Source of the DNA: a virus | Taxonomy: Duplodnaviria > Caudoviricetes | Length of the DNA stretch: 64,000 nucleotides | Reading direction: 5' to 3' (one strand) | Virus record (IMG/VR): IMGVR_UViG_3300005326_000040 | Span: 128,001 to 192,000 of that record | Part shown: piece after piece, positions 1 through 64,000 of the stretch | Numbering within the stretch: the stretch's first letter is position 1 | Layout of the letters: each line of letters begins with the position of its first letter | Position numbers and translations under genes: made by a program | The notes under the pieces: generated by a model | Database searches by the model: none | Told to the model about the DNA's origin: nothing | Seen by the model: only the letters and a program-made list of their open reading frames with translations

Positions 1-168
1 TTATGAAAGATTCTCAAGGAAACTATAAGATTATTGATTTGGAAAGTATTGACTTTTACAAATATATGAAGAGTTTATCTACAAAAGCCAAAGGTTCATC
101 TAACTGAAATTTGATTTTGTTTTCATATTTTTGGGCTACAATCTTCCTACTGTACACTAGAAGGTCTA

Positions 169-220
169 CCAAGCTCGCTTCGCTCGCTTGGCAAAGATCA
201 AAGATCCTACAAGGATCTTT
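169..220. repeat. Dispersed double-hairpin element, copy 1
   Basis: CCAAGC/GCTTGG stem with 11-nt loop TCGCTTCGCTC (reverse complement GAGCGAAGCGA), then AAAGATCC-TACAA-GGATCTTT, in AT-rich non-coding DNA. Confidence 0.55.
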
Positions 221-305
221 AATTTAACCTGAAAGAAAAGTTTTGAATTAAAAATCGTATATGGTCATACACATTTGTAAGATAATGTAGGATAAGGAGA
301 TTAAC

Positions 306-626
306 ATGTCACGTATGTACGCTGAAGATCACTCGGTTCTAAGTTCGGTAATCATTGGTATTGTAATGTTTGCCATTATTGGTGTGTTTGTAAGTCTTAG
401 AGGCGGCTGCGTTGATAATTCTGTGGCACTAAAGGCGGCTAGGGTGAACGGCTTCACGGAGGCGAAAATTTTAGATAAGCGAAGTATGTTCCCGGCTTGG
501 GAGGGATGCGCTGAATCGGATGCTGTAGCCTTCAAGATGCAAGCAAAGAATCCTGTAGGACAGCAAGTGAACTTTACCGTGTGTGCTGGCTGGCCATTTA
601 AAGGTGCAACCATCAGAGTACCGTAG
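306..626 (+). CDS. Hypothetical membrane-anchored protein
   Basis: GGAG SD upstream; N-terminal hydrophobic helix; three Cys in soluble part. Confidence 0.7.
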   Translation: MSRMYAEDHSVLSSVIIGIVMFAIIGVFVSLRGGCVDNSVALKAARVNGFTEAKILDKRSMFPAWEGCAESDAVAFKMQAKNPVGQQVNFTVCAGWPFKGATIRVP

Positions 627-628
627 CT

Positions 629-1081
629 ATGCCTCAACCAAGAGAATTTAATCTCATTTCAAGTCCTCTAAGAGGATATTATGCGAGATTTATTTGCCCA
701 ATTGTTAAGGGCGAGCTTAAAGGACAACTAGTTATAGTTATTGCTTCTCTGAAAACAGACGTAGGCTATCCTTTTGAATGTTATGATGTTTGCTCACAGA
801 CATTTTGTCTTAATATAGATTCAAAAAGTCGTGATTTTTATCTAAGCCTTGGTATTTCAGGCTTTAACATTGCGTATAGTAGTTTTAGCAACAAATATAT
901 AGTGCAAGGATTGCACAGAGATTATTTGGGAGAGCTTTTGGAAAAGCTAGACTGCGAAAGGAAGCCAGAAAAGACATACGATAAGGGCGGAATTTGCGCT
1001 ACCTGCGGAGAGTATGATGAATTTGCTGCGTTTTATCCTAATTATCGACAGACGCGGTGTACTAAGCACGCCTCCAAATAA
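629..1081 (+). CDS. Hypothetical protein with C-terminal Cys cluster
   Basis: ORF in co-oriented string; CATC...C..H at C-terminus. Confidence 0.6.
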   Translation: MPQPREFNLISSPLRGYYARFICPIVKGELKGQLVIVIASLKTDVGYPFECYDVCSQTFCLNIDSKSRDFYLSLGISGFNIAYSSFSNKYIVQGLHRDYLGELLEKLDCERKPEKTYDKGGICATCGEYDEFAAFYPNYRQTRCTKHASK

Positions 1082-1099
1082 GAAAGAAAAGGAACTATC

Positions 1100-1282
1100 A
1101 TGTCATCCATCTTTGGTCTCGTAATGTTTGCCTTTCTCGCTGTTGTGTACTTCGTTCCGAGCATCATCGCAGCAAGCAAGAACAAGAGCAACGTGGCAGC
1201 TATCGCTTGTTTGAACTTCTTGCTTGGTTGGACGATTATTGGTTGGGTTGTTTGTTTTATTTGGGCGGCAATGGATGATTGA
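1100..1282 (+). CDS. imm: Superinfection immunity protein (T4 Imm family)
   Basis: YFVPSIIA...NFLLGWTIIGWVVCFIWA matches the Imm family signature. Confidence 0.85.
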   Translation: MSSIFGLVMFAFLAVVYFVPSIIAASKNKSNVAAIACLNFLLGWTIIGWVVCFIWAAMDD

Positions 1283-1328
1283 ATTGTATTAGAAGAAGGA
1301 ATTAATCCAACCATAAAGAAAGAAACGA

Positions 1329-1706
1329 ATGGGGTCCATCATTCGGGTTGTTGGTTACGATTCAATCGCAGAAAAATTGGAGGTTATGGATATCAATCAA
1401 ATAGAAGGCTTTCGTGAGTTTTTTAAAGGCGACTGGGACAGACAGAGTTACTGGCTGTATCTCCCAGGTAGCAATGACATATCTTATTCTATTTGCTATT
1501 ATGTGGGCTCTGTAACTAATCTCAAGCGAACACCATTTAGGATTAATAGCTGGGGTAGTTATCTTGTTGGCAATATTATTATCACCAAAGAAGTAAGGAA
1601 TTCCGGACGCGCTTATTCTTCAATGCAGTGTTCTGATATTTCATTTATCTTTCAAAGGTTTGAGGATTACAAAAAGGAATTTGATCGGCGTAGACCAAAT
1701 GGATAA
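1329..1706 (+). CDS. DUF3846-like paralog 1
   Basis: IIRVVGY..EKLEVMDI N-terminus; GNIII...SMQCSDISFIF C-terminal motif. Confidence 0.55.
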   Translation: MGSIIRVVGYDSIAEKLEVMDINQIEGFREFFKGDWDRQSYWLYLPGSNDISYSICYYVGSVTNLKRTPFRINSWGSYLVGNIIITKEVRNSGRAYSSMQCSDISFIFQRFEDYKKEFDRRRPNG

Positions 1707-2040
1707 AAAATATCCTACCATACGCGTTATTATTTTGGCTCCCGGTAAACAATTGGAAGTAAAGGATATTGAAAACACATGGATGAGTTTTGAAAGAATC
1801 GTTGGGTCTAATTATACTGCGATACGGTATTCTCAAGGTAAAAATCACTATAACATTTACAGCATGAATTATAATGACTTAGAACGTCAGCCCAAAAACA
1901 TTTTAGGAAACAAAGGAATTAATATTATTGTTAGGTATGAAGGGGGAAGAGGGTCTACAAATATAGGATGCGAAGACGTAAATTTTTTCCTTGCAGAAAT
2001 TGCCGCGAAGGAAGAAAATGTTAAAGCCAAAGCCAAATAA
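1699..2040 (+). CDS. DUF3846-like paralog 2
   Basis: RVIILAPGKQLEVKDIENTWMSFERIVG; NIGCEDVNFF; ATG at 1699 preferred over track start. Confidence 0.6.
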   Translation: MDKKYPTIRVIILAPGKQLEVKDIENTWMSFERIVGSNYTAIRYSQGKNHYNIYSMNYNDLERQPKNILGNKGINIIVRYEGGRGSTNIGCEDVNFFLAEIAAKEENVKAKAK

Positions 2041-2347
2041 TTTAGTCCGCGTAATTTTTTATCAACCTGACAAAGGGTTGTCGGTTATAGATATAGAGAA
2101 TTTGCGTCCGCCGTTTGAAGTCTTACTTGGACGTTATTATATTGGGACGGACTGGACAAGGCCCCCATCTAAAAGTAAATTTGTATATAGAATTTGTCAC
2201 AAAAGTGATGATGAGTTTTTTGGTAAACATAATTGTATTGTTGGAAAATTGGACACATATGCTGGCGCATTTGTTTCGATGAAGTGTGATGATATTACCT
2301 TTGTTTATGCTGAATTTGAAAAGCTTAAGCAGCGAGAGGGATCATAG
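2018..2347 (+). CDS. DUF3846-like paralog 3
   Basis: RVIFYQPDKGLSVIDIEN; SMKCDDITFVY. Confidence 0.55.
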   Translation: MLKPKPNNLVRVIFYQPDKGLSVIDIENLRPPFEVLLGRYYIGTDWTRPPSKSKFVYRICHKSDDEFFGKHNCIVGKLDTYAGAFVSMKCDDITFVYAEFEKLKQREGS

Positions 2348-2356
2348 GGTAATAAT

Positions 2357-2851
2357 ATGGAAACTCTTCTGATGAGTTCTTGTTTGACAAAGAGTATGTA
2401 TGGGACCGAGCTTACTCCAATCAAATCAATGTTTGGATTTAAGACGGGGCAACTGAAAGTTCAAGAGCGTTTTCCAAAGGCTGGGTGGTATAACCTACAC
2501 GGTGAACGCTTGGGCTGGGGAGACTTGACGGACGCTGACCTGGAAATGGTAAGCCGCAAGATTCCCGAGAAAGAAGTCTTCATTATCTTGTCCGAGTGGA
2601 ATTCTCATTGGAATACTGTTGCAGGTCGTCCTGCTCAGGAAAATGATGCTCCTGGTAAGGAATACATTTTTGAACATCTCTTGTGCTTTATTGTAGCCGG
2701 AGCAATTTATACCGTATCTCCATATCAACATCTTGAACCCGTACTGGAAGAAGTTCGCGGGTGGTTGAATGTAAGTCTCCCAGTATATCACATTGATCGA
2801 GAATCAGCGGTAGCTTTGATTGAAAAATTGATTTCCGCTGGTGAAAATTGA
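2357..2851 (+). CDS. Hypothetical protein
   Basis: ORF in co-oriented string; WYNLHGERLGWGDL segment; no family recognised. Confidence 0.65.
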   Translation: METLLMSSCLTKSMYGTELTPIKSMFGFKTGQLKVQERFPKAGWYNLHGERLGWGDLTDADLEMVSRKIPEKEVFIILSEWNSHWNTVAGRPAQENDAPGKEYIFEHLLCFIVAGAIYTVSPYQHLEPVLEEVRGWLNVSLPVYHIDRESAVALIEKLISAGEN

Positions 2852-2998
2852 AAAGCCTGTAATTTAGAATAAGAACCAAAAATACGTTCGTCTTGTAGCG
2901 GCTAAAGGGGATTGTGTTCTTTTAGGTCCGGTGGTATTAAGGGCATCCTTGATGCACAAACCAACTGAACCAAAAAGAATATCAAGTGGGGGTCAATC

Positions 2999-3241
2999 GT
3001 GAAGTACAACGTGTTTCAACTCGCATCGTTCAATGTAGATGTTCTGGGTTGTAACGACAATGGTCCAACAGTGAACAAAAAGTATCTTCAGGAAATCCAA
3101 GTTAATGTGGAGGCTAAGGATATCAATGAACTTCTAATTAAATTTGATGCTCATATTGGGACTGTGGTCGTCGATGAATATAAAGAGGCTTGTATCTTTA
3201 GTGCTGTCGGTTGGACCAAAATAGAAATCGTAGGGCAATAA
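2999..3241 (+). CDS. Hypothetical protein
   Basis: GTG start with GGGGG SD; TAATG overlap with next gene. Confidence 0.55.
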   Translation: MKYNVFQLASFNVDVLGCNDNGPTVNKKYLQEIQVNVEAKDINELLIKFDAHIGTVVVDEYKEACIFSAVGWTKIEIVGQ

Positions 3242-3699
3242 TGAGTAATCCTGACTTTTCAAGTTTTTCTCCTTTCGTGACAGCAACGGTAACTTCGGGC
3301 AGAGCCAAGCAACGCTCCTTTTCAAATATCGGGTTTAGTGTCCGTGTGTTTCTAACGGACAACAATATTGATTTTGAACGCAACACGCTTTACAATCTCG
3401 ACATTCATTATCTTCAGCCTGGGGCTGCTAAATCAAGGCACATCAATAAGATTAGTGAGCCAGAAAGGACAACGCTCAAAAAGAAAATCAACGAATCAAT
3501 TGTGGAGCCTTATCTTAGTGCTGTTACTTATTATAATGTTCCTGCTGATGTACTGAATAGTTTTATCCTTAATTTGATTGCGCTTGATGAAGGCAAAACT
3601 TTTCATGAAAACGAAAAGCCTTGTAAGCTTTGTAAGCGTAAGAATTATTCTTATGAAAAGATGTGTTGGTGGTGTGGTATTTCTGACCCTGTTGAGTAA
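3241..3699 (+). CDS. Hypothetical protein with C-terminal zinc ribbon
   Basis: CKLC...CWWCG; ATG overlaps upstream stop. Confidence 0.65.
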   Translation: MSNPDFSSFSPFVTATVTSGRAKQRSFSNIGFSVRVFLTDNNIDFERNTLYNLDIHYLQPGAAKSRHINKISEPERTTLKKKINESIVEPYLSAVTYYNVPADVLNSFILNLIALDEGKTFHENEKPCKLCKRKNYSYEKMCWWCGISDPVE

Positions 3700-3722
3700 C
3701 TCAAAGTGAGAATAAGAATATC

Positions 3723-4199
3723 ATGAAGACAAGCGTAATGACTCTTGGTATGGTTGTCGATGAGTTGGCAGATGCTCTTCGAGATGACACTAATGTTCAA
3801 GCCATTGGAATGAAGCAAGCGGCTGATGTGCTTGTTATTTATCTCAATCAAAATCATCCAAGTAATAGCACGCCATATCCGAACCGTTTTAAAGGATATG
3901 ATGTTGAAGTGATTGTTTTGGGCCAGATGTCTCCCGCTGCTGATAGTACCCCTCGACTTCGCGAATATATTTTGTCGGTGGCAGAATATCATCGTCAAAA
4001 CTATAAAGTTGACGCTATTTCTCTTAGGGAAGCTGTAAAGAAATTTGAAGCAGGAGAAAGTGAGACTTTGGATGATGCTTTGGAATATGTAAGTGTTGAT
4101 GATACCAGAGGGTATAACGGAATTATTGAAGCTGAAACAGTTGTTGACGAACAGGTTGTTCATTATTTCACTGATGACATTCGCAAGGTAATGACATGA
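3723..4199 (+). CDS. Hypothetical protein
   Basis: ORF; ATGA overlap with next gene. Confidence 0.65.
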   Translation: MKTSVMTLGMVVDELADALRDDTNVQAIGMKQAADVLVIYLNQNHPSNSTPYPNRFKGYDVEVIVLGQMSPAADSTPRLREYILSVAEYHRQNYKVDAISLREAVKKFEAGESETLDDALEYVSVDDTRGYNGIIEAETVVDEQVVHYFTDDIRKVMT

Positions 4200-4717
4200 G
4201 TGACCTATTGTCGGTTCCGTGGAAGCCTGAGTATACGGCAGTTACGGATATTCCTCCTGGTAAGCAAATGGCTTTTGTTGGTTTCTCCGGGATGGTTGGC
4301 AAATATACATTTAGATTGCATGTGCGGCACACTGCAAACCTGCTTCATTTTCATTTGCCTTTTGACACCTGGGATAAGGTAGAAAGATTCTTCAACGTAT
4401 CTGTTGAAGAAAAGAACTACAATTACAAGAGAAGTTTCAGAGAGCACAGATTCGAGTGTGAAATAACTGATTCTGGCGCCAATTTGGATCCTACCAAAGA
4501 AGCAATTGTAATTCCGGCGCCTCATGTTGTGCCATACGCTTGCCTTAGTAGAGATAATTTGGCTTCGTTTATTAGATATGTTGTTGGTGAAATCGAATGG
4601 GGATTTTTGAAGGCTGATGGCCGAGGCGGATTTTGTGAAAAGTGCAAGCTATATGACCGATATGCTAGTAGAAACAAAATTGGTCAAGTAGTTTGTTACC
4701 GATGTTTTGATCGATGA
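4196..4717 (+). CDS. Hypothetical protein with C-terminal CxxC pair
   Basis: CEKC...CYRC. Confidence 0.65.
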   Translation: MSDLLSVPWKPEYTAVTDIPPGKQMAFVGFSGMVGKYTFRLHVRHTANLLHFHLPFDTWDKVERFFNVSVEEKNYNYKRSFREHRFECEITDSGANLDPTKEAIVIPAPHVVPYACLSRDNLASFIRYVVGEIEWGFLKADGRGGFCEKCKLYDRYASRNKIGQVVCYRCFDR

Positions 4718-4847
4718 ATATTTGCCAGCGATCTTATAGGACGCTAGGCATGATAAGATCGGGAATGGAGTTGTCAGCCGCATTGTATTTCGATATTTGA
4801 TTTTGATAAGTGTTATTAACTTGTTCGGATAAATGCGAGAGAAAACA

Positions 4848-5405
4848 ATGAATCGGTCTACCAACGTTTCCAAGTCCAAGTCACAGTCTGTTCCTCCTGT
4901 TGTTCCTGCTGTGGACCCTGCTTTGGTTGCTGCTGTTGCAGCGACGCTTCAGGTCATGCAGGCTTCTGGGCAATTCAATGTGTTCCAGGGGGTTGCTGCG
5001 GCTCCTCCCATTCCTTCTGTTCCTTCTATTGCTGCGCCGAAGTTGACGGGGCAGAAGAAGCAGCAGCAGAAGAAGCAGGCAGCGCCGCGAAGCGTTGCTG
5101 GGAAGGAGGAGCTTGTGTTGACGCCTTACTTCCACGCCAATGAAGGCGAAAGCCGTTTGGCAATTCTTGCTCCGGTTGGAAGGGGTAAGGCTCTTGTGCC
5201 GTCGCATCTTACGGAAGCGCACCATCAGAATGGGAAGGTGTTGACCTTGGAACGCTTCCGAAAGAATTCTGTTTGGTACTTGAACATCAGGCCGCTGGTC
5301 GTGGTCAACGGTGTTCAGGCCCTGGGGCTTCGGTTGATTGACAATGTTGTGGTGACAAATGCAAATATGAATGCTGAATTTGCAAGAGTAAAGAAGATGA
5401 TGTAG
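4848..5405 (+). CDS. Ala/Pro-rich protein with possible PC4-like C-terminal domain
   Basis: Low-complexity N-terminus; LERFRKNSVWYLNIR resembles the PC4 beta-hairpin (weak); terminator follows. Confidence 0.5.
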   Translation: MNRSTNVSKSKSQSVPPVVPAVDPALVAAVAATLQVMQASGQFNVFQGVAAAPPIPSVPSIAAPKLTGQKKQQQKKQAAPRSVAGKEELVLTPYFHANEGESRLAILAPVGRGKALVPSHLTEAHHQNGKVLTLERFRKNSVWYLNIRPLVVVNGVQALGLRLIDNVVVTNANMNAEFARVKKMM

Positions 5406-5419
5406 GCTTCAACGAAGCG

Positions 5420-5454
5420 GGGGAAGCGCTGGGTTCAGTGCTTCCCCTTGTCTT
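5420..5454 (+). terminator. Intrinsic terminator
   Basis: GGGGAAGCGCTG/CAGTGCTTCCCC stem followed by TTGTCTT. Confidence 0.7.
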
Positions 5455-5481
5455 CTGGCGAATCTTTGTGTGGAGAATAAA

Positions 5482-5907
5482 ATGTCTAAAGATAATTGGC
5501 ATAAATATTCTGCTTTGAACGGGCATATTTATAAGAAGTCTAAGGATTGTTTTGCTTCCGAATTCGGTCCATCCAAGACGAATCCGAACATTAACGTTTT
5601 CAAGGTTATCGGTGTGAAATGTCTTCGATGCGGTCATACCTTGACAGAATGTAAGGAACCAAACGACATTGTAAATTGTAAAGAGTGTGGCCTACGTGTA
5701 TGGCTTTCTGAGTGCGGGGATTTTCTTTGGGGGAAAGAATCCGATGAGCGGATTGCTTACTTCAAAGAAGTCAACAGCAGAATCGAACGAGAGAACCAGG
5801 AAAGAGCGGACGTTCAAGAAGAAGCAAGAAGTTTGTTTGCGAAGCTGACGCGCGAAAAAGCCGAATATATTTCCAAATATAACTACATGATTCGGACAAA
5901 CAATTAG
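5482..5907 (+). CDS. Hypothetical zinc-ribbon protein
   Basis: CLRC...CKEC; GGAG SD before ATG 5482. Confidence 0.65.
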   Translation: MSKDNWHKYSALNGHIYKKSKDCFASEFGPSKTNPNINVFKVIGVKCLRCGHTLTECKEPNDIVNCKECGLRVWLSECGDFLWGKESDERIAYFKEVNSRIERENQERADVQEEARSLFAKLTREKAEYISKYNYMIRTNN

Positions 5908-5975
5908 GAAGGCAAGATGCAACCAATAGGTTACAGAATCAGAACGCCTCCTACTAACGATACGGGATAGGATAG

Positions 5976-6269
5976 ATGCGCCAACTGGAAAAGCAAGTGT
6001 CTGAAATTCTGTTTTCACATGACCCCATGAAACGATGCTCTAAGAATTCAACAGAGTATCGTAACGAAGCCTATGAAATTGTAAATCTACTCAACAAGGA
6101 AGACACTGTTGATGAAGTTCTAGAGAAGCTTCATTCAGTTCTTGTGAAGTTTTTCGATCATAGCTTCGACTTGAGAAGTGATAAGATTGTTTTCGTTGGT
6201 GGCAATGTTGTTTCCAAAAATCATTATTTGGAAATCGCTAAAGCTATCCACACAGTAATGAGTGCTTGA
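5976..6269 (+). CDS. DUF1871/YugE-like helical protein
   Basis: HDPM...EYRNEA.EIV...LHSVL.KFF pattern. Confidence 0.45.
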   Translation: MRQLEKQVSEILFSHDPMKRCSKNSTEYRNEAYEIVNLLNKEDTVDEVLEKLHSVLVKFFDHSFDLRSDKIVFVGGNVVSKNHYLEIAKAIHTVMSA

Positions 6270-6302
6270 TTTTTTACAGAAGAAAGGGAGAGCAGAAATG
6301 TC

Positions 6303-6812
6303 ATGGCAGAAGAATATTCATTTCCTGAGGGAATTCATGACGCCTGTGAGCTAGCGTTAAGTCGGGGCTATCTCGGTAAGAGACTTTCGGAACTGGTCAA
6401 AGACGAAATCTTTGACGGGACACAAGATATCTTTTGTTGCTTCTGCAAGAGAACGCTAAGTAGAACAGAAGCTTCTATTGAACACGTTACGCCAAAGTCC
6501 GAAGCAGACTACGTTATCAAGAACCATCTTGATAATCTTGCAATATCTTGCAAGAGATGTAACAGCGAGCGAGCAGTTGCTGACTTTCATCTCTTCAAGC
6601 GTTATGCGCAAAGCAATTCAAAGTTCGACCCGCCAGAAGGTTGCAAGGAATATTCTAAGCAAAAGAAGCTAGAGCAGCTTACTATCCATACAGTTGGCGT
6701 AATTTACAATATGTATACTGATGATGGGAAAACTGTCGCTGAAATTGCAGACAAACTAAATATAAGTAAGAAGACAGTAAAAAGAGTTCTTTACGCCTAC
6801 GGCGTGATTTAA
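6303..6812 (+). CDS. HNH endonuclease with C-terminal helix-turn-helix
   Basis: CCFC...SIEHVTPKS...NLAISCKRCN; VAEIADKLNISKKTVKRVL. Confidence 0.85.
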   Translation: MAEEYSFPEGIHDACELALSRGYLGKRLSELVKDEIFDGTQDIFCCFCKRTLSRTEASIEHVTPKSEADYVIKNHLDNLAISCKRCNSERAVADFHLFKRYAQSNSKFDPPEGCKEYSKQKKLEQLTIHTVGVIYNMYTDDGKTVAEIADKLNISKKTVKRVLYAYGVI

Positions 6813-6840
6813 TTTCTAAACATCTACGCAGGCAGTCATC

Positions 6841-7464
6841 ATGAGCAATACACACATCATCCAACAGTTTGCTTCGGTTGCAGGGCAGAGTGATATCGAT
6901 AGAGTTATTGCCAGTAAGGAAATGGTAGAAGCCGCTAAGTCGGCCTTCCATCAAGGCATGGCCGGGCTAATTCGTTCTTTTCTTCAGCAGGTTGGAGGAA
7001 TGAACGAAAACGATATGGCCGAATTCGTGAAGAACTATTTGATTTCAAACGAATCGCCTGTTGCCGCAGCCATCACAACGGCTCTTGCTCAGCAGCAGAC
7101 CTCACAGGTTTCTCAAACGACTGAGACGAGAACGCACACAAATTCCAATGGCGTTGAACTGTTTGAGTCAACCAGTGGAAGGAAATTTCCGTGGATTCAG
7201 GATAGGACGGTTATGGCTACAGCGTCTGACCTTAATGGGATTGTGGTTCCGCCAGTTATTCGAGAGCGAGCAATTGCTGCTCTGTCAAGTCGAGACGGGC
7301 TGGAACTAGGTGAAGTTATTTCTGCCGTTGGTTTGGATGTCCAAAGCAATACCGATAAGCAATTGGTTCGAGCGTGTCTCCGGAGTCTTGCCAGAGACGG
7401 TAAGATTCAAGGCACTGAGGGTATGCGCCGAGGCAAGCGGTATCGACTTGTGGTTCAGTCATAA
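6841..7464 (+). CDS. Protein with C-terminal winged-helix DNA-binding domain
   Basis: LELGEVISAVG...VRACLRSLARDGKIQGTEGMRRGKRYRL. Confidence 0.6.
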   Translation: MSNTHIIQQFASVAGQSDIDRVIASKEMVEAAKSAFHQGMAGLIRSFLQQVGGMNENDMAEFVKNYLISNESPVAAAITTALAQQQTSQVSQTTETRTHTNSNGVELFESTSGRKFPWIQDRTVMATASDLNGIVVPPVIRERAIAALSSRDGLELGEVISAVGLDVQSNTDKQLVRACLRSLARDGKIQGTEGMRRGKRYRLVVQS

Positions 7465-7504
7465 TTGAAAATTCAAAACTGATAGCCGCAACAAAGGTAT
7501 AGTA

Positions 7505-8179
7505 ATGCCTAATACTCAAAATCTTCCTGTTGTTGAACTTCAACAGGCTCTCGACTCTTGTCTCGATGCGTTGATGGCAACTGGAGTAGAGGTAGAGTCT
7601 TACGAGCTTTTCCACCATCTCAATGATACGTCAGTAGCTCGATTCTTTAGAATGGTGCAGATTGAAGGAGAAGAGGCGCCCGTTCATAGGACGCCTATTG
7701 TTAAGTACAAGCATCATACCGAAGATTATTTTGAGCGCGCAGGCATGGAGCTTCGCTCTGCTCCTTATAAGGATTACACCGAAAAGGAAAATGCGGAGCC
7801 GGAGCTTCAGGAAGGAACGCATTCTTTCGCGGATGTTTGTGCGATGTTTGAGCTTTATTGTAGATGCATGTTTGTTTCCGGGCGAAACAAGTGGGCAGAA
7901 TTTTCAGCCATTCGGCGGCGCTATCGTCGGCGGTTGGAATCCATGATCGTTCCCGTAATTCTTTTCAAGCAGTTGGAAAGAGAAGCTCTTTTCAAAAACA
8001 AGAATGGAAACAGCGCGGAATTCAAGAGGCGGCAAAAGATTATGTATATTCCTGACATCGGGGATAGACTGTATCATACGCCGCTAGTTGTGCTTCAAGC
8101 ATTTGATTTCGGCATGACCGACGAAGACGCCAAGGCAAAGACCCAGGAGATTTGGGCGGAGGCAAGAAAAAGTAAATAG
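7505..8179 (+). CDS. Hypothetical protein
   Basis: 224-aa ORF in co-oriented string. Confidence 0.7.
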   Translation: MPNTQNLPVVELQQALDSCLDALMATGVEVESYELFHHLNDTSVARFFRMVQIEGEEAPVHRTPIVKYKHHTEDYFERAGMELRSAPYKDYTEKENAEPELQEGTHSFADVCAMFELYCRCMFVSGRNKWAEFSAIRRRYRRRLESMIVPVILFKQLEREALFKNKNGNSAEFKRRQKIMYIPDIGDRLYHTPLVVLQAFDFGMTDEDAKAKTQEIWAEARKSK

Positions 8180-8290
8180 ATCTTTTTGGAGTTGAAAAAC
8201 TTCGGTGTAGGGTGGCTTCGTGACCGTCGTTGAGGATATTATAACCTTGAGCTGAGGTTAATTTTGAAATTAACAAGACATTCTAAAGGT

Positions 8291-9835
8291 ATGGTGTATT
8301 GGACAAATGCGGCTGGGTATACCTATCGATTAAATACAATTAAGTTTCCTGCGTCCAGTACTTATTGGCTGCTTGATAATTGTTTGACTTGGTTGAGTTC
8401 GTCTCCTTCTCTTAAGAACTTTCATATTTATTTAGATGTATTCATCAAGAATCTTAATGACATTGTAAATGCTAGGAGTTCAGAGCAGGAACGTGCTTTG
8501 CCTGATTTTGTCGGTTACTATATAAATGCAATTGATAAAATATGTCATCAACCCCAACTTCATTTTACGGCGGTTGACATCAAAGAAATTGATGATAAGC
8601 TCGAATCATTCTTGCGGCCATTTAGTTCTACAGTTAATGTTCTCGAAGAAAAAGTAGAAACCGTTGAACTACAAAAAAAAGGGGCAACGGTTGCAACAGA
8701 TTATAATAAGGCTGGAGTAAAAAAGGAAAAGAAAATGCCAGACGCTTCAACGAGGCTCTTCAAGCTAGAAAGAGACTCATATACTAGTAAGTATGTTTAT
8801 ACGAATCCTGCCACGAGGGAAAAGGCAGCGACAAGAGGTTTTGTCAAAACTGTTCCTGATACGGAAAAAACGACAAAGATGGCGGATCGTTTTTTCGAAC
8901 ACATTGCTAACAATAAACCGACTCAGTGGAATCCTGTCATCAATGAATTGATGGGATACTTGGCAAGATTTGAACGTCCGTTGACGCCTGCTCTGATGGA
9001 TGTTATCCATGAGATTGCAGTCAAGAGACCTGACGGGAAGTATGATGAGGCGTTGCTCAATGCTGTCAGATTGAGTGAAAATTACTATGCGCCTTATATT
9101 AGTAAGCCGCCTTCGGATGAAACAGAAGACGGACCTAAGCCTATTTCTGTTCCATCGTTTGTTAGTGCTGCTGCGCCTGTTGCTGTTGCTGCCGCCGCTG
9201 CTGCTCCTATTGCTGCTAAGGTTGCCCCTATGCCTGCGAAGAAGGAAGAAAATACCATGCCTAATAATACTACTGCTACCGGCTCCTCCACTCTCATGAA
9301 TCGCGTTTGGGAAGAAGCCAAGAAGAATGCTGCGGACGGTGCTTGGCAGACGGCTGCTCACCAGACGGTGCTGACTCTTCGTGAGCCGACGATCGCTGCT
9401 CTCGAAGCTAAGTTCGGTTCGTCCATCGTTGCTGGAATCTTGGGCGAAGCGTTGAAGACGGAGATTGGCGAAGCTGGTTTCGCCCTTCTTCTGGGAACTG
9501 CGATCAGTGGTCTTTCGACGCAGCTTCCGCCGTCGGTCGGTAAGAACCCGAAGGTGATCAGGCTTGCCGCAGAACTGCGCAAGTTTGGTTTCTACAAGGG
9601 CAGCTTGTTCATGACTGAACTGCTTATGCTGCCGCTTCGCAGCAAGATCCTTGAACTGCTGAAGGATCTTCCCGAAGTGGAAGAGCAGACCGAAGAGCAG
9701 GAGCATCAGTTGAACATGGGCTCGGTGAGGGTCGGCGCGAGCAGTGGGGAATACGAAGCCATGCGTTCCGCTCAGGCTGAACGAGAAGCAGAAATGGAGA
9801 GGATGGCGGCGCCGAAGAAGACTGCCACCATGTAA
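8291..9835 (+). CDS. Large hypothetical protein with probable internal starts
   Basis: Long ORF; Ala/Pro linker; SD-like purine runs before internal ATGs near 8735 and at 9257. Confidence 0.7.
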   Translation: MVYWTNAAGYTYRLNTIKFPASSTYWLLDNCLTWLSSSPSLKNFHIYLDVFIKNLNDIVNARSSEQERALPDFVGYYINAIDKICHQPQLHFTAVDIKEIDDKLESFLRPFSSTVNVLEEKVETVELQKKGATVATDYNKAGVKKEKKMPDASTRLFKLERDSYTSKYVYTNPATREKAATRGFVKTVPDTEKTTKMADRFFEHIANNKPTQWNPVINELMGYLARFERPLTPALMDVIHEIAVKRPDGKYDEALLNAVRLSENYYAPYISKPPSDETEDGPKPISVPSFVSAAAPVAVAAAAAAPIAAKVAPMPAKKEENTMPNNTTATGSSTLMNRVWEEAKKNAADGAWQTAAHQTVLTLREPTIAALEAKFGSSIVAGILGEALKTEIGEAGFALLLGTAISGLSTQLPPSVGKNPKVIRLAAELRKFGFYKGSLFMTELLMLPLRSKILELLKDLPEVEEQTEEQEHQLNMGSVRVGASSGEYEAMRSAQAEREAEMERMAAPKKTATM

Positions 9836-9838
9836 CAA

Positions 9839-10198
9839 ATGCCGCTTCCAACGCTTGACGAATTTATCACGAAATTGTTAGCGGTAGGGAAGTGGACTTC
9901 GCCTAACAATTCGTGGGTTAGGGCCTCTGGGTTCACGGGCTTCTATGCCCGTGTTACCCAGAGGGTTATTGAAAACAAAATGTGTTGGCCTGTCCTAGAT
10001 ATTGCCAACATCGAGGTTGCGCGTAAAGGAAAGGGAACTTTTACCAACCTCATCCTGCGGCTTCGTAAGGACTACCCGGCACTTACTATCTACGTTGAAT
10101 GTGTAATGACGGAGAAATTCTGTCAGCATTTGCGGAAGATGGGGTTCAAGGAAGTGCCGGGTACTCCGAACAGTTTCTATATGCTTCCAGATAAATAA
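9839..10198 (+). CDS. GNAT-fold protein
   Basis: LDIANIEVARKGKGTF...YVECV...LRKMGF resembles GNAT motifs A and B. Confidence 0.55.
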   Translation: MPLPTLDEFITKLLAVGKWTSPNNSWVRASGFTGFYARVTQRVIENKMCWPVLDIANIEVARKGKGTFTNLILRLRKDYPALTIYVECVMTEKFCQHLRKMGFKEVPGTPNSFYMLPDK

Positions 10199-10251
10199 GA
10201 GGTCACGTATTAGATAATGTTTGACTTTGAGCATTTTAGATAGGAACTGTC

Positions 10252-11391
10252 ATGGCTGAAGACAAAAAGCAAAAAGGTAATTCACCGTCTACTCTTGCAA
10301 CCGGTGTATTTTTCACCGAATTTGTAAGAGAACTTTGGGCGGAAAATCATATGCCTGCTAAGGCGCTTGCCTTGCTGACTGAAGATCTTAATATTGATGA
10401 GCTTGATGCTATTGAAATTCTTACTGGCACGCTGAAAATTGCGGGAGATAATGGTCAGTATAGTTTGGTGGATGACAACTCAACAAAGAGTCCGAATGGA
10501 ATTGACCTTCCTTCCGTTCTTGAAATGTTTCAGTATGTAGAAAGCGAAAAGAAAAACAAGAAAGAGAAGGAAAAGGAAAAGGAAAAGGAAAAGGAGAGCA
10601 AGCCAGACTTGTTCACCTGTGAGGATTGCGGACATGACATTATGCAGCACGGTGGCTCCTGGGGCTCTATGTGCTTCATCAGGCATTGTTCCTGTGACGG
10701 ATTCAGGGCGGAACTTAATAGAAAAGAAAAGAAAGGAGCTAGTTCGAGCAGCACTGCTAGTAGCACAACAACCAGTCAACAGTCATCGGTGGTGCAAACT
10801 GTGACTCATACAACCAAGCCTGCTTCGCAGCCTTCTACGGCTGTTTCGACAACCGCTGCAAAGACTCCACCAAAGCCTAGGGGGCTCAGGTTGGTAGAGA
10901 CTTTTGATGACCATGGAAATCCTGCGCCCAATCGTGTTGGGAATGTCGCGGCAACAAGCTGCTGGGTTGAGACTAGTGGCGGATATGTCCTGAGGTTCAA
11001 AGGAGATATTCCGAGCAACTATAATTATTCCAGCGGCGCTGGGGCTTCTCAGTACTATGGCAGCTATAGCGGATATACTGAACCGAAACCGGACCCGAAA
11101 CATCCACCAGAAGCAATATGTAAGTGTGGACACAGCTACGAACGACACTCGCCGTACACCAACGCTTGGTGTCGAGAAGTAAAGTGTCCTTGCAATCGTT
11201 TCGACTTGAAGCCGCAGGAGCCTACAACAGCGACTGCTCCCGCTACTGCTACAACGCCGCTGTTGCCAGCAACCACTTCATCTCAAGAAGAAGTGACACA
11301 GGAAATCACAATTCCTACGACTATTCCTGCTCCTCCTCCAGTCGAGGACAAGGAACCTTCTGTTGTTGATGCGACAGCAGCATTGAAGTAA
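10252..11391 (+). CDS. Multidomain protein with two CxCGH-H-C-CxC zinc motifs
   Basis: CEDCGH..QH...C..RHCSCDGF and CKCGH..RH...C..VKCPCNRF; KE repeat; Ser/Thr linkers. Confidence 0.7.
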   Translation: MAEDKKQKGNSPSTLATGVFFTEFVRELWAENHMPAKALALLTEDLNIDELDAIEILTGTLKIAGDNGQYSLVDDNSTKSPNGIDLPSVLEMFQYVESEKKNKKEKEKEKEKEKESKPDLFTCEDCGHDIMQHGGSWGSMCFIRHCSCDGFRAELNRKEKKGASSSSTASSTTTSQQSSVVQTVTHTTKPASQPSTAVSTTAAKTPPKPRGLRLVETFDDHGNPAPNRVGNVAATSCWVETSGGYVLRFKGDIPSNYNYSSGAGASQYYGSYSGYTEPKPDPKHPPEAICKCGHSYERHSPYTNAWCREVKCPCNRFDLKPQEPTTATAPATATTPLLPATTSSQEEVTQEITIPTTIPAPPPVEDKEPSVVDATAALK

Positions 11392-11400
11392 TCTGGCTGG

Positions 11401-11461
11401 TGCAATTATGCAGGTGGTGAGTCTTGGTTTCACACGAGGCTCATCATCTGCATAATCTGCA
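11401..11461 (+). other. 22-bp intergenic RNA hairpin
   Basis: 11405-11426 pairs fully with 11435-11456, using four G-U pairs on the + strand. Confidence 0.65.
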
Positions 11462-11514
11462 TTTGCTCATTCAATCTTTTTGCCCATATAAATTCAAGAT
11501 GATAGCGTTCAGTC

Positions 11515-11961
11515 ATGAGCGCGATAACTATTTCAAAAAAGAAGATCGCCGATATTCTTGAAGATAAAGAGTTGCTTTCAGAAATTTACAAATTGACTCT
11601 TCAACCTTCTGATGGTGGTCATGGTTCAATGATGCGAAAGCATCTCTATAGGTGGAAAGACCAGAAGAATCCACCTAAGAAAACCGTGGCATTTCTTATC
11701 AGCGATGATGATAGGTTGATTGGCTGGAGTTTGTTGACGGGTTATGGTTGGTTCCAAGTATACGTTGAACAAACTTATAGGCAGCAAGGAGTTGGTACAT
11801 CGCTGGTAAAGTTTGCGAAGGACTATTGTAAACAACACAATCGTAATTTCTACGTTACGCCATGGGATGAGCGGTCAAGAATGTTTTTTGAAAACCTTGG
11901 CTTTGAACTGGCGGGCAAAAATTGTAGAGATTTACTTAAGTATAAGGAGAAACAATTATGA
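11515..11961 (+). CDS. GNAT family N-acetyltransferase
   Basis: VYVEQTYRQQGVGTSLV acetyl-CoA motif; FFENLGF. Confidence 0.85.
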   Translation: MSAITISKKKIADILEDKELLSEIYKLTLQPSDGGHGSMMRKHLYRWKDQKNPPKKTVAFLISDDDRLIGWSLLTGYGWFQVYVEQTYRQQGVGTSLVKFAKDYCKQHNRNFYVTPWDERSRMFFENLGFELAGKNCRDLLKYKEKQL

Positions 11962-12066
11962 GTCTAGCTAAGCTAGAGTCAATTGGGATATCGGTTTTGA
12001 TTCTGTCAATTACTTTGCTTCTCATCCTGCTGGGTGCATCTTTTATTATGGCAGTATAAGGTTCAA

Positions 12067-12564
12067 ATGGAAATTCAAAATATTAAGCTGTGCGATAGAC
12101 AAGTATTTATTATGAGGGGATTGAGTGGGTCAGGTAAATCCACTTTCATATCAGCGCTCAAGAAAGATTATCCTGACAAAACAATTACAATTGCAAGCGC
12201 CGATCATTTCTTTATGAAGGATGGCGTCTATAGTTTTGATGCTTCAAAGCTAGGGCAGGCTCACAAACAATCTCTAGAAGTTTTTGAAAGGGCTTTGGAG
12301 AAGAAGGTTGATATCATCTTTGTGGACAACACAAATATCAACTGGCGCGAGATGAAGCCGTACATTGAGAAGGCTAAAGCGGCTGAATATAACTGGAATA
12401 TCATTCAGGTAGAAACTCCTTTGGATGTCATCTTGGAAAGACAGAAGACAAACAAGAATGTGCCTGAGGAGAAGATAAGAGAAAAATCAATACAGATGAA
12501 GACGGCAACGTTTTCCGCTGATATTAAAAACAAAATGATTTTCATCAACGGAAACAAGACTTAG
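12067..12564 (+). CDS. P-loop kinase, AAA_33/N4BP2 polynucleotide-kinase-like
   Basis: MRGLSGSGKST, SADHFF, VDNTN, NVP motifs. Confidence 0.85.
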   Translation: MEIQNIKLCDRQVFIMRGLSGSGKSTFISALKKDYPDKTITIASADHFFMKDGVYSFDASKLGQAHKQSLEVFERALEKKVDIIFVDNTNINWREMKPYIEKAKAAEYNWNIIQVETPLDVILERQKTNKNVPEEKIREKSIQMKTATFSADIKNKMIFINGNKT

Positions 12565-12621
12565 AAAACAACATTGAAGAGTCGATAACGCTCTTGTTCT
12601 AACAAAGAGGCAGACATTGTT

Positions 12622-12984
12622 ATGCCATCGACTTCGCGCCTCAATAAACTTCTCAAAGTAATAACAAAAGCTAGCAAGAAACGCTATCAAGCTATTGGTG
12701 AAATCTGGAATTACAAATACCAAGCAGCGTGCGGAAGCAAAGATGTAGCCCAATCGCCTAGTGTTTTGGCAAAAATTAAAGAAGCAGAAAATAGAATAGC
12801 TTTTCGTACCAAGCAGTTCAATGAGGCTTACGAAAAACTAATAAGCGCTGGTATCCCAATAGACTATATTGAGGAAAGGCTTTTCTATAACGTTTCTGAA
12901 TTTGGCGGCGGCAGACCAATTCCTAAAGATTTCTATTCTAAAGAACAAGAAGACGAGAATCAACATGACGACCAAGATGTATAA
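12622..12984 (+). CDS. Hypothetical protein
   Basis: ORF in co-oriented string. Confidence 0.55.
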   Translation: MPSTSRLNKLLKVITKASKKRYQAIGEIWNYKYQAACGSKDVAQSPSVLAKIKEAENRIAFRTKQFNEAYEKLISAGIPIDYIEERLFYNVSEFGGGRPIPKDFYSKEQEDENQHDDQDV

Positions 12985-13834
12985 CGCGCTTCGAGTTATT
13001 AAGAATTACCTTGTGGCTCACAATGCTACCGCAGCTTTCAAGCCGAAGTATACGAGCTTCCGAATGGGCTCGACGTTTGATGATAAGATTTTGCCCGAAG
13101 ACGGCGGCGAACCGTATGAGCAATTCTTTCACTATGAGCTTGAACGCGGAGAAAAGATTGAATGGGTAAAGGTTGAAACGTATGACCGTTTCCTTTTTGA
13201 TGAGCATGCTCAAGCTATCGTAAGTCTTTTGAATGCAAATGGATTCAATGCTTACTACCAGCCCGCTTGGTACTGGCAGGAAGGAAAGCAGAAGTCTGGA
13301 TGGGAACTGTATATTACGGCCATCGTTCCAAGCAAGCCGAAGCATGACGCCAGTATTTCCAGTGCTTGTGTTTTTCGGGCGCCTTGGTGCCATTCTGGTG
13401 AAAGCACTGTGGAGTGTGAGCCTGCGCGATTGATTCCTGAACTGTTCAAGATGCCGGTTGTTTGTCTTAGCTCCGACCCGCGAGCAGACTTAAATCTTTT
13501 TGACATTATGAAAGCCGGAGGAGTAAAGGGAGCGGCAGTTCAATACGAGTGGACGAGGGATGGTTTCAATGCTTACGTAAATAACAGAACCGACGCCTTT
13601 GATATCAGGAAGGCTTTTCCTGATTGCGAAGCTAAGGTAATCAAGGAAGACAACAATTACACCAGAAGAATTGAAGTGAAATTTCCTGACCCTAACAATC
13701 CTACTCCTGTTGTGTGTTCTGATGAAGAAATCGTTGCGGCAGACTTGAAGAAGGCAACGACTGAAAGCAGCACTACCACACCCAAAGCTGATGAAGGCAA
13801 TGGTGTTCCATTGACCCACAAGCTTTATGAATAA
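12965..13834 (+). CDS. Hypothetical protein
   Basis: Long ORF; ATG 12965 preferred over track start. Confidence 0.7.
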   Translation: MTTKMYNALRVIKNYLVAHNATAAFKPKYTSFRMGSTFDDKILPEDGGEPYEQFFHYELERGEKIEWVKVETYDRFLFDEHAQAIVSLLNANGFNAYYQPAWYWQEGKQKSGWELYITAIVPSKPKHDASISSACVFRAPWCHSGESTVECEPARLIPELFKMPVVCLSSDPRADLNLFDIMKAGGVKGAAVQYEWTRDGFNAYVNNRTDAFDIRKAFPDCEAKVIKEDNNYTRRIEVKFPDPNNPTPVVCSDEEIVAADLKKATTESSTTTPKADEGNGVPLTHKLYE

Positions 13835-13836
13835 AC

Positions 13837-14670
13837 ATGTTCAATCCAGCAAAAGATGTAAAAATTTACCCTGATGGGATTCTTATTAATGCTGGGTTTC
13901 CTGACTTGGAAGTGATGGATTTTCTTAAAAAGATTTTGGGTAACAATAGGTTCCCGCTGACAATTGCTGATGGACCGTATGGAAACATTGTAGAAGACAA
14001 TTACGATCGGTATCAATCGGTCGATGTTTTAGTAGCAGAAATGGTGAGAGATGTAATTGCCATTGCGGAATTCACCCATCCTGGCGGAGCGCTGTACTTC
14101 TGGGGCGGAGCAGGAAAACCTAATTTCCGTCCATTCTTTCGGTTTCAAAGCGTTGTAGAAAACGCTACGCCTTGGATAATTGCTATGCCTATTGTCTGGG
14201 CCAAGAAACGAGCTTACGGTACACAAACTAACTATCTGTATACCAGAGAGGAGCTTGCTTACTTGTGTTTGGGCGACCCAAAGAAACCCAGGCTCTTCAA
14301 TGTTCCTTACTTGGAAGAGAAGAGAGGGTATGCCGGATACAATCAACAGTACCCGGCCAAGTCAGAGTTCTTGCGGCGCACAAATGTTTGGACGGACATT
14401 ACAGAAATCTTCCGTGGCAAGCTGGTGACAGCCCAAAAGCCAGAGAAGCTATATAGAATTCCTATTGAAACTCATACGGTTCCTGGTGAGATTGTATTTG
14501 ATCCATACTGTGGCTCCGCAACGACAGGGGTTGTTTGTCGAGATACGGGTAGAAAGTTTATTCTAATTGAAAAAGACCAAGAAACTTTTGAGCTTGCTGA
14601 CAAAGTATTGCGACATCATAAGGCTGGAATGACTAGATTGAGACTTGAACATTTTAGACTAATGACGTAA
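13837..14670 (+). CDS. DNA methyltransferase, N4-C/N6-A beta class
   Basis: Motif IV variant IADGPY at N-terminus; QKPEKL; motif I VFDPYCGSATTG; LIEKD. Confidence 0.88.
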   Translation: MFNPAKDVKIYPDGILINAGFPDLEVMDFLKKILGNNRFPLTIADGPYGNIVEDNYDRYQSVDVLVAEMVRDVIAIAEFTHPGGALYFWGGAGKPNFRPFFRFQSVVENATPWIIAMPIVWAKKRAYGTQTNYLYTREELAYLCLGDPKKPRLFNVPYLEEKRGYAGYNQQYPAKSEFLRRTNVWTDITEIFRGKLVTAQKPEKLYRIPIETHTVPGEIVFDPYCGSATTGVVCRDTGRKFILIEKDQETFELADKVLRHHKAGMTRLRLEHFRLMT

Positions 14671-14680
14671 TGGAGCCTGT

Positions 14681-15226
14681 ATGCTCGCAGATAACGCTGA
14701 ACTCATAGTTAGTACTCTTTTTGAGGTTTGGCCTTCGATGTATGTTTATGAACATGATGTATTTCAAAAGATTTTCTTTAAAGAATACACAAATTTCTCT
14801 TGGGTAGTGGAGGCTGATTCACATACATTGGTATTATTTGATGATCATATTTCGATTAAAGAAAGAAAAGATCAGGCAAAGTATTATTATGGTGTTTCAA
14901 AGAAGAAGATAACATTATGTGACCGTCGTCGCACTCGTCTTGAAGACATGAAATTCAGGGCGGAAAGATATCCAAAAGAAGAGTTTTTTCTTACGGAAGA
15001 CAATGAAGTTGGTATATATATTGACCCTGGTCCCGGCTCTAATATCTCAAAGGTTCCGCTTAATGTAAGGGCCGATTGGTTAATCGTAGCTAAAAGAGCA
15101 CTAGACTTTACTAGCTCAAAGCAATGCAGAGTTAAAACTGGTCGTGGAACAACCTGGTTATTGCGCGCTAAAGAGAAAATCCTAGCCGCAGCACAAAAAA
15201 AAGGTCTTGCGTGGGAAAATACATAG
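14681..15226 (+). CDS. Hypothetical protein
   Basis: GGAG SD; ORF in string. Confidence 0.65.
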   Translation: MLADNAELIVSTLFEVWPSMYVYEHDVFQKIFFKEYTNFSWVVEADSHTLVLFDDHISIKERKDQAKYYYGVSKKKITLCDRRRTRLEDMKFRAERYPKEEFFLTEDNEVGIYIDPGPGSNISKVPLNVRADWLIVAKRALDFTSSKQCRVKTGRGTTWLLRAKEKILAAAQKKGLAWENT

Positions 15227-15522
15227 TTTTGAGTATTGCTTTCCTCTTAGCTGTAGTCTTGTGGATTAGTGCTGTCTTAGTTTATGCTAAACAGGACCAA
15301 CGAGAAGCCACCATTCGAGAAGATGAAATGACTGTTCAGCTTCGTGAGCTTGGGTTCAATCTCACGGCGCCACCAATTGAAACAAATGACAAATGGTACG
15401 GCGTTTATTACGTGCAAGATAAATACAAGAATTGTTTTGTGGTTCTATCTAGCTGGGCGGGCGCAAGAAAGAGAGTCGTATCTTTAACCCGCGTTGCTTG
15501 TGAAGAAAAGAAGAACGAATGA
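15211..15522 (+). CDS. Membrane-anchored protein, tandem paralog A
   Basis: N-terminal TM helix; LRELG..APP..W..YYVQD..NCFVVL. Confidence 0.6.
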   Translation: MGKYIVLSIAFLLAVVLWISAVLVYAKQDQREATIREDEMTVQLRELGFNLTAPPIETNDKWYGVYYVQDKYKNCFVVLSSWAGARKRVVSLTRVACEEKKNE

Positions 15523-15800
15523 ACACCGCCGATATGATTGTTATAGCAGCAATTACTGTGGTCGCTTTGTTAGTAAGCGTCGGTTTTATTATCTGGATGG
15601 TGGTTGCGGGTAAGAAAGAAAACCATTACGATTGGACAGACAAACTTGAAGAGCTTGGGTTGAGACGAATTGCTCCGCCCAAGAAAGACAAAAACAACTG
15701 GATGGTAATCCATTACGTTGAGGATGACCATAACAATCGTTTCATGGTGTTGTGTAATCCATATAGGATTATTTCAATCGCTCGCGTCGAGGAAACATAG
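15519..15800 (+). CDS. Membrane-anchored protein, tandem paralog B
   Basis: N-terminal TM helix; LEELG..APP..W..HYVED..NRFMVL. Confidence 0.6.
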   Translation: MNTADMIVIAAITVVALLVSVGFIIWMVVAGKKENHYDWTDKLEELGLRRIAPPKKDKNNWMVIHYVEDDHNNRFMVLCNPYRIISIARVEET

Positions 15801-15831
15801 AGCATTTTAATTAGCAAAGGAAATTATTACA

Positions 15832-16578
15832 ATGAATTGTCGTACTATTTGTATTGGGGATGTTCATGCTTGTCGAGATGAACTGGCAGACCTCCTAGAT
15901 AAGCTTCAGATTACCAGCAGTGATAGTATTTATTTCGTAGGTGACCTTAGCGATAAAGGGCCGAATCTAAAGGGCTGTTTGGATATTGTCCTTTCTTTGC
16001 CTAATGCTTGCTCTTGCAGAGGGAACCACGATGATAAGTTTAGAAGGTTCCAGTATCATGAGACTAGGAGAAAGCAAAAAGGCATTGCTAATCCAATGAC
16101 ATCTGTCTGTCCGGAAGATGTTGAACAGTACAACCAATTGGATGAGGTTCAATCTGCTTGGCTTGCTAATCTTCCGGTTAGTATAGATATTCCTAAACAT
16201 AACGCCATTGTTGTTCACGGGGGTTTGCTTCCGGGGAAATCAATCAAGACTCAAATTAACAAACATGCTGGAGAAGTTATGCGGCTTCGGTATGTTAATG
16301 AGGATGGCGACTTCGTTGGCTTAATGAACGGCCCTGATCAACCCGCTAACACTTTGCTATGGAGCGAAGTTTATGATGGGCCATGCAATGTAATCTATGG
16401 TCATATCTCTCACAGCTTAGAACAGCCTCGTATCGATAAGAGAGCGGACGGTATTGAATGTATTGGTTTGGATACAGGTTGTGTGACTGGTGGCCGTCTT
16501 ACAGCTTACATTCTAGAAACCAAAGAGATTGTCCAAGTTCAAGCAAGAAAGAAGTATGCGGAACCATGGAAGCTCTAA
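15832..16578 (+). CDS. Metallophosphoesterase, PrpE/ApaH/Pnkp-phosphatase-like
   Basis: GDVHAC, GDLSDKG, GNHD, HGG, YGH, LDTGCVTGGRLTAY. Confidence 0.9.
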   Translation: MNCRTICIGDVHACRDELADLLDKLQITSSDSIYFVGDLSDKGPNLKGCLDIVLSLPNACSCRGNHDDKFRRFQYHETRRKQKGIANPMTSVCPEDVEQYNQLDEVQSAWLANLPVSIDIPKHNAIVVHGGLLPGKSIKTQINKHAGEVMRLRYVNEDGDFVGLMNGPDQPANTLLWSEVYDGPCNVIYGHISHSLEQPRIDKRADGIECIGLDTGCVTGGRLTAYILETKEIVQVQARKKYAEPWKL

Positions 16579-16590
16579 TGAGGAGAAATC

Positions 16591-16878
16591 ATGATTCTTA
16601 ATGTAATTCAGTTTGCAGCAATTTCTGTTTTCTTATTTGTGATTGTAACGGGCGCGATTTTGTCGTATCATTATCGTCAACATCGTCGCCGTATTTTGCA
16701 AGAGGAAGCTGAAATTGAAAAGCAGCATCAAGAGAAGCTGGCTGAGATCGAACGGATACGCCAAGAAGGGATAACGCTTGAGCAGGACTTTGCACAAAAC
16801 GTTATCAATGAAGATGAGTACGTAGGGCGCATGAATAAGCTCTTTAATCGTGCGCTCGATAGTAGCGCGCGGAATTAA
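16591..16878 (+). CDS. Membrane-anchored coiled-coil protein
   Basis: AGGAG SD; TM helix then charged helix. Confidence 0.6.
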   Translation: MILNVIQFAAISVFLFVIVTGAILSYHYRQHRRRILQEEAEIEKQHQEKLAEIERIRQEGITLEQDFAQNVINEDEYVGRMNKLFNRALDSSARN

Positions 16879-17050
16879 TTCCATCGGTGGTTAGAAGGCG
16901 CAAGCCTTCAACTTACTTCCTCACACATTGTAGCTTCTGTAAAGAGCGGACCTTTCGCTCACCCATTAAATTTCGCTTTCTTGTCTTTTGAAAAAGACAC
17001 GCGATTTCGTTCAGTTACACTAAATCGTCAGGTACCCAATAGATTTTCAT

Positions 17051-17079
17051 TTGACAGCTGTGGTTATTCGTTTTAGATC
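17051..17079 (+). promoter_or_regulatory. Sigma70-like promoter
   Basis: TTGACA-17-TAGATC (weak -10). Confidence 0.45.
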
Positions 17080-17127
17080 ATTATTCACCGCAGTGAACAA
17101 CACGTTAGACCTCGGAGAACACACATC

Positions 17128-17955
17128 ATGGCTACTACTCAGAACGCTCAGCCCACCGGAAACATCGTTGAAATCGCCGCGCAGTTCGTTGCATCCAGCA
17201 AGACTCTCCTCGACGCTAGGAGCCGCCTTCGTGCGCATTTCCCGAACCTGGATGATGTCAGGCTCGCGGAAATCGCAAAGGTCTTGGCAGACAGTGAAGC
17301 AACGCCTCAGGCTGTTCCGCCCGCTCAGCCTGTTGCAGTCGCTCCGACCGCTGCGTCCGCAACCCCCAAGCAGAAGGGTGAACGCACTCGTCCCCGCACG
17401 CTCATGGTGAAGTTGCCTGACGGCAAGGAAATTACGATGGCTAAGGCTGTCCAGAAGATTCTGGGCAAGAAGGCGATGACCGTCCCTGAAATCGAAAAGC
17501 ATTTCGAAGAGAAGGGATGGGTGACCAATTCGCACGCTGATGCCAAGGTTCAGCATTCGATCTATGTTACCTTGAACGGAAAGACCGGGCTGTTCCAGAA
17601 GCTCCCCGGAGAGAATCAGAAGAAGACGACTTACAAGAACATTGCTGCCGACGCAAATGGAGAAGCGGCGAGGCCGGAGAAGCCCAGCAAGGCAAGCAAG
17701 AAGGTTCAGGTACAGGTGACTCAGGCTGAAGGTCGTGCTCCTTCCCCTGATAAGATGTTCGAAGTTATTTCGTCCAAGTTTGGACTGAATGAGAAGTTCT
17801 TCCTGCGTGATGTTGCTTCGGTGCTTGGCGTACCTGCCAAGGTTCTTTCTGTGAACATGCAGAACCTCCAGGCCGCAGGCAAGGTGAAGGTTGTTGCAAC
17901 CGCTAAACCTGAGGGAGCGTCTGTTCCGGCGAAGCTTTATGCCCGCGTGCAGTAA
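17128..17955 (+). CDS. Lys/Ala-rich DNA-binding protein with HARE-HTH-like and winged-helix domains
   Basis: ITMAKAVQKILGKKAMTVPEIEKHFEEKGW...IYVTL; C-terminal LRDVASVLG...MQNLQAAGKV. Confidence 0.6.
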   Translation: MATTQNAQPTGNIVEIAAQFVASSKTLLDARSRLRAHFPNLDDVRLAEIAKVLADSEATPQAVPPAQPVAVAPTAASATPKQKGERTRPRTLMVKLPDGKEITMAKAVQKILGKKAMTVPEIEKHFEEKGWVTNSHADAKVQHSIYVTLNGKTGLFQKLPGENQKKTTYKNIAADANGEAARPEKPSKASKKVQVQVTQAEGRAPSPDKMFEVISSKFGLNEKFFLRDVASVLGVPAKVLSVNMQNLQAAGKVKVVATAKPEGASVPAKLYARVQ

Positions 17956-17982
17956 CAATTTGAAATAGTTTTGATAAAACAA

Positions 17983-18010
17983 TTGACTGCAAATCTAGTT
18001 CGGAGATAAT
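17983..18010 (+). promoter_or_regulatory. Sigma70-like promoter, leaderless
   Basis: TTGACT-16-GATAAT; ATG 18017 lies 6 nt after the -10. Confidence 0.55.
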
Positions 18011-18016
18011 CAACAC

Positions 18017-19024
18017 ATGGCTTCTAAAGAAGATGCAAACACGGCAAGCTCCAAAGAACAACTCTTGGATAACATCGCTGGTGTTTTTGCGATGATTGAC
18101 CCTCAGAAGACTGCTGCACCCAAGCCTGGGAAGACTTCAGCAGCCGCAATCGCAACGGCTTCGGTTGCAACTCCGCCGCCTATTCCGGATGTTGCACCGG
18201 CCATCCCTACGTTGGATGCTGCTGCTGCTGATGAGGATACCGATGAAGGCGATGATGATGACGCGGACATCCAAGCTGGTGCTATTGATGATATTGATGA
18301 CGGCGATATGGATGATGATGAGAAAGAGGAAGCGGTTGAATATCCGGAAGGAACTCCGGATATTGTCGCCAACGTTCTCAATACCATCCAGAGCGCCAAG
18401 AAGGCTGCCAGCCAGCTTTTGAAGGAAGCCAAGGACCATCCGGAAGTCAAGGCATGGGCTGAGAGGCCCGGAAACAAGGGTAGGGTGAAGGCTGTTCTTC
18501 AGAAGTACGCAGACGTGAAGAAGATCCTTCGGAAGCATTATCATATCAAGCCCGGTGGTGTTCGGCCGACGACAACGCCTTCTGCTGAAACGGCCGCAAA
18601 GAACATCGCTATCGCGTCTGATGTCATGGATGCCGTTACTTCTTCTCCGGTGGAAGCGCAGCCTACTGCGCTCAATCCGGACACAGAAGAGTCCGGCAAT
18701 GCTATCCTCGCAGCCATGACTCCTGGTACTACACCTAAGGCCCGCATCACGAACAAGAAGACCGGCGAAGTCTTCATGATGTGGTCCGACTTTCTCGCTA
18801 TCAAGGTCAAGGACTATGAGCTTCGCTTCCGCAAGTTCACTGCGGGAGAATCGAGTAAGCTTGGAGCCAGCAAGAGTCCGTCAGCTTACTTGATGAAGGA
18901 AGACAGGGTGCTTGCGGCCCTGAGTCCGGAAGAGTTCATTGTCGTTGTCAACATGGTCGGCAGGCTTACCCAGCAGGGTTCCCTCAAGGATATCCTGTCT
19001 GCGCTCGTAGCTCTCGCCAAGTAA
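18017..19024 (+). CDS. Hypothetical protein with Asp-rich tract
   Basis: DEDTDEGDDDD...DDEKEE tract; strong codon bias; terminator follows. Confidence 0.75.
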   Translation: MASKEDANTASSKEQLLDNIAGVFAMIDPQKTAAPKPGKTSAAAIATASVATPPPIPDVAPAIPTLDAAAADEDTDEGDDDDADIQAGAIDDIDDGDMDDDEKEEAVEYPEGTPDIVANVLNTIQSAKKAASQLLKEAKDHPEVKAWAERPGNKGRVKAVLQKYADVKKILRKHYHIKPGGVRPTTTPSAETAAKNIAIASDVMDAVTSSPVEAQPTALNPDTEESGNAILAAMTPGTTPKARITNKKTGEVFMMWSDFLAIKVKDYELRFRKFTAGESSKLGASKSPSAYLMKEDRVLAALSPEEFIVVVNMVGRLTQQGSLKDILSALVALAK

Positions 19025-19048
19025 CAATTCCAACCAGACAAGAAATGC

Positions 19049-19082
19049 AAAAGGCGAGGGGCTTCGGCCCTTCGTCTTTTGT
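19049..19082 (+). terminator. Intrinsic terminator with UUCG loop
   Basis: AAAAGGCGAGGGGC-TTCG-GCCCTTCGTCTTTT. Confidence 0.85.
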
Positions 19083-19112
19083 GTTTCACCCCTCCAAAGA
19101 TAGACGCTTAAA

Positions 19113-19397
19113 ATGCCCATAAATAAAGTTAAAGCAATTGTGGAGATTGAAGACTTTGAGGACGGGCGAATAATTGTCACCTTACGTCATCCAAAACATG
19201 GTGGGCAATGGTTGAAGATGCAAATTGCAAATGGCGGCAGCGTTGTAACTCGCGCTGTAGAAGCTGTTTATGGTTCTGAGCAAGCTGGTGATGCAGACGC
19301 TTTTTTGAAAGCATATGGAATGTCGGATGCAGAAGCTTTCAACGCTGAAACGTGGACAAGAAAGAAATCTTTTAGCTTACCAAGGCAAAAGAAATGA
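19113..19397 (+). CDS. Hypothetical protein
   Basis: ORF; ATGA overlap with next gene. Confidence 0.6.
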   Translation: MPINKVKAIVEIEDFEDGRIIVTLRHPKHGGQWLKMQIANGGSVVTRAVEAVYGSEQAGDADAFLKAYGMSDAEAFNAETWTRKKSFSLPRQKK

Positions 19398-19666
19398 AGC
19401 CTAAAAAACTTTCAGACCGGCGCATGTATACAGTGTTGACTCGATTGTTTCGTCGAGTAGCTTCCATAGATCCCGGAACATCGCAGATGGTAGTTATATC
19501 GACCTTAGATACTTGCCGTGATCATTATCCTCAGGCGAAAGAGCTTTCTCGTTTCGGTCTTATTTGTGAGATTGGCTTTGGTTATTTTAAAGGTGTTGAT
19601 GAGCCTGAGGTAAAAGCTCACGTAGAAAAACTTATAAAAGATTTTGAAAAAGAAAACAATATTTGA
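19394..19666 (+). CDS. Hypothetical protein
   Basis: ORF in string. Confidence 0.55.
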   Translation: MKPKKLSDRRMYTVLTRLFRRVASIDPGTSQMVVISTLDTCRDHYPQAKELSRFGLICEIGFGYFKGVDEPEVKAHVEKLIKDFEKENNI

Positions 19667-19690
19667 CATCTAATTTTTTTCATCTATGGT
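19663..19690 (+). promoter_or_regulatory. Sigma70-like promoter, leaderless
   Basis: TTGACA-16-TATGGT; ATG 19697 lies 6 nt downstream. Confidence 0.65.
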
Positions 19691-19696
19691 GGCGGT

Positions 19697-19960
19697 ATGA
19701 AAATCAGAGAAGATAACTTTACCGTTCCGCCATTTTCCATTGACGTTGTTTGTGGAGAATGTCTATCTAAACTTACTCTTGATTCTGTTGATGATTTGTG
19801 TGCTGGCGAAGCACAAGAATCTGACTGTCGTGAAACGTATGCTGTAGTGCGATTGTATTTTACATGTCCATTGTGCTGTCATTATGATAAGCTTTCCGAG
19901 CACGAGGAAAAGCAGCTTCCTATGGCCGTTAAGAAAGCAATAACGCGAAGGAGATCTTAA
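19697..19960 (+). CDS. Zinc-ribbon protein
   Basis: CGEC...CPLC. Confidence 0.65.
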   Translation: MKIREDNFTVPPFSIDVVCGECLSKLTLDSVDDLCAGEAQESDCRETYAVVRLYFTCPLCCHYDKLSEHEEKQLPMAVKKAITRRRS

Positions 19961-20118
19961 AAGACAATGGCAAAGATAATTGAATCAAAGCCAGCTTTTA
20001 TATTTCTTATTGGCTTGGCTTTAGGCTTTGCAATTAATCATGCTATACTTTATAAATACTATTCCAATTTGACTGAACAGTCGTTGAATACGTCTTGTCA
20101 AAAATAGGAAAACAAACA

Positions 20119-20847
20119 ATGTCTTCTACCACTGCTGCAACTGCTGTTGTTTCTAATCCTTCTGCTGCTCCCGCTAACAGCAATGTGTACTTCAAAATTG
20201 ACTCGGGCGAAGGTGACTGTCATGAAATGGATGAGAATATTTATTATCCTGATTTGACTTTGGGGGCAGACGCTCATTTTGAACAAAATCATTTTAGTGA
20301 TATTGATAAAGCAGTATATCCCCCCGAAGATATTAGGTCATTTAAATTCCACACACAACAAGAGGCCATTGATGCCTTGCTTGAAGTCTTGAATTCAAAT
20401 TTGAAGGAAGCTTTGCTTGTGGCTTATTGTGGCAAGGATGCGGACGAAAAGGTCGAGCGAAATTGGAGCGGAGATCGTAAGATTCGGTTGTCGCGGCCTG
20501 ATGTTTCACGAGCGGCAATTACTGTGCATGAATGCGAAGACGACGACAATTTTAATGAAGACGGTATGTATGTTCGTGTGTCGGCTCCTATTGTTGAATG
20601 CGAAGCAACAACAAAAAAGGAAAAGGTTGTTATTTTTGTTGAGGGGAAAGAGTATTCTCGAATGGAAGAAAGAATTACTAGAACGCCATGGACAGATAAG
20701 GGAGAGGAGGTTGTAAAGAGAATTGACATCCTTCAATTCAAAGAAGAACCTTGGGCTACTCCTGAAACTAAGTTTTCTAATTTTGTAAAGACAGAGAAGC
20801 CTAAGAAGGAAAAGAAGGAAAAGAAGACGAGCAAGAAGAGGAGATAA
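20119..20847 (+). CDS. Hypothetical protein with Lys-rich tail
   Basis: ORF; KKEKKEKKTSKKRR C-terminus. Confidence 0.7.
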   Translation: MSSTTAATAVVSNPSAAPANSNVYFKIDSGEGDCHEMDENIYYPDLTLGADAHFEQNHFSDIDKAVYPPEDIRSFKFHTQQEAIDALLEVLNSNLKEALLVAYCGKDADEKVERNWSGDRKIRLSRPDVSRAAITVHECEDDDNFNEDGMYVRVSAPIVECEATTKKEKVVIFVEGKEYSRMEERITRTPWTDKGEEVVKRIDILQFKEEPWATPETKFSNFVKTEKPKKEKKEKKTSKKRR

Positions 20848-20849
20848 AC

Positions 20850-21680
20850 ATGAGAGATAAAGACGACACATTTGGCGCGCGTATGAAGCAATACGAAGCG
20901 CTTACTGACGCTCAACTGATGCGTCGCTTGCCCGTAATTGTTCGTTGCGATGGAAAAGGTTTTCATCAGGTAACAAAAAATCTCCCGAAGCCTTGTTATG
21001 ATTTTGCTTATGTGATGGCTTCGGCCATGGTAACGGTGGCAAAAGGTGCCGAAGGTTGCGTGTTTGGATATACGCAATCAGACGAAGTTACCTTTGTGTT
21101 GAAGAATGATCAATCAATTATGTCGCAACCGTTGTTTGACAACCGAGTGCAGAAGCTTTGTTCTACTTTTGCTTCGGCGATGACATACTGGTTCAATAGA
21201 TTTTGGTGCAACACATCTGAATGTGTGCTTATTGGTGACTATGAAGTGGCAAAGAAGACTGATTTGCCGCCAGCAACTTTTGATGCCAGAGTATATACGG
21301 TTCCCAACATCGTAGAGTTGATGAATGTTATTTGGTGGCGGCAAAAAGACTGCACAAGAAATGCGGTTTCTCTTGTGGCTTATGCTGAGTTTGGGCGCAA
21401 GTATGGCAAAAAGACAGCGCAAACAGAACTCTACAAAAAGAAGACTAATCAAAAACTTGAGTTGCTGTTTCAAGAATTCGGGATTGATTTCTACACGGAT
21501 TATCCAAAGCATTTCCAACGAGGATATGCTTGTTACAAGAAGGACAAAGAAGTAAACGGAACCATGCGATCTCGGTGGACCCTTGATGGTAATCTTCCTT
21601 TGATTGGAAAAGAGCCTGATATTTTGCTTGATGCTTACGAACCATTTGATGAGGAAGATAAAAAGCAAAGCGAGCAATAA
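20850..21680 (+). CDS. thg1: Thg1-like tRNA guanylyltransferase / 3'-5' RNA polymerase
   Basis: VRCDGKGFH, YTQSDEVTF, RVQKLCS, FDARV, WRQKDCTRN motifs. Confidence 0.92.
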   Translation: MRDKDDTFGARMKQYEALTDAQLMRRLPVIVRCDGKGFHQVTKNLPKPCYDFAYVMASAMVTVAKGAEGCVFGYTQSDEVTFVLKNDQSIMSQPLFDNRVQKLCSTFASAMTYWFNRFWCNTSECVLIGDYEVAKKTDLPPATFDARVYTVPNIVELMNVIWWRQKDCTRNAVSLVAYAEFGRKYGKKTAQTELYKKKTNQKLELLFQEFGIDFYTDYPKHFQRGYACYKKDKEVNGTMRSRWTLDGNLPLIGKEPDILLDAYEPFDEEDKKQSEQ

Positions 21681-21684
21681 CTTT

Positions 21685-22248
21685 ATGGGCGCTGATGGTG
21701 GCGTGAATTGGGTTAAATTAAGAGATGACAATCCGGAAACGCGAGCAGAATTTGTAAAGCTAATTGAGTTTTTAGGTTTATGGTGGCGCAATTATCACGA
21801 GGATGAACATCACGAATGGTTGGACAGCGAAGACGCCAGCTTCTTGAACAAAGGAAGCTATTATTTCTCTACGTATGGAACCGATCAATACGACGACGGC
21901 AACGGAATGGAAACGTTGCAGGAAATTCTGTCAGAATGTGACAACTGCACTGATGACACAATAACATTTGTGGACATTCTGTGGGGTGCGTTGACTGATC
22001 CTTTCCCTTCTGATGGTTTTGGTTATGGCGGGCCATGTCCAACCTTAGGCGCAAAGCTAAAATACTTAGTTAAATTTTATAGTTTGATTACATTTGGAGG
22101 CAAATCTTTTGAAAAGAACTTAGACAAAGCTGTTGATGACTTTGTTCAAGCCAATCCAATCATGAATATGAGCGTAGTGGAATGGAAAAATAAGGTTTAT
22201 AAGTTGATTGTAAAGAATAGTTTCGGCGAACAAGAAACCTGGACATAA
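21685..22248 (+). CDS. Hypothetical protein
   Basis: MGADGGV start; ORF in string. Confidence 0.6.
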   Translation: MGADGGVNWVKLRDDNPETRAEFVKLIEFLGLWWRNYHEDEHHEWLDSEDASFLNKGSYYFSTYGTDQYDDGNGMETLQEILSECDNCTDDTITFVDILWGALTDPFPSDGFGYGGPCPTLGAKLKYLVKFYSLITFGGKSFEKNLDKAVDDFVQANPIMNMSVVEWKNKVYKLIVKNSFGEQETWT

Positions 22249-22538
22249 TGGATAAGCTTCACATCGGAACACATAGAGCGCACTGTTGTAGAAAACATGG
22301 GTGCAAATATGGAAATGATGACTGCCCTGTGGTTTCTGGAGCGGTAAAGCAATTGTATTCATGTGAAAGAGGCAATATTAATGATGATGATTGTTACCAT
22401 AAAACTATTGTAGCAGCTAAGCTGAATGAAAAGCAATGTAGTCTTGATATTACTTTTGATGACGGGTCTGGGTTTTCTCTAGTATTGACTACCGGTGCGT
22501 TTGACTTGCTTAAAGAAAAACTGCGCCTGGAGAAGTGA
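22248..22538 (+). CDS. Cys/His-rich hypothetical protein
   Basis: H.AHCC.KHGCKYG.DDCPV motif. Confidence 0.6.
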   Translation: MDKLHIGTHRAHCCRKHGCKYGNDDCPVVSGAVKQLYSCERGNINDDDCYHKTIVAAKLNEKQCSLDITFDDGSGFSLVLTTGAFDLLKEKLRLEK

Positions 22539-22541
22539 ACA

Positions 22542-22787
22542 ATGGTTTCTCTTCTAGAAGAAGTCATTCATATTCTATCTAAGACTGAGGGCGATGTACA
22601 AGCTCAAGCGCGAGAGCTAATTGAATATCTCAACCTGCGCCCCATAAAAAACGACGAAGAACATTTTGTAGCTTTGAGGGAAGTTGAAAGATTGTGGGAA
22701 TCAGAATCAGGAACACCTGAGGGTGACCGTTTTGAGACGCTTTCCATTCTGATTGATGAATATGAAAAGAAGACTTTCCCCATGTAA
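22542..22787 (+). CDS. Orphan HigA-type antitoxin N-terminal domain without HTH
   Basis: RPIKNDEEHFVALREVERLWESESGTPEGDRFETLSILIDEYEKKTFPM matches the HigA N-terminal signature; stop follows immediately. Confidence 0.75.
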   Translation: MVSLLEEVIHILSKTEGDVQAQARELIEYLNLRPIKNDEEHFVALREVERLWESESGTPEGDRFETLSILIDEYEKKTFPM

Positions 22788-22802
22788 CCTGGATGATGAA
22801 TC

Positions 22803-23222
22803 TTGCAAAAACAAAAGCAAATAAAAGTTATTGGCTTAGAGCCTGAGCAAGAGCCTATAGTTAAATACATCGACGAGAATGATGAGTGTTTTCACGGCAG
22901 AAGAATACTGTCTTATCATATTGCGAAGTATGAGTCTAAGCGCGATATTTATTTGCTCACTGAAAATTCTATTTGGTTTGATGCGGGAACGCCACTGCGA
23001 AGCAATTATTACTTTACAATTTTTTCATACACGGAAAATATTCTACGTGAAATGAAAAAAGCAAGCGGAACGATTGTGGTTTGGGATAAAAATTCAACAA
23101 GCAATAACCCACACTTTAATATATGTATTGGATGGTCATCTTTGACGTGTCAAGATATCGAATTTTTGTTCAACTTGATTTCTAAGATACACCCAAAAAA
23201 CCCAGATAGTTCTGTCGGGTAG
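22803..23222 (+). CDS. DUF3846-like paralog 4
   Basis: IKVIGLEPEQEPIVKYI; SGTIVV...SSLTCQDIEFLF. Confidence 0.55.
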   Translation: MQKQKQIKVIGLEPEQEPIVKYIDENDECFHGRRILSYHIAKYESKRDIYLLTENSIWFDAGTPLRSNYYFTIFSYTENILREMKKASGTIVVWDKNSTSNNPHFNICIGWSSLTCQDIEFLFNLISKIHPKNPDSSVG

Positions 23223-23249
23223 ATATTACGTTTCTAATATCGTTCTTAT

Positions 23250-24302
23250 ATGGAACGAAAATTAGCTTCAATTCAAAAAGTATCTGAATTATTTCCAATT
23301 GAGGGCGCAGATAAAATCGAAGGATGTAGCGTCCTAGGTTGGCAATGTGTTGTTCAAAAAGGTGAATTCAAGCCTGGAGATATAGGAGTCTACTTTGAAA
23401 TAGACTCTGTTCTCCCTAGCGATAAACCTGAGTTTGCTTTTCTTGAGCCTAGAAAATATAGAATTCGCACTATCCGTTTACGCAAGCAAATTGCCCAGGG
23501 CTTAATGCTTCCCCTGAGCAAAATCACTTACGCCGATCTATCTTCCTTTCAAGAAGGCGATGACGTAACAGAATTGCTTGGGGTTCAGAAGTATGAACCA
23601 CCAGAAGAGAGTGAAGACGGAGCCAACTTCCGTTCTCGTCGGCGAGGAGTCTTTCCTTCTTTCCTTAGAAAGACTGATGAATTAAGAATTCAAAGTGTTC
23701 CAGGTTTTCTAGACCGTCATCGTGGTAAGACTTTTTATGCTACTGAAAAGGTGGATGGAAGCTCAGTTACGCTTTTCTATCTTCAAGATGCTTTATACGG
23801 GAAAGAGTCGGGATACTTTGGCGTTTGTTCTCGTAACATGGAAGTAATGAAAGATGACGGCGACTCTTATCGCAATGCTTTTTGGGAAGCCGTAGAGAAT
23901 TTTGATTTGGAAAACAAGATAAAATCCCTTGGTGCAAACATTTGTGTACAAGGCGAGCTTGTAGGTACAGGTATTCAAAAAAACAAATACAAGCTAACAG
24001 ATAGAAAGATTTTCTTATACAGTGCTTATGACGTTGTAACACAACGTTACATCAATCGCGATAGCTTGGTGCAGATAGCAAACGCTTTAGGTCTTGACAC
24101 GGTTCCGATGTTGGGTGAATTTGTTTTGAATCATACGGTTTCAGAGCTTGTGGAGATGTCTAGAGGATATAGCAAGCTCAATCCTGCAACGTTGCGAGAA
24201 GGAATTGTTTGTCGGCCTATTGAGGAATGCGGTGACCCTGAAACTGGACGAGCCAGTTTCAAAGCTATCCAGCCAGAATTTCTTTTAAAGTACGCTGAAT
24301 GA
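23250..24302 (+). CDS. RNA ligase, DRB0094 family
   Basis: MERKLASIQ start; TEKVDGSS adenylation motif; QGELVG, EGIVCR, SFKAI. Confidence 0.92.
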   Translation: MERKLASIQKVSELFPIEGADKIEGCSVLGWQCVVQKGEFKPGDIGVYFEIDSVLPSDKPEFAFLEPRKYRIRTIRLRKQIAQGLMLPLSKITYADLSSFQEGDDVTELLGVQKYEPPEESEDGANFRSRRRGVFPSFLRKTDELRIQSVPGFLDRHRGKTFYATEKVDGSSVTLFYLQDALYGKESGYFGVCSRNMEVMKDDGDSYRNAFWEAVENFDLENKIKSLGANICVQGELVGTGIQKNKYKLTDRKIFLYSAYDVVTQRYINRDSLVQIANALGLDTVPMLGEFVLNHTVSELVEMSRGYSKLNPATLREGIVCRPIEECGDPETGRASFKAIQPEFLLKYAE

Positions 24303-24308
24303 AAAACA

Positions 24309-24554
24309 ATGACAACAACTGGAACAATAGTTGTGATAGCTGTTTGTTTGCTGATAGGCTTTCCTATCCTATTGTTTTTGTTGTATGATGCGTATTGTCT
24401 ATTGAAGAATAAATCAAAACGTTGTTCAGCGTGTGCTCGTTGGCGACGACCAAATAATCCCGAGTATCCTTTTTGTTCAGAATTTTGCAGATATCGTTTC
24501 GAGCGAATCAGGGGATATAAACATCCTGATTACAAAGCTTCTGACGCTGGTTAA
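24309..24554 (+). CDS. Small membrane protein with Cys motif
   Basis: TM helix; CSAC...CSEFC. Confidence 0.5.
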   Translation: MTTTGTIVVIAVCLLIGFPILLFLLYDAYCLLKNKSKRCSACARWRRPNNPEYPFCSEFCRYRFERIRGYKHPDYKASDAG

Positions 24555-24558
24555 ATAG

Positions 24559-24861
24559 ATGAATCCTACAAGACGCGAAGCTCTTTTGGCTATGGGATAT
24601 CGTGAGGTTCAACCTAAACGCTGGCTAAAGCCAGTAGGGTACGTTTGTTTTAGTTATACTGAAAGTAGTAACGAGTGGGCCAACTGGTTTCTTGATGCTC
24701 AAGGAAAGATAGCCTGTTGGGAAAGAAAATCATTTGAAGATAATCCAGAGCGTTATGGATATTACATTCACCAACTAAAAGAATTTGAATGTTGGACCAG
24801 AATGAGTGATTTCTATATTAATGGTAATTCGCAATTCCATCTTCGCGCAATAGATATTTAG
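24559..24861 (+). CDS. Hypothetical protein
   Basis: Trp-rich ORF in string. Confidence 0.6.
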   Translation: MNPTRREALLAMGYREVQPKRWLKPVGYVCFSYTESSNEWANWFLDAQGKIACWERKSFEDNPERYGYYIHQLKEFECWTRMSDFYINGNSQFHLRAIDI

Positions 24862-24887
24862 TTAGCATTTCTTAGGAACACATTGGG

Positions 24888-25403
24888 ATGTCCAAAGATT
24901 TCAAAATTAAACGTTCAGGTGTAGCGATTGCGATGTTGCATACGTGCAAGAGTGTATTTTTTCACGACAAAAGAGAACCGCGCGGAGGTTCAGTGAATAC
25001 ACTAGAAGAGTTGAAGGCAGAAGTCGTCAAGCAAACTACAGAGCAATTGTTGATTGACGCAATGAATTTTGCAATTTCTAAGGGTGTTCGCATCAATCGT
25101 GGTGGAGCAATCTTTCATCGTAATAATGATTGGAAGATTGTAAGTTGTAATGCTCTTGGGGCTGTGCTTTGTTTGATTGGCGCGGAAGATTTGGTCAAGG
25201 AGGAATTCAATCCTGACTGGAGAACAGCCGTTCTTTCTTATCTAGGCGAAGATGAGATGTGGCTTTGGAGATTTATTTCCGGATTTGATTACGGCGTTGA
25301 GTTGACATTTATTTCAGAATGTCCCGGTCATTCCCACGAAGAAAAGGATAAGGTTTCTCGACTTGGGAATAAATTGGGAAAGAAGTTTGTACCGGTAGGA
25401 TAA
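24888..25403 (+). CDS. Hypothetical protein
   Basis: ORF in string. Confidence 0.65.
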   Translation: MSKDFKIKRSGVAIAMLHTCKSVFFHDKREPRGGSVNTLEELKAEVVKQTTEQLLIDAMNFAISKGVRINRGGAIFHRNNDWKIVSCNALGAVLCLIGAEDLVKEEFNPDWRTAVLSYLGEDEMWLWRFISGFDYGVELTFISECPGHSHEEKDKVSRLGNKLGKKFVPVG

Positions 25404-25404
25404 A

Positions 25405-25596
25405 ATGGAAATCAAATCACAATCATCCAATCCTGATACGCGGAATATGCGTTATGTTACAGTTCACGGAACAGTTTATTTCCGAGCCGAAGATGTTATT
25501 AGTTACATTATGGATATTGCAAGCACAGAAGAGACTGACGTGAAAAATCGTTTTGAGTTGGCGGCAAAAAAAATCCAAGCAATGATTACCAAGTAG
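25405..25596 (+). CDS. Hypothetical protein
   Basis: Short ORF abutting neighbours. Confidence 0.55.
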   Translation: MEIKSQSSNPDTRNMRYVTVHGTVYFRAEDVISYIMDIASTEETDVKNRFELAAKKIQAMITK

Positions 25597-25603
25597 ATTG
25601 TAA

Positions 25604-26047
25604 ATGACCGACGCTATTACATTATTCCGAGGCAAGCACTTCTTCCTTTCCAATTTCTATCCCGAGCCTATGGTTTTTGAAGGGATAGAATACGCCTCCT
25701 CTGAACATGCTTATCAAGCTCAAAAGACTACGACGAAACGTGAGCGAGATATGGTTCGTAAGGAACCTCATCCCGCTGGGGCGAAGAAGCTTGCTTTATT
25801 TATAGATAAGAGAGAAGATTGGAAAGATGTAAGATTAGACATTATGCGTAGGATTCTACGCGCTAAGTTTTCCAATCCAGTATTGAGGCAGATGTTGCTC
25901 GACACTGGAGATGCGGAAATCATTCATAATAACAAACATAAAGAATTTTTCTGGGGCGTTTGTAATGAACATGGATTGAATATGTTAGGAAAGCTTTTGA
26001 TGGAGCTTCGACAAGAGATTAGAGATTCTCCGGAAGAGGAATGGTAA
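25604..26047 (+). CDS. NADAR domain protein (YbiA-like)
   Basis: FLSNFYP, SEHAYQAQK, LRAKF, LLDTG, FWG, NMLGKLLMELR. Confidence 0.92.
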   Translation: MTDAITLFRGKHFFLSNFYPEPMVFEGIEYASSEHAYQAQKTTTKRERDMVRKEPHPAGAKKLALFIDKREDWKDVRLDIMRRILRAKFSNPVLRQMLLDTGDAEIIHNNKHKEFFWGVCNEHGLNMLGKLLMELRQEIRDSPEEEW

Positions 26048-26051
26048 AGAT

Positions 26052-26513
26052 ATGATCAAATATCTCAAAGGCGATGCAACTTATCCTCAAGGCGAAGGTA
26101 ATAAAATTATCGCGCATGTTTGTAATGACCAGGGAGGCTGGGGACGCGGGTTCGTTCTTGCTGTTTCAAAAAGATGGAAGGAGCCCGAGAAAACATATAG
26201 ACATTTGTTTCAAAATGGTTACGCGTATCTTGGTCAAGTTCAAAGCGTTAAGGTTGAACCAGATATTTGGGTAATGAATATGTTTGCCCAACGCGGATAC
26301 AAGACAACAAATAATCCTGTGCCGCTTTCTTATATCGCTCTTGAAGAATGCCTTACAACTGTTTGTGCTTCTTCTGTTAGTTTGAAGGCGACTGTTCACA
26401 TGCCTCGAATCGGGGCTGGGCTTGGGGGTGCCGACTGGAGTAGAATTGAAGCGATAATCAACGATATCTTCCGAGACGTTGATGTCTTTGTATATGACTT
26501 CCAGCCGAGATAA
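26052..26513 (+). CDS. Macrodomain ADP-ribose hydrolase
   Basis: KGDAT, AHVCNDQGGWGRGF, MPRIGAGLGGADW. Confidence 0.92.
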   Translation: MIKYLKGDATYPQGEGNKIIAHVCNDQGGWGRGFVLAVSKRWKEPEKTYRHLFQNGYAYLGQVQSVKVEPDIWVMNMFAQRGYKTTNNPVPLSYIALEECLTTVCASSVSLKATVHMPRIGAGLGGADWSRIEAIINDIFRDVDVFVYDFQPR

Positions 26514-26580
26514 ATAAATTCAACAATTTTTGCAACCCTAAGAACTTGGGCTAGGGTGTTGGAGAGATCGGGAAAATTCT

Positions 26581-27513
26581 ATGCGAATTGCCTGGATAAC
26601 GGACCCACATTTACTTTTTCTCTCAGAAGAAGTGCAGGAACAAAATGCAAATGAAATCTCTTTTCTCTACGGCCAAGGTCTCAAAAATGATCTTTCTCTT
26701 CTGGTTGCGGAGAAAAATGCAGAAATTCTGGCCCACAAAATAAATGACAGGAAAGTAGATTGCGCTATCATTACGGGAGATATCTCAGAGTTTCCACAAC
26801 TCGAAAAGATTTTCGAGACGTTCAATAGAATCGTAACCGTTCCTGTATACTACGTTCACGGGAATCACGACGCCTATCATGCCTCATTTGAAAAGCTTTA
26901 TCATCTATCTAATTCGCATCCTTTTTCCAAAGTAATTTGGGCGCAAAAAGGAATTTTCAAACTGTCAGATAAGATTTGTTTGACAGGACATGATGGGTTT
27001 TATGATGGACGTTTTGGTGATTTTTTTGGTGTTCGTCACGGTGGGTGGGCTATGGGGGGTGATAACACCTTCACCATGCCTGATTGGACACAGATCGAAG
27101 AGATGGCGGCACTCAAAGGAAATCGAGAACTAATCTACGATTTCATTACCCGTAAAGGGGATGACGCCGCTCAACATCTAAAGGACGTGGTAAGGAAAGC
27201 TGCGCAGACCTACGACACTATCATACATATTACCCATGTTCCTCCGTTTCAGCAATGTTCTAGAACCGATAATGGTGATGTTTCCCCTCAAAACAGTTTG
27301 CCTTTCTTTTCTTGCAAAGCAACAACGGATGCTTTGTTAGACTTGGTTGATGAGTTTCCGGACAAAAAGATTATTGTGTTTGCCGGGCACACTCATGCAC
27401 AAGCAGCGCTTATGTTAGAAAACATTGAGGTATATGTAGCTGGCGCTATATACTATGAGCCAGACGTATACTGTACTGTCGAAATTGACGAAGACGGGAC
27501 TGTCCGTTTCTAG
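26581..27513 (+). CDS. Metallophosphoesterase, CpdA/Icc-like
   Basis: TDPHL, TGDIS, HGNHD, ITHVPP, GHTH. Confidence 0.85.
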   Translation: MRIAWITDPHLLFLSEEVQEQNANEISFLYGQGLKNDLSLLVAEKNAEILAHKINDRKVDCAIITGDISEFPQLEKIFETFNRIVTVPVYYVHGNHDAYHASFEKLYHLSNSHPFSKVIWAQKGIFKLSDKICLTGHDGFYDGRFGDFFGVRHGGWAMGGDNTFTMPDWTQIEEMAALKGNRELIYDFITRKGDDAAQHLKDVVRKAAQTYDTIIHITHVPPFQQCSRTDNGDVSPQNSLPFFSCKATTDALLDLVDEFPDKKIIVFAGHTHAQAALMLENIEVYVAGAIYYEPDVYCTVEIDEDGTVRF

Positions 27514-27528
27514 ACTATAAGATATAAC

Positions 27529-27900
27529 ATGAACATATGGAATTGTTTCAAGGAAGCTTTTTCTGTAGCGGTGGCTAAGGAAGACCATCGAGGCTTCTTG
27601 ATTGGTGCGCTAGGAATTAGAAGTGACGGAGTTAAGGTCATGAGCGCTAATGGGCCTGTTCTTATTAGCGATAAATGTAAACACAAGAATACTTATCGGC
27701 GCGCTCACGCAGAATATAGGCTCTGTCAAAAGATTGACAAGGGCGCTACAATTTTTGTAGTGCGCATTGGTAAGAGCGATGGTAAGTATAAGCTGGCAAA
27801 GCCTTGTCCGGCTTGTCAAATTGTACTTAGAAGCAAGCAAGTAGCGAAAGTGTATTACACCATCAGTGAAAACGAATATGGTGTAATGGAATTTGATTAA
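27529..27900 (+). CDS. Zinc-dependent cytidine/dCMP-deaminase-fold protein
   Basis: HAE...KPCPAC. Confidence 0.85.
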   Translation: MNIWNCFKEAFSVAVAKEDHRGFLIGALGIRSDGVKVMSANGPVLISDKCKHKNTYRRAHAEYRLCQKIDKGATIFVVRIGKSDGKYKLAKPCPACQIVLRSKQVAKVYYTISENEYGVMEFD

Positions 27901-27978
27901 TGGCAGCGAAAATTTCCGCGCTGAAATAGAACTTCGACCCAAAAATCTGTAGCTTTTTCGCGGCTTACGCCATCTTGC

Positions 27979-28006
27979 TTGACAATCAAAATGAGAAATG
28001 GATAAT
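27979..28006 (+). promoter_or_regulatory. Sigma70-like promoter
   Basis: TTGACA-16-GATAAT. Confidence 0.55.
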
Positions 28007-28140
28007 GAGCCATGAGTCAGGCTGTCGTTTATTTTATGATGCGAATGATGAAAATCATCAAGAGAGGAGTTGAACAATACAGCAAGGGGTAGAGATGATT
28101 TACGTTATTTTTCTGAAGGCTGTGAAGAAAGAAAAGTTCA

Positions 28141-29658
28141 ATGATGAACCGTGATGATCTGTATAATAAGCTTATTTGTCTTCTTTGGATGTCATCTCCG
28201 TATCCTGGTGAACGTGAAGTAATCGAAGAGGATCTCCCCGCTGGTGGTGAGTGGGATGAATTTGGCAACTATATTATCAATCAAATGGGTACAGCAGAAA
28301 ATCCGTCCAAGACTCTTTTTGCGTGCCATATGGATACGGTTGGTTCAACCAGCTTGTTTGTAAACCCAACTTACGATCAAGGGTTTTTGAAGGTTGGAAG
28401 TTCTCACGCCGCGTGTCTGGGCGGAGACGACCGTTGTGGTATCCTTGTTCTTAGCGCTTTGATTGACGCGGGAGTTCCGGGCTACTATATCTTCCATAAG
28501 GGAGAAGAAAGGGGCAAGCTTGGGGCTGAGTATATTGCGAAGTCCACTGACCTTACTTGCTTTGACCGAGCCATTGAATTTGATCGACGTGGCGTTAGCT
28601 CGGTCATTACAGAGATGATGAGCGGTCAGGTTTGTAGCCCTGAGTTTGCAACTGCGCTTTGCGCGGAGTTGAATCTGAACTTGCCGGAGAAGGCTCGACG
28701 TTTTGCGCCGGACCCTACTGGAAGTTATACGGACGTTGTCGAATACAAGAAGATGGTTGCAGAAGTAACCAACGTGTCTGTTGGATATTTCAGCGAGCAT
28801 TCGGCAAAAGAAGAAATCAATGTTCTTTGGCTTATTGATTGTTTGATTCCTGCGCTTTTGAAAGTTCGCTGGGAAGACCTTCCGACGAGGCGTGACCCAA
28901 AAGCCGTGACGAATTTTGGGACTGGCTCGGGGCATACTAGATATTCCGGACATTCCGGACATTATGGAGGATATACCGGAGGAAGCAACTATAGCAGTAG
29001 TTCAAGCGCTTCCTCTTCGTCGAAGCAGTCGTCAACAACTCAGAGCCCCACTCAGCACGGAGGTAGTGGTCAGAAGACCTCCAACAAAAGTAAGCACAGC
29101 AAGCATGACACTCGTGCCAGCGCGCGAAGTTCAAAAGAGCATGAGCGAGACTACACTTACTTGTCCGCCTCGAAGATGTGGGTTCCAAAAGTTCATAAGC
29201 AAGATGCTTACGTTTCTTGGGATGACATCGACCTAAATGGGGCTGCGCATGATCGGTGGGCGGCAAATGACAGCGACGCGCCCACGAACGAGCATATTGA
29301 CACTGGTGATAATGCAGCCAGTTTCGCAGCGTGCAGCAGATGTAAGAAAGAAGATTTTGTGTATGAGTACTCAAGCGTTGTTGACCCGTTAGGTCTTCTT
29401 ACAGCGGAAGGCGGGCCAACGTTGCTTTGCGAAGATTGTTATGTTGCACAGTTGACAGAAGATGAAGAAGAAGAAATTAAAGAACTAAACGCTAAAGCGG
29501 ACAAAGAAGAAGCTGAGATTAACAAAGAAGCCGCAGCAGAAGCCAAAGCTGACGGTGGCGAAGAAGTGCCCGTGCTTGGGCTCAATGATATTGCTGAGGC
29601 GGAATCTGCTTGGATCAAAGAAGCACAAGACGCCGATTGTTCTGACTTTGTTCACTAA
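28141..29658 (+). CDS. M28/M20-like zinc peptidase with low-complexity linker and acidic tail
   Basis: CHMDTV, GGDDRCG, GEERG, EFDRRG, YTD, SVGY..EH. Confidence 0.85.
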   Translation: MMNRDDLYNKLICLLWMSSPYPGEREVIEEDLPAGGEWDEFGNYIINQMGTAENPSKTLFACHMDTVGSTSLFVNPTYDQGFLKVGSSHAACLGGDDRCGILVLSALIDAGVPGYYIFHKGEERGKLGAEYIAKSTDLTCFDRAIEFDRRGVSSVITEMMSGQVCSPEFATALCAELNLNLPEKARRFAPDPTGSYTDVVEYKKMVAEVTNVSVGYFSEHSAKEEINVLWLIDCLIPALLKVRWEDLPTRRDPKAVTNFGTGSGHTRYSGHSGHYGGYTGGSNYSSSSSASSSSKQSSTTQSPTQHGGSGQKTSNKSKHSKHDTRASARSSKEHERDYTYLSASKMWVPKVHKQDAYVSWDDIDLNGAAHDRWAANDSDAPTNEHIDTGDNAASFAACSRCKKEDFVYEYSSVVDPLGLLTAEGGPTLLCEDCYVAQLTEDEEEEIKELNAKADKEEAEINKEAAAEAKADGGEEVPVLGLNDIAEAESAWIKEAQDADCSDFVH

Positions 29659-29690
29659 TATGTGCTGAAACAAAGCAAGGAAAGAATACC

Positions 29691-31133
29691 ATGAATAAGC
29701 TTTTGAAGGATCGTGTTCGTCTTGTTCGCGGGATGGTTATTGGTTTGGATGTTCTTGCTACAGATACTTGTTTGGCTTCTACTTATAAAGACAAGCATAA
29801 TGAATACGTAACTCACTTTGTTGATGCGGTCAAAGCCGTTCGTAAGGATGAGGCCGGTCATTTCCTCTCAGTTTCGCACGAAGCTGAATGTCAGATTTCG
29901 TATGCTCGGCGTCCCGAGGATAAGTATCATGACATGAGGCGTGTACGCTCAAGCCTCGGTCGTTATTTCAGGAGGAATTTCAACTTCGAAAATATTCCTG
30001 ACGCTGTTTTGGATAAGTTTGTCAGTGTCGTATGGGCTGAGACAGACCATTATCTGGTTGACCCTAAGTTTTATTACGGTCAGCAGATTACTGAGTGGTA
30101 CAAGAATTTCGGAAGTTCCGATCGAAAGTCTTGTATGACGGGCGCTGAAAGCGTAAAGACTGAAATTTACGCTAAGAACCCTGATAAGGTAGCTTTGTTG
30201 ATTTGGAGTGGATTGCGCGCTCTTCTTTGGACTTGCGATGACGGCACGAAGGTGTTGGATCGTACGTATCCTAGCGGTCACGGGAAGATTCCGACCCTTC
30301 GTCAGTGGGCTAGCAAGAAGGGCTATGTGTTGAGGGTCAATCCCGATAAGTTGGAGGATAGGGATACCATTCAGTTGAGCGATAATAGTATTCGTCAGGT
30401 TACTCTGAACAAGCCGGAGCTTTATCCTTATATTGATACCTTCCCTTATGGCAAGATTAAGGGAGATAAGGTTGTGTTGACGAATGCGCGAAATGGCGCA
30501 GACATGTTTGCTCATCAGACCAACGGGTCTGTTGTTTATTACAACTCCAGGCGCTGTCATCATTGTGACAATGACGTGCGCAGCGGCACCGGAGAGCATG
30601 AGTTTGCTGGGCGCATCTACTGTGGTCACTGCATTAACGTTGTAAGCGGAATGTGCAGCCATTGTGGCGGGCGGTTCCGGACGCGTGAGTTGGTAGGTGT
30701 TGACGGCCACAATTATTGTTCTTCTTGTCTTTCAGAAGAATGTGGGACGTGTCCTCGTTGTGAGGAAACTCATACCCTTGATAACATGATTAGGAATCAG
30801 GATACGGAAGATTACTATTGCGAAAATTGTGCCGAAGAACATCTTGGACATTGTAATGCGTGTGGAAACCACATGAATCGCGATAGCCTCGTTCAGAATG
30901 CGGACGATTTGGATCAGCGTCTTTGTGGCGAATGTAGAATGACTTGCAGAGAGTGCGACCATATTATTGAATATGTTGAAGGCGGCGGAATCTGTCAGCG
31001 CTGCGAAAACGGTCACTCTATTGAAACGCCTGCTGCTGTTCAAGAGCCAACAGCCACTCAGGTTTCTGCTGCGCTTAACGCGCTTATTGTAGCAGCAACG
31101 TCGAATCCAGACACCGAAAATGAGGTATTCTAG
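29691..31133 (+). CDS. SCM/RALLW-domain protein with C-terminal CxxC repeats, paralog A
   Basis: KSCMTG...YAKNPDKVALL...RALLWTCDDGTKVLDRTYP; about ten CxxC motifs. Confidence 0.75.
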   Translation: MNKLLKDRVRLVRGMVIGLDVLATDTCLASTYKDKHNEYVTHFVDAVKAVRKDEAGHFLSVSHEAECQISYARRPEDKYHDMRRVRSSLGRYFRRNFNFENIPDAVLDKFVSVVWAETDHYLVDPKFYYGQQITEWYKNFGSSDRKSCMTGAESVKTEIYAKNPDKVALLIWSGLRALLWTCDDGTKVLDRTYPSGHGKIPTLRQWASKKGYVLRVNPDKLEDRDTIQLSDNSIRQVTLNKPELYPYIDTFPYGKIKGDKVVLTNARNGADMFAHQTNGSVVYYNSRRCHHCDNDVRSGTGEHEFAGRIYCGHCINVVSGMCSHCGGRFRTRELVGVDGHNYCSSCLSEECGTCPRCEETHTLDNMIRNQDTEDYYCENCAEEHLGHCNACGNHMNRDSLVQNADDLDQRLCGECRMTCRECDHIIEYVEGGGICQRCENGHSIETPAAVQEPTATQVSAALNALIVAATSNPDTENEVF

Positions 31134-31158
31134 TTAAATTCTTTCCAAGAGAAAAGCC

Positions 31159-32454
31159 ATGAACAAGCTTTTGAAGGACCGCGTTTACCTTATTCGTGCG
31201 ATGGAAAATGCTATTAAGGTTTTGAAGGCGGGCAACTATATTGACGCGAGGCTGCTCAATGTTTTGGGTAGCATTGTTTCTTCGATTCGCGCAAATGCTA
31301 ACGGACATTTTCTTTCTCTTTCGCAGGAAGTTAGCATGGGCGTTTCGTACGCCAAGTCTCCTGAGACGAAGTATGATTCTCAGAGAAGAATTAGAACAAC
31401 TCTGGGCAAGTATATTCAGCGGCATTTTATCAAGGTTCATTTTGCGGAGCACAATATTCCTGATAGAATGTTGACTGAATTTGTAAGTAAGGTAACCGCA
31501 ATTCTGGCTTCTTCAACATTGAAGCCAGTTATTGTGACCGGACAAGAGATTGTAGAACAGTACCGAAGCGCCTTTGGTCGTAAATCTCAGTCGTGTATGA
31601 CCGGAGAAGCTTCCAAGTATACTGAGTTTTACGCTAAGAACCCTGATAAGGTTGCTTTGGTATTGTGGAATGGATTGCGTGCCCTTCTTTGGACGTGTGA
31701 TGACGGCACAAAGGTATTGGATAGAATTTATCCGGTAGGGCATGGATTGACAGAAACCCTTCGGTCTTGGGCTACAAGTAAGGGTTATGTAGTGCGCGGC
31801 GTTCCGCCATACATTGACTCTTATGAATTGAGCGACCGTAGCAAGCGCTGTGTTACGATGAAGCGCACTATGTATATTCCTTATTTGGATACCTTTAGGA
31901 CTGGGACGTATAAGGATGATTCAAATAAGCGGTATATGGTCATTACAAACAATGATAATGCAGTTCCGCAAGGTAGGAGATTGTATCTTCATTGCACTGA
32001 CGGTTCGTATATTGACAACGGTGTTCGTGTTGCTCCGACTTTTATACCTGACGACAATACTGAGTTCTCTTGCAAGTATTGTAAGGGCCGAGGAATTGTA
32101 TCGGAAGGTCAAGGAGATTGGGCTCACGATGAAGGTTTCATTTGCAAGAAATGCATTTCAAATCCCGTTCTCTTCAAGTGCGATGCTTGTAACAAATACC
32201 GACGAAAGTCGATGTTTGGCAAGTCTCAAATGTATCGAATGATTACTATTACAGGGCACGGGATGACCGGAGAAATTCAAACGATGTGCCCACAGTGCCG
32301 GAAAGAAGCTAACCGCAACTATAGAGCTAGAGATTATGTGGAGCCGCAGCCTGCGCCGGTTCGACGAGCAATCGTACCGGGCTCTATTAACATGATTGCC
32401 GCAAACGCAAGGGCAGCTTCGCGTTCTGCTTATCGCGACGATCCTTCTTATTGA
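31159..32454 (+). CDS. SCM/RALLW-domain protein with CxxC motifs, paralog B
   Basis: Same MNKLLKDRV start and QSCMTG...RALLWTCDDGTKVLDRIYP core. Confidence 0.75.
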   Translation: MNKLLKDRVYLIRAMENAIKVLKAGNYIDARLLNVLGSIVSSIRANANGHFLSLSQEVSMGVSYAKSPETKYDSQRRIRTTLGKYIQRHFIKVHFAEHNIPDRMLTEFVSKVTAILASSTLKPVIVTGQEIVEQYRSAFGRKSQSCMTGEASKYTEFYAKNPDKVALVLWNGLRALLWTCDDGTKVLDRIYPVGHGLTETLRSWATSKGYVVRGVPPYIDSYELSDRSKRCVTMKRTMYIPYLDTFRTGTYKDDSNKRYMVITNNDNAVPQGRRLYLHCTDGSYIDNGVRVAPTFIPDDNTEFSCKYCKGRGIVSEGQGDWAHDEGFICKKCISNPVLFKCDACNKYRRKSMFGKSQMYRMITITGHGMTGEIQTMCPQCRKEANRNYRARDYVEPQPAPVRRAIVPGSINMIAANARAASRSAYRDDPSY

Positions 32455-32472
32455 TTAATAGTTGATTGGTAA

Positions 32473-32514
32473 CGGGGCTAGCTACCACATAGGGGCTAGC
32501 CCCGCCTCTTATTT
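32473..32514 (+). terminator. Probable intrinsic terminator
   Basis: CGGGGCTAGC/GCTAGCCCCG stem followed by CCTCTTATTT. Confidence 0.55.
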
Positions 32515-32538
32515 CTATAACTTTTCTCTAAAAAGAAA

Positions 32539-32916
32539 ATGGGCTCTTTCAAATGTCGGTGTATTATCCCCCATCATTCTGCTCGATTATCAGAAGACTG
32601 GACAGAAATTCTGGAAGGAAGTCCGGAGGAAGCCGCTCTAGAATTTCATTCCAAATTCTCTCACGAGTTTGGGCTCAAACATCGCGTTGAAGAAAATAAT
32701 AAAGTTTACTTTGTAAATTTTGCACGTATTGAAGTTGAAGGTTTTGGCTCTTTCGTCACGCGTATTTATCATTATGGTATCTGGCGACGAGGAGGAGTTA
32801 AACGAACTCTTTCTAAAATCGAAACGCTGGAAGGAATTGCAGCAACATTAAAATATGACGATGACCCAAACACTCTTCTAGCCCCCGGCTGGATGTATGA
32901 GGAAGAAGATAAATAA
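32539..32916 (+). CDS. Hypothetical protein
   Basis: ORF in string. Confidence 0.6.
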   Translation: MGSFKCRCIIPHHSARLSEDWTEILEGSPEEAALEFHSKFSHEFGLKHRVEENNKVYFVNFARIEVEGFGSFVTRIYHYGIWRRGGVKRTLSKIETLEGIAATLKYDDDPNTLLAPGWMYEEEDK

Positions 32917-33319
32917 TGCACCAGAAAGGAAGTTGAATCTGATGAATGAACGGCAAGTTAAAGTAGGAGACGCTGTTGAATTTTATGACTCTATTGCAAA
33001 GGAATATAAGCAAGGTGTTGTTTATGACTTTCATGAAGATCATATCATCATAAAAGATTCAAACAGAAAATTATATTTAGAAAAAAGATTCAACCCGATA
33101 GGAGAACATAAAGACCTACTGGATGACCTGCGAAAAGACAAGCAGCAGGATATTGTAAAAGTAATGCATTCAATCACCAAAGTCGAATTGGACAAATGCG
33201 GTGAATTGAATGTGTGGTTTTATGATGGAGCGAATCCATCTGTGAAGGAAGAGTTTTACAAAAGCAGCTTTACTTATAGACTGTTTGAATTGATGGAAGC
33301 TGAATTGAAAAATCCATAG
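32897..33319 (+). CDS. Hypothetical protein
   Basis: ORF; VKVGDAV SH3/KOW-like start. Confidence 0.55.
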   Translation: MRKKINNAPERKLNLMNERQVKVGDAVEFYDSIAKEYKQGVVYDFHEDHIIIKDSNRKLYLEKRFNPIGEHKDLLDDLRKDKQQDIVKVMHSITKVELDKCGELNVWFYDGANPSVKEEFYKSSFTYRLFELMEAELKNP

Positions 33320-33343
33320 CGTTCTTTGTTGTCGAGCACTTGC

Positions 33344-33371
33344 TTGACATCTAATAATCTTGGCGTATAGT
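33344..33371 (+). promoter_or_regulatory. Sigma70-like promoter of tRNA-Leu
   Basis: TTGACA-16-TATAGT. Confidence 0.7.
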
Positions 33372-33424
33372 CGGTGTTGTGAGCAGGACGACTGGTTCTG
33401 CTGAGTCTTTGAAAATTCAGGTAT

Positions 33425-33801
33425 GCCAACGTGGCGGAATCGGCAGACGCAGTGGATTCAGCTTTCAAAATGGATCGCCACAGCCGAAAGGCTATGGTAG
33501 TACGCGGCTAATTCGGGGAACGCTAAAAGGTAAAACAGGTTTTACTTCACGCCAATCCCGAGCTAAATGAACTCTCCAATGGTTCGACCAGTAGAGTTCT
33601 AAATGTGTAGAGACTATATACCGCGCACCTAAGTTGATGGAGCTTATATTGCGAACAGCTAAACGGCTTCAAAGATACGGTGAAGAGATAGTCCAGACCA
33701 CGAACACAACCAGAAACATGCTGGAAGTGGCGCCGAAAGACGAAGTGGCAGGCAAAATCCACCGGGTAACTCCCGTGAGAGTTCAAGTCTCTCCGTTGGC
33801 A
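33425..33801 (+). tRNA. trnL-CAA: tRNA-Leu(CAA) interrupted by a group I intron (exons 33425-33458 and 33753-33801)
   Basis: Spliced form: GCCAACG/CGTTGGC acceptor; GTGGA-TTCAAAA-TCCAC anticodon arm; long variable arm; GAGAG-TTCAAGT-CTCTC T-arm; A73; CCA not encoded. Confidence 0.92.
33459..33752 (+). ncRNA. Group I self-splicing intron, 294 nt, IC3-like, no ORF
   Basis: P AATTCGGGGAA 33510; Q AATCCCGAGC 33554; R GTAGAGACTA 33607; S AAGAGATAGTCC 33683; P1 with U-G at the 5' splice site; terminal G 33752. Confidence 0.92.
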
Positions 33802-34248
33802 CTATACATTCTTTTGAGGAAACACCTTCTCAACTTCCCTTACATATTTCTCAACTCCACCCAATACATCATAAATAAATCCAGGCGCAATACTTTTGAC
33901 AGCGTTGACTACCTGTGTTATCTCTGATATAATCCTTTGCTTTTCATCCTTTATATCCTCAGCGGCGCTAAAGACTTTCACAGCGACGATAGAATCAATA
34001 ACGTCTTTAGTGACTGTGAATTCTTTTTCTTTCTTAAGAAGGCCAATCAAAGCACTAGCGTTAGCTTTTGCTTTCGTTGCTATCGTAACAACCTCCGGCT
34101 TGGTACTTGAAGAAAGTTTTCCGCCAGCTTGCATGACATTTGAAAGTAGATTGATGGCGGCTTGAACGTTAGCATCCTGAGCGTTCTTGAGAAGAGAGGC
34201 TAGGACGGAAGAAGTAATCAGGGAGGAAGAAGAAAGTTTCGTTATCAT
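33802..34248 (-). CDS. Hypothetical protein on minus strand between tRNAs
   Basis: 148-aa ORF; no competing + strand gene. Confidence 0.65.
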   Translation of the reverse strand: MITKLSSSSLITSSVLASLLKNAQDANVQAAINLLSNVMQAGGKLSSSTKPEVVTIATKAKANASALIGLLKKEKEFTVTKDVIDSIVAVKVFSAAEDIKDEKQRIISEITQVVNAVKSIAPGFIYDVLGGVEKYVREVEKVFPQKNV

Positions 34249-34281
34249 TTAGACTGATGAGGAAATAGTAGTAAATCATTT

Positions 34282-34354
34282 GTCCTCGTAGCTCAGGGGA
34301 TAGAGCGGCTGCCTCCTAAGCAGCGGGTCGCCCGTTCAAATCGGGCCGAGGACG
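34282..34354 (+). tRNA. trnR-CCT: tRNA-Arg(CCU)
   Basis: GTCCTCG/CGAGGAC acceptor; GCTGC-CTCCTAA-GCAGC anticodon arm; TTCAAAT T-loop. Confidence 0.92.
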
Positions 34355-34396
34355 CTAAAAAGAATTCTAGTAATTATGATATATACATTCACATAT

Positions 34397-34468
34397 CGCG
34401 GAATGGCGCAGAAGCAGCGCGTAAGATTCATGATCTTAAGGCCATAGGTGCAAGTCCTATTTCCGCAA
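34397..34468 (+). tRNA. trnM-CAT: tRNA(CAU), initiator-like (C1-A72 mismatch)
   Basis: CGCGGAA/TTCCGCA acceptor; TAAGA-TTCATGA-TCTTA anticodon arm; TGCAAGT T-loop. Confidence 0.8.
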
Positions 34469-34472
34469 CTAT

Positions 34473-34546
34473 TGAGGCGTAGCTCAATTGGATAGAGCGT
34501 CGGTTTCTGGCACCGAATGTTGTGAGTTCAAGCCTTACCGCCTCAG
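34473..34546 (+). tRNA. trnQ-CTG: tRNA-Gln(CUG)
   Basis: TGAGGCG/CGCCTCA acceptor (U1-A72, G73); TCGGT-TTCTGGC-ACCGA anticodon arm. Confidence 0.88.
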
Positions 34547-34547
34547 C

Positions 34548-34624
34548 CGCAAGATGGAGTAAATGGCAACTCGCCGTCCCATATAAGGACGGAAATCTGT
34601 ACTAGCCTCACAGTCTTGCCACCA
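34548..34624 (+). ncRNA. Degenerate tRNA-like RNA with encoded CCA
   Basis: GCAAGA/TCTTGC acceptor with C1-C72 mismatch; GAGT/ACTC D-stem; CCGTCC-CATATAA-GGACGG; non-canonical T-loop CTAGCCT; ends ACCA. Confidence 0.65.
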
Positions 34625-34649
34625 CTTTGAAAAGAAAGAAGCAAGTCAA

Positions 34650-34841
34650 ATGAAAATGGCACCAGCTGATATCGCTCCTGTGCTCATTGTTCTTATTATT
34701 TGCGCTTCCTCCGTTACATGTCAAGCAATAAATACTGGAAAATATTGTAAGGCAGCATGTGACCCTAATCCGGTAGAACAATGCAGCACATTTTCTATCA
34801 AGTGCGCTCAAGCTGTAAAGCCAGAGATTAAGAAAGAATAA
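34650..34841 (+). CDS. Small Cys-rich secreted or membrane protein
   Basis: Signal-like N-terminus; several Cys. Confidence 0.5.
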   Translation: MKMAPADIAPVLIVLIICASSVTCQAINTGKYCKAACDPNPVEQCSTFSIKCAQAVKPEIKKE

Positions 34842-34912
34842 AAATCTACGGATTGATTTTTGACGATTTAAACTGCTCGGCTATAAGGTAATTTTTTGAT
34901 ATCCATTTTATC

Positions 34913-35308
34913 ATGGATATAAACAAGATTGCTGAAGCTATAGAAATTTTTGTAAAGTTTGCTGCTGAACCTAAAGATGATTCAGAGGAAGTTAAAAGAA
35001 TATATGAAAAGGATATGCCAGCAATTGAACGCTTGAAGATGTACATTAGAGAAGCTGAAGATTGGGTTAAGATTGGATATTTGCTTGGTGAAACTCAGAT
35101 GGAAGATGGTGACTTTGAGAGTTCTGCTTGGTTTGACATAATTGGCGCTTTTAAATATTTCCATGATAAAGAGTTGGCAAACTTCAAGGTTCCACAAGAG
35201 CACTGGGCAGAAGTAGTTCAAGGATATGCTAAAGCAAAAAACTATTCCAAAGAGGATTTAGAACTGGTGGTAAAGCAAACGAATGAATACATTAAGAAAC
35301 ATAAATAA
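34913..35308 (+). CDS. Hypothetical protein with MD..F.KFA N-terminus
   Basis: MDINKIAEAIEIFVKFAAE. Confidence 0.65.
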   Translation: MDINKIAEAIEIFVKFAAEPKDDSEEVKRIYEKDMPAIERLKMYIREAEDWVKIGYLLGETQMEDGDFESSAWFDIIGAFKYFHDKELANFKVPQEHWAEVVQGYAKAKNYSKEDLELVVKQTNEYIKKHK

Positions 35309-35330
35309 ATTCTTATCCAATTCATCGTTC

Positions 35331-35358
35331 TTGACAATCTGATTCCATCAAGTATACT
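35331..35358 (+). promoter_or_regulatory. Sigma70-like promoter, leaderless
   Basis: TTGACA-16-TATACT; ATG 35365 lies 6 nt downstream. Confidence 0.7.
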
Positions 35359-35364
35359 CTCCTC

Positions 35365-35622
35365 ATGGCAACGAAGATTACGTTGACGATTCCGGACGAC
35401 TTTACCCAGCTTGAACGTGGAATGATTCATTACCTTTTGAAGAATGCGTTGCGGCAATATCGTTCTGTTAGGATGCCTCCGGAACTTTTTGTCAGCAGAC
35501 AATATGGGTTGACAGCAAGCACAGACGACAAAATTGTTTTCTCTGCCAAGGTAGCTGAAACCCAAGGTGAGCTTTGTTTGGTGGAAAAGCTGCTAAAGGT
35601 TGACGTAGAGGTTGAGAAATGA
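35365..35622 (+). CDS. Hypothetical protein
   Basis: ORF; ATGA overlap with next gene. Confidence 0.6.
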   Translation: MATKITLTIPDDFTQLERGMIHYLLKNALRQYRSVRMPPELFVSRQYGLTASTDDKIVFSAKVAETQGELCLVEKLLKVDVEVEK

Positions 35623-35846
35623 CAAAGCTACAGATTGAAGCTAATTCAAGATTTGTTTCTGCCCGTTGGGATTATTTGTCGGCGAACGGTTGGGTGTTTG
35701 TGGAAACTGTAGCGGCTAACGCAGCTACTAGATGGTGGAAAGCTCCTGACCATTTGGTGAAAGATATGCAAAAAGAATTTCGAGAGGATGAAGCGGCGAG
35801 ACTGCAAGAATCTTGGGACAATGATCAACTAAAAGAAAAAGAATGA
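35619..35846 (+). CDS. Hypothetical protein
   Basis: ORF in string. Confidence 0.55.
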   Translation: MTKLQIEANSRFVSARWDYLSANGWVFVETVAANAATRWWKAPDHLVKDMQKEFREDEAARLQESWDNDQLKEKE

Positions 35847-35852
35847 AGTAAT

Positions 35853-35881
35853 TTGACATGGAATAAAAGCTGATATATAGT
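35853..35881 (+). promoter_or_regulatory. Sigma70-like promoter of tRNA-Ile
   Basis: TTGACA-17-TATAGT. Confidence 0.75.
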
Positions 35882-35890
35882 AGTCCATAT

Positions 35891-35963
35891 ACGCCGGTAG
35901 CTCAGTGGTAAGAGCAGAGTCCTTATAAGGCTTTGGTCGGTAGTTCAATCCTACCTCGGCGTA
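35891..35963 (+). tRNA. trnI-TAT: tRNA-Ile(UAU)
   Basis: ACGCCGG/TCGGCGT acceptor; GAGTC-CTTATAA-GGCTT anticodon arm; GGTAG-TTCAATC-CTACC T-arm. Confidence 0.85.
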
Positions 35964-36016
35964 CCTAGACGCACATTATACTACATCCTGACCGGTTATA
36001 ACTTCTTGAATAAGTT

Positions 36017-36220
36017 ATGAAAATCATCTTTGAAGATAACATTTCTGTATTCCAACGCCCGCCTATCGAGAAACAATTTAAAGATTGGGAAGAACTGAAA
36101 AAGCTTCTCAAGGAATATGGCGACTATAAGTACGCTTATACTGCCGTCATCTATGATGACAACAATAACGCTATTATTCCGTTAATCATATCTGACACCG
36201 CAGGTTGGACTGTCGGATAA
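36017..36220 (+). CDS. Hypothetical protein
   Basis: Short ORF in string. Confidence 0.5.
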   Translation: MKIIFEDNISVFQRPPIEKQFKDWEELKKLLKEYGDYKYAYTAVIYDDNNNAIIPLIISDTAGWTVG

Positions 36221-36254
36221 CAAACTAACTTTATTCGGGAAGTAGGGGAATCCT

Positions 36255-37253
36255 ATGCCTCGTATGCCTTATATTGATATTGAGATGCCGCACATTCCTC
36301 ATATTGATACTCGTGGCGTAGTGTTTCAAATGTTTCAAATGCCAGATTATAACGCTTTTGTAGAGCATCTTGCGCGTTTGGGCGGACAGCTTATTAACTC
36401 TGAACACGCCGAAGAAAATACGAGAACAACCATGTACGAAAACTACAAGAATACCGTTAGCGTTGAACTCTGGACCATGTTCGACAAGCTCATCTGTGAC
36501 TCTTTTCATCATATTCGCCATGAGATGCGTGTTAACGGTAACGATACGATCAACGCTGGCTTCCGTCGTAACAATCATCCTTACGCCTATGCGGTTGGAA
36601 TGATCGCCAGTCTTGCGAAACTCAGCGGTGTTACCGAAGATATCTCTGTGGTTCCTGACGGCAACCTGGGTAACATCTCCCAGAAGATGCGGGAATTGAT
36701 TATTCATTTTGAGGAGAAGGTTCTCAAGGAAGAAGGTTTCCGCAGTCACAATATGTGCGATCATTGCTTTACGAAGTACGGTTTGGACTCACGCCGCAAG
36801 CAGCTTCCTGTTGAATTCGTTTTGCTTGGTAGCCCGGACCTCAAGGATGTTCTTATCGAGAGTTCGGAGAAGGGTGGACCCAGCCCTCGTTCGCTTATCA
36901 TTGCTACTGGCCTTACGGACACAAGTGAGTTTGCGTTCTACAATGCTTCTTACGAGATGAGGGACCTTTCTATTCTGAATCTCAGCGAAGTCATTGATAC
37001 CTTTGATCCTGCTGCTGGCGAAAAGTTCAAGAATGAAATGATTGTTAAGTCGCGTGGCGGCTGCACTTGCGGTCATTGTCCTCCTTCGGTTCATTGGGTT
37101 GAAGGCGTGAAGGTTACTCCGGACGATATGGGTCAGACCATTCGGTTTGAAAAGAAGGATTCTGACATTCGAGTTGAGATCAGCGTGCGTGACTTCTTGT
37201 ACGCAGTGGACCCCAACTTCAAGAAGATTGTGGATGCGGCGAAGGAATCTTGA
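36255..37253 (+). CDS. Hypothetical protein
   Basis: 332-aa ORF with strong codon bias; N-terminal MP.MP.ID duplication. Confidence 0.75.
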   Translation: MPRMPYIDIEMPHIPHIDTRGVVFQMFQMPDYNAFVEHLARLGGQLINSEHAEENTRTTMYENYKNTVSVELWTMFDKLICDSFHHIRHEMRVNGNDTINAGFRRNNHPYAYAVGMIASLAKLSGVTEDISVVPDGNLGNISQKMRELIIHFEEKVLKEEGFRSHNMCDHCFTKYGLDSRRKQLPVEFVLLGSPDLKDVLIESSEKGGPSPRSLIIATGLTDTSEFAFYNASYEMRDLSILNLSEVIDTFDPAAGEKFKNEMIVKSRGGCTCGHCPPSVHWVEGVKVTPDDMGQTIRFEKKDSDIRVEISVRDFLYAVDPNFKKIVDAAKES

Positions 37254-37293
37254 TAGACACGCAACTGGAATAGACTTCCATAAAAGAGGTGCG

Positions 37294-38034
37294 ATGGGAA
37301 CCATTGTTATTGCTCATCGTATTTTCCCTGATTGGCCTATTGTAGTTGCGGCCAATCGTCATGAAAAATTCGGCAGACCATCAACAGGGTGGGAACATCA
37401 TCCTACCGAGGCTTATGTTTTTGCCCCTCGTGACCTTGTGCATAAGGGGACTTGGATTGGAATTAACAAAAAATATGGAACACTAGTTGCGATTACGAAC
37501 AATGCTATTCCAGAAATGAAAGGTAAGAAGTCTAGAGGGCAGCTGGCTTTGGGATGTCTTTCGCTGCCCTCTGTTGCTTCTATGCCTACCTTTGATGTTA
37601 CTTCTAAATTCAAAGCTAACTACAACGGTTTTCATCTCGTGCTGTTGGACCAGCAGTGCGGGATGATGACCGGCAATTACCGGCAAAATGTACTTACTGC
37701 TATTGCTCCGGACCCTGGTCTTCATGTGGTGACGGAGCGAGGTTTTACCAAAGGGCATTGTGGTCGCGCCAATGTTATTGAAAATGTATTTAGCGCAACC
37801 GTAAAAAATATTACCAATCCGCATGAGCATCCAGAAGCATTTGATCTTCTGTTGAATTTTCATGTGGACGGAAGTCCAAAAAACGATTGTTGTGTGCATG
37901 ATCATAACGAACCTCACAAAACAATTTCTTCTTCTCTAATCTTTATTGGCAAGCAAGGCGCTATTGTTTACGAACGTAACGGCTTTGCTTGCGTCAAACC
38001 ATTCAACAAGAAGCATGAAATAAAACTGGGATAA
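37294..38034 (+). CDS. NRDE/TANGO2 family protein
   Basis: IVVAANRHEKFGRPS, GTWIGIN, VAITN, SRGQL; GAGGT SD before ATG 37294. Confidence 0.8.
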   Translation: MGTIVIAHRIFPDWPIVVAANRHEKFGRPSTGWEHHPTEAYVFAPRDLVHKGTWIGINKKYGTLVAITNNAIPEMKGKKSRGQLALGCLSLPSVASMPTFDVTSKFKANYNGFHLVLLDQQCGMMTGNYRQNVLTAIAPDPGLHVVTERGFTKGHCGRANVIENVFSATVKNITNPHEHPEAFDLLLNFHVDGSPKNDCCVHDHNEPHKTISSSLIFIGKQGAIVYERNGFACVKPFNKKHEIKLG

Positions 38035-38036
38035 AT

Positions 38037-38255
38037 ATGGATTGGGATGAATGGTGTAAACAGTATCCGGCTGAGCCGCTGCTGCATAAGCCCACTGACG
38101 CGGAGCTTCCTATTGAAACTAACGGATATGAATGCCAAGTAGAAGCAGAGCATATAAAAGAAGGACTAGAAAGAGATTACAATATAGGTGGAATGATTGT
38201 TGGTGAATGGTCAGGCCGCTTCTATGTTGTTTGGCGCGACATTGTTTTACGATAA
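38037..38255 (+). CDS. Hypothetical protein
   Basis: Short ORF in string. Confidence 0.5.
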   Translation: MDWDEWCKQYPAEPLLHKPTDAELPIETNGYECQVEAEHIKEGLERDYNIGGMIVGEWSGRFYVVWRDIVLR

Positions 38256-38258
38256 TGT

Positions 38259-38714
38259 TTGTTTTTCAGATGCAGGAGTTTTATCATGGTTGACCCAACC
38301 ACCCCTCCGCCTCCAAGCAAAGGGCTTTACGTAACTATTTTGGTTGGCTTACCGGGTTCCGGGAAGATGCTCTATGCATCCAACATTACAATCGAAGGTT
38401 TCCCTAGAATCTATATGGATAACATTAGGGACGATGAGATATTCCTCCAAACCATGCATGATGGTTATTCGATTATTATTGCTGACCCTGTTCTTTGTTT
38501 GACTAGCGCCAGGAATATTACCTATCGGAACATAAAAGCCAAGGGGTATTTGTGTTCCTGGAATTATTTCGATAACAATTTGGAGCGATGCTGGGCAAAC
38601 ATCGTAAAACGAAAAGAAGAAAAAAAGTATCCGTATAAGCTACTGAAATGGCTTTCTTCTCAGTATAAAATCCCGACCGATACATCGATGGTTAGAAGCG
38701 TATACATTGCATAA
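38259..38714 (+). CDS. P-loop kinase-like protein
   Basis: ILVGLPGSGK; C..NIVKR lid-like segment; start uncertain. Confidence 0.65.
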   Translation: MFFRCRSFIMVDPTTPPPPSKGLYVTILVGLPGSGKMLYASNITIEGFPRIYMDNIRDDEIFLQTMHDGYSIIIADPVLCLTSARNITYRNIKAKGYLCSWNYFDNNLERCWANIVKRKEEKKYPYKLLKWLSSQYKIPTDTSMVRSVYIA

Positions 38715-38721
38715 AGGCTAA

Positions 38722-39390
38722 ATGAAAATCGTAATAAAAATTCCAACCAAGAATAGAGTGAACTTATTTTTCCCTTTGTTGGATTCTTATTATGCTTTGC
38801 TTTCCAACAAGCACGATGTGCAGTTTATTATTAACTGTGATCAAAATGATTTCTCGATGCGAAGTATGTTGACGGTTGAAAGACTGAAAACATATAAGAA
38901 TCTAACATATTGTTTTGCTCCAAACAAAACAAAAATTGAAGCTATCAATGCGAATTTAGATAAGCTTCCAGAAGACTTCGATGTTTTAGTTTTGTCTTCT
39001 GATGATATGACCCCTATAAAGCAGGGGTATGACGATGTGATTGCTCAAACCATGCTTGAGAATTTTCCGGATACGGACGGAGCCTTATGGTTCAATGACG
39101 GAACGCAAAGCAACGGTTTGAATACCCTTCCAATTATGGGTAAAAAGTATTTTCAAAGGTTCGGGTATATCTACCACCCAAGCTACAAATCTTTTTATGC
39201 TGACAATGAGTATACTCAGGTCGGCAAAAGCTTGGGGAAATTGCACTATGTGGATTCTGTTATTATCCGGCACGACCATTGTACAACAACAAAAGCTCGT
39301 TTACGGGATGAGCTTTATTGGGAAAATGAAAAATACTGGTATCAGGACGCTGACACTTTCCGTGAACGGGAAGCTAAGAATTTTGGATGA
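38722..39390 (+). CDS. Glycosyltransferase family 2 (GT-A fold)
   Basis: KIPTKNR, INCD, LSSDDM (DxD-like), ADNE, IRHDH. Confidence 0.85.
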   Translation: MKIVIKIPTKNRVNLFFPLLDSYYALLSNKHDVQFIINCDQNDFSMRSMLTVERLKTYKNLTYCFAPNKTKIEAINANLDKLPEDFDVLVLSSDDMTPIKQGYDDVIAQTMLENFPDTDGALWFNDGTQSNGLNTLPIMGKKYFQRFGYIYHPSYKSFYADNEYTQVGKSLGKLHYVDSVIIRHDHCTTTKARLRDELYWENEKYWYQDADTFREREAKNFG

Positions 39391-39842
39391 AAACGCACAC
39401 TCAAAATAAACACACGCGTGTTGTTCAATGTAATCCAAGTCAATTTGGAAATACAACTGCCGCAAAAAGGTTTGTTGAAATCCTACTAGAAATTGGAAAT
39501 CCTATTTTGATTAGGAACGTGAATACTTTTTATCACAAAGTCAATATTGAATTTGGATATATTTTTGACGCGCTCAAAATTAAATTTCCTAAAGGAATGC
39601 TTGCTGTAAAAATGAATCCTGACCATAGCGGATACAGAGAAAAGATTCTGTATATGGTCAAGAAAGAAAAACTGCAAGCAATCGATCGAGAACCAAATTG
39701 GCCTGACATTGTGAAATCATTTATGAAAAACATAGTCGATACTAATTTCAAGAAACGCATAAAGGAAATGGACAAACCTGATAATCTAGATGTAGAGCAT
39801 CTAAAGTATCAGTTTGAAACCCATCATAACCAGAAAGCTTAG
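39387..39842 (+). CDS. Hypothetical protein
   Basis: ORF; ATGA overlap. Confidence 0.55.
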   Translation: MKTHTQNKHTRVVQCNPSQFGNTTAAKRFVEILLEIGNPILIRNVNTFYHKVNIEFGYIFDALKIKFPKGMLAVKMNPDHSGYREKILYMVKKEKLQAIDREPNWPDIVKSFMKNIVDTNFKKRIKEMDKPDNLDVEHLKYQFETHHNQKA

Positions 39843-39847
39843 TAACA

Positions 39848-40309
39848 ATGTATCGGCGGCAAGATCCTGAAATATGGATCTCGAAAGATAATCTAGTCGA
39901 TAGAAAACTCTATCGAGTAATGGCTAGGAATTTTTCTATTGCTGTTTGTCGCAAAGACAGTTGGGGATTTATTGGACGGCGGGAGAAGTTTGGCAAAGTA
40001 TTTCCATTTGAAGAATACCATTGGGATAACAAATACTTTGCTACTGTAAAACCGCTAGAAGAACTACCGGAAACATTACCTGAAAACATCTTAAATGAGG
40101 AGTATATTTGCCGCTGCAAGAATTGTAATGTTATCTTGGTGCCAAAACGCGGTGATATCATGTCAGATCATACACGCGTTCACGCAGAAGATACATCTTG
40201 TTCTAAGCCCGAATGCGAAAAATCCATTCTAAATCTAGCGCTTCTTGATTGGCTGACCGACATGGAAGAGAAGTATTCAACGGCAACAATTGACAGTTGG
40301 AAAGACTAA
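39848..40309 (+). CDS. Hypothetical protein
   Basis: FIGRREKFG..EYHWD motif; CKNC. Confidence 0.65.
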   Translation: MYRRQDPEIWISKDNLVDRKLYRVMARNFSIAVCRKDSWGFIGRREKFGKVFPFEEYHWDNKYFATVKPLEELPETLPENILNEEYICRCKNCNVILVPKRGDIMSDHTRVHAEDTSCSKPECEKSILNLALLDWLTDMEEKYSTATIDSWKD

Positions 40310-40317
40310 GGTTTATC

Positions 40318-40782
40318 ATGGGCTCTAGTAATCGATGGCTTGTTGATGTTAATGTGACTGACCAAGATACGGTCAATAAGATTATTGAAAAGGGCAGACA
40401 AATTGACAAAGGAAACGAACATTGGGATTCATATGTGTTCCGCAAGTGGTGCGAATCCACCAAATGGGACCCAACAGATTTGCTGGTGTTGATTTCAAAA
40501 GAATTTCCAACTGTAATTTTCTCCGCCAACTATCGAGGAGATTATGGTTCTGGAAAGATTTTCATTTTCAACGGAGAACAGATTGAGGAATATGAAGTTT
40601 GGGCTCATCCTTCGTTTCCCACCACTGTTAAGCTCAAAGTCGCGTTGAAGAACAAGAAGGTAAGAGATAAGATTCAACGTGAGCGAAATGAAAAGAGGGC
40701 GGCGGAAGAGCGCGAAGCGAGCCGACGACGGGAAATTGAAGCAACTGAAAAGAAACTTCGCGAACTGAAAAGGGTAAAATGA
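40318..40782 (+). CDS. Hypothetical protein
   Basis: KW...LISKEFPTVIF..RG pattern; coiled-coil tail. Confidence 0.65.
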   Translation: MGSSNRWLVDVNVTDQDTVNKIIEKGRQIDKGNEHWDSYVFRKWCESTKWDPTDLLVLISKEFPTVIFSANYRGDYGSGKIFIFNGEQIEEYEVWAHPSFPTTVKLKVALKNKKVRDKIQRERNEKRAAEEREASRRREIEATEKKLRELKRVK

Positions 40783-41066
40783 AAGCAGACCCTTTTCTGC
40801 TTTTTATTCTTTTAGGTATCTGTGCGGCGTCTGTATACATTGGATACGCTATAGACCCTTTTCGTAAAGAGATTCAAGAACAGCCAAGCGTTAGCTACCA
40901 AGAATTTCGTGCTTTGCAACAACAAGTGGCTGATAATAAAGCGGAATTTTTTGCCTTTCAAAATTTTGCTGTTGAAACATTATTGGTTCATTGGGGCAAA
41001 CAAGAAGTAACTACAGATTATATGCATCAATGTAAGTGTCAAAGCACATCGGTTGAGGTCAAATAA
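40779..41066 (+). CDS. Membrane-anchored hypothetical protein
   Basis: N-terminal TM helix. Confidence 0.55.
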   Translation: MKADPFLLFILLGICAASVYIGYAIDPFRKEIQEQPSVSYQEFRALQQQVADNKAEFFAFQNFAVETLLVHWGKQEVTTDYMHQCKCQSTSVEVK

Positions 41067-41077
41067 ATGTAAAAAGG

Positions 41078-42190
41078 ATGGTTCTAATGGATGGCTCATT
41101 GTCCCAAAAAAAGTTACCAACGTATATTTTCGGAATATATCGCAATGGAATTGGGGAAGAAGCAGTTTTTCTTTTCCGAAAAAAGAGTAAACCAACTGAT
41201 GAGCTTCTGCGTGTTTTGGAAACCGCTCTTGCGGTGAATGAATATACTGGCAGGCCAGAAGAAGCTCAAAAGCAAATGAACGCTTTGGCAGCTGCGCACA
41301 ACTGCAAATCGAGAGCTATCGTATGTCATAGCGACGTTGCTCCTGAGCCGATTTCTGTTCCGCAGAGAACGTCTATTGTTCTTCCTTATGTTCCACCAGC
41401 AACTGACCTTCAGCCTGGAGATGTAATCGTCCACTCAGACGGAGAAGGTCATCATCTTGGTGTATACCTAGGGCAAGTTGAAACAAAGGGCTGCGTTCTA
41501 TTTTGCACTTCTAGTAATGAATGGAATCCTAAAGCCAGGAAGGTTACAAGAGACGAATTAATTTTACTTGGAAAACCAGACGGAGCAATCAGTCGAGGAA
41601 CATATTTTGCCCCTGTGATGAGACCTCTTAGAGATTTGTTTAGGAAAGGTTATAGCTTTCCAGAGCACAGGGTAATTGATTTGATGAAAGAATTTTTTCC
41701 AAGTTTGAAATGTTCACCAAGAGCAAACTCAAATCTGCTTGCGCCTATTCCTTTTGAAATTAAGTTTGTTAAGTTTGATAAGCCGCCTGAACATAAGATA
41801 ATTCCAAAGCCTGAGAGTTCTTTTGTTCAGGGCGATATTGTTTTTTACGGAAGGAAAAACGGTGTAAAACGTTTGAGTATTTTCTTGGATAAGTTCAAGC
41901 ACGCCAATCCAAATGAAACAGGCGCAGAAAAAGCTTACATAGCAACATGTGTTAATACCTCGAAGGAACTTGACGACCCAAGATGGAGGAAATTAACACA
42001 AGCTGAACTTGAATGGTTGCATCTTATCGACAGTGACATTACAGAAGATACAATCATTTGTCCCGCTGTAAAGAAAACTAGCTTTCTGACGGGAACAGGA
42101 TATAGCTTTGTTCGCGAAGAAGCTAGTAAGTTATTTGTAGAATTCTTTCCAGAGATAGTAGATAAATTATCCAAGGAAAACAACCAATGA
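41078..42190 (+). CDS. Protein with internally duplicated, possibly PemK/MazF-like domain
   Basis: Two GD(V/I)...L.(V/I)(Y/F)L...R..T..EL...T...P...GYSF...EFFP units. Confidence 0.65.
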   Translation: MVLMDGSLSQKKLPTYIFGIYRNGIGEEAVFLFRKKSKPTDELLRVLETALAVNEYTGRPEEAQKQMNALAAAHNCKSRAIVCHSDVAPEPISVPQRTSIVLPYVPPATDLQPGDVIVHSDGEGHHLGVYLGQVETKGCVLFCTSSNEWNPKARKVTRDELILLGKPDGAISRGTYFAPVMRPLRDLFRKGYSFPEHRVIDLMKEFFPSLKCSPRANSNLLAPIPFEIKFVKFDKPPEHKIIPKPESSFVQGDIVFYGRKNGVKRLSIFLDKFKHANPNETGAEKAYIATCVNTSKELDDPRWRKLTQAELEWLHLIDSDITEDTIICPAVKKTSFLTGTGYSFVREEASKLFVEFFPEIVDKLSKENNQ

Positions 42191-42732
42191 CCATTTGGTT
42201 TAGTTCTGACCATCATTTGTTTCATTCAGCGGTGATTAAATATTGCGACCGTCCATTTTCCTGCGCCCAGGAGATGTATGATATTCTGCTAGAGAATCAT
42301 AACACGCTCGTAAAACCAACAGATCAAGTATATTTCTTAGGTGATTTTGCTTTCAACTTACGTGATGATTCTCTTGAGAAAGCGTTTCGAGCATTCCATG
42401 GTAACAAACACTTTATCTTGGGAAATCACGACAAGAAAAAGCAAATAGAAAAGATAGCGAAACGCGGGGCAATCAATTGGGTAAAGGAAGTATACGGGCT
42501 AAAGGTAGATAAACACTATCTTTGGCTGAGTCATTATCCACATAGAAGCTGGAACAAATCATCTCATGGTTCGTTTCATCTTTTTGGACATTCTCACGGC
42601 GGCTTTGAAGATTATGGTTTATCTACTGACGTAGGTGTGGATGCGTGGAATTATCGCCCTGTTTCTTTTGAAATGATTCTTGAGCGATTCAAAAACAAAC
42701 AACCATTAAAGGTTATGCATGCCCAAAACTAG
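42187..42732 (+). CDS. Calcineurin-like phosphoesterase (phage type)
   Basis: SDHH, LGDF, GNHD, HYP, GHSHG, DVGVDAW. Confidence 0.9.
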   Translation: MTIWFSSDHHLFHSAVIKYCDRPFSCAQEMYDILLENHNTLVKPTDQVYFLGDFAFNLRDDSLEKAFRAFHGNKHFILGNHDKKKQIEKIAKRGAINWVKEVYGLKVDKHYLWLSHYPHRSWNKSSHGSFHLFGHSHGGFEDYGLSTDVGVDAWNYRPVSFEMILERFKNKQPLKVMHAQN

Positions 42733-43063
42733 AGTTGTTATATGCATTCCTGAAAAACCTCCGAAAGTTGATGATGTTACTTTAACGACAACCAATGTTA
42801 AATTGATACTAGGCACTCAGAGATATGTGTCTTACCATCGTGCGCAAGTAATTTTGGGTTTCAAATCTATATTTGGGATTTATGGCAATGATTGGATTAT
42901 TAATGTTGACCCACCGCCCGCAAACTATAAGGATTTCTTGCTTGGCGTTAAAGGCCCGTTTATTATTACGGAATTAAATTTCAACAACCTACGATGCTAT
43001 CAAATTACACAAATCTTTAATCGTTTTGAAGAATGGGATAAGATAGTAAAAAGCAGGTCTTAG
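42719..43063 (+). CDS. DUF3846-like paralog 5
   Basis: RVVICIPEKPPKV; GPFII...NLRCYQITQIF. Confidence 0.55.
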   Translation: MPKTRVVICIPEKPPKVDDVTLTTTNVKLILGTQRYVSYHRAQVILGFKSIFGIYGNDWIINVDPPPANYKDFLLGVKGPFIITELNFNNLRCYQITQIFNRFEEWDKIVKSRS

Positions 43064-43450
43064 ATGAGTAGAGTAGCATATGGACGGGTTCGGGTAGTTT
43101 CATGTAAACCAAATGAGCCACCAAAGGTAATCGATATCAAAAATAGCTCAAAAAGAATGCAAGAACATTTGCTAGGACAGTATGTCTTTTTACCGAGAGG
43201 AAGACTTTTTATAAACAGAAGCATTTGTATTATCTGCAACCATCGAGAAAATCGTTATGAAATAGATGGGCGCGAATGGCCACCTGGGCACAGAAACAAT
43301 AACGTGTTCAATTCTAACGGCATAATTATCATCTGTAAAGTGATTGACGGTATGTTTACCTCATTAACGTGCAACGAAATTCAAGATGTTTTTACCGTAA
43401 TTGAAAAAAATAAAACCGAAACCAAGACAATTACGGTTGAAGCGGTTTGA
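43064..43450 (+). CDS. DUF3846-like paralog 6
   Basis: RVVSCKPNEPPKVIDI; GIIII...SLTCNEIQDVF. Confidence 0.6.
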   Translation: MSRVAYGRVRVVSCKPNEPPKVIDIKNSSKRMQEHLLGQYVFLPRGRLFINRSICIICNHRENRYEIDGREWPPGHRNNNVFNSNGIIIICKVIDGMFTSLTCNEIQDVFTVIEKNKTETKTITVEAV

Positions 43451-43475
43451 CAAAGAAACCGAGGCGAGCTATCAT
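43447..43475 (+). promoter_or_regulatory. Sigma70-like promoter
   Basis: TTGACA-17-TATCAT. Confidence 0.6.
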
Positions 43476-43663
43476 CGGTTTCGTAAGGCTTTGCATACGT
43501 TGTCGTACATTGTGTCTACTTCTAGAACGCTTGTTTCGAGTTTGGATACAGAAAGGTGATACGCAATAACTCCCATGATTTCGCGTTCCCATATTTGGGA
43601 ATGATGTTTCAGTTCTTCAATAGCTTTGCGTTCTATTTCAGCAAGTTTTTCATTGCGGTCCAT
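43472..43663 (-). CDS. Small helical hypothetical protein
   Basis: MDRNEKLAEIERK start; no + strand ORF here. Confidence 0.45.
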   Translation of the reverse strand: MDRNEKLAEIERKAIEELKHHSQIWEREIMGVIAYHLSVSKLETSVLEVDTMYDNVCKALRNR

Positions 43664-43693
43664 ACATAAATACAAAACTAGAAATAGAAAAAC

Positions 43694-43993
43694 ATGAATC
43701 CACAAATGCTTCTCACTGGTCATAAAATAACTTCCTCTGCCCGCGAGTTATGGATTGAACAAGATTTTGTTGGGGCCATTGAATTTCTAAATGGATGCGT
43801 AGAAATGTCCGAGCGCGCAGCGATTGAAGTTTGTATCGGGCGTTCGAAACTAGAAGGCAACTCGTATTCCGGATATAAACTTGTCGCCGATTATAGTAAC
43901 AATTGGTGTGGTGTGAAGTTGCTTGGGATTGTGGAAGCGTTTCGTTCAGCCACAGCAAGCGTTACTTGGATGGGGTCAGCCAGTCACGATTAA
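43694..43993 (+). CDS. Hypothetical protein paralogous to the N-terminal domain of 10252
   Basis: RELW.E...A...E..AIE...G..K..G...Y.LV.D.S shared. Confidence 0.55.
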   Translation: MNPQMLLTGHKITSSARELWIEQDFVGAIEFLNGCVEMSERAAIEVCIGRSKLEGNSYSGYKLVADYSNNWCGVKLLGIVEAFRSATASVTWMGSASHD

Positions 43994-44055
43994 ATTTTAT
44001 CAAGCAATGAATATCGGTGGATAAAAAAGAACACTAAACAATAGGAGAACAAGAA

Positions 44056-44268
44056 GTGCCCTGGAAGACAATTGATGAGGAGCGACGGAAGGAAGTAATT
44101 TCTATATTGCGCGCAAATATGGAAAAGCAATTACAAAAGATATCTTACTTAATGTCGCAACCTTACCCGTCGTTACATAAAATGGAAAAAGAAAAAGCTC
44201 AAGGTCTTTTAGAGGCTTATAAAGAAGCAATTGATACTCTTTCAGAGAATGTTTCGGTATCATCTTAG
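44056..44268 (+). CDS. Hypothetical protein
   Basis: AGGAG SD; GTG start. Confidence 0.5.
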   Translation: MPWKTIDEERRKEVISILRANMEKQLQKISYLMSQPYPSLHKMEKEKAQGLLEAYKEAIDTLSENVSVSS

Positions 44269-44396
44269 GAGGTTAGACCATGATGACCTTACAGTATTGG
44301 CTCAAGAAAATTGCGTGTATTTGTGTCTTTTTTGTTTGTGGTTTTATTTGTGGAGAATTCGATTTTTGTAAGGATGATTTGCCCGGAGAATGCTAG

Positions 44397-44798
44397 ATGA
44401 CAAAGCCGTCTATTGCTTGTAGCCCCCTACAAAATGGGACATATAGGTTTGCGTCAAAACCTTACAAGTATCTAGCGCATAATAGTAAAGGGTTTTTTAA
44501 TGAACATTTAGCTTCAACGATAAGTATTGAATCAAAACAAATGTTTATTGCAAGAATAGACGATAATTTAATGCGCACTATTATTAGCGTTGCTAATCGT
44601 TACGGCAGCCCTATACGTTACAATATTGATATTGTAGATAATGTTGCTTTCAAATCTTTTAGGGACGAGAATAATTGGATAGAAGTTGCAATTGCTTTAG
44701 AACATTTTTGTGCTCAAATAGAATGTCAACGAAAGCAAATGGAGATTTTCTGCAAAGAAATATCAGAACGCAATATGCAGAAAAAATATCAATGGTGA
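44397..44798 (+). CDS. Hypothetical protein
   Basis: ORF in string. Confidence 0.55.
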   Translation: MTKPSIACSPLQNGTYRFASKPYKYLAHNSKGFFNEHLASTISIESKQMFIARIDDNLMRTIISVANRYGSPIRYNIDIVDNVAFKSFRDENNWIEVAIALEHFCAQIECQRKQMEIFCKEISERNMQKKYQW

Positions 44799-44807
44799 TA
44801 ATCAATA

Positions 44808-44957
44808 ATGGATTTTTCTGATTTCAAAAACAAGGAAGATGAAATAGAAATCAACGTCATTGATGTTGATTTTAATCTTGCGAAAGACCTCGAACAAATA
44901 ATCAAAGAAATTTATGCGGGGCTTCAAGTTCCAGAAGAATATCTTACAAAGGATTAA
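44808..44957 (+). CDS. 49-aa hypothetical protein missed by ORF track
   Basis: MDFSDFKNKEDEIEINVIDVDFNLAKDLEQIIKEIYAGLQVPEEYLTKD; stop abuts next ATG. Confidence 0.5.
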   Translation: MDFSDFKNKEDEIEINVIDVDFNLAKDLEQIIKEIYAGLQVPEEYLTKD

Positions 44958-45401
44958 ATGAAAAACATAGGAGATATTGCAGATTCTTTATCGCAGATTG
45001 CGAATATTCTTTATCAATATCCGAGACTTCTGAAAGAGATTGAGAGTCTGCGGGGGCAAGTTAAATTGATGAGGAATCTTCTTGCGCTTTATGATTTGAA
45101 AAAGATTTACCCGCATGATGTTGAGCTTACCAAAACGATAGAATCATATCATAAGCAATATTGCAATAGAGTACTAGGGCAAACACCTGGATACTTACTG
45201 CCTCCTGGGTTTGGTTTGACAGAAGAAGAGTTTCTTAAGATTGCTAAACGGAATGTTTCTGAAAAGTCTTTTTTCTTACTTCAGGAATTTGCTGCAAAAA
45301 AGAAGAAAACACTCCCAGAAGCATTTGACGAAATGAAATCTGAAGAAATAACAATGGTCGATACGCCTAACGCTCGTAGGAAAACAGAGGATGGAAAATA
45401 G
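44958..45401 (+). CDS. Hypothetical protein
   Basis: ORF in string. Confidence 0.6.
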   Translation: MKNIGDIADSLSQIANILYQYPRLLKEIESLRGQVKLMRNLLALYDLKKIYPHDVELTKTIESYHKQYCNRVLGQTPGYLLPPGFGLTEEEFLKIAKRNVSEKSFFLLQEFAAKKKKTLPEAFDEMKSEEITMVDTPNARRKTEDGK

Positions 45402-45615
45402 AATTACGCCCTGGTTAGTAAAGCTAATTCAATCTATTCCTTTTTTCCAACCAAAAGATAAGCTACAGCCAATCGATACCAATTCCCGATTGGCGCAGAT
45501 GTGTAAAGATATCCCTCCTGTAATCCCTGGGAAAATTTATTCTATTGATGATTTGAACAAAGCTTTAGAACATTTGAACGATTGTCCTTTTACTGAAAAA
45601 AATAAAAATGAATGA
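45391..45615 (+). CDS. Hypothetical protein
   Basis: ORF overlapping neighbours. Confidence 0.5.
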   Translation: MENRITPWLVKLIQSIPFFQPKDKLQPIDTNSRLAQMCKDIPPVIPGKIYSIDDLNKALEHLNDCPFTEKNKNE

Positions 45616-45892
45616 CATCGAGAAGAAGTTGTGCCCGACTTGTAATGGTAGCGGGGAAGGACAGGTAGCTGGCAAGTGGTGTAATCATTGTTGTGGTAAA
45701 GGGTATGAGTTGTCAGGGGAAATGAAGACGGTTCAAGTAGAATTTATGGATGGGACCATCTTGATGCCCGCCCCTGTAGAATTGACCGAGGAAGAAGCAG
45801 TAACTATTATCCAAGCAAGCCTGAAAAGCCTTGTAGAGAACTTCTTGCCACCCGAAGAGATTAGAAATTTTAAGAAGTTTGAAAGCAACTAA
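45608..45892 (+). CDS. DnaJ-type CxxCxGxG zinc-finger protein
   Basis: CPTCNGSG and CNHCCGKG. Confidence 0.7.
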   Translation: MNDIEKKLCPTCNGSGEGQVAGKWCNHCCGKGYELSGEMKTVQVEFMDGTILMPAPVELTEEEAVTIIQASLKSLVENFLPPEEIRNFKKFESN

Positions 45893-45894
45893 GC

Positions 45895-46260
45895 GTGGAA
45901 AAATATGCTTATCATTTGACTTATATTCACAGGTTACCTTCAATAGCAAAAATTGGGCTTGTTCCTGGCAATACTCTTGGTCTAGATGGCAAATGGGATG
46001 TCGTTTGGTTTTGTGATAATTATTTTGACTATGAAGTCGTTGACGCACAAAGAGATGTTAAAATAAGATTTCCGTGGCCCTCTGGTGAAATACAAAAACA
46101 TAGCATAAGTGATTTTGGTTCAACAAGAATAGAGTATTCTGTTGAAGGAATCATCCCAGCTAATAATATTGAAGTCTTGATAGGGTCCCGTTGGGTTAAT
46201 TTAATTGATGTTATTTTGTTTATAGAGAATTACAAAAATCCAATTATTCCAGATTATTAA
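45895..46260 (+). CDS. Putative ADP-ribosyltransferase-fold protein
   Basis: YHLT...LPSIAKIGLVP...VVWF...IIPANNI pattern of H-type ART/Tpt1-like folds. Confidence 0.5.
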   Translation: MEKYAYHLTYIHRLPSIAKIGLVPGNTLGLDGKWDVVWFCDNYFDYEVVDAQRDVKIRFPWPSGEIQKHSISDFGSTRIEYSVEGIIPANNIEVLIGSRWVNLIDVILFIENYKNPIIPDY

Positions 46261-46445
46261 TGAGTGGCCAAATTATTACAATGAGAACGCTGAAGTACGC
46301 AGCGAGAAATCATCCTGAGAATCTTAGGAGACTGGCCTGCGCTCTGCATTTGAATATTGACGGAATGGGAAACATGCAAGTTGCAAAACTCATTTGGTGG
46401 CGTCTAAGGAAACTAAATCGCCCTGAGTTTTGTAATTGGGGATAG
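46260..46445 (+). CDS. Hypothetical protein
   Basis: Short ORF; TAATG overlap. Confidence 0.5.
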   Translation: MSGQIITMRTLKYAARNHPENLRRLACALHLNIDGMGNMQVAKLIWWRLRKLNRPEFCNWG

Positions 46446-46480
46446 TTGGAGCTATTCTAAGAATAATTGCTCATTTTTAT

Positions 46481-48043
46481 ATGAGCAAACCTAAAGGCAT
46501 TTTTACATCTAAATATTCTCAATATAAATATGGTGTTGGGCAAAGCGTTGATGAATTTATTGTTCCCAATCTTGATGCCGTTTCGTATTTGCCCGATGGC
46601 GGATTAAATGATGGTTGGACAATTTATGTTCAATCTATTAGAGCTTCATTCAAATTAGTTAAAGCCAGTACATTAACAGTAGATAACATCTCAGTGATGG
46701 CTACTAAAAGTGGTCTTGGCCGATGGCTTCGCGACACTAGTGAAATTGACCCTGTTTGGAAAGCTCAGCCTAACTGGTATGTTCATCCCACAAATGGTTC
46801 GGACGAAGCAACTGGAGCAGATGCAGACCATCCAATAAAAACTTTCAAAGAATGGTATCGTAGAACTGGCGGCACTGTGGAAGGTTTGACTATGACGCTT
46901 AATGTTATGACAAACATTCCATTAACGGATTCCTTCCCGTGCGTAGTTTCCATTAGAGAATATGGGAAGCTGCGCGTTGTTGGAACCAAAACAATTGCAG
47001 AGACTGGACAATTGTTAGGTTATACAGCACACAATTTTGCTAGCAATGCTAGTGCTCAAATATCGAAAAGCTCAGGTAACTGGGCAGCCCACGTCGGCAA
47101 ACTTGTACACATTGTTGAAAAAAATCTTTGGGTAAGAATTATAAAAGATCTTAACAATGGGTCTGCGACCGTTACCGTTCCTTATGGAATGACTAATGAA
47201 TATTCATCTGCCTATCTCAACTTTGTAGCAGGAACACCAGAGGCTGGCGATACTTATATTGTTTATGATTTGCCAACATTACCAATGTTAGTCGGTCTTG
47301 AAATACATGGTGATCAGAAGCGAGCAGCCACTGAAACTGAAACGTCTTTTGCAATGAAAGATGTCAGAATAACAACAGAAGCACCCACTGCTCAATTTAA
47401 AATGAGCAACACCACCATGTATACTGTTATGCTAAATCGGGTGGACATTCCAGGTGCCCAGTTTAATGGCTCAATATATTTCGCGTTTTGTCGTTCAGGA
47501 TATACTTCTTCGCCGTATATGACTGCTTGGGCAGACACCGCAATGACAACGTATTTGCGATGTCATTTACATACCGGCGGATATTTAACAACAATGGGCT
47601 CAAGTTATACATCGCAAGTTGTGTTGTGGGGAGTTGTTATTAGCGGAGGTTATCTTTGGGTAAGCGGTGGAACTAGCATAAGCGATAGTCTTGGTATGTT
47701 TGATGCTGCCAGTCCAATACGAATAGTGCATTCTGCTATATTAAATGTTTCATCAAACACATATGTTTATGGCAGCAACAATACGGGAACCGCAGTACAA
47801 GTTGAAGGTAAACTGACTGTGGCAGCAGCTAACATATCTAAGATAACAATTACGACCAACACTTCCGACGAACTACGAATTGGTGGTTCCGTAAATCTAT
47901 TGCCAGATATTACCGCATCTGCTGGCGCAGTTCTTCCGGCCGTTTCCGCTTGTGATACTTGGGCTAAATTGGCGGCTGCGCCATTCAATGGAAAAGCATT
48001 CAATTATTCCAACGGGGCATATATCGGCCCTAGCTTGCTCTAA
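46481..48043 (+). CDS. Beta-rich tail-spike/fibre-like protein
   Basis: WYVHPTNGSDEATG...PIKTF motif typical of beta-helix proteins; Gly/Ser/Thr/Ala-rich beta repeats. Confidence 0.55.
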   Translation: MSKPKGIFTSKYSQYKYGVGQSVDEFIVPNLDAVSYLPDGGLNDGWTIYVQSIRASFKLVKASTLTVDNISVMATKSGLGRWLRDTSEIDPVWKAQPNWYVHPTNGSDEATGADADHPIKTFKEWYRRTGGTVEGLTMTLNVMTNIPLTDSFPCVVSIREYGKLRVVGTKTIAETGQLLGYTAHNFASNASAQISKSSGNWAAHVGKLVHIVEKNLWVRIIKDLNNGSATVTVPYGMTNEYSSAYLNFVAGTPEAGDTYIVYDLPTLPMLVGLEIHGDQKRAATETETSFAMKDVRITTEAPTAQFKMSNTTMYTVMLNRVDIPGAQFNGSIYFAFCRSGYTSSPYMTAWADTAMTTYLRCHLHTGGYLTTMGSSYTSQVVLWGVVISGGYLWVSGGTSISDSLGMFDAASPIRIVHSAILNVSSNTYVYGSNNTGTAVQVEGKLTVAAANISKITITTNTSDELRIGGSVNLLPDITASAGAVLPAVSACDTWAKLAAAPFNGKAFNYSNGAYIGPSLL

Positions 48044-48064
48044 AAAAACAAAAGGAAAGTCATC

Positions 48065-48316
48065 ATGAGAACGACAACTTCTGAATGGTTTATTGACCTA
48101 CACGCAGAAGGCAGAGAAGATGTTTTGCATCTCTTGCACGAAGCAAGACAAACTCTTACGGATACTAAGTCTCATTCATCTGATAGTGTTAGTCTTCTCG
48201 CAAAGTTTATTTCCCATCTAGAAGAAGATCACGAAGAAGCAAAGCGACGAGAAGCGTTTGGGTACGTGCAGAAGCTTAGGAAGTCAGTGTCACGTTTTAT
48301 TGGCAAGAAGATGTAA
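48065..48316 (+). CDS. Hypothetical protein
   Basis: AAGGA SD; ORF in string. Confidence 0.55.
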   Translation: MRTTTSEWFIDLHAEGREDVLHLLHEARQTLTDTKSHSSDSVSLLAKFISHLEEDHEEAKRREAFGYVQKLRKSVSRFIGKKM

Positions 48317-48345
48317 AACAACTGTCTCTTAAAGGAGAATGAAAT

Positions 48346-48945
48346 ATGCTTTCAGTTCTTGCATATGTTGCTCTTGCGTTTTTCTTTATTGTTATGTATG
48401 GGTCTATCGGCAATATTATGTCGAGGCTTTATCAAAATGCTATTTTGCGCCTCGCTAATAATAAGCGCGGACTATTTACGTTTATTATGTTTCCACAGAA
48501 AACATTGTTTGTATCTCACAATGATATTTTGAAGGATATTAGAAACAATAGCTGTGGGCCAGAAGTTTTCAATGAATTTCCAGCTGTTTGCGCTGATGAC
48601 GTTAAGGTAAATAATAGCAGTGGATTGCGATCTTATGAAGTGATTGGCAGATATGATCGAAAAGATGTTGATGATTATTGGACAAAACATCGAATCACTA
48701 TGTCTTTTCTTTGGCCCGCCCGTTTTCTTATCAGCTTTCTTCAATTGCTAACATTTAGTGTAATCTTCCCGGTATTCATTTTGTATTATATCTTCAAAGG
48801 CATTGAAAAACTAATGAACAATCACGAGTATATTGCTGCTCGTATCAAGTATTTGTTTTCTCGCTCTATTAAAGATGGGGTAGATCCTAATTCACACCCT
48901 TATAGAAACAAGAATGTAGCCGTAGCCTCCAGCGAAAAACAATAA
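48346..48945 (+). CDS. Membrane protein
   Basis: AAGGAG SD; two or more hydrophobic segments. Confidence 0.65.
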   Translation: MLSVLAYVALAFFFIVMYGSIGNIMSRLYQNAILRLANNKRGLFTFIMFPQKTLFVSHNDILKDIRNNSCGPEVFNEFPAVCADDVKVNNSSGLRSYEVIGRYDRKDVDDYWTKHRITMSFLWPARFLISFLQLLTFSVIFPVFILYYIFKGIEKLMNNHEYIAARIKYLFSRSIKDGVDPNSHPYRNKNVAVASSEKQ

Positions 48946-48947
48946 AC

Positions 48948-49211
48948 ATGCGCTATATAATCCTCGTGATTTTTCTTCTGATCCAAACCGGCTGTTATTT
49001 TCCTTTTTCCGCGTTTCTAAAAGAACGGGAACAATGTGCAGATACAGCTACACCAAAACGAGCAGTTGAGCCGTTCGACAGCTATTGTCCTCATTCAAAT
49101 CATGTTGTAGCCAAGGAAGAGGATGGCGTTGTCTTTTGTAAGTGCTTGACCTCAAACAGTAAAAACGCAGCAATGGTTGGTTTAGAAGAGTTTCAACCCG
49201 AACCGATTTGA
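48948..49211 (+). CDS. Probable lipoprotein
   Basis: Signal peptide ending QTGC. Confidence 0.55.
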   Translation: MRYIILVIFLLIQTGCYFPFSAFLKEREQCADTATPKRAVEPFDSYCPHSNHVVAKEEDGVVFCKCLTSNSKNAAMVGLEEFQPEPI

Positions 49212-49236
49212 CAATACCCGATGTCTCGTGTATCGT
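49208..49236 (+). promoter_or_regulatory. Sigma70-like promoter
   Basis: TTGACA-17-TATCGT. Confidence 0.6.
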
Positions 49237-49403
49237 GGCTTCACGATGGACGTTTGGTCATCCTACTATATGCGTCTATGTGCTAGAATGTGTGCGTCAA
49301 AATCTAGGTTTGAAAGGAGATTTTAGAATCATATTATTCGCCATATTAATTAACCATAATTAACTTGAACATTTAATAAAGTGGGGGAAGAGGATCCGCT
49401 AAC

Positions 49404-50897
49404 ATGACAACTCTGCCGACTATGAATATCCAAAAGCCTAATTGGAAACCCACCAAGATGAAGGATTACGTAGCCTGCGCTTTGGCTATCGCTGATAATC
49501 GTCCTTTGAATGGTAAAGATATCCTTGCTGTGGTAAAGGGGTTGGGCTTTAATGGCAATGCCAAAGCGTACCAAATTGTTCAGTCCGCAATTCGTCTTGA
49601 CGCTCCTGAGTTGAAGGCCGTATTTGAAACAGCTGGGGTGGGACCTAATAGGACCGTACGTCTTCGTGATGATTTCTTTCGCAAGTATGGAAAGCTTTTG
49701 ATCGAGCGGGCGGTAGCAAGCATGAGTAACAAGCCGCTTCCAAAGAAGCCAAGTGAACAAATTGCATTGAAGTTCCCTGTAGATCAAGCTAAGCCCGAAG
49801 TGATTGAGCCGAAAAAAACCAGGGTGAATTCAGAACCTATTGGGAAAAGAATTGATAAGTCGGGGCATGTATATACGCGCCCTAGTGATGACGAGCTTGT
49901 TCAGAAGCTTGTAACAGTGCTTGATGTTCCGCCTACAATCGCGATGTGGGCGAAGAACAACTATCGCTTGCGTGATGATATTCTTGCCAAGAAGGTCAGG
50001 GTACATTCAGTTGCCGAAAGACTTATCAAAGTAGCACAAGAAGAAAAGGACAAGGGCAACAACGTACCTTTCAATTGGCTTAAAGATTTCGAGAAGTGGA
50101 CTCCTAGCAAGGGCCATTCGCTTAACGAGATCGGCCGCAGAAATCGATTCCAGCTTTTGTTGGACATGGTTGTTCCTCGCGCGCAATTGAAAATCGTTAC
50201 AGGAAAAGCCAAGTTCACAGCACCGAAGCGCAATGTTAAGTTGACGCTTGCTGTTCCTGAAGGTCACAAGATTGCGCCGACCGTTGCGGAAACGGCTGTT
50301 GTTGTTGCGGCTCGGGTACCGCAAACGCCAGAAATTGCAACGGTGATTCCAACTGTTGAGAAACAGACTACGCGAATGGCTGCTCCTCCCGCGCTTGACG
50401 TGACCAAGCCGAGCAATATCTGGATGCTATCTGATCGCGAAGCTTTCCGTAGCGTGAGCCGTGCTGCGCCTCCAGTAATTTCTTCGTTCGTGTACTGCGC
50501 CATTCGTGACGAGCCTCATGCTATTCTTGTCAACAAAGATAAGATTGACGCAATTTGCCGAAAGTTCGTATCTTTCATCGAGGCAACAGATCGAGAACAG
50601 TTCATCACTTACTGGCTTCCTCAGGTAAAGCTGTTCCCGGCCAAGGTTAGCAACAACAAATACGAAGAACTGTACAATACATTGATCACGTTTGCTCGTG
50701 GGCACTATAAGATTCCATCCAATTCAGCAACGGCATCAGCCGCTTTCGTTCAAGCAATCAATTCTATCCAGGAATTGAGCAAGTTCAAGGATGGCGTTTC
50801 TGTAACGCTTGCAGTAGTCAGTGACAAGACGGTTATTCCTGTGATGACCGGCACCGTACAGGATTCAAAGTTCGTCCAGACCAAGGCGAAGAAGTAA
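49404..50897 (+). CDS. Large protein with N-terminal HARE-HTH-like domain
   Basis: KMKDYVACALAIADNRPLNGKDILAVVKGLGF...IVQSAIR...VFE. Confidence 0.65.
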   Translation: MTTLPTMNIQKPNWKPTKMKDYVACALAIADNRPLNGKDILAVVKGLGFNGNAKAYQIVQSAIRLDAPELKAVFETAGVGPNRTVRLRDDFFRKYGKLLIERAVASMSNKPLPKKPSEQIALKFPVDQAKPEVIEPKKTRVNSEPIGKRIDKSGHVYTRPSDDELVQKLVTVLDVPPTIAMWAKNNYRLRDDILAKKVRVHSVAERLIKVAQEEKDKGNNVPFNWLKDFEKWTPSKGHSLNEIGRRNRFQLLLDMVVPRAQLKIVTGKAKFTAPKRNVKLTLAVPEGHKIAPTVAETAVVVAARVPQTPEIATVIPTVEKQTTRMAAPPALDVTKPSNIWMLSDREAFRSVSRAAPPVISSFVYCAIRDEPHAILVNKDKIDAICRKFVSFIEATDREQFITYWLPQVKLFPAKVSNNKYEELYNTLITFARGHYKIPSNSATASAAFVQAINSIQELSKFKDGVSVTLAVVSDKTVIPVMTGTVQDSKFVQTKAKK

Positions 50898-50978
50898 TAC
50901 TTCTACTCCTGCGTTCCCTCCCCGTCTGACGCTTCCTTAGCTTATCCTCTTTATTTCACAACCAACTCAACTCATATC

Positions 50979-51344
50979 ATGTCTAAATCAAAGGGAAGAA
51001 GTTCTCTTCAGAAAAGGTGTTTAAAGATAAAGATCGCCAAGGGTCGCACACAAGTTCGCTGCTGTTTTTGTCGTAAACCCATTCCAATTGACAATGCCAC
51101 GTTGGAGCATGTTCTACCTCTCGCTTTCGGTGGCTCATGGAATGAACGCAACCTGACACTATCTTGCAGAGAATGTAATGCGGACAGAGGCGTAGCTGAT
51201 TTTGAATTGTATCGGGCATGGCGTAGAGGCTATACTTTTCAGCGCCCGCCAACAACATTGGAAGACTTATCGAATGAATTTGGTATTGAACGTTTAGAAC
51301 CGCACAATCAGGATAAAGCACAAAATGGCAACTACATCTTCTGA
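50979..51344 (+). CDS. HNH endonuclease
   Basis: CCFC...TLEHVLPLAFGG...NLTLSCRECN. Confidence 0.88.
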   Translation: MSKSKGRSSLQKRCLKIKIAKGRTQVRCCFCRKPIPIDNATLEHVLPLAFGGSWNERNLTLSCRECNADRGVADFELYRAWRRGYTFQRPPTTLEDLSNEFGIERLEPHNQDKAQNGNYIF

Positions 51345-51837
51345 TACCAACACCACTTCTACGGCCCCCAAGAAGAACCGTCGTGTCGTTACGCCGAAGG
51401 CTCAGCAGCAAGTATCTGCCGCTCCTGCTCCTCAGCTTGATGCTGTTGTGGAAGCGTTGAAGGGGCTTGATAAGGATGCTTTACAGAAGGTATTCTCATC
51501 CTTGGGTGCTCAGGCTCCTGCTGCTTCCAAGCCTGCCGTATCCACCGACCTTCATGGACCGGCAATTTATGTTGGCTACCAGCCTGTTTCGACTGAAGAG
51601 ATTGCGTCTTCTCCCGATGGCTCCATGCGATTGATGAAGGAATCATGGAAGTATACTCCTCGTGATGCCAAGGAAGTGGATGGCAAGAAGGAAGAAAAGG
51701 TTTCGGTCAAGATGTCTGTGAGAGGAGTATTCCGAAAACAGGATAACAAATTGTATTTTGCGCAGCCGATGGCAAATATTCACTTGGACCAGTGGGCCAA
51801 GTTTGTTGAATTGATTACGGCGTTCAAGGCCCAATAG
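51325..51837 (+). CDS. Ala/Pro-rich protein with possible PC4-like ssDNA-binding C-terminus
   Basis: VKMSVRGVF...NIHLDQWAKFVELI resembles the PC4 C-terminal helix. Confidence 0.55.
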   Translation: MATTSSDTNTTSTAPKKNRRVVTPKAQQQVSAAPAPQLDAVVEALKGLDKDALQKVFSSLGAQAPAASKPAVSTDLHGPAIYVGYQPVSTEEIASSPDGSMRLMKESWKYTPRDAKEVDGKKEEKVSVKMSVRGVFRKQDNKLYFAQPMANIHLDQWAKFVELITAFKAQ

Positions 51838-51858
51838 CATTTAGACCCAAATCAAATC

Positions 51859-51895
51859 GAGGGCGGTTTGGAATAATCCAAGCCGCCTTCTTTTT
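51859..51895 (+). terminator. Intrinsic terminator
   Basis: GAGGGCGGTTTGGA-ATAA-TCCAAGCCGCCTTC-TTTTT. Confidence 0.85.
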
Positions 51896-51921
51896 GACAA
51901 TTCAAAATCCTCATGTATAGT
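51894..51921 (+). promoter_or_regulatory. Sigma70-like promoter overlapping the terminator U-tract
   Basis: TTGACA-16-TATAGT. Confidence 0.7.
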
Positions 51922-51956
51922 ACATCCGTCAACACTCGACGCTTGAGGATTTAATT

Positions 51957-52532
51957 ATGGCGAAAAAGATCATAGTAAAACGTCTTTATGTGCGTTCATA
52001 TTATTATGACGGCTTCAAGGTTTCATTTCGAAGCGGTAATGTATGCGGTTTACTATGTGAGCCAAAGACTTTAGAACCAAGCATTGAAGGTTATGATAAA
52101 GTAGAATTAGTAATTTACAAGCTAAACGATAAAACTGGCGTTTATGAATCATCTCTTTTAGGAGATGTTATCAACGACCCAGAGATCGATAGGAAACATA
52201 CTTATAGATCAAGTTTTGATAATCACAAGGTTCTCCCATACGTTAATCAGGACCTTCTTCGTGAATTGGGGGGAATTGTGAGAAGCAAATTCAAACAAAC
52301 GCAAGAGTCAACGGATGAAACAATAGATGTTCCTGAAACTGTAGAGGACAGATGTTACAACGCTCGATGTAGGGCTTGTAATGACGTGGACCCATACGGA
52401 TTTATTGAACCCGATGGCGTCGTAGATGATGGGAATTATACTTGCTGGGAGTGTTCTCGACATCCATTCAGATGGTCGAGAGGTTTAAAAACAGAGGAAC
52501 ATCGAACGGCTTTTTCAAAGAAATACAAATAG
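51957..52532 (+). CDS. Hypothetical protein with C-terminal zinc ribbon
   Basis: CRAC...CWEC. Confidence 0.65.
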   Translation: MAKKIIVKRLYVRSYYYDGFKVSFRSGNVCGLLCEPKTLEPSIEGYDKVELVIYKLNDKTGVYESSLLGDVINDPEIDRKHTYRSSFDNHKVLPYVNQDLLRELGGIVRSKFKQTQESTDETIDVPETVEDRCYNARCRACNDVDPYGFIEPDGVVDDGNYTCWECSRHPFRWSRGLKTEEHRTAFSKKYK

Positions 52533-52551
52533 CTTATTCTTCTAAGGTTAC

Positions 52552-53184
52552 TTATTCGAGAGCATCTTCATCAGAAGAGTCAACAAGACCGTCAGTTAGA
52601 TGAGGATAATCTTTTTGCCATTTTGCTTTTAGTTCTTTTGCGCGAGCTAAATCATAATAAGGGCCGCGATTTTTCCCAATGCTATGACGCCCAGTTAGTC
52701 TATTTATCTCTGGCTCTTCATAATTTTGTAATGGATTTTTTCTGAATTCATTCATCTGCATGATTTCAGATAAAGTTGGAACATTTAGTTTTTCACAAAT
52801 CCAATCAACAACCATTTTAGAAATATAAGACTGTACATTTTCGCCGGTTAATGCTTTGTGTACGGATTCAAGTTGATCGGAGTCTAAACCAATTACGTCT
52901 AAGAATCTTAGAAGTTCATCAGGAGATTCGCTGTCTTCTGGTAGATCCTCTAAAATGTAATGAAAACTATCTTCTTCAGCATTGGCTCGCTCCCAGATTT
53001 TATCATAAATTTCTTCAACATAATTCTTGGGTTCATCACCAGCTTGTTCATCAACTTCTAGAGGTACATCAGCAGGCACATCAATAATATCGTCAGCAGC
53101 TTCGGCGCCTTCAAATAAAGAATCTTTTTCTTCGGCAAATTTCTTAAACATCTTCGCCGCTGTAACTAAAGCTTTAGTATCCAT
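52552..53184 (-). CDS. Acidic hypothetical protein with MD..F.KFA N-terminus
   Basis: MDTKALVTAAKMFKKFAEE; minus strand. Confidence 0.7.
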   Translation of the reverse strand: MDTKALVTAAKMFKKFAEEKDSLFEGAEAADDIIDVPADVPLEVDEQAGDEPKNYVEEIYDKIWERANAEEDSFHYILEDLPEDSESPDELLRFLDVIGLDSDQLESVHKALTGENVQSYISKMVVDWICEKLNVPTLSEIMQMNEFRKNPLQNYEEPEINRLTGRHSIGKNRGPYYDLARAKELKAKWQKDYPHLTDGLVDSSDEDALE

Positions 53185-53505
53185 AATATCAATGTTTCAA
53201 TATTCCTTGGTTAGTAAGTTCTATTTGAAATAGATTTGCTGGCGGGGGAAGAAACTTATAGAGGGAATATGATCGACCTAGCTTATATTGAAAGCAGGTG
53301 CAAAACACTTCATTTAAAATTGCCAGCTTTGGCACAATTGAAAGCAGCACAGCTAAAAAACGACAAGGAAAGCGTAGAAAGGATAGCAAAGAATATCCTC
53401 AGCTTCTTATCTGAAAGAAGTAGCAAACCTGGAAATACTAGATAATATATCTTATGTTGCCGTTACTTGACAGCTTCAAAAATTTTGATATCATAAGAGG
53501 GATAT

Positions 53506-53712
53506 ATGTCTGACCAGGAAATCTGCGTTGAAAACAAATCTGACGAAGTTGCTATTGCTGAAAGGCTCCGCGTAAAGATGGGGCCATTCGTGTGCTTCTG
53601 GTATGGGGGGAACCTTACAGTTGCTACGGATCTAAATACGACTGACAACCTAGTAGTTTTTCCCAAATCATCCGCACGCATTATTGTGAAGACATCAAGA
53701 CGACACAAATAG
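53506..53712 (+). CDS. Hypothetical protein
   Basis: GAGG SD; short ORF. Confidence 0.45.
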   Translation: MSDQEICVENKSDEVAIAERLRVKMGPFVCFWYGGNLTVATDLNTTDNLVVFPKSSARIIVKTSRRHK

Positions 53713-53744
53713 ATTATACACGATCTTTTCAGTAAGCGGGAAAA

Positions 53745-53963
53745 GTGGAAAACATGGTTGAAAGCGTAAAAAATAATTTGCTTGAAAAGGAAATCGACCC
53801 GCAGGACGCAGAATTTTTGCGTAAGATTATCTTAAAATTGTACAACAACAGGAAAAAACTAGATGCGAGCCAGAGACTTACAGCGGTTAATCTTGTTCTC
53901 AAGCTAGCCATCACACGAGACGCCGCTCAACTCGTTATCCCTCCCATGGATAATCTCGAATAG
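53745..53963 (+). CDS. Hypothetical protein
   Basis: Short ORF before terminator. Confidence 0.5.
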   Translation: MENMVESVKNNLLEKEIDPQDAEFLRKIILKLYNNRKKLDASQRLTAVNLVLKLAITRDAAQLVIPPMDNLE

Positions 53964-53991
53964 TTTTCATTCCCAACAAACGAACCGTAAG

Positions 53992-54029
53992 AGGCGGGGC
54001 GGTCACCAGACTGCCCCGCTTTCTTTTTC
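53992..54029 (+). terminator. Intrinsic terminator
   Basis: GGCGGGGCGGTC-ACCA-GACTGCCCCGCT-TTCTTTTT. Confidence 0.85.
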
Positions 54030-54183
54030 TAATACACATAGGACGCGCTTTCAATTCAAAGACGACCCAACGGTTATGATTGAATTGTTTGTCACTCAAA
54101 AAGAATTGAATGTAGGTGTATGTCTTACCTATAAAATGGGTGAATTATTTTAATTGAAGAGAGCTAGGAAGTGGAGATATATA

Positions 54184-54261
54184 AAACTCCGAGCGTAGCG
54201 AGGAGTTTAATTTAATTTAAATTTAAGTATCTGGTTAAAGATCTACTACGTAGATCTTTAA
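54184..54261. repeat. Dispersed double-hairpin element, copy 2
   Basis: AAACTCC/GGAGTTT stem with loop GAGCGTAGCGA, then TTAAAGATCTAC-TAC-GTAGATCTTTAA. Confidence 0.55.
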
Positions 54262-54457
54262 CGCGAAAAATTTCGCAACATAAAAAATTTTCCACGTTCG
54301 GGTGCAGAATAATTATCACAAAAATAGAAAACATAAACACTTTTGGAAGCAATATTTGACGGTGTTCGTTTCCTCTATTTTTACCCTCAAAAAAGCTCAG
54401 CACACATTTGCACACAGCTGAACAGATTTCAACTCACATTATGCAATTTGAGTGTTC

Positions 54458-54486
54458 TTGACAGAACGAAAACCCCATGGTAGAGG
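54458..54486 (+). promoter_or_regulatory. Sigma70-like promoter
   Basis: TTGACA-17-TAGAGG (weak -10). Confidence 0.5.
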
Positions 54487-54491
54487 GGGTG

Positions 54492-54622
54492 AGCGGCTCA
54501 GGTAACCGTTCGACACAACCGGGAAATTTGATACCTGAGTGAACGAATTGAAGCGAGTGTCCAACTTGGACAACCGCTGAACCAATTCTCACTGGAAATC
54601 AAAGGAAGGAAAGTTCGTTCAA
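54492..54622 (+). ncRNA. Candidate structured 5' leader RNA
   Basis: AGCGG/CCGCT, CTCAGGTA/TACCTGAG, TGTCCA/TGGACA, plus TGAACGAA/TTCGTTCA pseudoknot-type pairing. Confidence 0.4.
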
Positions 54623-54669
54623 TCGTTGTTTTTGCCTCTTTATCTTGAGGCTGGTACACCGCAAGAACG

Positions 54670-55341
54670 ATGAAACGTGACACATATCTTTCTATAGACC
54701 TTGACTATTGGTGCGATGATGCGGGCAGTTCACGTATCAATTCTTTCTTCGATCAGCTATTAAATGAAACGAAGGTACAAAAACTGTATCTTGTTTCCTC
54801 ACATGAGATGCTGTTGTCTCACATTGACTCATGTGATTGTGTGGACTTGATAAATGTTGATTTCCATTCTGACCTAGCTGATGACGCTAAATGTGCTGAG
54901 TATATAAGACCATTGAAGTTAAATGAAGGCACATGGGTAAACTTTGTAAAATGGAAGAATCGAAAGCAATTCAATTGGTATCATCCTCATCCTAACAAGT
55001 TCTCGTTGGATTTTGGATATTGTCACGCTACAATAAATCCGTTCTTGGATAATAAATTAGCTAATACTGGATGGAAAAAAGTAGTAAAGACTAAAGGTCA
55101 TCTTAAAGACGGTATACCCTGGAACAAAGTAGCCGCAGTTGGAATAGCTATTAGCTATCCATGGTTATTAAGAGGCGCGCAGAGACATCCTTTTGAAACT
55201 GTTTACTCTAGCGTTCTGCCATCATTGCTCGGCATCAAGGATATCAGGAAAGCTGAGACATTTGCGAAGCAAGTGAAAGTGAGGAGGGAGATAGATCTTG
55301 GCTTGTTCGAAAAGAGATGGAACGAGCTAGCTTCTCGATAG
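54670..55341 (+). CDS. UPF0489/arginase-deacetylase-fold protein
   Basis: LSIDLDYW, SHE, NVDFHSDL, EGTWV. Confidence 0.6.
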   Translation: MKRDTYLSIDLDYWCDDAGSSRINSFFDQLLNETKVQKLYLVSSHEMLLSHIDSCDCVDLINVDFHSDLADDAKCAEYIRPLKLNEGTWVNFVKWKNRKQFNWYHPHPNKFSLDFGYCHATINPFLDNKLANTGWKKVVKTKGHLKDGIPWNKVAAVGIAISYPWLLRGAQRHPFETVYSSVLPSLLGIKDIRKAETFAKQVKVRREIDLGLFEKRWNELASR

Positions 55342-55396
55342 AAGCCTAGAGAGTGTGACAGAGGGGTCTGTAGTGGGGGAAGAGGGGTAGGCGACG

Positions 55397-56359
55397 ATGC
55401 AGGCAGGCGTTGTTACACAAACCAACCATGATGACAAGGTGGGGGAAACGACCTTGTATTCAATGGACAGTTACGGCAAGACGGTTCTGACTATCAGAAA
55501 GTACACGCCAGACGCAGATATTAATATCGACGAAGACCCTCCATACCTCATGTCTATTGCCTACATGGCAGGCACGAGAGGTACCGTTTTTCTTCTGACG
55601 GATAACGGCTACGTCGTAGGTAAGTCCTACGAGTGGTCTCCGAAAAAGAAGGAATATATTCTCAAACGTCAAACTTCCAAATTGGATTCTGTGGATTGGA
55701 TTTTTGACAAATTTGAAGCCGACTTTTATACTTCTCCTCAGCTTCAGTCGCTTGACTTCGACCTGTACTCGCACGGGGCGTCTATCTCGAAAAGCATTGC
55801 TGGTGCTCCCGCTTGTATGGGCGAAGAGGAAGACGACAAAGAAGAAAGCGATGATGAAGAAGAAGATGAAGATGAGGTAAACGAAGAACTTAATAAGTTC
55901 TCAAAACAAAGGGACAAGCTTTCCTATATTGACAAGTTGAATCAACAGCTAGGGAAGCGTAAAGACAGTATCGAATACGTTCTTTGTGTCCTCACGCACT
56001 GGAAAGAGTTTGTGTGCGAGTGTTGTGAAAGGCGTCACGGCTTGATGAAAGACCGGCTGAAGATGCTGAAACGCCATGAGGATGACAAGCTGTTGTCGTT
56101 GATTGATGACCCTCGTAGTGACGAGGATAAAATCAATGATGCTGTAGATGAACTGGAACAATTCCAAAAGAAAGCTGCGCAAGGCTGCGCTTGTACTTCT
56201 ACGGAAGTTCTCTACATGAATTCACGCTTGCCGAAAATTCAAGCCGTTCTTTCTCGGCAGGGTACGGTGGCGGATAAGATCGAAGAGATGCTTAGCCGTG
56301 TGGATGATGAATTGGAAAATGAAGAAGTTGATTTGGGCTTTTCAGAATTAGAGGGTTAG
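55397..56359 (+). CDS. Hypothetical protein with acidic tract
   Basis: 320-aa ORF; EEEDDKEESDDEEEDEDE. Confidence 0.7.
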   Translation: MQAGVVTQTNHDDKVGETTLYSMDSYGKTVLTIRKYTPDADINIDEDPPYLMSIAYMAGTRGTVFLLTDNGYVVGKSYEWSPKKKEYILKRQTSKLDSVDWIFDKFEADFYTSPQLQSLDFDLYSHGASISKSIAGAPACMGEEEDDKEESDDEEEDEDEVNEELNKFSKQRDKLSYIDKLNQQLGKRKDSIEYVLCVLTHWKEFVCECCERRHGLMKDRLKMLKRHEDDKLLSLIDDPRSDEDKINDAVDELEQFQKKAAQGCACTSTEVLYMNSRLPKIQAVLSRQGTVADKIEEMLSRVDDELENEEVDLGFSELEG

Positions 56360-56366
56360 ACTACAA

Positions 56367-56621
56367 ATGGGAAAAAAGATTAAGCGAGATAGGATTGAAG
56401 TGATTGGCGAGGTAGTTGAGTCTTTTCGCTCAGCCAGATTTTTGGTGAAGCTCAACGCAAACAGTGCTGAGACGGTAGTAAGTTGTACTCTGTGCGGAAA
56501 GATGAAGGAAAACTATATTAAGATTGTTCCTGGGGATACTGTCGTAGTTGAGCTTTGCCCATACGACATGACCAGCGGACGTATTATTTCCAGAGGAAAG
56601 CAGCGTATGGCAGCAGAGTAA
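56367..56621 (+). CDS. infA: Translation initiation factor IF-1
   Basis: IEVIGEVVE...FLVKL...GKMKENYIKIVPGDTVVVELCPYDMTSGRIISR. Confidence 0.93.
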   Translation: MGKKIKRDRIEVIGEVVESFRSARFLVKLNANSAETVVSCTLCGKMKENYIKIVPGDTVVVELCPYDMTSGRIISRGKQRMAAE

Positions 56622-56625
56622 GTAA

Positions 56626-57084
56626 ATGTCAAGATGGCTAATTGTTCTGTTGATTTTTATAGCCATTCTAATACCGGCGATTGACTCTGACGCAGTAGTT
56701 CCGCGTTCTAATCCGAATCTATCTGGCTCCTGGGAGACTCCACAGGGGCTTGATGTGAAGCTAACCCATTCTCCCACAACTAAAGAAACGTCCGTGCGTT
56801 GGGTTTATGCTTCCAAAGCAACAGGAATCGTATACTTACATGGGGCGGGGTTGACAACTTTTGATCGAAGTGGTAATTTTAAAATTGAAACTTCGATAGA
56901 AGATTTTTATTTGTTTATGGGTGGATGGCTGTGCCGTACATCCGGCAATACATTTAATGCGCAAGGTAAAGTGTCGAAAAGATTTTTGCAAATGAAGAAA
57001 TGTATGCTATCATTCAAGTACAAGTGTGGTTCATCATGGGTGGAAAACACTGTACCGATTGATTGCACTGGACAATGGGAATGA
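56626..57084 (+). CDS. Secreted hypothetical protein
   Basis: Signal peptide; LSGSW; four Cys. Confidence 0.65.
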   Translation: MSRWLIVLLIFIAILIPAIDSDAVVPRSNPNLSGSWETPQGLDVKLTHSPTTKETSVRWVYASKATGIVYLHGAGLTTFDRSGNFKIETSIEDFYLFMGGWLCRTSGNTFNAQGKVSKRFLQMKKCMLSFKYKCGSSWVENTVPIDCTGQWE

Positions 57085-57087
57085 ATC

Positions 57088-57870
57088 ATGCGCGACGACG
57101 ATGACGATTTTTCAGATCTTACTCCGGTCGAATTTGCTATCAACGGAAAGGAGTGGACAACGCCAGAAATGATGGCGTTGGGGCATACCAGAGTTCAGGT
57201 CATTGCTCTATTTGAAAAGCTTCACTCGCTTGGTTTTGGAGTTTATACGCCGGGAGGGCGAGGGCCGGGCAATTCGTCTAGGTTCAAACCAAACGAGAAG
57301 TGTCCGCCGAAGTATACAATTCTATTTCGTAAGGTTGGCACACGAAAAAAGACAGATGATTCCAGCAAAGTTGTAACGTTGGCTGCGCCTGCATCAAAGG
57401 TACCAACACCTGTACCTCAGAAGCCGGTGAATTTTTCACCAAAGGTAGCAGCAGCAGAAACAGAAGAGCCCGATTCTGCTGCTCCAGGCGCTTTCAATCC
57501 TGAATATGTAGGTACGTCTTTCGGCCTTGTAAAAGACTGGTTGCGTGGGTTGACAGGCCGCGTCATTGTTAAAGATCGTTTTGCTGCCACCCTAGGTTAT
57601 GAATGTGTTGTATACGGCGATGAGATTCTAGCCGTGGTACGCATCCGTGGTGGTGGTAGTGATAGTATTGAAGACGCCTTGAACGTTGTTTGGAGCCGCG
57701 TAAAGGACAGGGTAGGGGTCAAGCACACTACCAAGGCGGGCATGACCGTAAAGGACGCGGTCATTTCAAGATTGAAGGGTAATGGATATTACGTCCTGGA
57801 TAGGATAAAGGAATTCAGTCGTACTGATAAACCAAAAGAACCAATTCAGGATGACGACGAAGAGCAATAG
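57088..57870 (+). CDS. Protein with N-terminal winged-helix-like G-R-G..SRF domain
   Basis: VIALFEKLHSLGFGVYTPGGRGPGNSSRF. Confidence 0.65.
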   Translation: MRDDDDDFSDLTPVEFAINGKEWTTPEMMALGHTRVQVIALFEKLHSLGFGVYTPGGRGPGNSSRFKPNEKCPPKYTILFRKVGTRKKTDDSSKVVTLAAPASKVPTPVPQKPVNFSPKVAAAETEEPDSAAPGAFNPEYVGTSFGLVKDWLRGLTGRVIVKDRFAATLGYECVVYGDEILAVVRIRGGGSDSIEDALNVVWSRVKDRVGVKHTTKAGMTVKDAVISRLKGNGYYVLDRIKEFSRTDKPKEPIQDDDEEQ

Positions 57871-57890
57871 ATTCCCAAAACGAAACGATG

Positions 57891-57931
57891 ATGGCCCGAA
57901 ACTAACACCTTCGGGCCGTTTCCTTTAAGGT
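57891..57931 (+). terminator. Probable intrinsic terminator
   Basis: GGCCCGAA/TTCGGGCC stem followed by GTTTCC. Confidence 0.55.
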
Positions 57932-57947
57932 TCTTATGGAGTTTTAA

Positions 57948-58238
57948 ATGCGTTCTGTATGGTGTCCAGCAGATTCGGAACCATATGTAGCCGATTGTTT
58001 ATTCCCAGAATTTAGTTTCCGGGTCAGATCATTTTTAAAGATTAGCGATACTGCGCATATATTATGTTCAACCAAATCGGTATTTGCTCCGTATCGCGTT
58101 GTGCTTCCAGCAAGTAGATTTGATGTAAATTATTATGCGCCTTTTAAACCTTTTGTGATAGTTGCGCACCCTCAGTGGGAGGATCTGTCGTGCGAGGATA
58201 ATGTGAAAATTTTCAAAATACTTAATAGGGAGTACTAA
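57948..58238 (+). CDS. DUF3846-like paralog 7
   Basis: RSVWCPADSEPYV; PFVIV...DLSCEDNVKIF. Confidence 0.55.
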   Translation: MRSVWCPADSEPYVADCLFPEFSFRVRSFLKISDTAHILCSTKSVFAPYRVVLPASRFDVNYYAPFKPFVIVAHPQWEDLSCEDNVKIFKILNREY

Positions 58239-58532
58239 ATGCGCGTTTTGGTTTTTCCTGTAGATGCGGAGCCTTATGTAAAAGACTTTTATGATGACAA
58301 CTTTTCTGGGCAAGCCCAATTGATTGTTGGGCAAAAGCAAAGATGTCTGTTTAGGGCGCCTGGATTTCATCCATATCGCGTTATAACAGGGAATTCAAAT
58401 GTAAACATCGTAAGACCTTTTATTGTAATTTCTGAATTTGCATGGAGTAATTTGTGTTGTGACGATATTACACGCATTTTAAATTTGGTAAAGCAAATGG
58501 AAGATAAAGGGAAAAATAAAAATGAGCATTAA
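58239..58532 (+). CDS. DUF3846-like paralog 8
   Basis: RVLVFPVDAEPYVKD; PFIVI...NLCCDDITRIL. Confidence 0.6.
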   Translation: MRVLVFPVDAEPYVKDFYDDNFSGQAQLIVGQKQRCLFRAPGFHPYRVITGNSNVNIVRPFIVISEFAWSNLCCDDITRILNLVKQMEDKGKNKNEH

Positions 58533-58833
58533 TGATAAACATCAAAAAATGATGGATTATCTTAAGGAAGTAGAATCTATTCTTCCTGAGATTAGTGATT
58601 GGAAGCCTGAAGTACGAGATGATATGCCTGGGCACGCTCGTGCTTTTACAGGAAGTGTGAAGGGGTGGCATGTCGTTGTTGTTGATTTTGACATTAGTGA
58701 TCAGGGATTCCCTCCGGGAACTCGCGGGTATGACGGGGCGGCACGCAATGCGGCGGAAGGAGTAGTTCTTCATTTCACGAGGGAGCTTGCAGAAATAGCG
58801 ATTAGGTTGGCAGTTAGTAAAACCATGGTGTGA
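58522..58833 (+). CDS. Hypothetical protein
   Basis: ORF in string. Confidence 0.55.
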   Translation: MSINDKHQKMMDYLKEVESILPEISDWKPEVRDDMPGHARAFTGSVKGWHVVVVDFDISDQGFPPGTRGYDGAARNAAEGVVLHFTRELAEIAIRLAVSKTMV

Positions 58834-58837
58834 GGCG

Positions 58838-59224
58838 ATGTATTTGGATAGACTTTTCCGCGCTTCTAGAGATAAGCTTTTTTATTGGGCGCAGTTTGAT
58901 CATTTATATCCTCAGATTTATGCTGTAGAATTGTTTTTTGATTCGCCGGTTGTGAGTTTAGATGAAGTGTTATGTTTTGGTCGGGGACATTTTTTATACG
59001 CAGGAGAAAATGGCACTTGGAATGAAAATTCCGCCCAACAAATGACAACGCTTTTGTGGAAGAATATGTCTCATTATGCGCGCGGTTGTAATTTGTCAGC
59101 CGTTTCATTTTCTAATCTTCCCAGATCGATTTTCGAAATAACACTTAGAGAACTTATGTGCAGTATAAAGAAGTGTCCTGGGCCATGGTTGACTGAAGAG
59201 GAAAAACTAAAAGAGATTAAATAA
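58838..59224 (+). CDS. Hypothetical protein
   Basis: GAGG SD; ORF in string. Confidence 0.55.
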   Translation: MYLDRLFRASRDKLFYWAQFDHLYPQIYAVELFFDSPVVSLDEVLCFGRGHFLYAGENGTWNENSAQQMTTLLWKNMSHYARGCNLSAVSFSNLPRSIFEITLRELMCSIKKCPGPWLTEEEKLKEIK

Positions 59225-59235
59225 TCCTATCATTT

Positions 59236-59263
59236 TTGCCATCCATGTTTTTTATGGTATCTC
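59236..59263 (+). promoter_or_regulatory. Sigma70-like promoter
   Basis: TTGCCA-16-TATCTC. Confidence 0.45.
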
Positions 59264-59274
59264 CATAGGAGCAC

Positions 59275-59469
59275 ATGGATGATAAAGAAATGAAATTTGA
59301 ACTCCCCCTTTCTTTTAGTGTTGGGTCACAAGTTACACGGCAGCATGTTGAATTAGCCAAACGGGAAGCAGCATCCTTTCCTGGAGGCTCACGGGAATGT
59401 ATCGCCTGGACTTCTTATGCGAAAAGGCTTGAAAGAGAATGCCTCAAGCAAGAAGAACTGAACAAATAG
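59275..59469 (+). CDS. Hypothetical protein
   Basis: AGGAG SD. Confidence 0.55.
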   Translation: MDDKEMKFELPLSFSVGSQVTRQHVELAKREAASFPGGSRECIAWTSYAKRLERECLKQEELNK

Positions 59470-59954
59470 TTTTTGACGTAAGTCATCATTATTCTATTTT
59501 GCTTGCGCTTGCTTCTCAGGCGCGAGCGCACATGGAAATTCTTGTCAAATTAGCAAAAGGTACATTGCCATGGGGGATGGCAGGGTACTGTGGTGTAGGT
59601 TCCAGACACCTTCAGTCTTTGGCTAAGTCTGCTGGAATCGATATTGATTTGGTATATGGTCGTTATAGCTCGAAGCGTCATTCTTCGGGTCATTGCTGGA
59701 CGGAATATCAAAATAAAGTAATTGATGTAACGGCAACGCAATTCTTTCGAGATCATATTGACGCTCCGATTTATCTATTTGACAAAGGATTTGACAAGCG
59801 CTACATTCCGTTGTATAGGAATGAGCTAGCGGATGAAGTCATTCGGTGTTGGACGCGGGAGCAGAATTATTATTGTTATCGAGATGCGTTAACAACCATC
59901 ACTCGATTGTATGGCTTATCGCTGATTCGAGCAATAACGGAACAAAGGGTATGA
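59439..59954 (+). CDS. Transglutaminase/papain-like Cys-His-Asp protein
   Basis: GYCG...GHCW...IDVTATQF; start uncertain. Confidence 0.6.
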   Translation: MPQARRTEQIVFDVSHHYSILLALASQARAHMEILVKLAKGTLPWGMAGYCGVGSRHLQSLAKSAGIDIDLVYGRYSSKRHSSGHCWTEYQNKVIDVTATQFFRDHIDAPIYLFDKGFDKRYIPLYRNELADEVIRCWTREQNYYCYRDALTTITRLYGLSLIRAITEQRV

Positions 59955-60457
59955 AAATGGGAACCGTAGACACTGGCGCTATGCAATATTTGTATATGAT
60001 TTTTGTTACCCCGCTTGGAAAGGGGTACGGTTGTTTTGCTATCAAAAGGAATGGAGATAACTACACAGTATCATCCTCTTACTGTCACCCAACAGATCGA
60101 AAGCTTTTCCGAAAGGAAGTAGCGAGGGACAAGGCTTGCAAGATGATGCTTGCGCCTCGTCGGAAGAGGTTGGAAGCTTTGGATTCAGTTGGTGCGAAGC
60201 CTTCTGTGACCGTAGTGTTCTCGAAGGAAAGCCCGCAACAGAACATTGAAAATGCAACGATTGTGAACGCTGCTCTTGAACAGCGGCTCATGATGCCCTC
60301 TTGGGCGAAGCGGGCGTACAATCTTCATCACTTTACGTGTGGCTTGACCAAGGACAATATGACTTGGAACAAGCTCGTTGCGGAAGTTGGCGCAGTAGAC
60401 TTCTTGCTTGATCATTTTCGAGCAATGAATATTGTTCACATGGACATAGATTGGTGA
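59951..60457 (+). CDS. Hypothetical protein
   Basis: SYCHPTD..F.K..AR..A motif; ATGA overlap. Confidence 0.65.
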   Translation: MKMGTVDTGAMQYLYMIFVTPLGKGYGCFAIKRNGDNYTVSSSYCHPTDRKLFRKEVARDKACKMMLAPRRKRLEALDSVGAKPSVTVVFSKESPQQNIENATIVNAALEQRLMMPSWAKRAYNLHHFTCGLTKDNMTWNKLVAEVGAVDFLLDHFRAMNIVHMDIDW

Positions 60458-60465
60458 AAGCTTAA

Positions 60466-60610
60466 GGTGGGGCCGGGAACCTGCAATTCCCGGTAAGGCA
60501 CAACAGAAGTAAAAACTTCGCCAGTGCCAAGCCCCTTCACGCGTAGGCTGGTATAACACACCCCTCCGCCTGAAGTCGCTAGACCAGTTTTCCGTGAAGG
60601 GGCCTCACCA
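60466..60610 (+). ncRNA. Candidate novel four-way-junction ncRNA
   Basis: P1 60466-71/60604-09; P2 60472-79/60487-94; P3 60497-501/60524-28; P4 perfect 11 bp 60531-41/60593-603; fills the intergenic gap. Confidence 0.7.
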
Positions 60611-60660
60611 TGGTTTTCCCTTTCTTCTTTTTATCAACTTCAAATTAAAGGAAATTCTTT

Positions 60661-61041
60661 ATGAACGACCCTGCGGTTCGTGGTAAGAGTGTTTTGCGAG
60701 TTGTGCGATGCCCTTTGGATGGCCCGCCAGAGGTTATTGATCTGAAAAACGATTACAGGTGTTTTTCAGAAGCTGTTTTTGATAAGAGCACAGATACAGT
60801 TTATGGGTTTTATTCTGACATTTCTAGAGGGGGAGACAAGTTTGGCACTGATTATATGGTTATTTATGGTTATTATTCCCGCACGGTAAATGTGTATGGA
60901 TATCGCGGGATAATTCTTATTGTGAATTGGGATAAAGCTTCTAATAATGCTGTTGATATGAAGTGCTCAAATATCATTGAGGTCTTCAAAAAGATTACGC
61001 GTTCCAAAGCGGCAAGGAAGCGCGTTAAAAAGGCTAGATAA
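60661..61041 (+). CDS. DUF3846-like paralog 9
   Basis: RVVRCPLDGPPEVIDLKND; GIILI...DMKCSNIIEVF. Confidence 0.6.
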   Translation: MNDPAVRGKSVLRVVRCPLDGPPEVIDLKNDYRCFSEAVFDKSTDTVYGFYSDISRGGDKFGTDYMVIYGYYSRTVNVYGYRGIILIVNWDKASNNAVDMKCSNIIEVFKKITRSKAARKRVKKAR

Positions 61042-61042
61042 A

Positions 61043-61732
61043 ATGGGACTTAGACATAAGAACACTGAAGTAGACGACCATCTTATGGCGACTCTTCCTA
61101 ATCTTGCTCTTTCAGCTGAGCAAAAGGTGCTTGTTGAAAACAATTTGGGTTTGGTTGGACATATTGCCCACGCTTTTGCTGGTTACCAGATGGAACACGA
61201 AGAGTTGTTTCAGTGGGGTTGTTTTGGTTTAATGCATGCCGCAATGAAATACGATGCGGATAAGGGCGAATTCAAAAGCTATGCCGGAACGTGGATTCGC
61301 TGCTACATTAAGAGTGCGGTTAGATTTATGTGGAGCCAAGTAGTTATGAAAAAGACTACTGCGAAAGGAGGCTTTTGGTCGGAAGAAGGAAAGTTTCGCG
61401 GTAGACGTGATGCGTATCTTAGCGAAACGGTTTATAGAGATTCCGAGAATGTAACGTTGTTGGATACATTGTCTGCTAGTTCAGATGGTTCTGTTAATGA
61501 ATTTGAAAAAAGTGAACAGATTGATAGGTTGAGTAAAGTTATAGAAAAGGCAGAACAACATCCTACTTCGCCATTGCTTCCTCGTGAAAAGGAAGTTATT
61601 AAAATGGTGTATTGGGATGATCAGAATTTTGTTGAAATTGGTAAAAAGCAACATGCTCATAAGAATCGGATTGGCTTCGTGCATGACCGGGCGATGGCGA
61701 AGCTGCAACGCGCAGCTGCGCATATCCAGTAA
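61043..61732 (+). CDS. RNA polymerase sigma70-family factor (regions 2 and 4)
   Basis: LVENNLGLV..IA...EELFQWG..GL..AA.KYD..KG.F..YA..WIR; LLPREKEVI...EIG. Confidence 0.9.
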   Translation: MGLRHKNTEVDDHLMATLPNLALSAEQKVLVENNLGLVGHIAHAFAGYQMEHEELFQWGCFGLMHAAMKYDADKGEFKSYAGTWIRCYIKSAVRFMWSQVVMKKTTAKGGFWSEEGKFRGRRDAYLSETVYRDSENVTLLDTLSASSDGSVNEFEKSEQIDRLSKVIEKAEQHPTSPLLPREKEVIKMVYWDDQNFVEIGKKQHAHKNRIGFVHDRAMAKLQRAAAHIQ

Positions 61733-61778
61733 AAGTAAATTTCCAGTCCTATTGTAATTTCACCATAACCTATTTCGA

Positions 61779-61806
61779 TTGACACGGCCCGCGTGCGGTG
61801 TAAGAT
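61779..61806 (+). promoter_or_regulatory. Sigma70-like promoter, leaderless
   Basis: TTGACA-16-TAAGAT; ATG 61813 lies 6 nt downstream (alternative SD-led ATG at 61900). Confidence 0.65.
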
Positions 61807-61812
61807 ACGGTT

Positions 61813-62700
61813 ATGTTTGGCGCCGAGGCATATGCTCGTTTGATGGATTTGCGGGACGAAGATGGCGTTGTTATCGAGCAAAAGGAAAAGCGAGGAAGAA
61901 TGGCTACTTCAAATTTGGAAGAAGTGAAACAATTTGTGCTCTCTTATAAGCAAACTGAAAATGAAGCAATTCTGGATTCTTTGGAATCGGCCGGAAAATA
62001 TGACCGGGCTGTTATTATGAGCGCAATGAAAGCTCTTCAGAATGACGGGCGCGGACGGTTTGTTGTTGGGCGTAAGGGTGGTAAAACCCGTTTTGAATTT
62101 GGCGCGCAGGTTGAAGAAAAGCCAAGCGCTCCTCCCGCGCAGGAATCGAAGATTAACATCATTGCCAATGGGCTCGAAAACGTAATCAAGCAGGAGCAAG
62201 AAAAGAATCCCAACAACCCTCTCATCTTCAATGTTGATGAGCTTGCTGCTCGGGTAGACCGTTCATTGCTTATTGCTGCTTTCCGCGTTTTGGAGACGCG
62301 ACAAATTGGAACGTTCATCGTTGGTCGTAAGGAACAGTCTAGCCGATTTGTGGTGGGAGAGGTCAAGAAGGAAAAGCCGGTAGTTGATGTCATTAGAAGT
62401 TCGGACCCTTCTCGTTATGACCTGCCCGTTCCGGAAGTTGGACCATTCTCTGAAAGCGGAGTATCAGTTCCTGGTCGCGAAGATAAGGAATTGAGCGTTT
62501 CTGGAGCAATGATTCGGCTAACGCCGGAAGCTGTTGTGTTGCTGGTGAATATGCCTGGAGGAAAAGATTCTGTAGAAGATGCAGTGGCGGTAGTTCCGCA
62601 ATTGAGTTCTCTTCCTGAAGACAAGAAGTCTCTGCTTATTGAAGGTTTGAAACGCCACGCTTTTGTTTATACTCAGTTTCTTGGTGTCGAGTTGGAGTAG
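61813..62700 (+). CDS. Protein with two tandem winged-helix-like VGRK..RF domains
   Basis: ALQNDGRGRFVVGRKGGKTRF and VLETRQIGTFIVGRKEQSSRF. Confidence 0.7.
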   Translation: MFGAEAYARLMDLRDEDGVVIEQKEKRGRMATSNLEEVKQFVLSYKQTENEAILDSLESAGKYDRAVIMSAMKALQNDGRGRFVVGRKGGKTRFEFGAQVEEKPSAPPAQESKINIIANGLENVIKQEQEKNPNNPLIFNVDELAARVDRSLLIAAFRVLETRQIGTFIVGRKEQSSRFVVGEVKKEKPVVDVIRSSDPSRYDLPVPEVGPFSESGVSVPGREDKELSVSGAMIRLTPEAVVLLVNMPGGKDSVEDAVAVVPQLSSLPEDKKSLLIEGLKRHAFVYTQFLGVELE

Positions 62701-62711
62701 AGGAGAATCGA

Positions 62712-64000
62712 ATGGAAACCACGACCTTTATCTGTGAGGCTTGTCAGGCTCCTGCTTCGAACTGTATGTTTGGAGCTAAGGACGATGTTGAGTATCGATT
62801 TTATGGTTGTCGTGAACACTTTATGGACCTTTGCACAAAGCATGTAAACGAAGGTTTTCGCTTTAAGACGGCGAAAAAGATTGCTGAAATTCCTGGCGGG
62901 GCAGCGTTGGTTGCTGCTGCCGCTCCTATTCCTGTAGCTCCTGTTCAATTGGCTGCACCTGCTGTTGTGGTGCCTAAGGTTGTAGAGCCGCAGAAGAAGG
63001 TGGCGGTAATTGAGAACCCTTCGCTTCCTCATTCGCTCCCTGTAGTCGCTATGCAGGCGACTGAAATTGATGATGACAATGGTGGTGTGGACGCCAAGTC
63101 AGGAAGGAAGATTAGTGCCAAGGGCAAGTTGCGAGCTTTGCTTGATGAAGCTGAAGCGATTCAGAGCGGTTTCATTTTGAAGCGGCCTCTTTACAGCTTG
63201 GGCACTACGGTGATTGATGTTGGGCAAGAGAACTTCCGTCGTTCTCGTCAAGAATTTGAAGCGCGTCCCAGGGTGAAGGATGCATGCGATTCTCTTATTT
63301 CCCAGATTCAGTCAGAAAAGCGTGCAGACGCTTATGTTAACTTGACTGACCTTACGATGTTTGCTGATGGTCGGATGGGTCGTTTGGTTGACAACAAGCC
63401 ATTGAAGAGTTCAGCAATCCTTGCGAACGCTGATGTTCTTGGACAATTGATGTCGCTGACCAATTTGGATACGAGCGCTGGAAAGTACTGGGATCGTTGC
63501 CCAACAGCGTTGCGGGCTTTGAATGTCAACTATTGGTTGGCTACGGCGAAAGCGAACAAGAAGGTCAAGCTTCGTGTTCGTATGATTAACGGCAATGACG
63601 GTATGCCCGACCAGGAGATTTACTCGGTTGTAACGAAGAAGTATTCTACGTTTGATATCAATCACGTCGCGGCTATCGTAAAGGAAGAGATTCCTGAAGA
63701 CGCTCGCGCAGAGATTGTTTATGACGGTTTCTATGCGCGAATTAATGTTACGTTCCACTCTGATATTCGCCCTGAAGACGCTGTTGCTGGCGAAATCTTC
63801 AAGGTTGGAATTACCATCAAGGCTGCGGATGATGGCTCCGGGTCTATTTGGGTTATTGTTTTCGTTGAAAGAAACCTTTGTTTGAATCTGATTGTAATCG
63901 ATGTCTCTAAGCAGACGGTCGTAACGCAGAGTCATACGGGCGATCAGGAAAAGATTGCTGCTGCGATTCGAGAAGGTATTTCCAAGGCGCATAGCAAGAT
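62712..64000 (+). CDS. DUF932-like protein, truncated by window end and absent from ORF track
   Basis: AGGAG SD; open frame to the end of the window; N-terminal CEAC; YSVVTKKY, DDGSGSI...ERNLCLN. Confidence 0.7.
   Translation, partial: METTTFICEACQAPASNCMFGAKDDVEYRFYGCREHFMDLCTKHVNEGFRFKTAKKIAEIPGGAALVAAAAPIPVAPVQLAAPAVVVPKVVEPQKKVAVIENPSLPHSLPVVAMQATEIDDDNGGVDAKSGRKISAKGKLRALLDEAEAIQSGFILKRPLYSLGTTVIDVGQENFRRSRQEFEARPRVKDACDSLISQIQSEKRADAYVNLTDLTMFADGRMGRLVDNKPLKSSAILANADVLGQLMSLTNLDTSAGKYWDRCPTALRALNVNYWLATAKANKKVKLRVRMINGNDGMPDQEIYSVVTKKYSTFDINHVAAIVKEEIPEDARAEIVYDGFYARINVTFHSDIRPEDAVAGEIFKVGITIKAADDGSGSIWVIVFVERNLCLNLIVIDVSKQTVVTQSHTGDQEKIAAAIREGISKAHSK

Follow-up and report, generated by a model that had tools for sequence, protein, structure and literature searches.

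A phage tRNA-Leu(CAA) gene probably split by a self-splicing group I intron between U33 and C34

Introns that split bacterial tRNA genes have been sorted into 21 types (Williams, 2020; bioRxiv 10.1101/2020.01.27.920355), and the entries available from that preprint include Leu.2Ug, which lies between positions 33 and 34 (33/34) of tRNA-Leu. In the same entries the classical tRNA-fMet intron is named fMet.2Ug, which places it at 33/34 and not after the anticodon, and 33/34 introns are listed too for Met, Thr, Ile2, Lys, Phe and Leu (the last as Eba21.Leu.2Ug) (10.1101/2020.01.27.920355). Leu.3Cg comprises 72 introns of Proteobacteria, inserted at 34/35 with an unusual C-1 and the loop CUC/AAAA, where slashes mark splice sites (10.1101/2020.01.27.920355); because the loop reads in this way, Leu.3Cg as listed there is a tRNA-Leu(CAA) type. 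For phages, a 2014 review placed every intron then known in a protein gene (PMC3984707), and a 2018 preprint on Lak phages described phage tRNA introns as unreported (10.1101/356790).

The locus described here had earlier been read from its sequence alone as differing in both isoacceptor and site from the well-known bacterial tRNA introns, which were placed at 34/35 in tRNA-Leu(UAA) or, in fMet, Ile and Arg tRNAs, after the anticodon. As far as the catalogue entries go, this background is partly wrong and the novelty largely falls away: the fMet intron is itself at 33/34, Leu.2Ug covers 33/34, Leu.3Cg covers CAA, and a metagenome contig (L147, below) has both. In those entries, site and isoacceptor are each already catalogued, under types other than one combined CAA and 33/34 type. 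The locus adds a tRNA-Leu(CAA) carried by a phage to the 33/34 class of a bacterial intron family that has already been catalogued.

The window, the whole 64,000-nucleotide stretch of DNA that was analysed, represents bases 128001-192000 of the 338,055-bp IMG/VR virus record IMGVR_UViG_3300005326_000040, which is rated 97% complete. The genome is phage-like (a DNA polymerase matching phrog_405 at 760 bits, a head-protease domain, an SbcC-like nuclease), has 41.6% G+C and carries about 19 tRNA genes, including a separate tRNA-Leu(UAA). Among public sequencing runs, only one, of DNA from a groundwater metagenome, contains the stretch, and it may be the source sample; a contig from this run spans 33390-34300 with the intron in place, and no intron-less joint was found in the run. 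A blastn search against GenBank phages gave no match for the locus nor for the 20 kb around it, and when phage kin were sought by two proteins, a 431-aa neighbour had no match and the DNA polymerase had one, at 27% identity. Elsewhere in the genome, outside the window, a tRNA-Asn(GTT) in a tRNA cluster (C1:27815-27946) has an acceptor stem with two U-U mismatches and a 57-nt insert between U33 and G34 that ends in G; as a group I ribozyme this insert is far too small. At C1:28046-28121, also outside the window, ARAGORN reports a tRNA with anticodon UUA, which would read the stop codon UAA and has A, not U, at position 33; the long-ORF content of the genome does not obviously favour a recoded stop.

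A class II tRNA-Leu(CAA) gene occupies positions 33425-33801 of the plus strand (Table 1). Both standard ARAGORN and the Rfam tRNA model missed it; an intron-aware ARAGORN run places a tRNA-Leu(caa) at 33425-33802 and gives its intron as 294 nt. The spliced sequence folds into a canonical class II cloverleaf of 84 nt with the loop UUCAAAA, an acceptor stem of 7 bp, a D stem of 3 bp with GG in its loop, an anticodon stem of 5 bp, a long variable arm, a T arm with UUCAAGU, the discriminator A73, and CCA not encoded. It is plausible that this tRNA is used, because 24% of the Leu codons in 167 long ORFs are UUG. A promoter-like match 54 nt upstream of the tRNA 5' end is a possible promoter of the pre-tRNA. 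A near-consensus promoter-like site with TG (TTGACT-17-TATAAT, 11/12) lies at 33905-33933 on the plus strand and points to a downstream tRNA cluster at 34282-34548; it falls inside a 148-aa minus-strand ORF (33802-34248), which, given this site and the lack of a family match, may not be a gene.

Table 1. Features of the split tRNA gene in the window, and the other intron-split tRNA genes compared with it
Sequence	Feature	Positions	Strand	Description
Window	Promoter-like match	33344..33371	+	sigma-70-like, TTGACA-16-TATAGT, 11/12; consensus match only
Window	5' exon	33425..33458	+	acceptor 5' strand, D arm, anticodon-stem 5' strand 33452-56, U32, U33 (33458 = U-1)
Window	Group I intron	33459..33752	+	294 nt, IC3-like, no ORF with family match
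Window	3' exon	33753..33801	+	anticodon CAA 33753-55, A37, A38, anticodon-stem 3' strand 33758-62
Window	3' exon, remainder	within 33753..33801	+	long variable arm, T arm, acceptor 3' strand, A73 (33801); CCA not encoded
Window	P1	33455..33476	+	GAUUCA (33455-60) / UGGAUC (33471-76), 6 bp; wobble U33458-G33473 at 5' splice site; 10-nt loop
Window	P2	33477..33498	+	33477-85 / 33490-98, 8 bp, one C-A mismatch; GAAA tetraloop 33486-89
Window	P3	33503-07 / 33621-25	+	CGCGG / CCGCG, 5 bp
Window	P4 and P5	33513..33561	+	P4 33513-18 / 33556-61; short P5 (G33522-C33552, C33523-G33551); P5 hairpin extension 33530-45
Window	P6	33562..33606	+	GC / GU, with 7-bp extension 33569-75 / 33593-99
Window	J6/7, P7 5' strand, J7/3, P3 3' strand	33607..33625	+	GUAGAGACUA UAUA CCGCG
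Window	P8	33626..33682	+	CACC 33626-29 / GGUG 33679-82; extended inner stem-loop
Window	J8/7 and P7 3' strand	33683..33694	+	AAGAGA, then UAGUCC
Window	3' domain	33695..33752	+	closing helix CCAC/GUGG (33698-701 / 33745-48); hairpin 33705-13 / 33721-29
Window	3' domain, end		+	GAAA-capped hairpin 33731-42, one C-A mismatch; then CAGG to omega-G 33752
Ga0247841_10010850 (L147), 12,285 bp	tRNA-Leu(CAA)	197-549	-	266-nt group I intron at 33/34
Agrobacterium phage Atu_ph07 (cultured), MF403008.1	tRNA-Leu(UAA)	112890-113251 (L232:540-901)	complement	278-nt IC3 intron at 34/35
Uncultured phage, 735 kb, LR756501.1	tRNA-Leu(UAA)	190243-190533 (L233:508-798)	complement	205-nt IC3 intron at 34/35; unannotated
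L037, L047, L059, L073, L082, L085, L100, L109, L115, L118, L131, L132, L134	tRNA-Leu(UAA)			13 loci with introns at 33/34

The Rfam model RF00028 (Intron_gpI) matches 33449-33704 over its full length (1-253) with a score of 53.9 bits, just 4 bits above the curated cut-off of 50 bits, and an E-value of 6.8e-11 over the 64-kb window; this is the sole group I match in the 338-kb genome. The earlier proposal of a phage tRNA-Leu(CAA) split by a group I intron, for which an Infernal search with Intron_gpI had been suggested as a check, is borne out by the agreement of intron-aware ARAGORN, RF00028 and the spliced cloverleaf. It had also held that the intron lacks a homing ORF, in keeping with the finding of no Pfam or PHROG endonuclease match among the ORFs within or flanking the intron. 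Traits of the bacterial tRNA-intron family (IC3; gpI_bact_tRNA) are present, namely a location in the anticodon loop of a tRNA with a normal spliced cloverleaf, a GAAA-capped P2, no P5abc, and a three-way 3' domain on the plan CCAC, hairpin, GNRA hairpin, GUGG and 4 nt, here with one C-A mismatch in the GAAA hairpin.

Within the core, J4/5 (AAC) and J5/4 (CAA) agree with consensus and, together with J6/7-P7 (GUAGAGACUA) and J8/7-P7' (AAGAGAUAGUCC), fit that of the Williams seed alignment and of the 34 seeds assembled here. In P7, G33610 and 33612-16 pair with 33689-94, and A33611 is bulged beside the G33612-C33693 pair, a predicted guanosine-binding site as expected for such introns. A minimum-energy fold without pseudoknots recovered the anticodon stem, P2, P3, P4, P5, P6a, P8 and P9a (z = -3.35). 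Three of the helices named in the sequence-only reading stand as drawn (P1, the GAAA-capped P2 and P7 as GACUA/UAGUC). Its 8-bp P3 does not, holding an A-C mismatch and ending in bases that belong to P8; P3 is better taken as CGCGG/CCGCG, with CACC/GGUG as P8, as in the family consensus. On these comparisons it is probable that the insert is a self-splicing, ORF-less group I intron of IC3 type, 294 nt long, between U33 and C34 of the phage tRNA-Leu(CAA).

The weak points of this structure are one C-A mismatch within P2 and another within the GAAA-capped hairpin of the 3' domain, the short P5 and the 5-bp P3. The mismatches and the weak P5, an RF00028 score barely over the cut-off, a long terminal branch in the tree described below and the separate tRNA-Leu(UAA) of the genome would also fit a decayed intron that no longer splices, in which case the gene would have become a pseudogene and the phage tRNA-Leu(UAA) and host tRNAs would decode UUG. 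Such decay is unlikely, however, as the core helices and junction motifs are all intact, as are the bulged A of P7 with its G-C pair, the U-G wobble and omega-G, and the exons still form a flawless cloverleaf. The low score is shared by clear relatives, which do less well still with RF00028 (48.5 bits for L147 and no match for Atu_ph07).

It is very unlikely that the intron is of use to the phage, either through a pool of unspliced precursor that, without an anticodon loop, escapes host anticodon nucleases, or through splicing that times the supply of tRNA-Leu(CAA). Nothing speaks for such a use beyond genomic context, in the form of other unusual tRNA-related genes in the same genome; against it, the spliced product would be an ordinary tRNA-Leu(CAA), exposed like any other, and bacteria, free-living as well as symbiotic, have the same intron family in many of their tRNAs without such context. 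There is only a very slim chance that the intron acts as a gate, with a pre-tRNA that survives anticodon-loop nucleases for want of the loop or with splicing set by the stage of infection. If it did, control over how much UUG-reading tRNA is available would lie at the RNA level, and the intron would be part of a wider tRNA-centred strategy of the genome that includes the 57-nt tRNA-Asn insert at 33/34. The intron is probably not a regulatory device, and is most simply seen as a tolerated, now immobile selfish element that either arrived along with a captured tRNA gene or had entered that gene earlier.

The predicted intron boundaries are U33458/C33459 and G33752/C33753. Because the intron and the 3' exon both start with CA, insertion at 33/34, 34/35 or 35/36 would give an identical mature tRNA. 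Eight candidate sites are compatible with a 7-nt loop; U-1 and a terminal G occur together only at 32/33 and 33/34, and of these only 33/34 retains U33 and uses the U-G wobble. A covariance model was built on a seed of 34 tRNA introns, of which bacterial genomes supplied 27, metagenome contigs four and IMG/VR contigs three, with ends set by exon logic and the window sequence left out; it was limited to the 3' domain because full-length MAFFT alignment and RNAalifold on mixed intron types lost P1, P6 and P9. The model matches the window once, at 33684-33752 (54 bits, E 8.7e-13, full model), and its last base is G33752, which lies four bases past GUGG, a spacing seen in a large majority of the seeds. 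Exon logic and this independent model therefore agree on insertion at 33/34 with G33752 as omega-G, as had been proposed from the sequence, and the U-G pair that had been placed at U33 is found as U33458-G33473 inside the 6-bp P1. Another junction, such as one after U32 (33457) and G33751 with the loop UGCAAAA, which would likewise have U-1 and a terminal G, or dependence on a protein cofactor, in line with the need of many group I introns for chaperones or maturases in vivo, is most improbable, given that 32/33 would set G at the near-universal U33 and that U33457 pairs with A33474 in P1, not with G, that the 3'-domain model stops at 33752, and that a maturase-like ORF is absent.

Group I introns splice by a two-step guanosine mechanism. 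With its steps drawn from the intron family, splicing at 33/34 would begin with transcription of the pre-tRNA, perhaps from the promoter-like site upstream. P1 of the folded intron would present the U33458-G33473 wobble, and an external guanosine bound in P7 would attack after U33458; G33752 would next take the same guanosine site, and the 5' exon would attack after G33752. The anticodon stem, along with a P10 of 2 bp, would keep the exons together; in P10, the CA of the 3' exon would displace the intron CA on U33471-G33472. Exon alignment by the anticodon stem has been described for pre-tRNA introns (Zaug et al., 1993, as cited in PMC3984707), and the anticodon stem presumably aligns the exons at this locus too. 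The predicted ligated-exon junction is ...GGAUU/CAAAAUCC..., and the product would be a normal tRNA-Leu(CAA) reading UUG, finished by RNase P and CCA addition. Nothing unexpected is indicated in the mechanism at this locus.

A core pattern for such introns found 112 loci in a species-representative genome collection, nearly all of them intron-split tRNAs of Patescibacteria and uncultured Gammaproteobacteria. In this collection, 13 bacterial loci are tRNA-Leu(UAA) genes with introns at 33/34 (CU/C...G/UAAAA), not at the classical 34/35 (Table 1). They are in MAGs, those traced being uncultured Gammaproteobacteria or Ectothiorhodospiraceae, and are the Leu.2Ug class of Williams (2020) as it appears in the available entries. 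The start of the intron in L132 (loop CU/...G/UAAAA) is identical to the Eba21 seed given there, and because of this exact agreement the seed is assigned to the UAA isoacceptor. When the core was combined with the pattern ...G/CAAAA, 241 million metagenome records yielded one clear further tRNA-Leu(CAA) intron at 33/34, that of L147, and IMG/VR yielded no match. L147 gives a perfect spliced cloverleaf. The G+C content of its contig is 32%, and long ORFs are nearly absent, whether code 11 is applied or any one of the stops is read through; a tRNA-model match on the contig at 5552-5655 is, at 104 nt, longer than a normal tRNA. In IMG/VR, an exact-stem pattern (GTGGATTCA..GCAAAATCCAC) gave four matches, all by chance in unrelated sequence, and a 3'-end pattern (GATAGTCCAGACCAC..GTGGCAGG) gave none.

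Phage tRNA introns are not rare in sequence data. Seven of 19 core-pattern matches in IMG/VR are intron-split tRNAs, comprising four Leu(UAA) at 34/35, two Asn(GUU) and one with a CAU anticodon at 36/37. The 3'-domain model scores 71.2 bits on Atu_ph07 and 57.7 bits on LR756501.1 (Table 1); RF00028 found nothing at either locus even at E 1, and the core motifs are visible in both. The tRNA-Leu(UAA) of Atu_ph07 is unannotated, and a small 'hypothetical protein' CDS (AUZ94936.1) is annotated over its 3' part. Many other core-pattern matches in metagenomes and IMG/VR (L140, L143, L145, L162, L190, L212-L221 and others) are not in tRNA genes but apparently in parts of phage contigs that code for proteins, the usual setting of phage group I introns. 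IC3-type introns thus split tRNA genes in several large phages, the cultured Atu_ph07 among them, and annotation misses them. Counts of tRNAs in jumbo phages, and analyses of codon supply, will fall short unless the tools are intron-aware. It is plausible that large phages carry these introns between bacterial lineages, and the present locus is a clean phage example in a family known mainly from bacteria and plastids.

In a tree of 120 tRNA introns over 199 columns, the phage intron has an end branch of 0.95 changes per column and falls in no supported (starred) clade; its best identity is 66%. Three rows carry the label CAA/33-34; they form no group, and L050 among them is probably a mis-mapped tRNA-Asp. 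The P6-P7-J7/3 core of the phage intron resembles the Patescibacteria Asp/Asn type. In P1 design it is like the CAU-anticodon 33/34 type, to which its best local match also points: the 3' part agrees best, at 94% over 34 nt, with an intron of this type (L029) from a Kerfeldbacteria MAG.

L147 shares with the phage gene the arrangement CU/...GUGGCAAG/CAAAA, insertion at 33/34, the 3' domain plan and a similar 5' exon, but its CCA is encoded and the two introns do not group in the tree. Leu.2Ug, as represented by the seed Eba21.Leu.2Ug, is alike in its 33/34 site in tRNA-Leu, U-1, omega-G, a first intron base C that pairs with a G of P1, the GAAA-capped P2, and a 3' domain of the same plan, ending ...GUGGCAGG; the seed differs in being bacterial and of the UAA isoacceptor, with a core only distantly alike and no supported grouping in the tree. 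Leu.3Cg, as catalogued, has the same isoacceptor and belongs to the same intron family, but is inserted at 34/35 with C-1 in a Watson-Crick pair, whereas the phage intron lies at 33/34 with the canonical U-G wobble. For fMet.2Ug, the type of the classical cyanobacterial tRNA-fMet intron, and for Met.2Ug, site and P1 design are those of the phage intron, with an exon ending ...U and an intron whose opening CA pairs with UG and repeats the two bases with which the anticodon begins; the anticodon of the host tRNA is CAU rather than CAA, and the tree shows no supported grouping. The tRNA-Leu(UAA) IC3 introns at 34/35 of Anabaena, plastids and the two phages above share the intron family, the 3' domain and a class II tRNA-Leu host, and differ in using U34 as U-1 and in the isoacceptor UAA. 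The IC3 intron of the Azoarcus pre-tRNA-Ile(CAU), listed as Aol6.Ile2.5Ug among the catalogue entries, is likewise a compact, ORF-less tRNA intron. It has P2, two GAAA tetraloops (L2 and L9) and no P5abc. It is inserted at 36/37 and has a simpler 3' domain, whereas the phage intron, at 294 nt, is the longer of the two because of its P5, P6 and P8 extensions.

Follow-up and report, generated by a model that had tools for sequence, protein, structure and literature searches.

A compact four-way-junction RNA domain ahead of a sigma-factor operon in a huge groundwater phage, tentatively read as a branched terminator

What role might a compact, almost completely paired RNA domain play in an otherwise tightly packed gene array, directly ahead of a phage sigma-factor operon? 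The element that raises this question (positions 60466-60610, plus strand) lies in a window of 64,000 nt, the whole stretch of DNA analysed here, which corresponds to bases 128001-192000 of a virus record of 338,055 bp with an estimated completeness of ~97% (CheckV). The record represents an uncultured huge groundwater phage; a groundwater metagenome, which may be the source sample, is the only DNA run listed with the element sequence, and no RNA sequencing run is listed with it. Judging by its large terminase, the phage belongs to a very extensive clade of huge, uncultured phages, where the best relative shares 76% identity and most others share ~55%.

The genes surrounding the element are all located on the plus strand and tightly packed, and within the same-strand array from ~57948 to 61732 the spacer holding the element is the only large gap. 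This spacer measures 203 nt and separates a gene of 168 aa from a gene of 126 aa. The upstream gene (59951-60457, +; an ORFan) overlaps the preceding ORF by ATGA, and its TGA stop (60455-60457) is located 9 nt ahead of the first strand of the element. Its protein is on record with the exact sequence as a singleton cluster, and searches of Pfam, PHROGs, PADLOC and NCBIfam assigned it to no family. The downstream gene (60661-61041, +) is a complete ORFan preceded by a Shine-Dalgarno-like AAAGGAAA (60647-60654, +; read from the sequence), and an exhaustive HMMER search among 1.84 billion representatives returned nothing except the 126-aa protein itself. Its stop is coupled to the start of a gene for a sigma-70-family factor of 229 aa (61043-61732, +; Pfam Sigma70_r2 and r4, phrog_351, TIGR02937), and these Pfam and NCBIfam assignments support the first-pass annotation in placing the element just upstream of a sigma-factor unit. 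All proteins of the neighbouring genes are singleton clusters in the cluster look-up; this look-up, a word-indexed search and a full HMMER search yielded only self-matches for the flanking proteins, their leads in the ESM Atlas were all sub-threshold, and PADLOC and NCBIfam gave no match for the ORFans around the element. Further, neither the sigma factor nor the large ORF that comes next has a homologue in 15 large terminase relatives. An ORF of 295 aa (ATG at 61813) is directly preceded by TTGACA, 16 nt and TAAGAT (61780-61812, +), which would either constitute a near-leaderless promoter or imply that the true start of the ORF lies downstream. Upstream of the array, an 84-aa gene (56367-56621, +) matches the infA model TIGR00008 for translation initiation factor IF-1, with an E value of 1.9e-20 that passes the curated cut-off.

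The gap had been described as folding almost completely into a four-way junction, and every helix named in that description is present in both the MFE and the centroid folds. The closing stem P1 joins GGUGGG (60466-60471, +; pair probability 0.99-1.0) to CUCACC (60604-60609), the 3' strand ending with one unpaired A (60604-60610, +). Three hairpins are enclosed by this stem: P2 (60472-60494, +) with 8 bp and a 7-nt loop CCUGCAA (-11.7 kcal/mol when folded alone, z = -3.0), P3 (60497-60528, +) with two helices of 5 bp on either side of a 4x4 internal loop and an AAAA loop (-12.2 kcal/mol alone, z = -5.1), and P4 (60531-60603, +; MFE and centroid folds), the most stable of the three (-30.3 kcal/mol alone, z = -4.0). 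P4 consists of 11 perfect, 1 and 8 stacked pairs and thus represents ~20 bp of double-stranded RNA, a candidate RNase III substrate; its 8-bp helix includes two G-U pairs and is capped by a loop of 30 nt with CCCCUCC at 60561-60567. The junction linkers measure 0, 2, 2 and 0 nt, in agreement with the earlier description of helices abutting with 0-2 nt between them. Pair probabilities are 0.8-1.0 for P1, P2, P3 and the 11-bp part of P4, while the extension helix of P4 is based on the MFE and centroid folds. When the flanks are included (60440-60690), the domain stays as it is and an outer helix is added over the upstream stop codon, formed by GAAAGCU (60456-60462, +) and GGUUUUC (60613-60619). 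No pairing between the element and the downstream ribosome-binding site is predicted, i.e. the domain is self-contained.

The MFE of 60466-60610 on the plus strand is -66.5 kcal/mol compared to -44.4 +/- 4.0 kcal/mol for shuffled sequences (z = -5.5), and none of the 200 dinucleotide shuffles was as good as the native sequence. The minus strand reaches z = -4.1, and the four G-U pairs of the element form on the plus strand only. Against the background of genome-wide 150-nt windows, the element lies 2.9 SD under the GC-corrected expectation, with 41 of 6759 windows equal or lower, and it ranks third by raw energy among the 102 intergenic gaps of at least 100 nt. It is richer in GC than its surroundings, as already noted in the first-pass annotation (57% vs a genome mean of 41.5%), and all three plus frames are closed within it. 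Given the z value, the individually significant hairpins and the rank against the genome background, the four-armed fold is real and more than chance; the element is a true outlier, yet other structures as strong exist in the same genome.

The 3' letters CCA invite a comparison with tRNAs, and the first-pass annotation had proposed a tRNA- or tmRNA-like acceptor end, displayed in an alternative pairing register. A mimic of this kind with an aminoacylatable CCA end is suggested by the cloverleaf-like topology of one closing stem and three arms, by a closing stem of 6-7 bp followed by an unpaired A, and by the tRNA-related enzymes that the phage encodes. However, C143 and C144 of the terminal CCA (60608-60610) pair with G2 and G1 at a probability of 1.0, and since the final A alone is unpaired in the favoured fold, the CCA ending is a coincidence of the P1 sequence. 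The register with a free ACCA can indeed be drawn, but it comes at a cost of +10.7 kcal/mol. Moreover, the 145 nt contain neither a GTTCRA T-loop nor a D-loop, and the P2 loop has C instead of U at the U33 position. Charging with alanine had been suggested as well, but the G-U pair of the closing stem is found at 5:68 (2:71 in the alternative register) and not at 3:70, which departs from the alanine identity rule. ARAGORN called four tRNAs in the window, none of them at the element, the Rfam tRNA and tmRNA models were silent there (RF00005 even at E up to 10), and the tRNA-like rnaC of phage T4, which bears a T-arm, is dissimilar. We thus regard the idea of a tRNA mimic as largely refuted and its residual probability as very small. 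For a tmRNA proper, next to the negative ARAGORN and Rfam results, 145 nt are too short to accommodate pseudoknots plus a tag ORF.

Other known identities fared no better. Rfam 15 yielded no family at the gathering threshold or at E up to 10, in line with the earlier statement that the RNA matches no known class; riboswitches, ribozymes and leaders gave no match on the plus strand at E up to 10, and the sole Rfam hit at the element is a chance match to chrB-b on the minus strand (E = 1.6). The msr-msd RNA of a retron was rejected since a search of all 338 kb for RVT_1 domains (PF00078), with E allowed up to 1, gave no match. A Shine-Dalgarno-binding small RNA, also among the original proposals, or another antisense role could not be substantiated: predicted pairing of the 30-nt loop to 547 start regions (from crude gene calls) gave duplex energies at the level of shuffled loops. 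As for a miniature transposable element, the ends are inverted repeats that form P1, but the element is present in a single copy and has no flanking target-site duplication. As a separate observation, a 13-mer of the P4 loop, CACCCCTCCGCCT (60559-60571), recurs on the same strand at 38300-38312 within a proline-rich coding stretch, with a chance expectation in the genome of ~0.01; the match is same-sense and the two copies therefore cannot pair with each other.

The phage itself carries three Y-like RNA units (L102:884-1240) that share the handle GGYUACUUC...UUUCUCCC, and a Ro60 gene with a TROVE domain (L102:1248-2858; Pfam E = 6e-11) ~60 kb from the element. At L102:857-2858 (genome ~247.9-249.9 kb) an early-type promoter is followed by the three units and then by the TROVE/Ro60 gene; at the DNA level the units share GGYTACTTC and a TTTCTCCC tail, and one of them has a GGTTCGAATCC T-arm. 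YrlA-type Y RNAs (RF02553) resemble the element in having a closing stem around branched inserts and a pyrimidine-rich tail. In contrast to them, the element has no RF02553 match and no tRNA-like T-arm module, and we rejected a Y RNA identity as the element is also without the GGYUACUUC...UUUCUCCC handle and covariance model R1 does not match the Y-like units.

No relative of the element was recovered from any collection searched. Within its own genome, BLAST, short-word BLAST and model R1 (with and without filters) returned only the element itself, and no DNA similarity was found in near or distant search modes among 50,697 phage records. The terminase led to more than 1000 related proteins and 80 IMG/VR loci; model R1 had no match in 43 terminase-relative records (~4.6 Mb, four of them near-complete), a set that excludes the closest relative L008 with its 76% terminase identity. 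Pattern scans of six designs (stems fixed, loops fixed, ends fixed, loop 20-mer) across viral, metagenome and species-genome collections gave no true match, the ten metagenome hits being unrelated long perfect palindromes with the same 11-mer arms. In two metagenome contigs, perfect hairpins of 52 bp (L095:2779-2888) and 31 bp (L094:7123-7198) contain these P4 arms by chance; they have no relation to the element and might have arisen as fold-backs during assembly. Three other contigs carry the region and are identical over the covered part of the element with one exception, a single A-to-T change that lies 5 nt inside the end of a contig and is probably an error. The depth of contigs over the region is ~5x, and their breaks at 60591-60612, shared by the ENA contigs L002 and L103, probably reflect the same low-coverage reads.

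More can be learned from the sequence on the 3' side of the junction. Beyond P1, whose 6 bp stack on P4, the sequence continues with AUGGUUUU and a 19-nt pyrimidine run (60614-60632, +), the U-rich tail that had been pointed out in the first-pass annotation and the longest intergenic pyrimidine run of the genome. Five of the eight nucleotides after P1 are T, and the bases AUGG separate P1 from the run. The tail is similar in composition to those of the plain terminators of this phage, which are GC hairpins with C/U-rich tails: one hairpin at ~57893-57921 (+) has the tail GUUUCCUUU (whole terminator ~57893-57930), and another one at ~53989-54020 (+) has the tail UUUCUUUUUCU (whole terminator ~53989-54030). 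Both are canonical and together define the terminator ‘grammar’ of the phage. The terminator scan did not call the element because its stem encloses a junction and not a single hairpin. One recognisable promoter type of this phage consists of TTGACA, ~17 nt, then TGATATATA; it is enriched in intergenic DNA and precedes the tRNA-Ile gene and the Y-RNA/Ro60 operon. Neither a sigma-70-type promoter nor the phage promoter word TGATATATA with TTGACA upstream was found in 60300-60660, and a possible extended -10, TGGTATAAC, within P4 was set aside, as it lacks a -35 element and does not resemble the promoter word of the phage. It is thus unlikely that the element is an RNA gene of its own with a promoter of known type; polymerases must arrive at the sigma operon by read-through, and the element is most simply part of a longer transcript. 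The final A of the element opens a micro-ORF of 12 codons, MVFPFFFLSTSN (60610-60648, +). A Shine-Dalgarno-like GAAGGGG 7 nt upstream of this micro-ORF is buried in P4, and its stop codon runs into the ribosome-binding site of the downstream 126-aa gene. The micro-ORF probably arises as a side effect of the U-rich run, but could also couple translation to unfolding of the junction.

In the most economical reading, the element separates the upstream small-gene block from the 126-aa/sigma-factor operon, and we tentatively propose, with a probability of about 0.4, that it is a branched terminator or a 3'-end-protecting processing structure that gates read-through into this operon. We infer that it is co-transcribed as a cis-acting, intercistronic RNA domain. 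RNA polymerase leaving the 168-aa gene would first allow the three hairpins to fold, and P1 would then lock them, stacking directly on the long P4 helix as it closes. Together with the 19-nt U/C-rich run, P1 would act as a branched and probably leaky intrinsic terminator, and also as a 3'-end cap that shields the upstream message from 3' exonucleases; the ~20-bp P4 may additionally be cut by a double-strand-specific RNase. The fraction of read-through would set the expression of the 126-aa protein and the sigma factor from upstream promoters, and both termination or cleavage at the element and its weight for sigma-factor timing are presumed here from fold and position.

What has been observed is the fold with its statistical excess, the position of the element and the resemblance of its tail to those of the phage's own terminators. 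The proposal of a branched terminator is favoured by a start only 9 nt past the upstream stop and by the outer helix that covers this stop codon in the flanked fold, by placement in the sole large gap of the array, by the lack of a known-type promoter in 60300-60660 and by the T-rich bases and exceptional pyrimidine run after P1. A self-contained domain without alternative pairing to the downstream ribosome-binding site is equally consistent with it, and the genome is rich in structured RNA elements adjoining stop codons, including a 7-copy family of covarying hairpins. On the other hand, the recognisable terminators of the phage are simple, leaving ~100 extra nt (P2, P3 and the big P4 loop) unexplained, the AUGG between P1 and the run weakens intrinsic termination, and the terminator scan made no call. 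Also, a GC-rich and fully paired build with near-zero linkers seems more ‘designed’ than a terminator requires.

Intrinsic terminators and 3' stabilising hairpins, including the phage's own, share with the element a GC-rich stem after a stop codon and a U/C-rich run, and those of the phage likewise lie on the same strand as the genes and at a break in the packed array. While simple terminators have loops of 3-10 nt, the stem of the element closes a 145-nt four-way junction and is set apart from its run by four bases. Intercistronic structures in polycistronic phage messages also include the RNase III signals of the T7 early transcript (R0.3-R1.3) and lambda sib. P4 likewise comprises ~20 stacked bp with small interruptions, and a cut would leave a protective 3' hairpin. 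The T7 sites, however, are single irregular hairpins, whereas the element is a junction without sequence likeness to them, and P4 is a candidate only for such cleavage. Of similar size are the T4 RNAs rnaC (species 1, 139 nt) and rnaD (species 2, 119 nt; NC_000866, 70908-71171), and rnaC is multi-branched like the element (z = -4.6) and stems from a large virulent phage. Yet rnaC and rnaD lie in a tRNA cluster and the element lies 25 kb from one, rnaC has a canonical T-arm that is missing from the element, and model R1 scores nothing on either RNA. Finally, transcript mapping of the giant phage 201phi2-1 revealed 132 termination sites and small RNAs arising from premature termination in 5' UTRs (PMC11512511), which establishes such elements in large phages. 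The 5'-UTR-derived and intergenic small RNAs of 201phi2-1 and phiKZ (PMC11512511) are structured, located just upstream of a gene and ended by premature termination; they differ from the element in that they were seen as transcripts and that one is conserved across genera.

As the main rival to the terminator reading, the element could be a small non-coding RNA, stable and trans-acting, that is either released when the upstream message ends or processed from a polycistronic transcript. It would bind protein or RNA via its displayed loops, i.e. the C-rich loop of 30 nt and the CCUG words that occur in P2 and P4. We consider this unlikely, even if a compact, closed and GC-rich domain with high pair probabilities resembles stable RNAs, the size is comparable to that of the stable T4 RNAs rnaC (139 nt) and rnaD (119 nt), and giant phages possess 3'-UTR- and 5'-UTR-derived small RNAs (PMC11512511). 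The phage also has genes of RNA biology that would fit, such as Ro60/TROVE with Y-like RNAs, an RNA ligase, tRNAs and a group I intron. Such an RNA would nevertheless have no upstream promoter of known type and no paralogue or homologue in any collection searched, its C-rich loop pairs with the ribosome-binding regions of the phage no better than shuffled loops, and it lacks the handle of the phage's Y-like RNAs. Bolder and rather improbable is the idea that the element is the first representative of a novel RNA class in huge phages, namely stable four-way junctions that bind proteins. Released where an early or middle message ends, the RNA would attach to a host or phage factor such as RNA polymerase/sigma, the ribosome or Ro60, and would thus help to time the switch to transcription by the phage's own sigma factor, encoded just downstream.

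A place 50 nt upstream of the first start codon of the operon might instead hint at a cis-regulatory leader of the 126-aa/sigma operon, a riboswitch or protein-sensing attenuator in which a ligand or protein would stabilise or open P1 and thereby switch the tail. A P1-closed junction beside a U-rich run is a common layout of aptamer plus terminator, and the timing of a phage sigma factor is plausibly regulated. Nevertheless, with E allowed up to 10, none of the Rfam riboswitch and leader models matched, competing antiterminator or anti-Shine-Dalgarno pairings are not predicted, and the junction has nearly no unpaired nucleotides for a pocket. Riboswitch aptamers are normally widespread, whereas the element has no relative in any collection searched. 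We hold such a leader to be distinctly improbable, a little more so than the absence of any function. The latter would make the element a chance structure or a decaying GC-rich remnant, e.g. of a lost gene or a foreign insert, as the single copy in an accessory region with ORFan neighbours and the deviating GC content might suggest. It is nonetheless improbable in view of z = -5.5, three independently significant hairpins with a closing stem and near-zero linkers, the exact placement between a stop codon and a terminator-like tail, and three closed plus frames with no visible repeats or target-site duplication.

Structured RNA is not confined to this locus. A GC-rich (0.52-0.67), ORF-poor and very strongly folding island at L100:1900-11000 (genome 69.9-79 kb) harbours seven copies of a nested, ~63-nt hairpin with a covarying inner stem, as well as two tRNA T-arm-like words that are uncalled as tRNA; Rfam matches there are limited to two tRNAs further on. 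The RNA ligase gene (23250-24302, +; Pfam RNA_ligase and PHA02142 OB domain, phrog_968) precedes the tRNA cluster and the group I intron by 10 kb.

At present, thermodynamics and position would be the support for any function of the element. If it is a branched terminator or processing signal, it would be a further case, of modest interest, of a huge phage organising its long transcripts by structured RNA spacers. If it is a discrete stable RNA, it would represent an orphan RNA class beside a phage sigma-factor operon.
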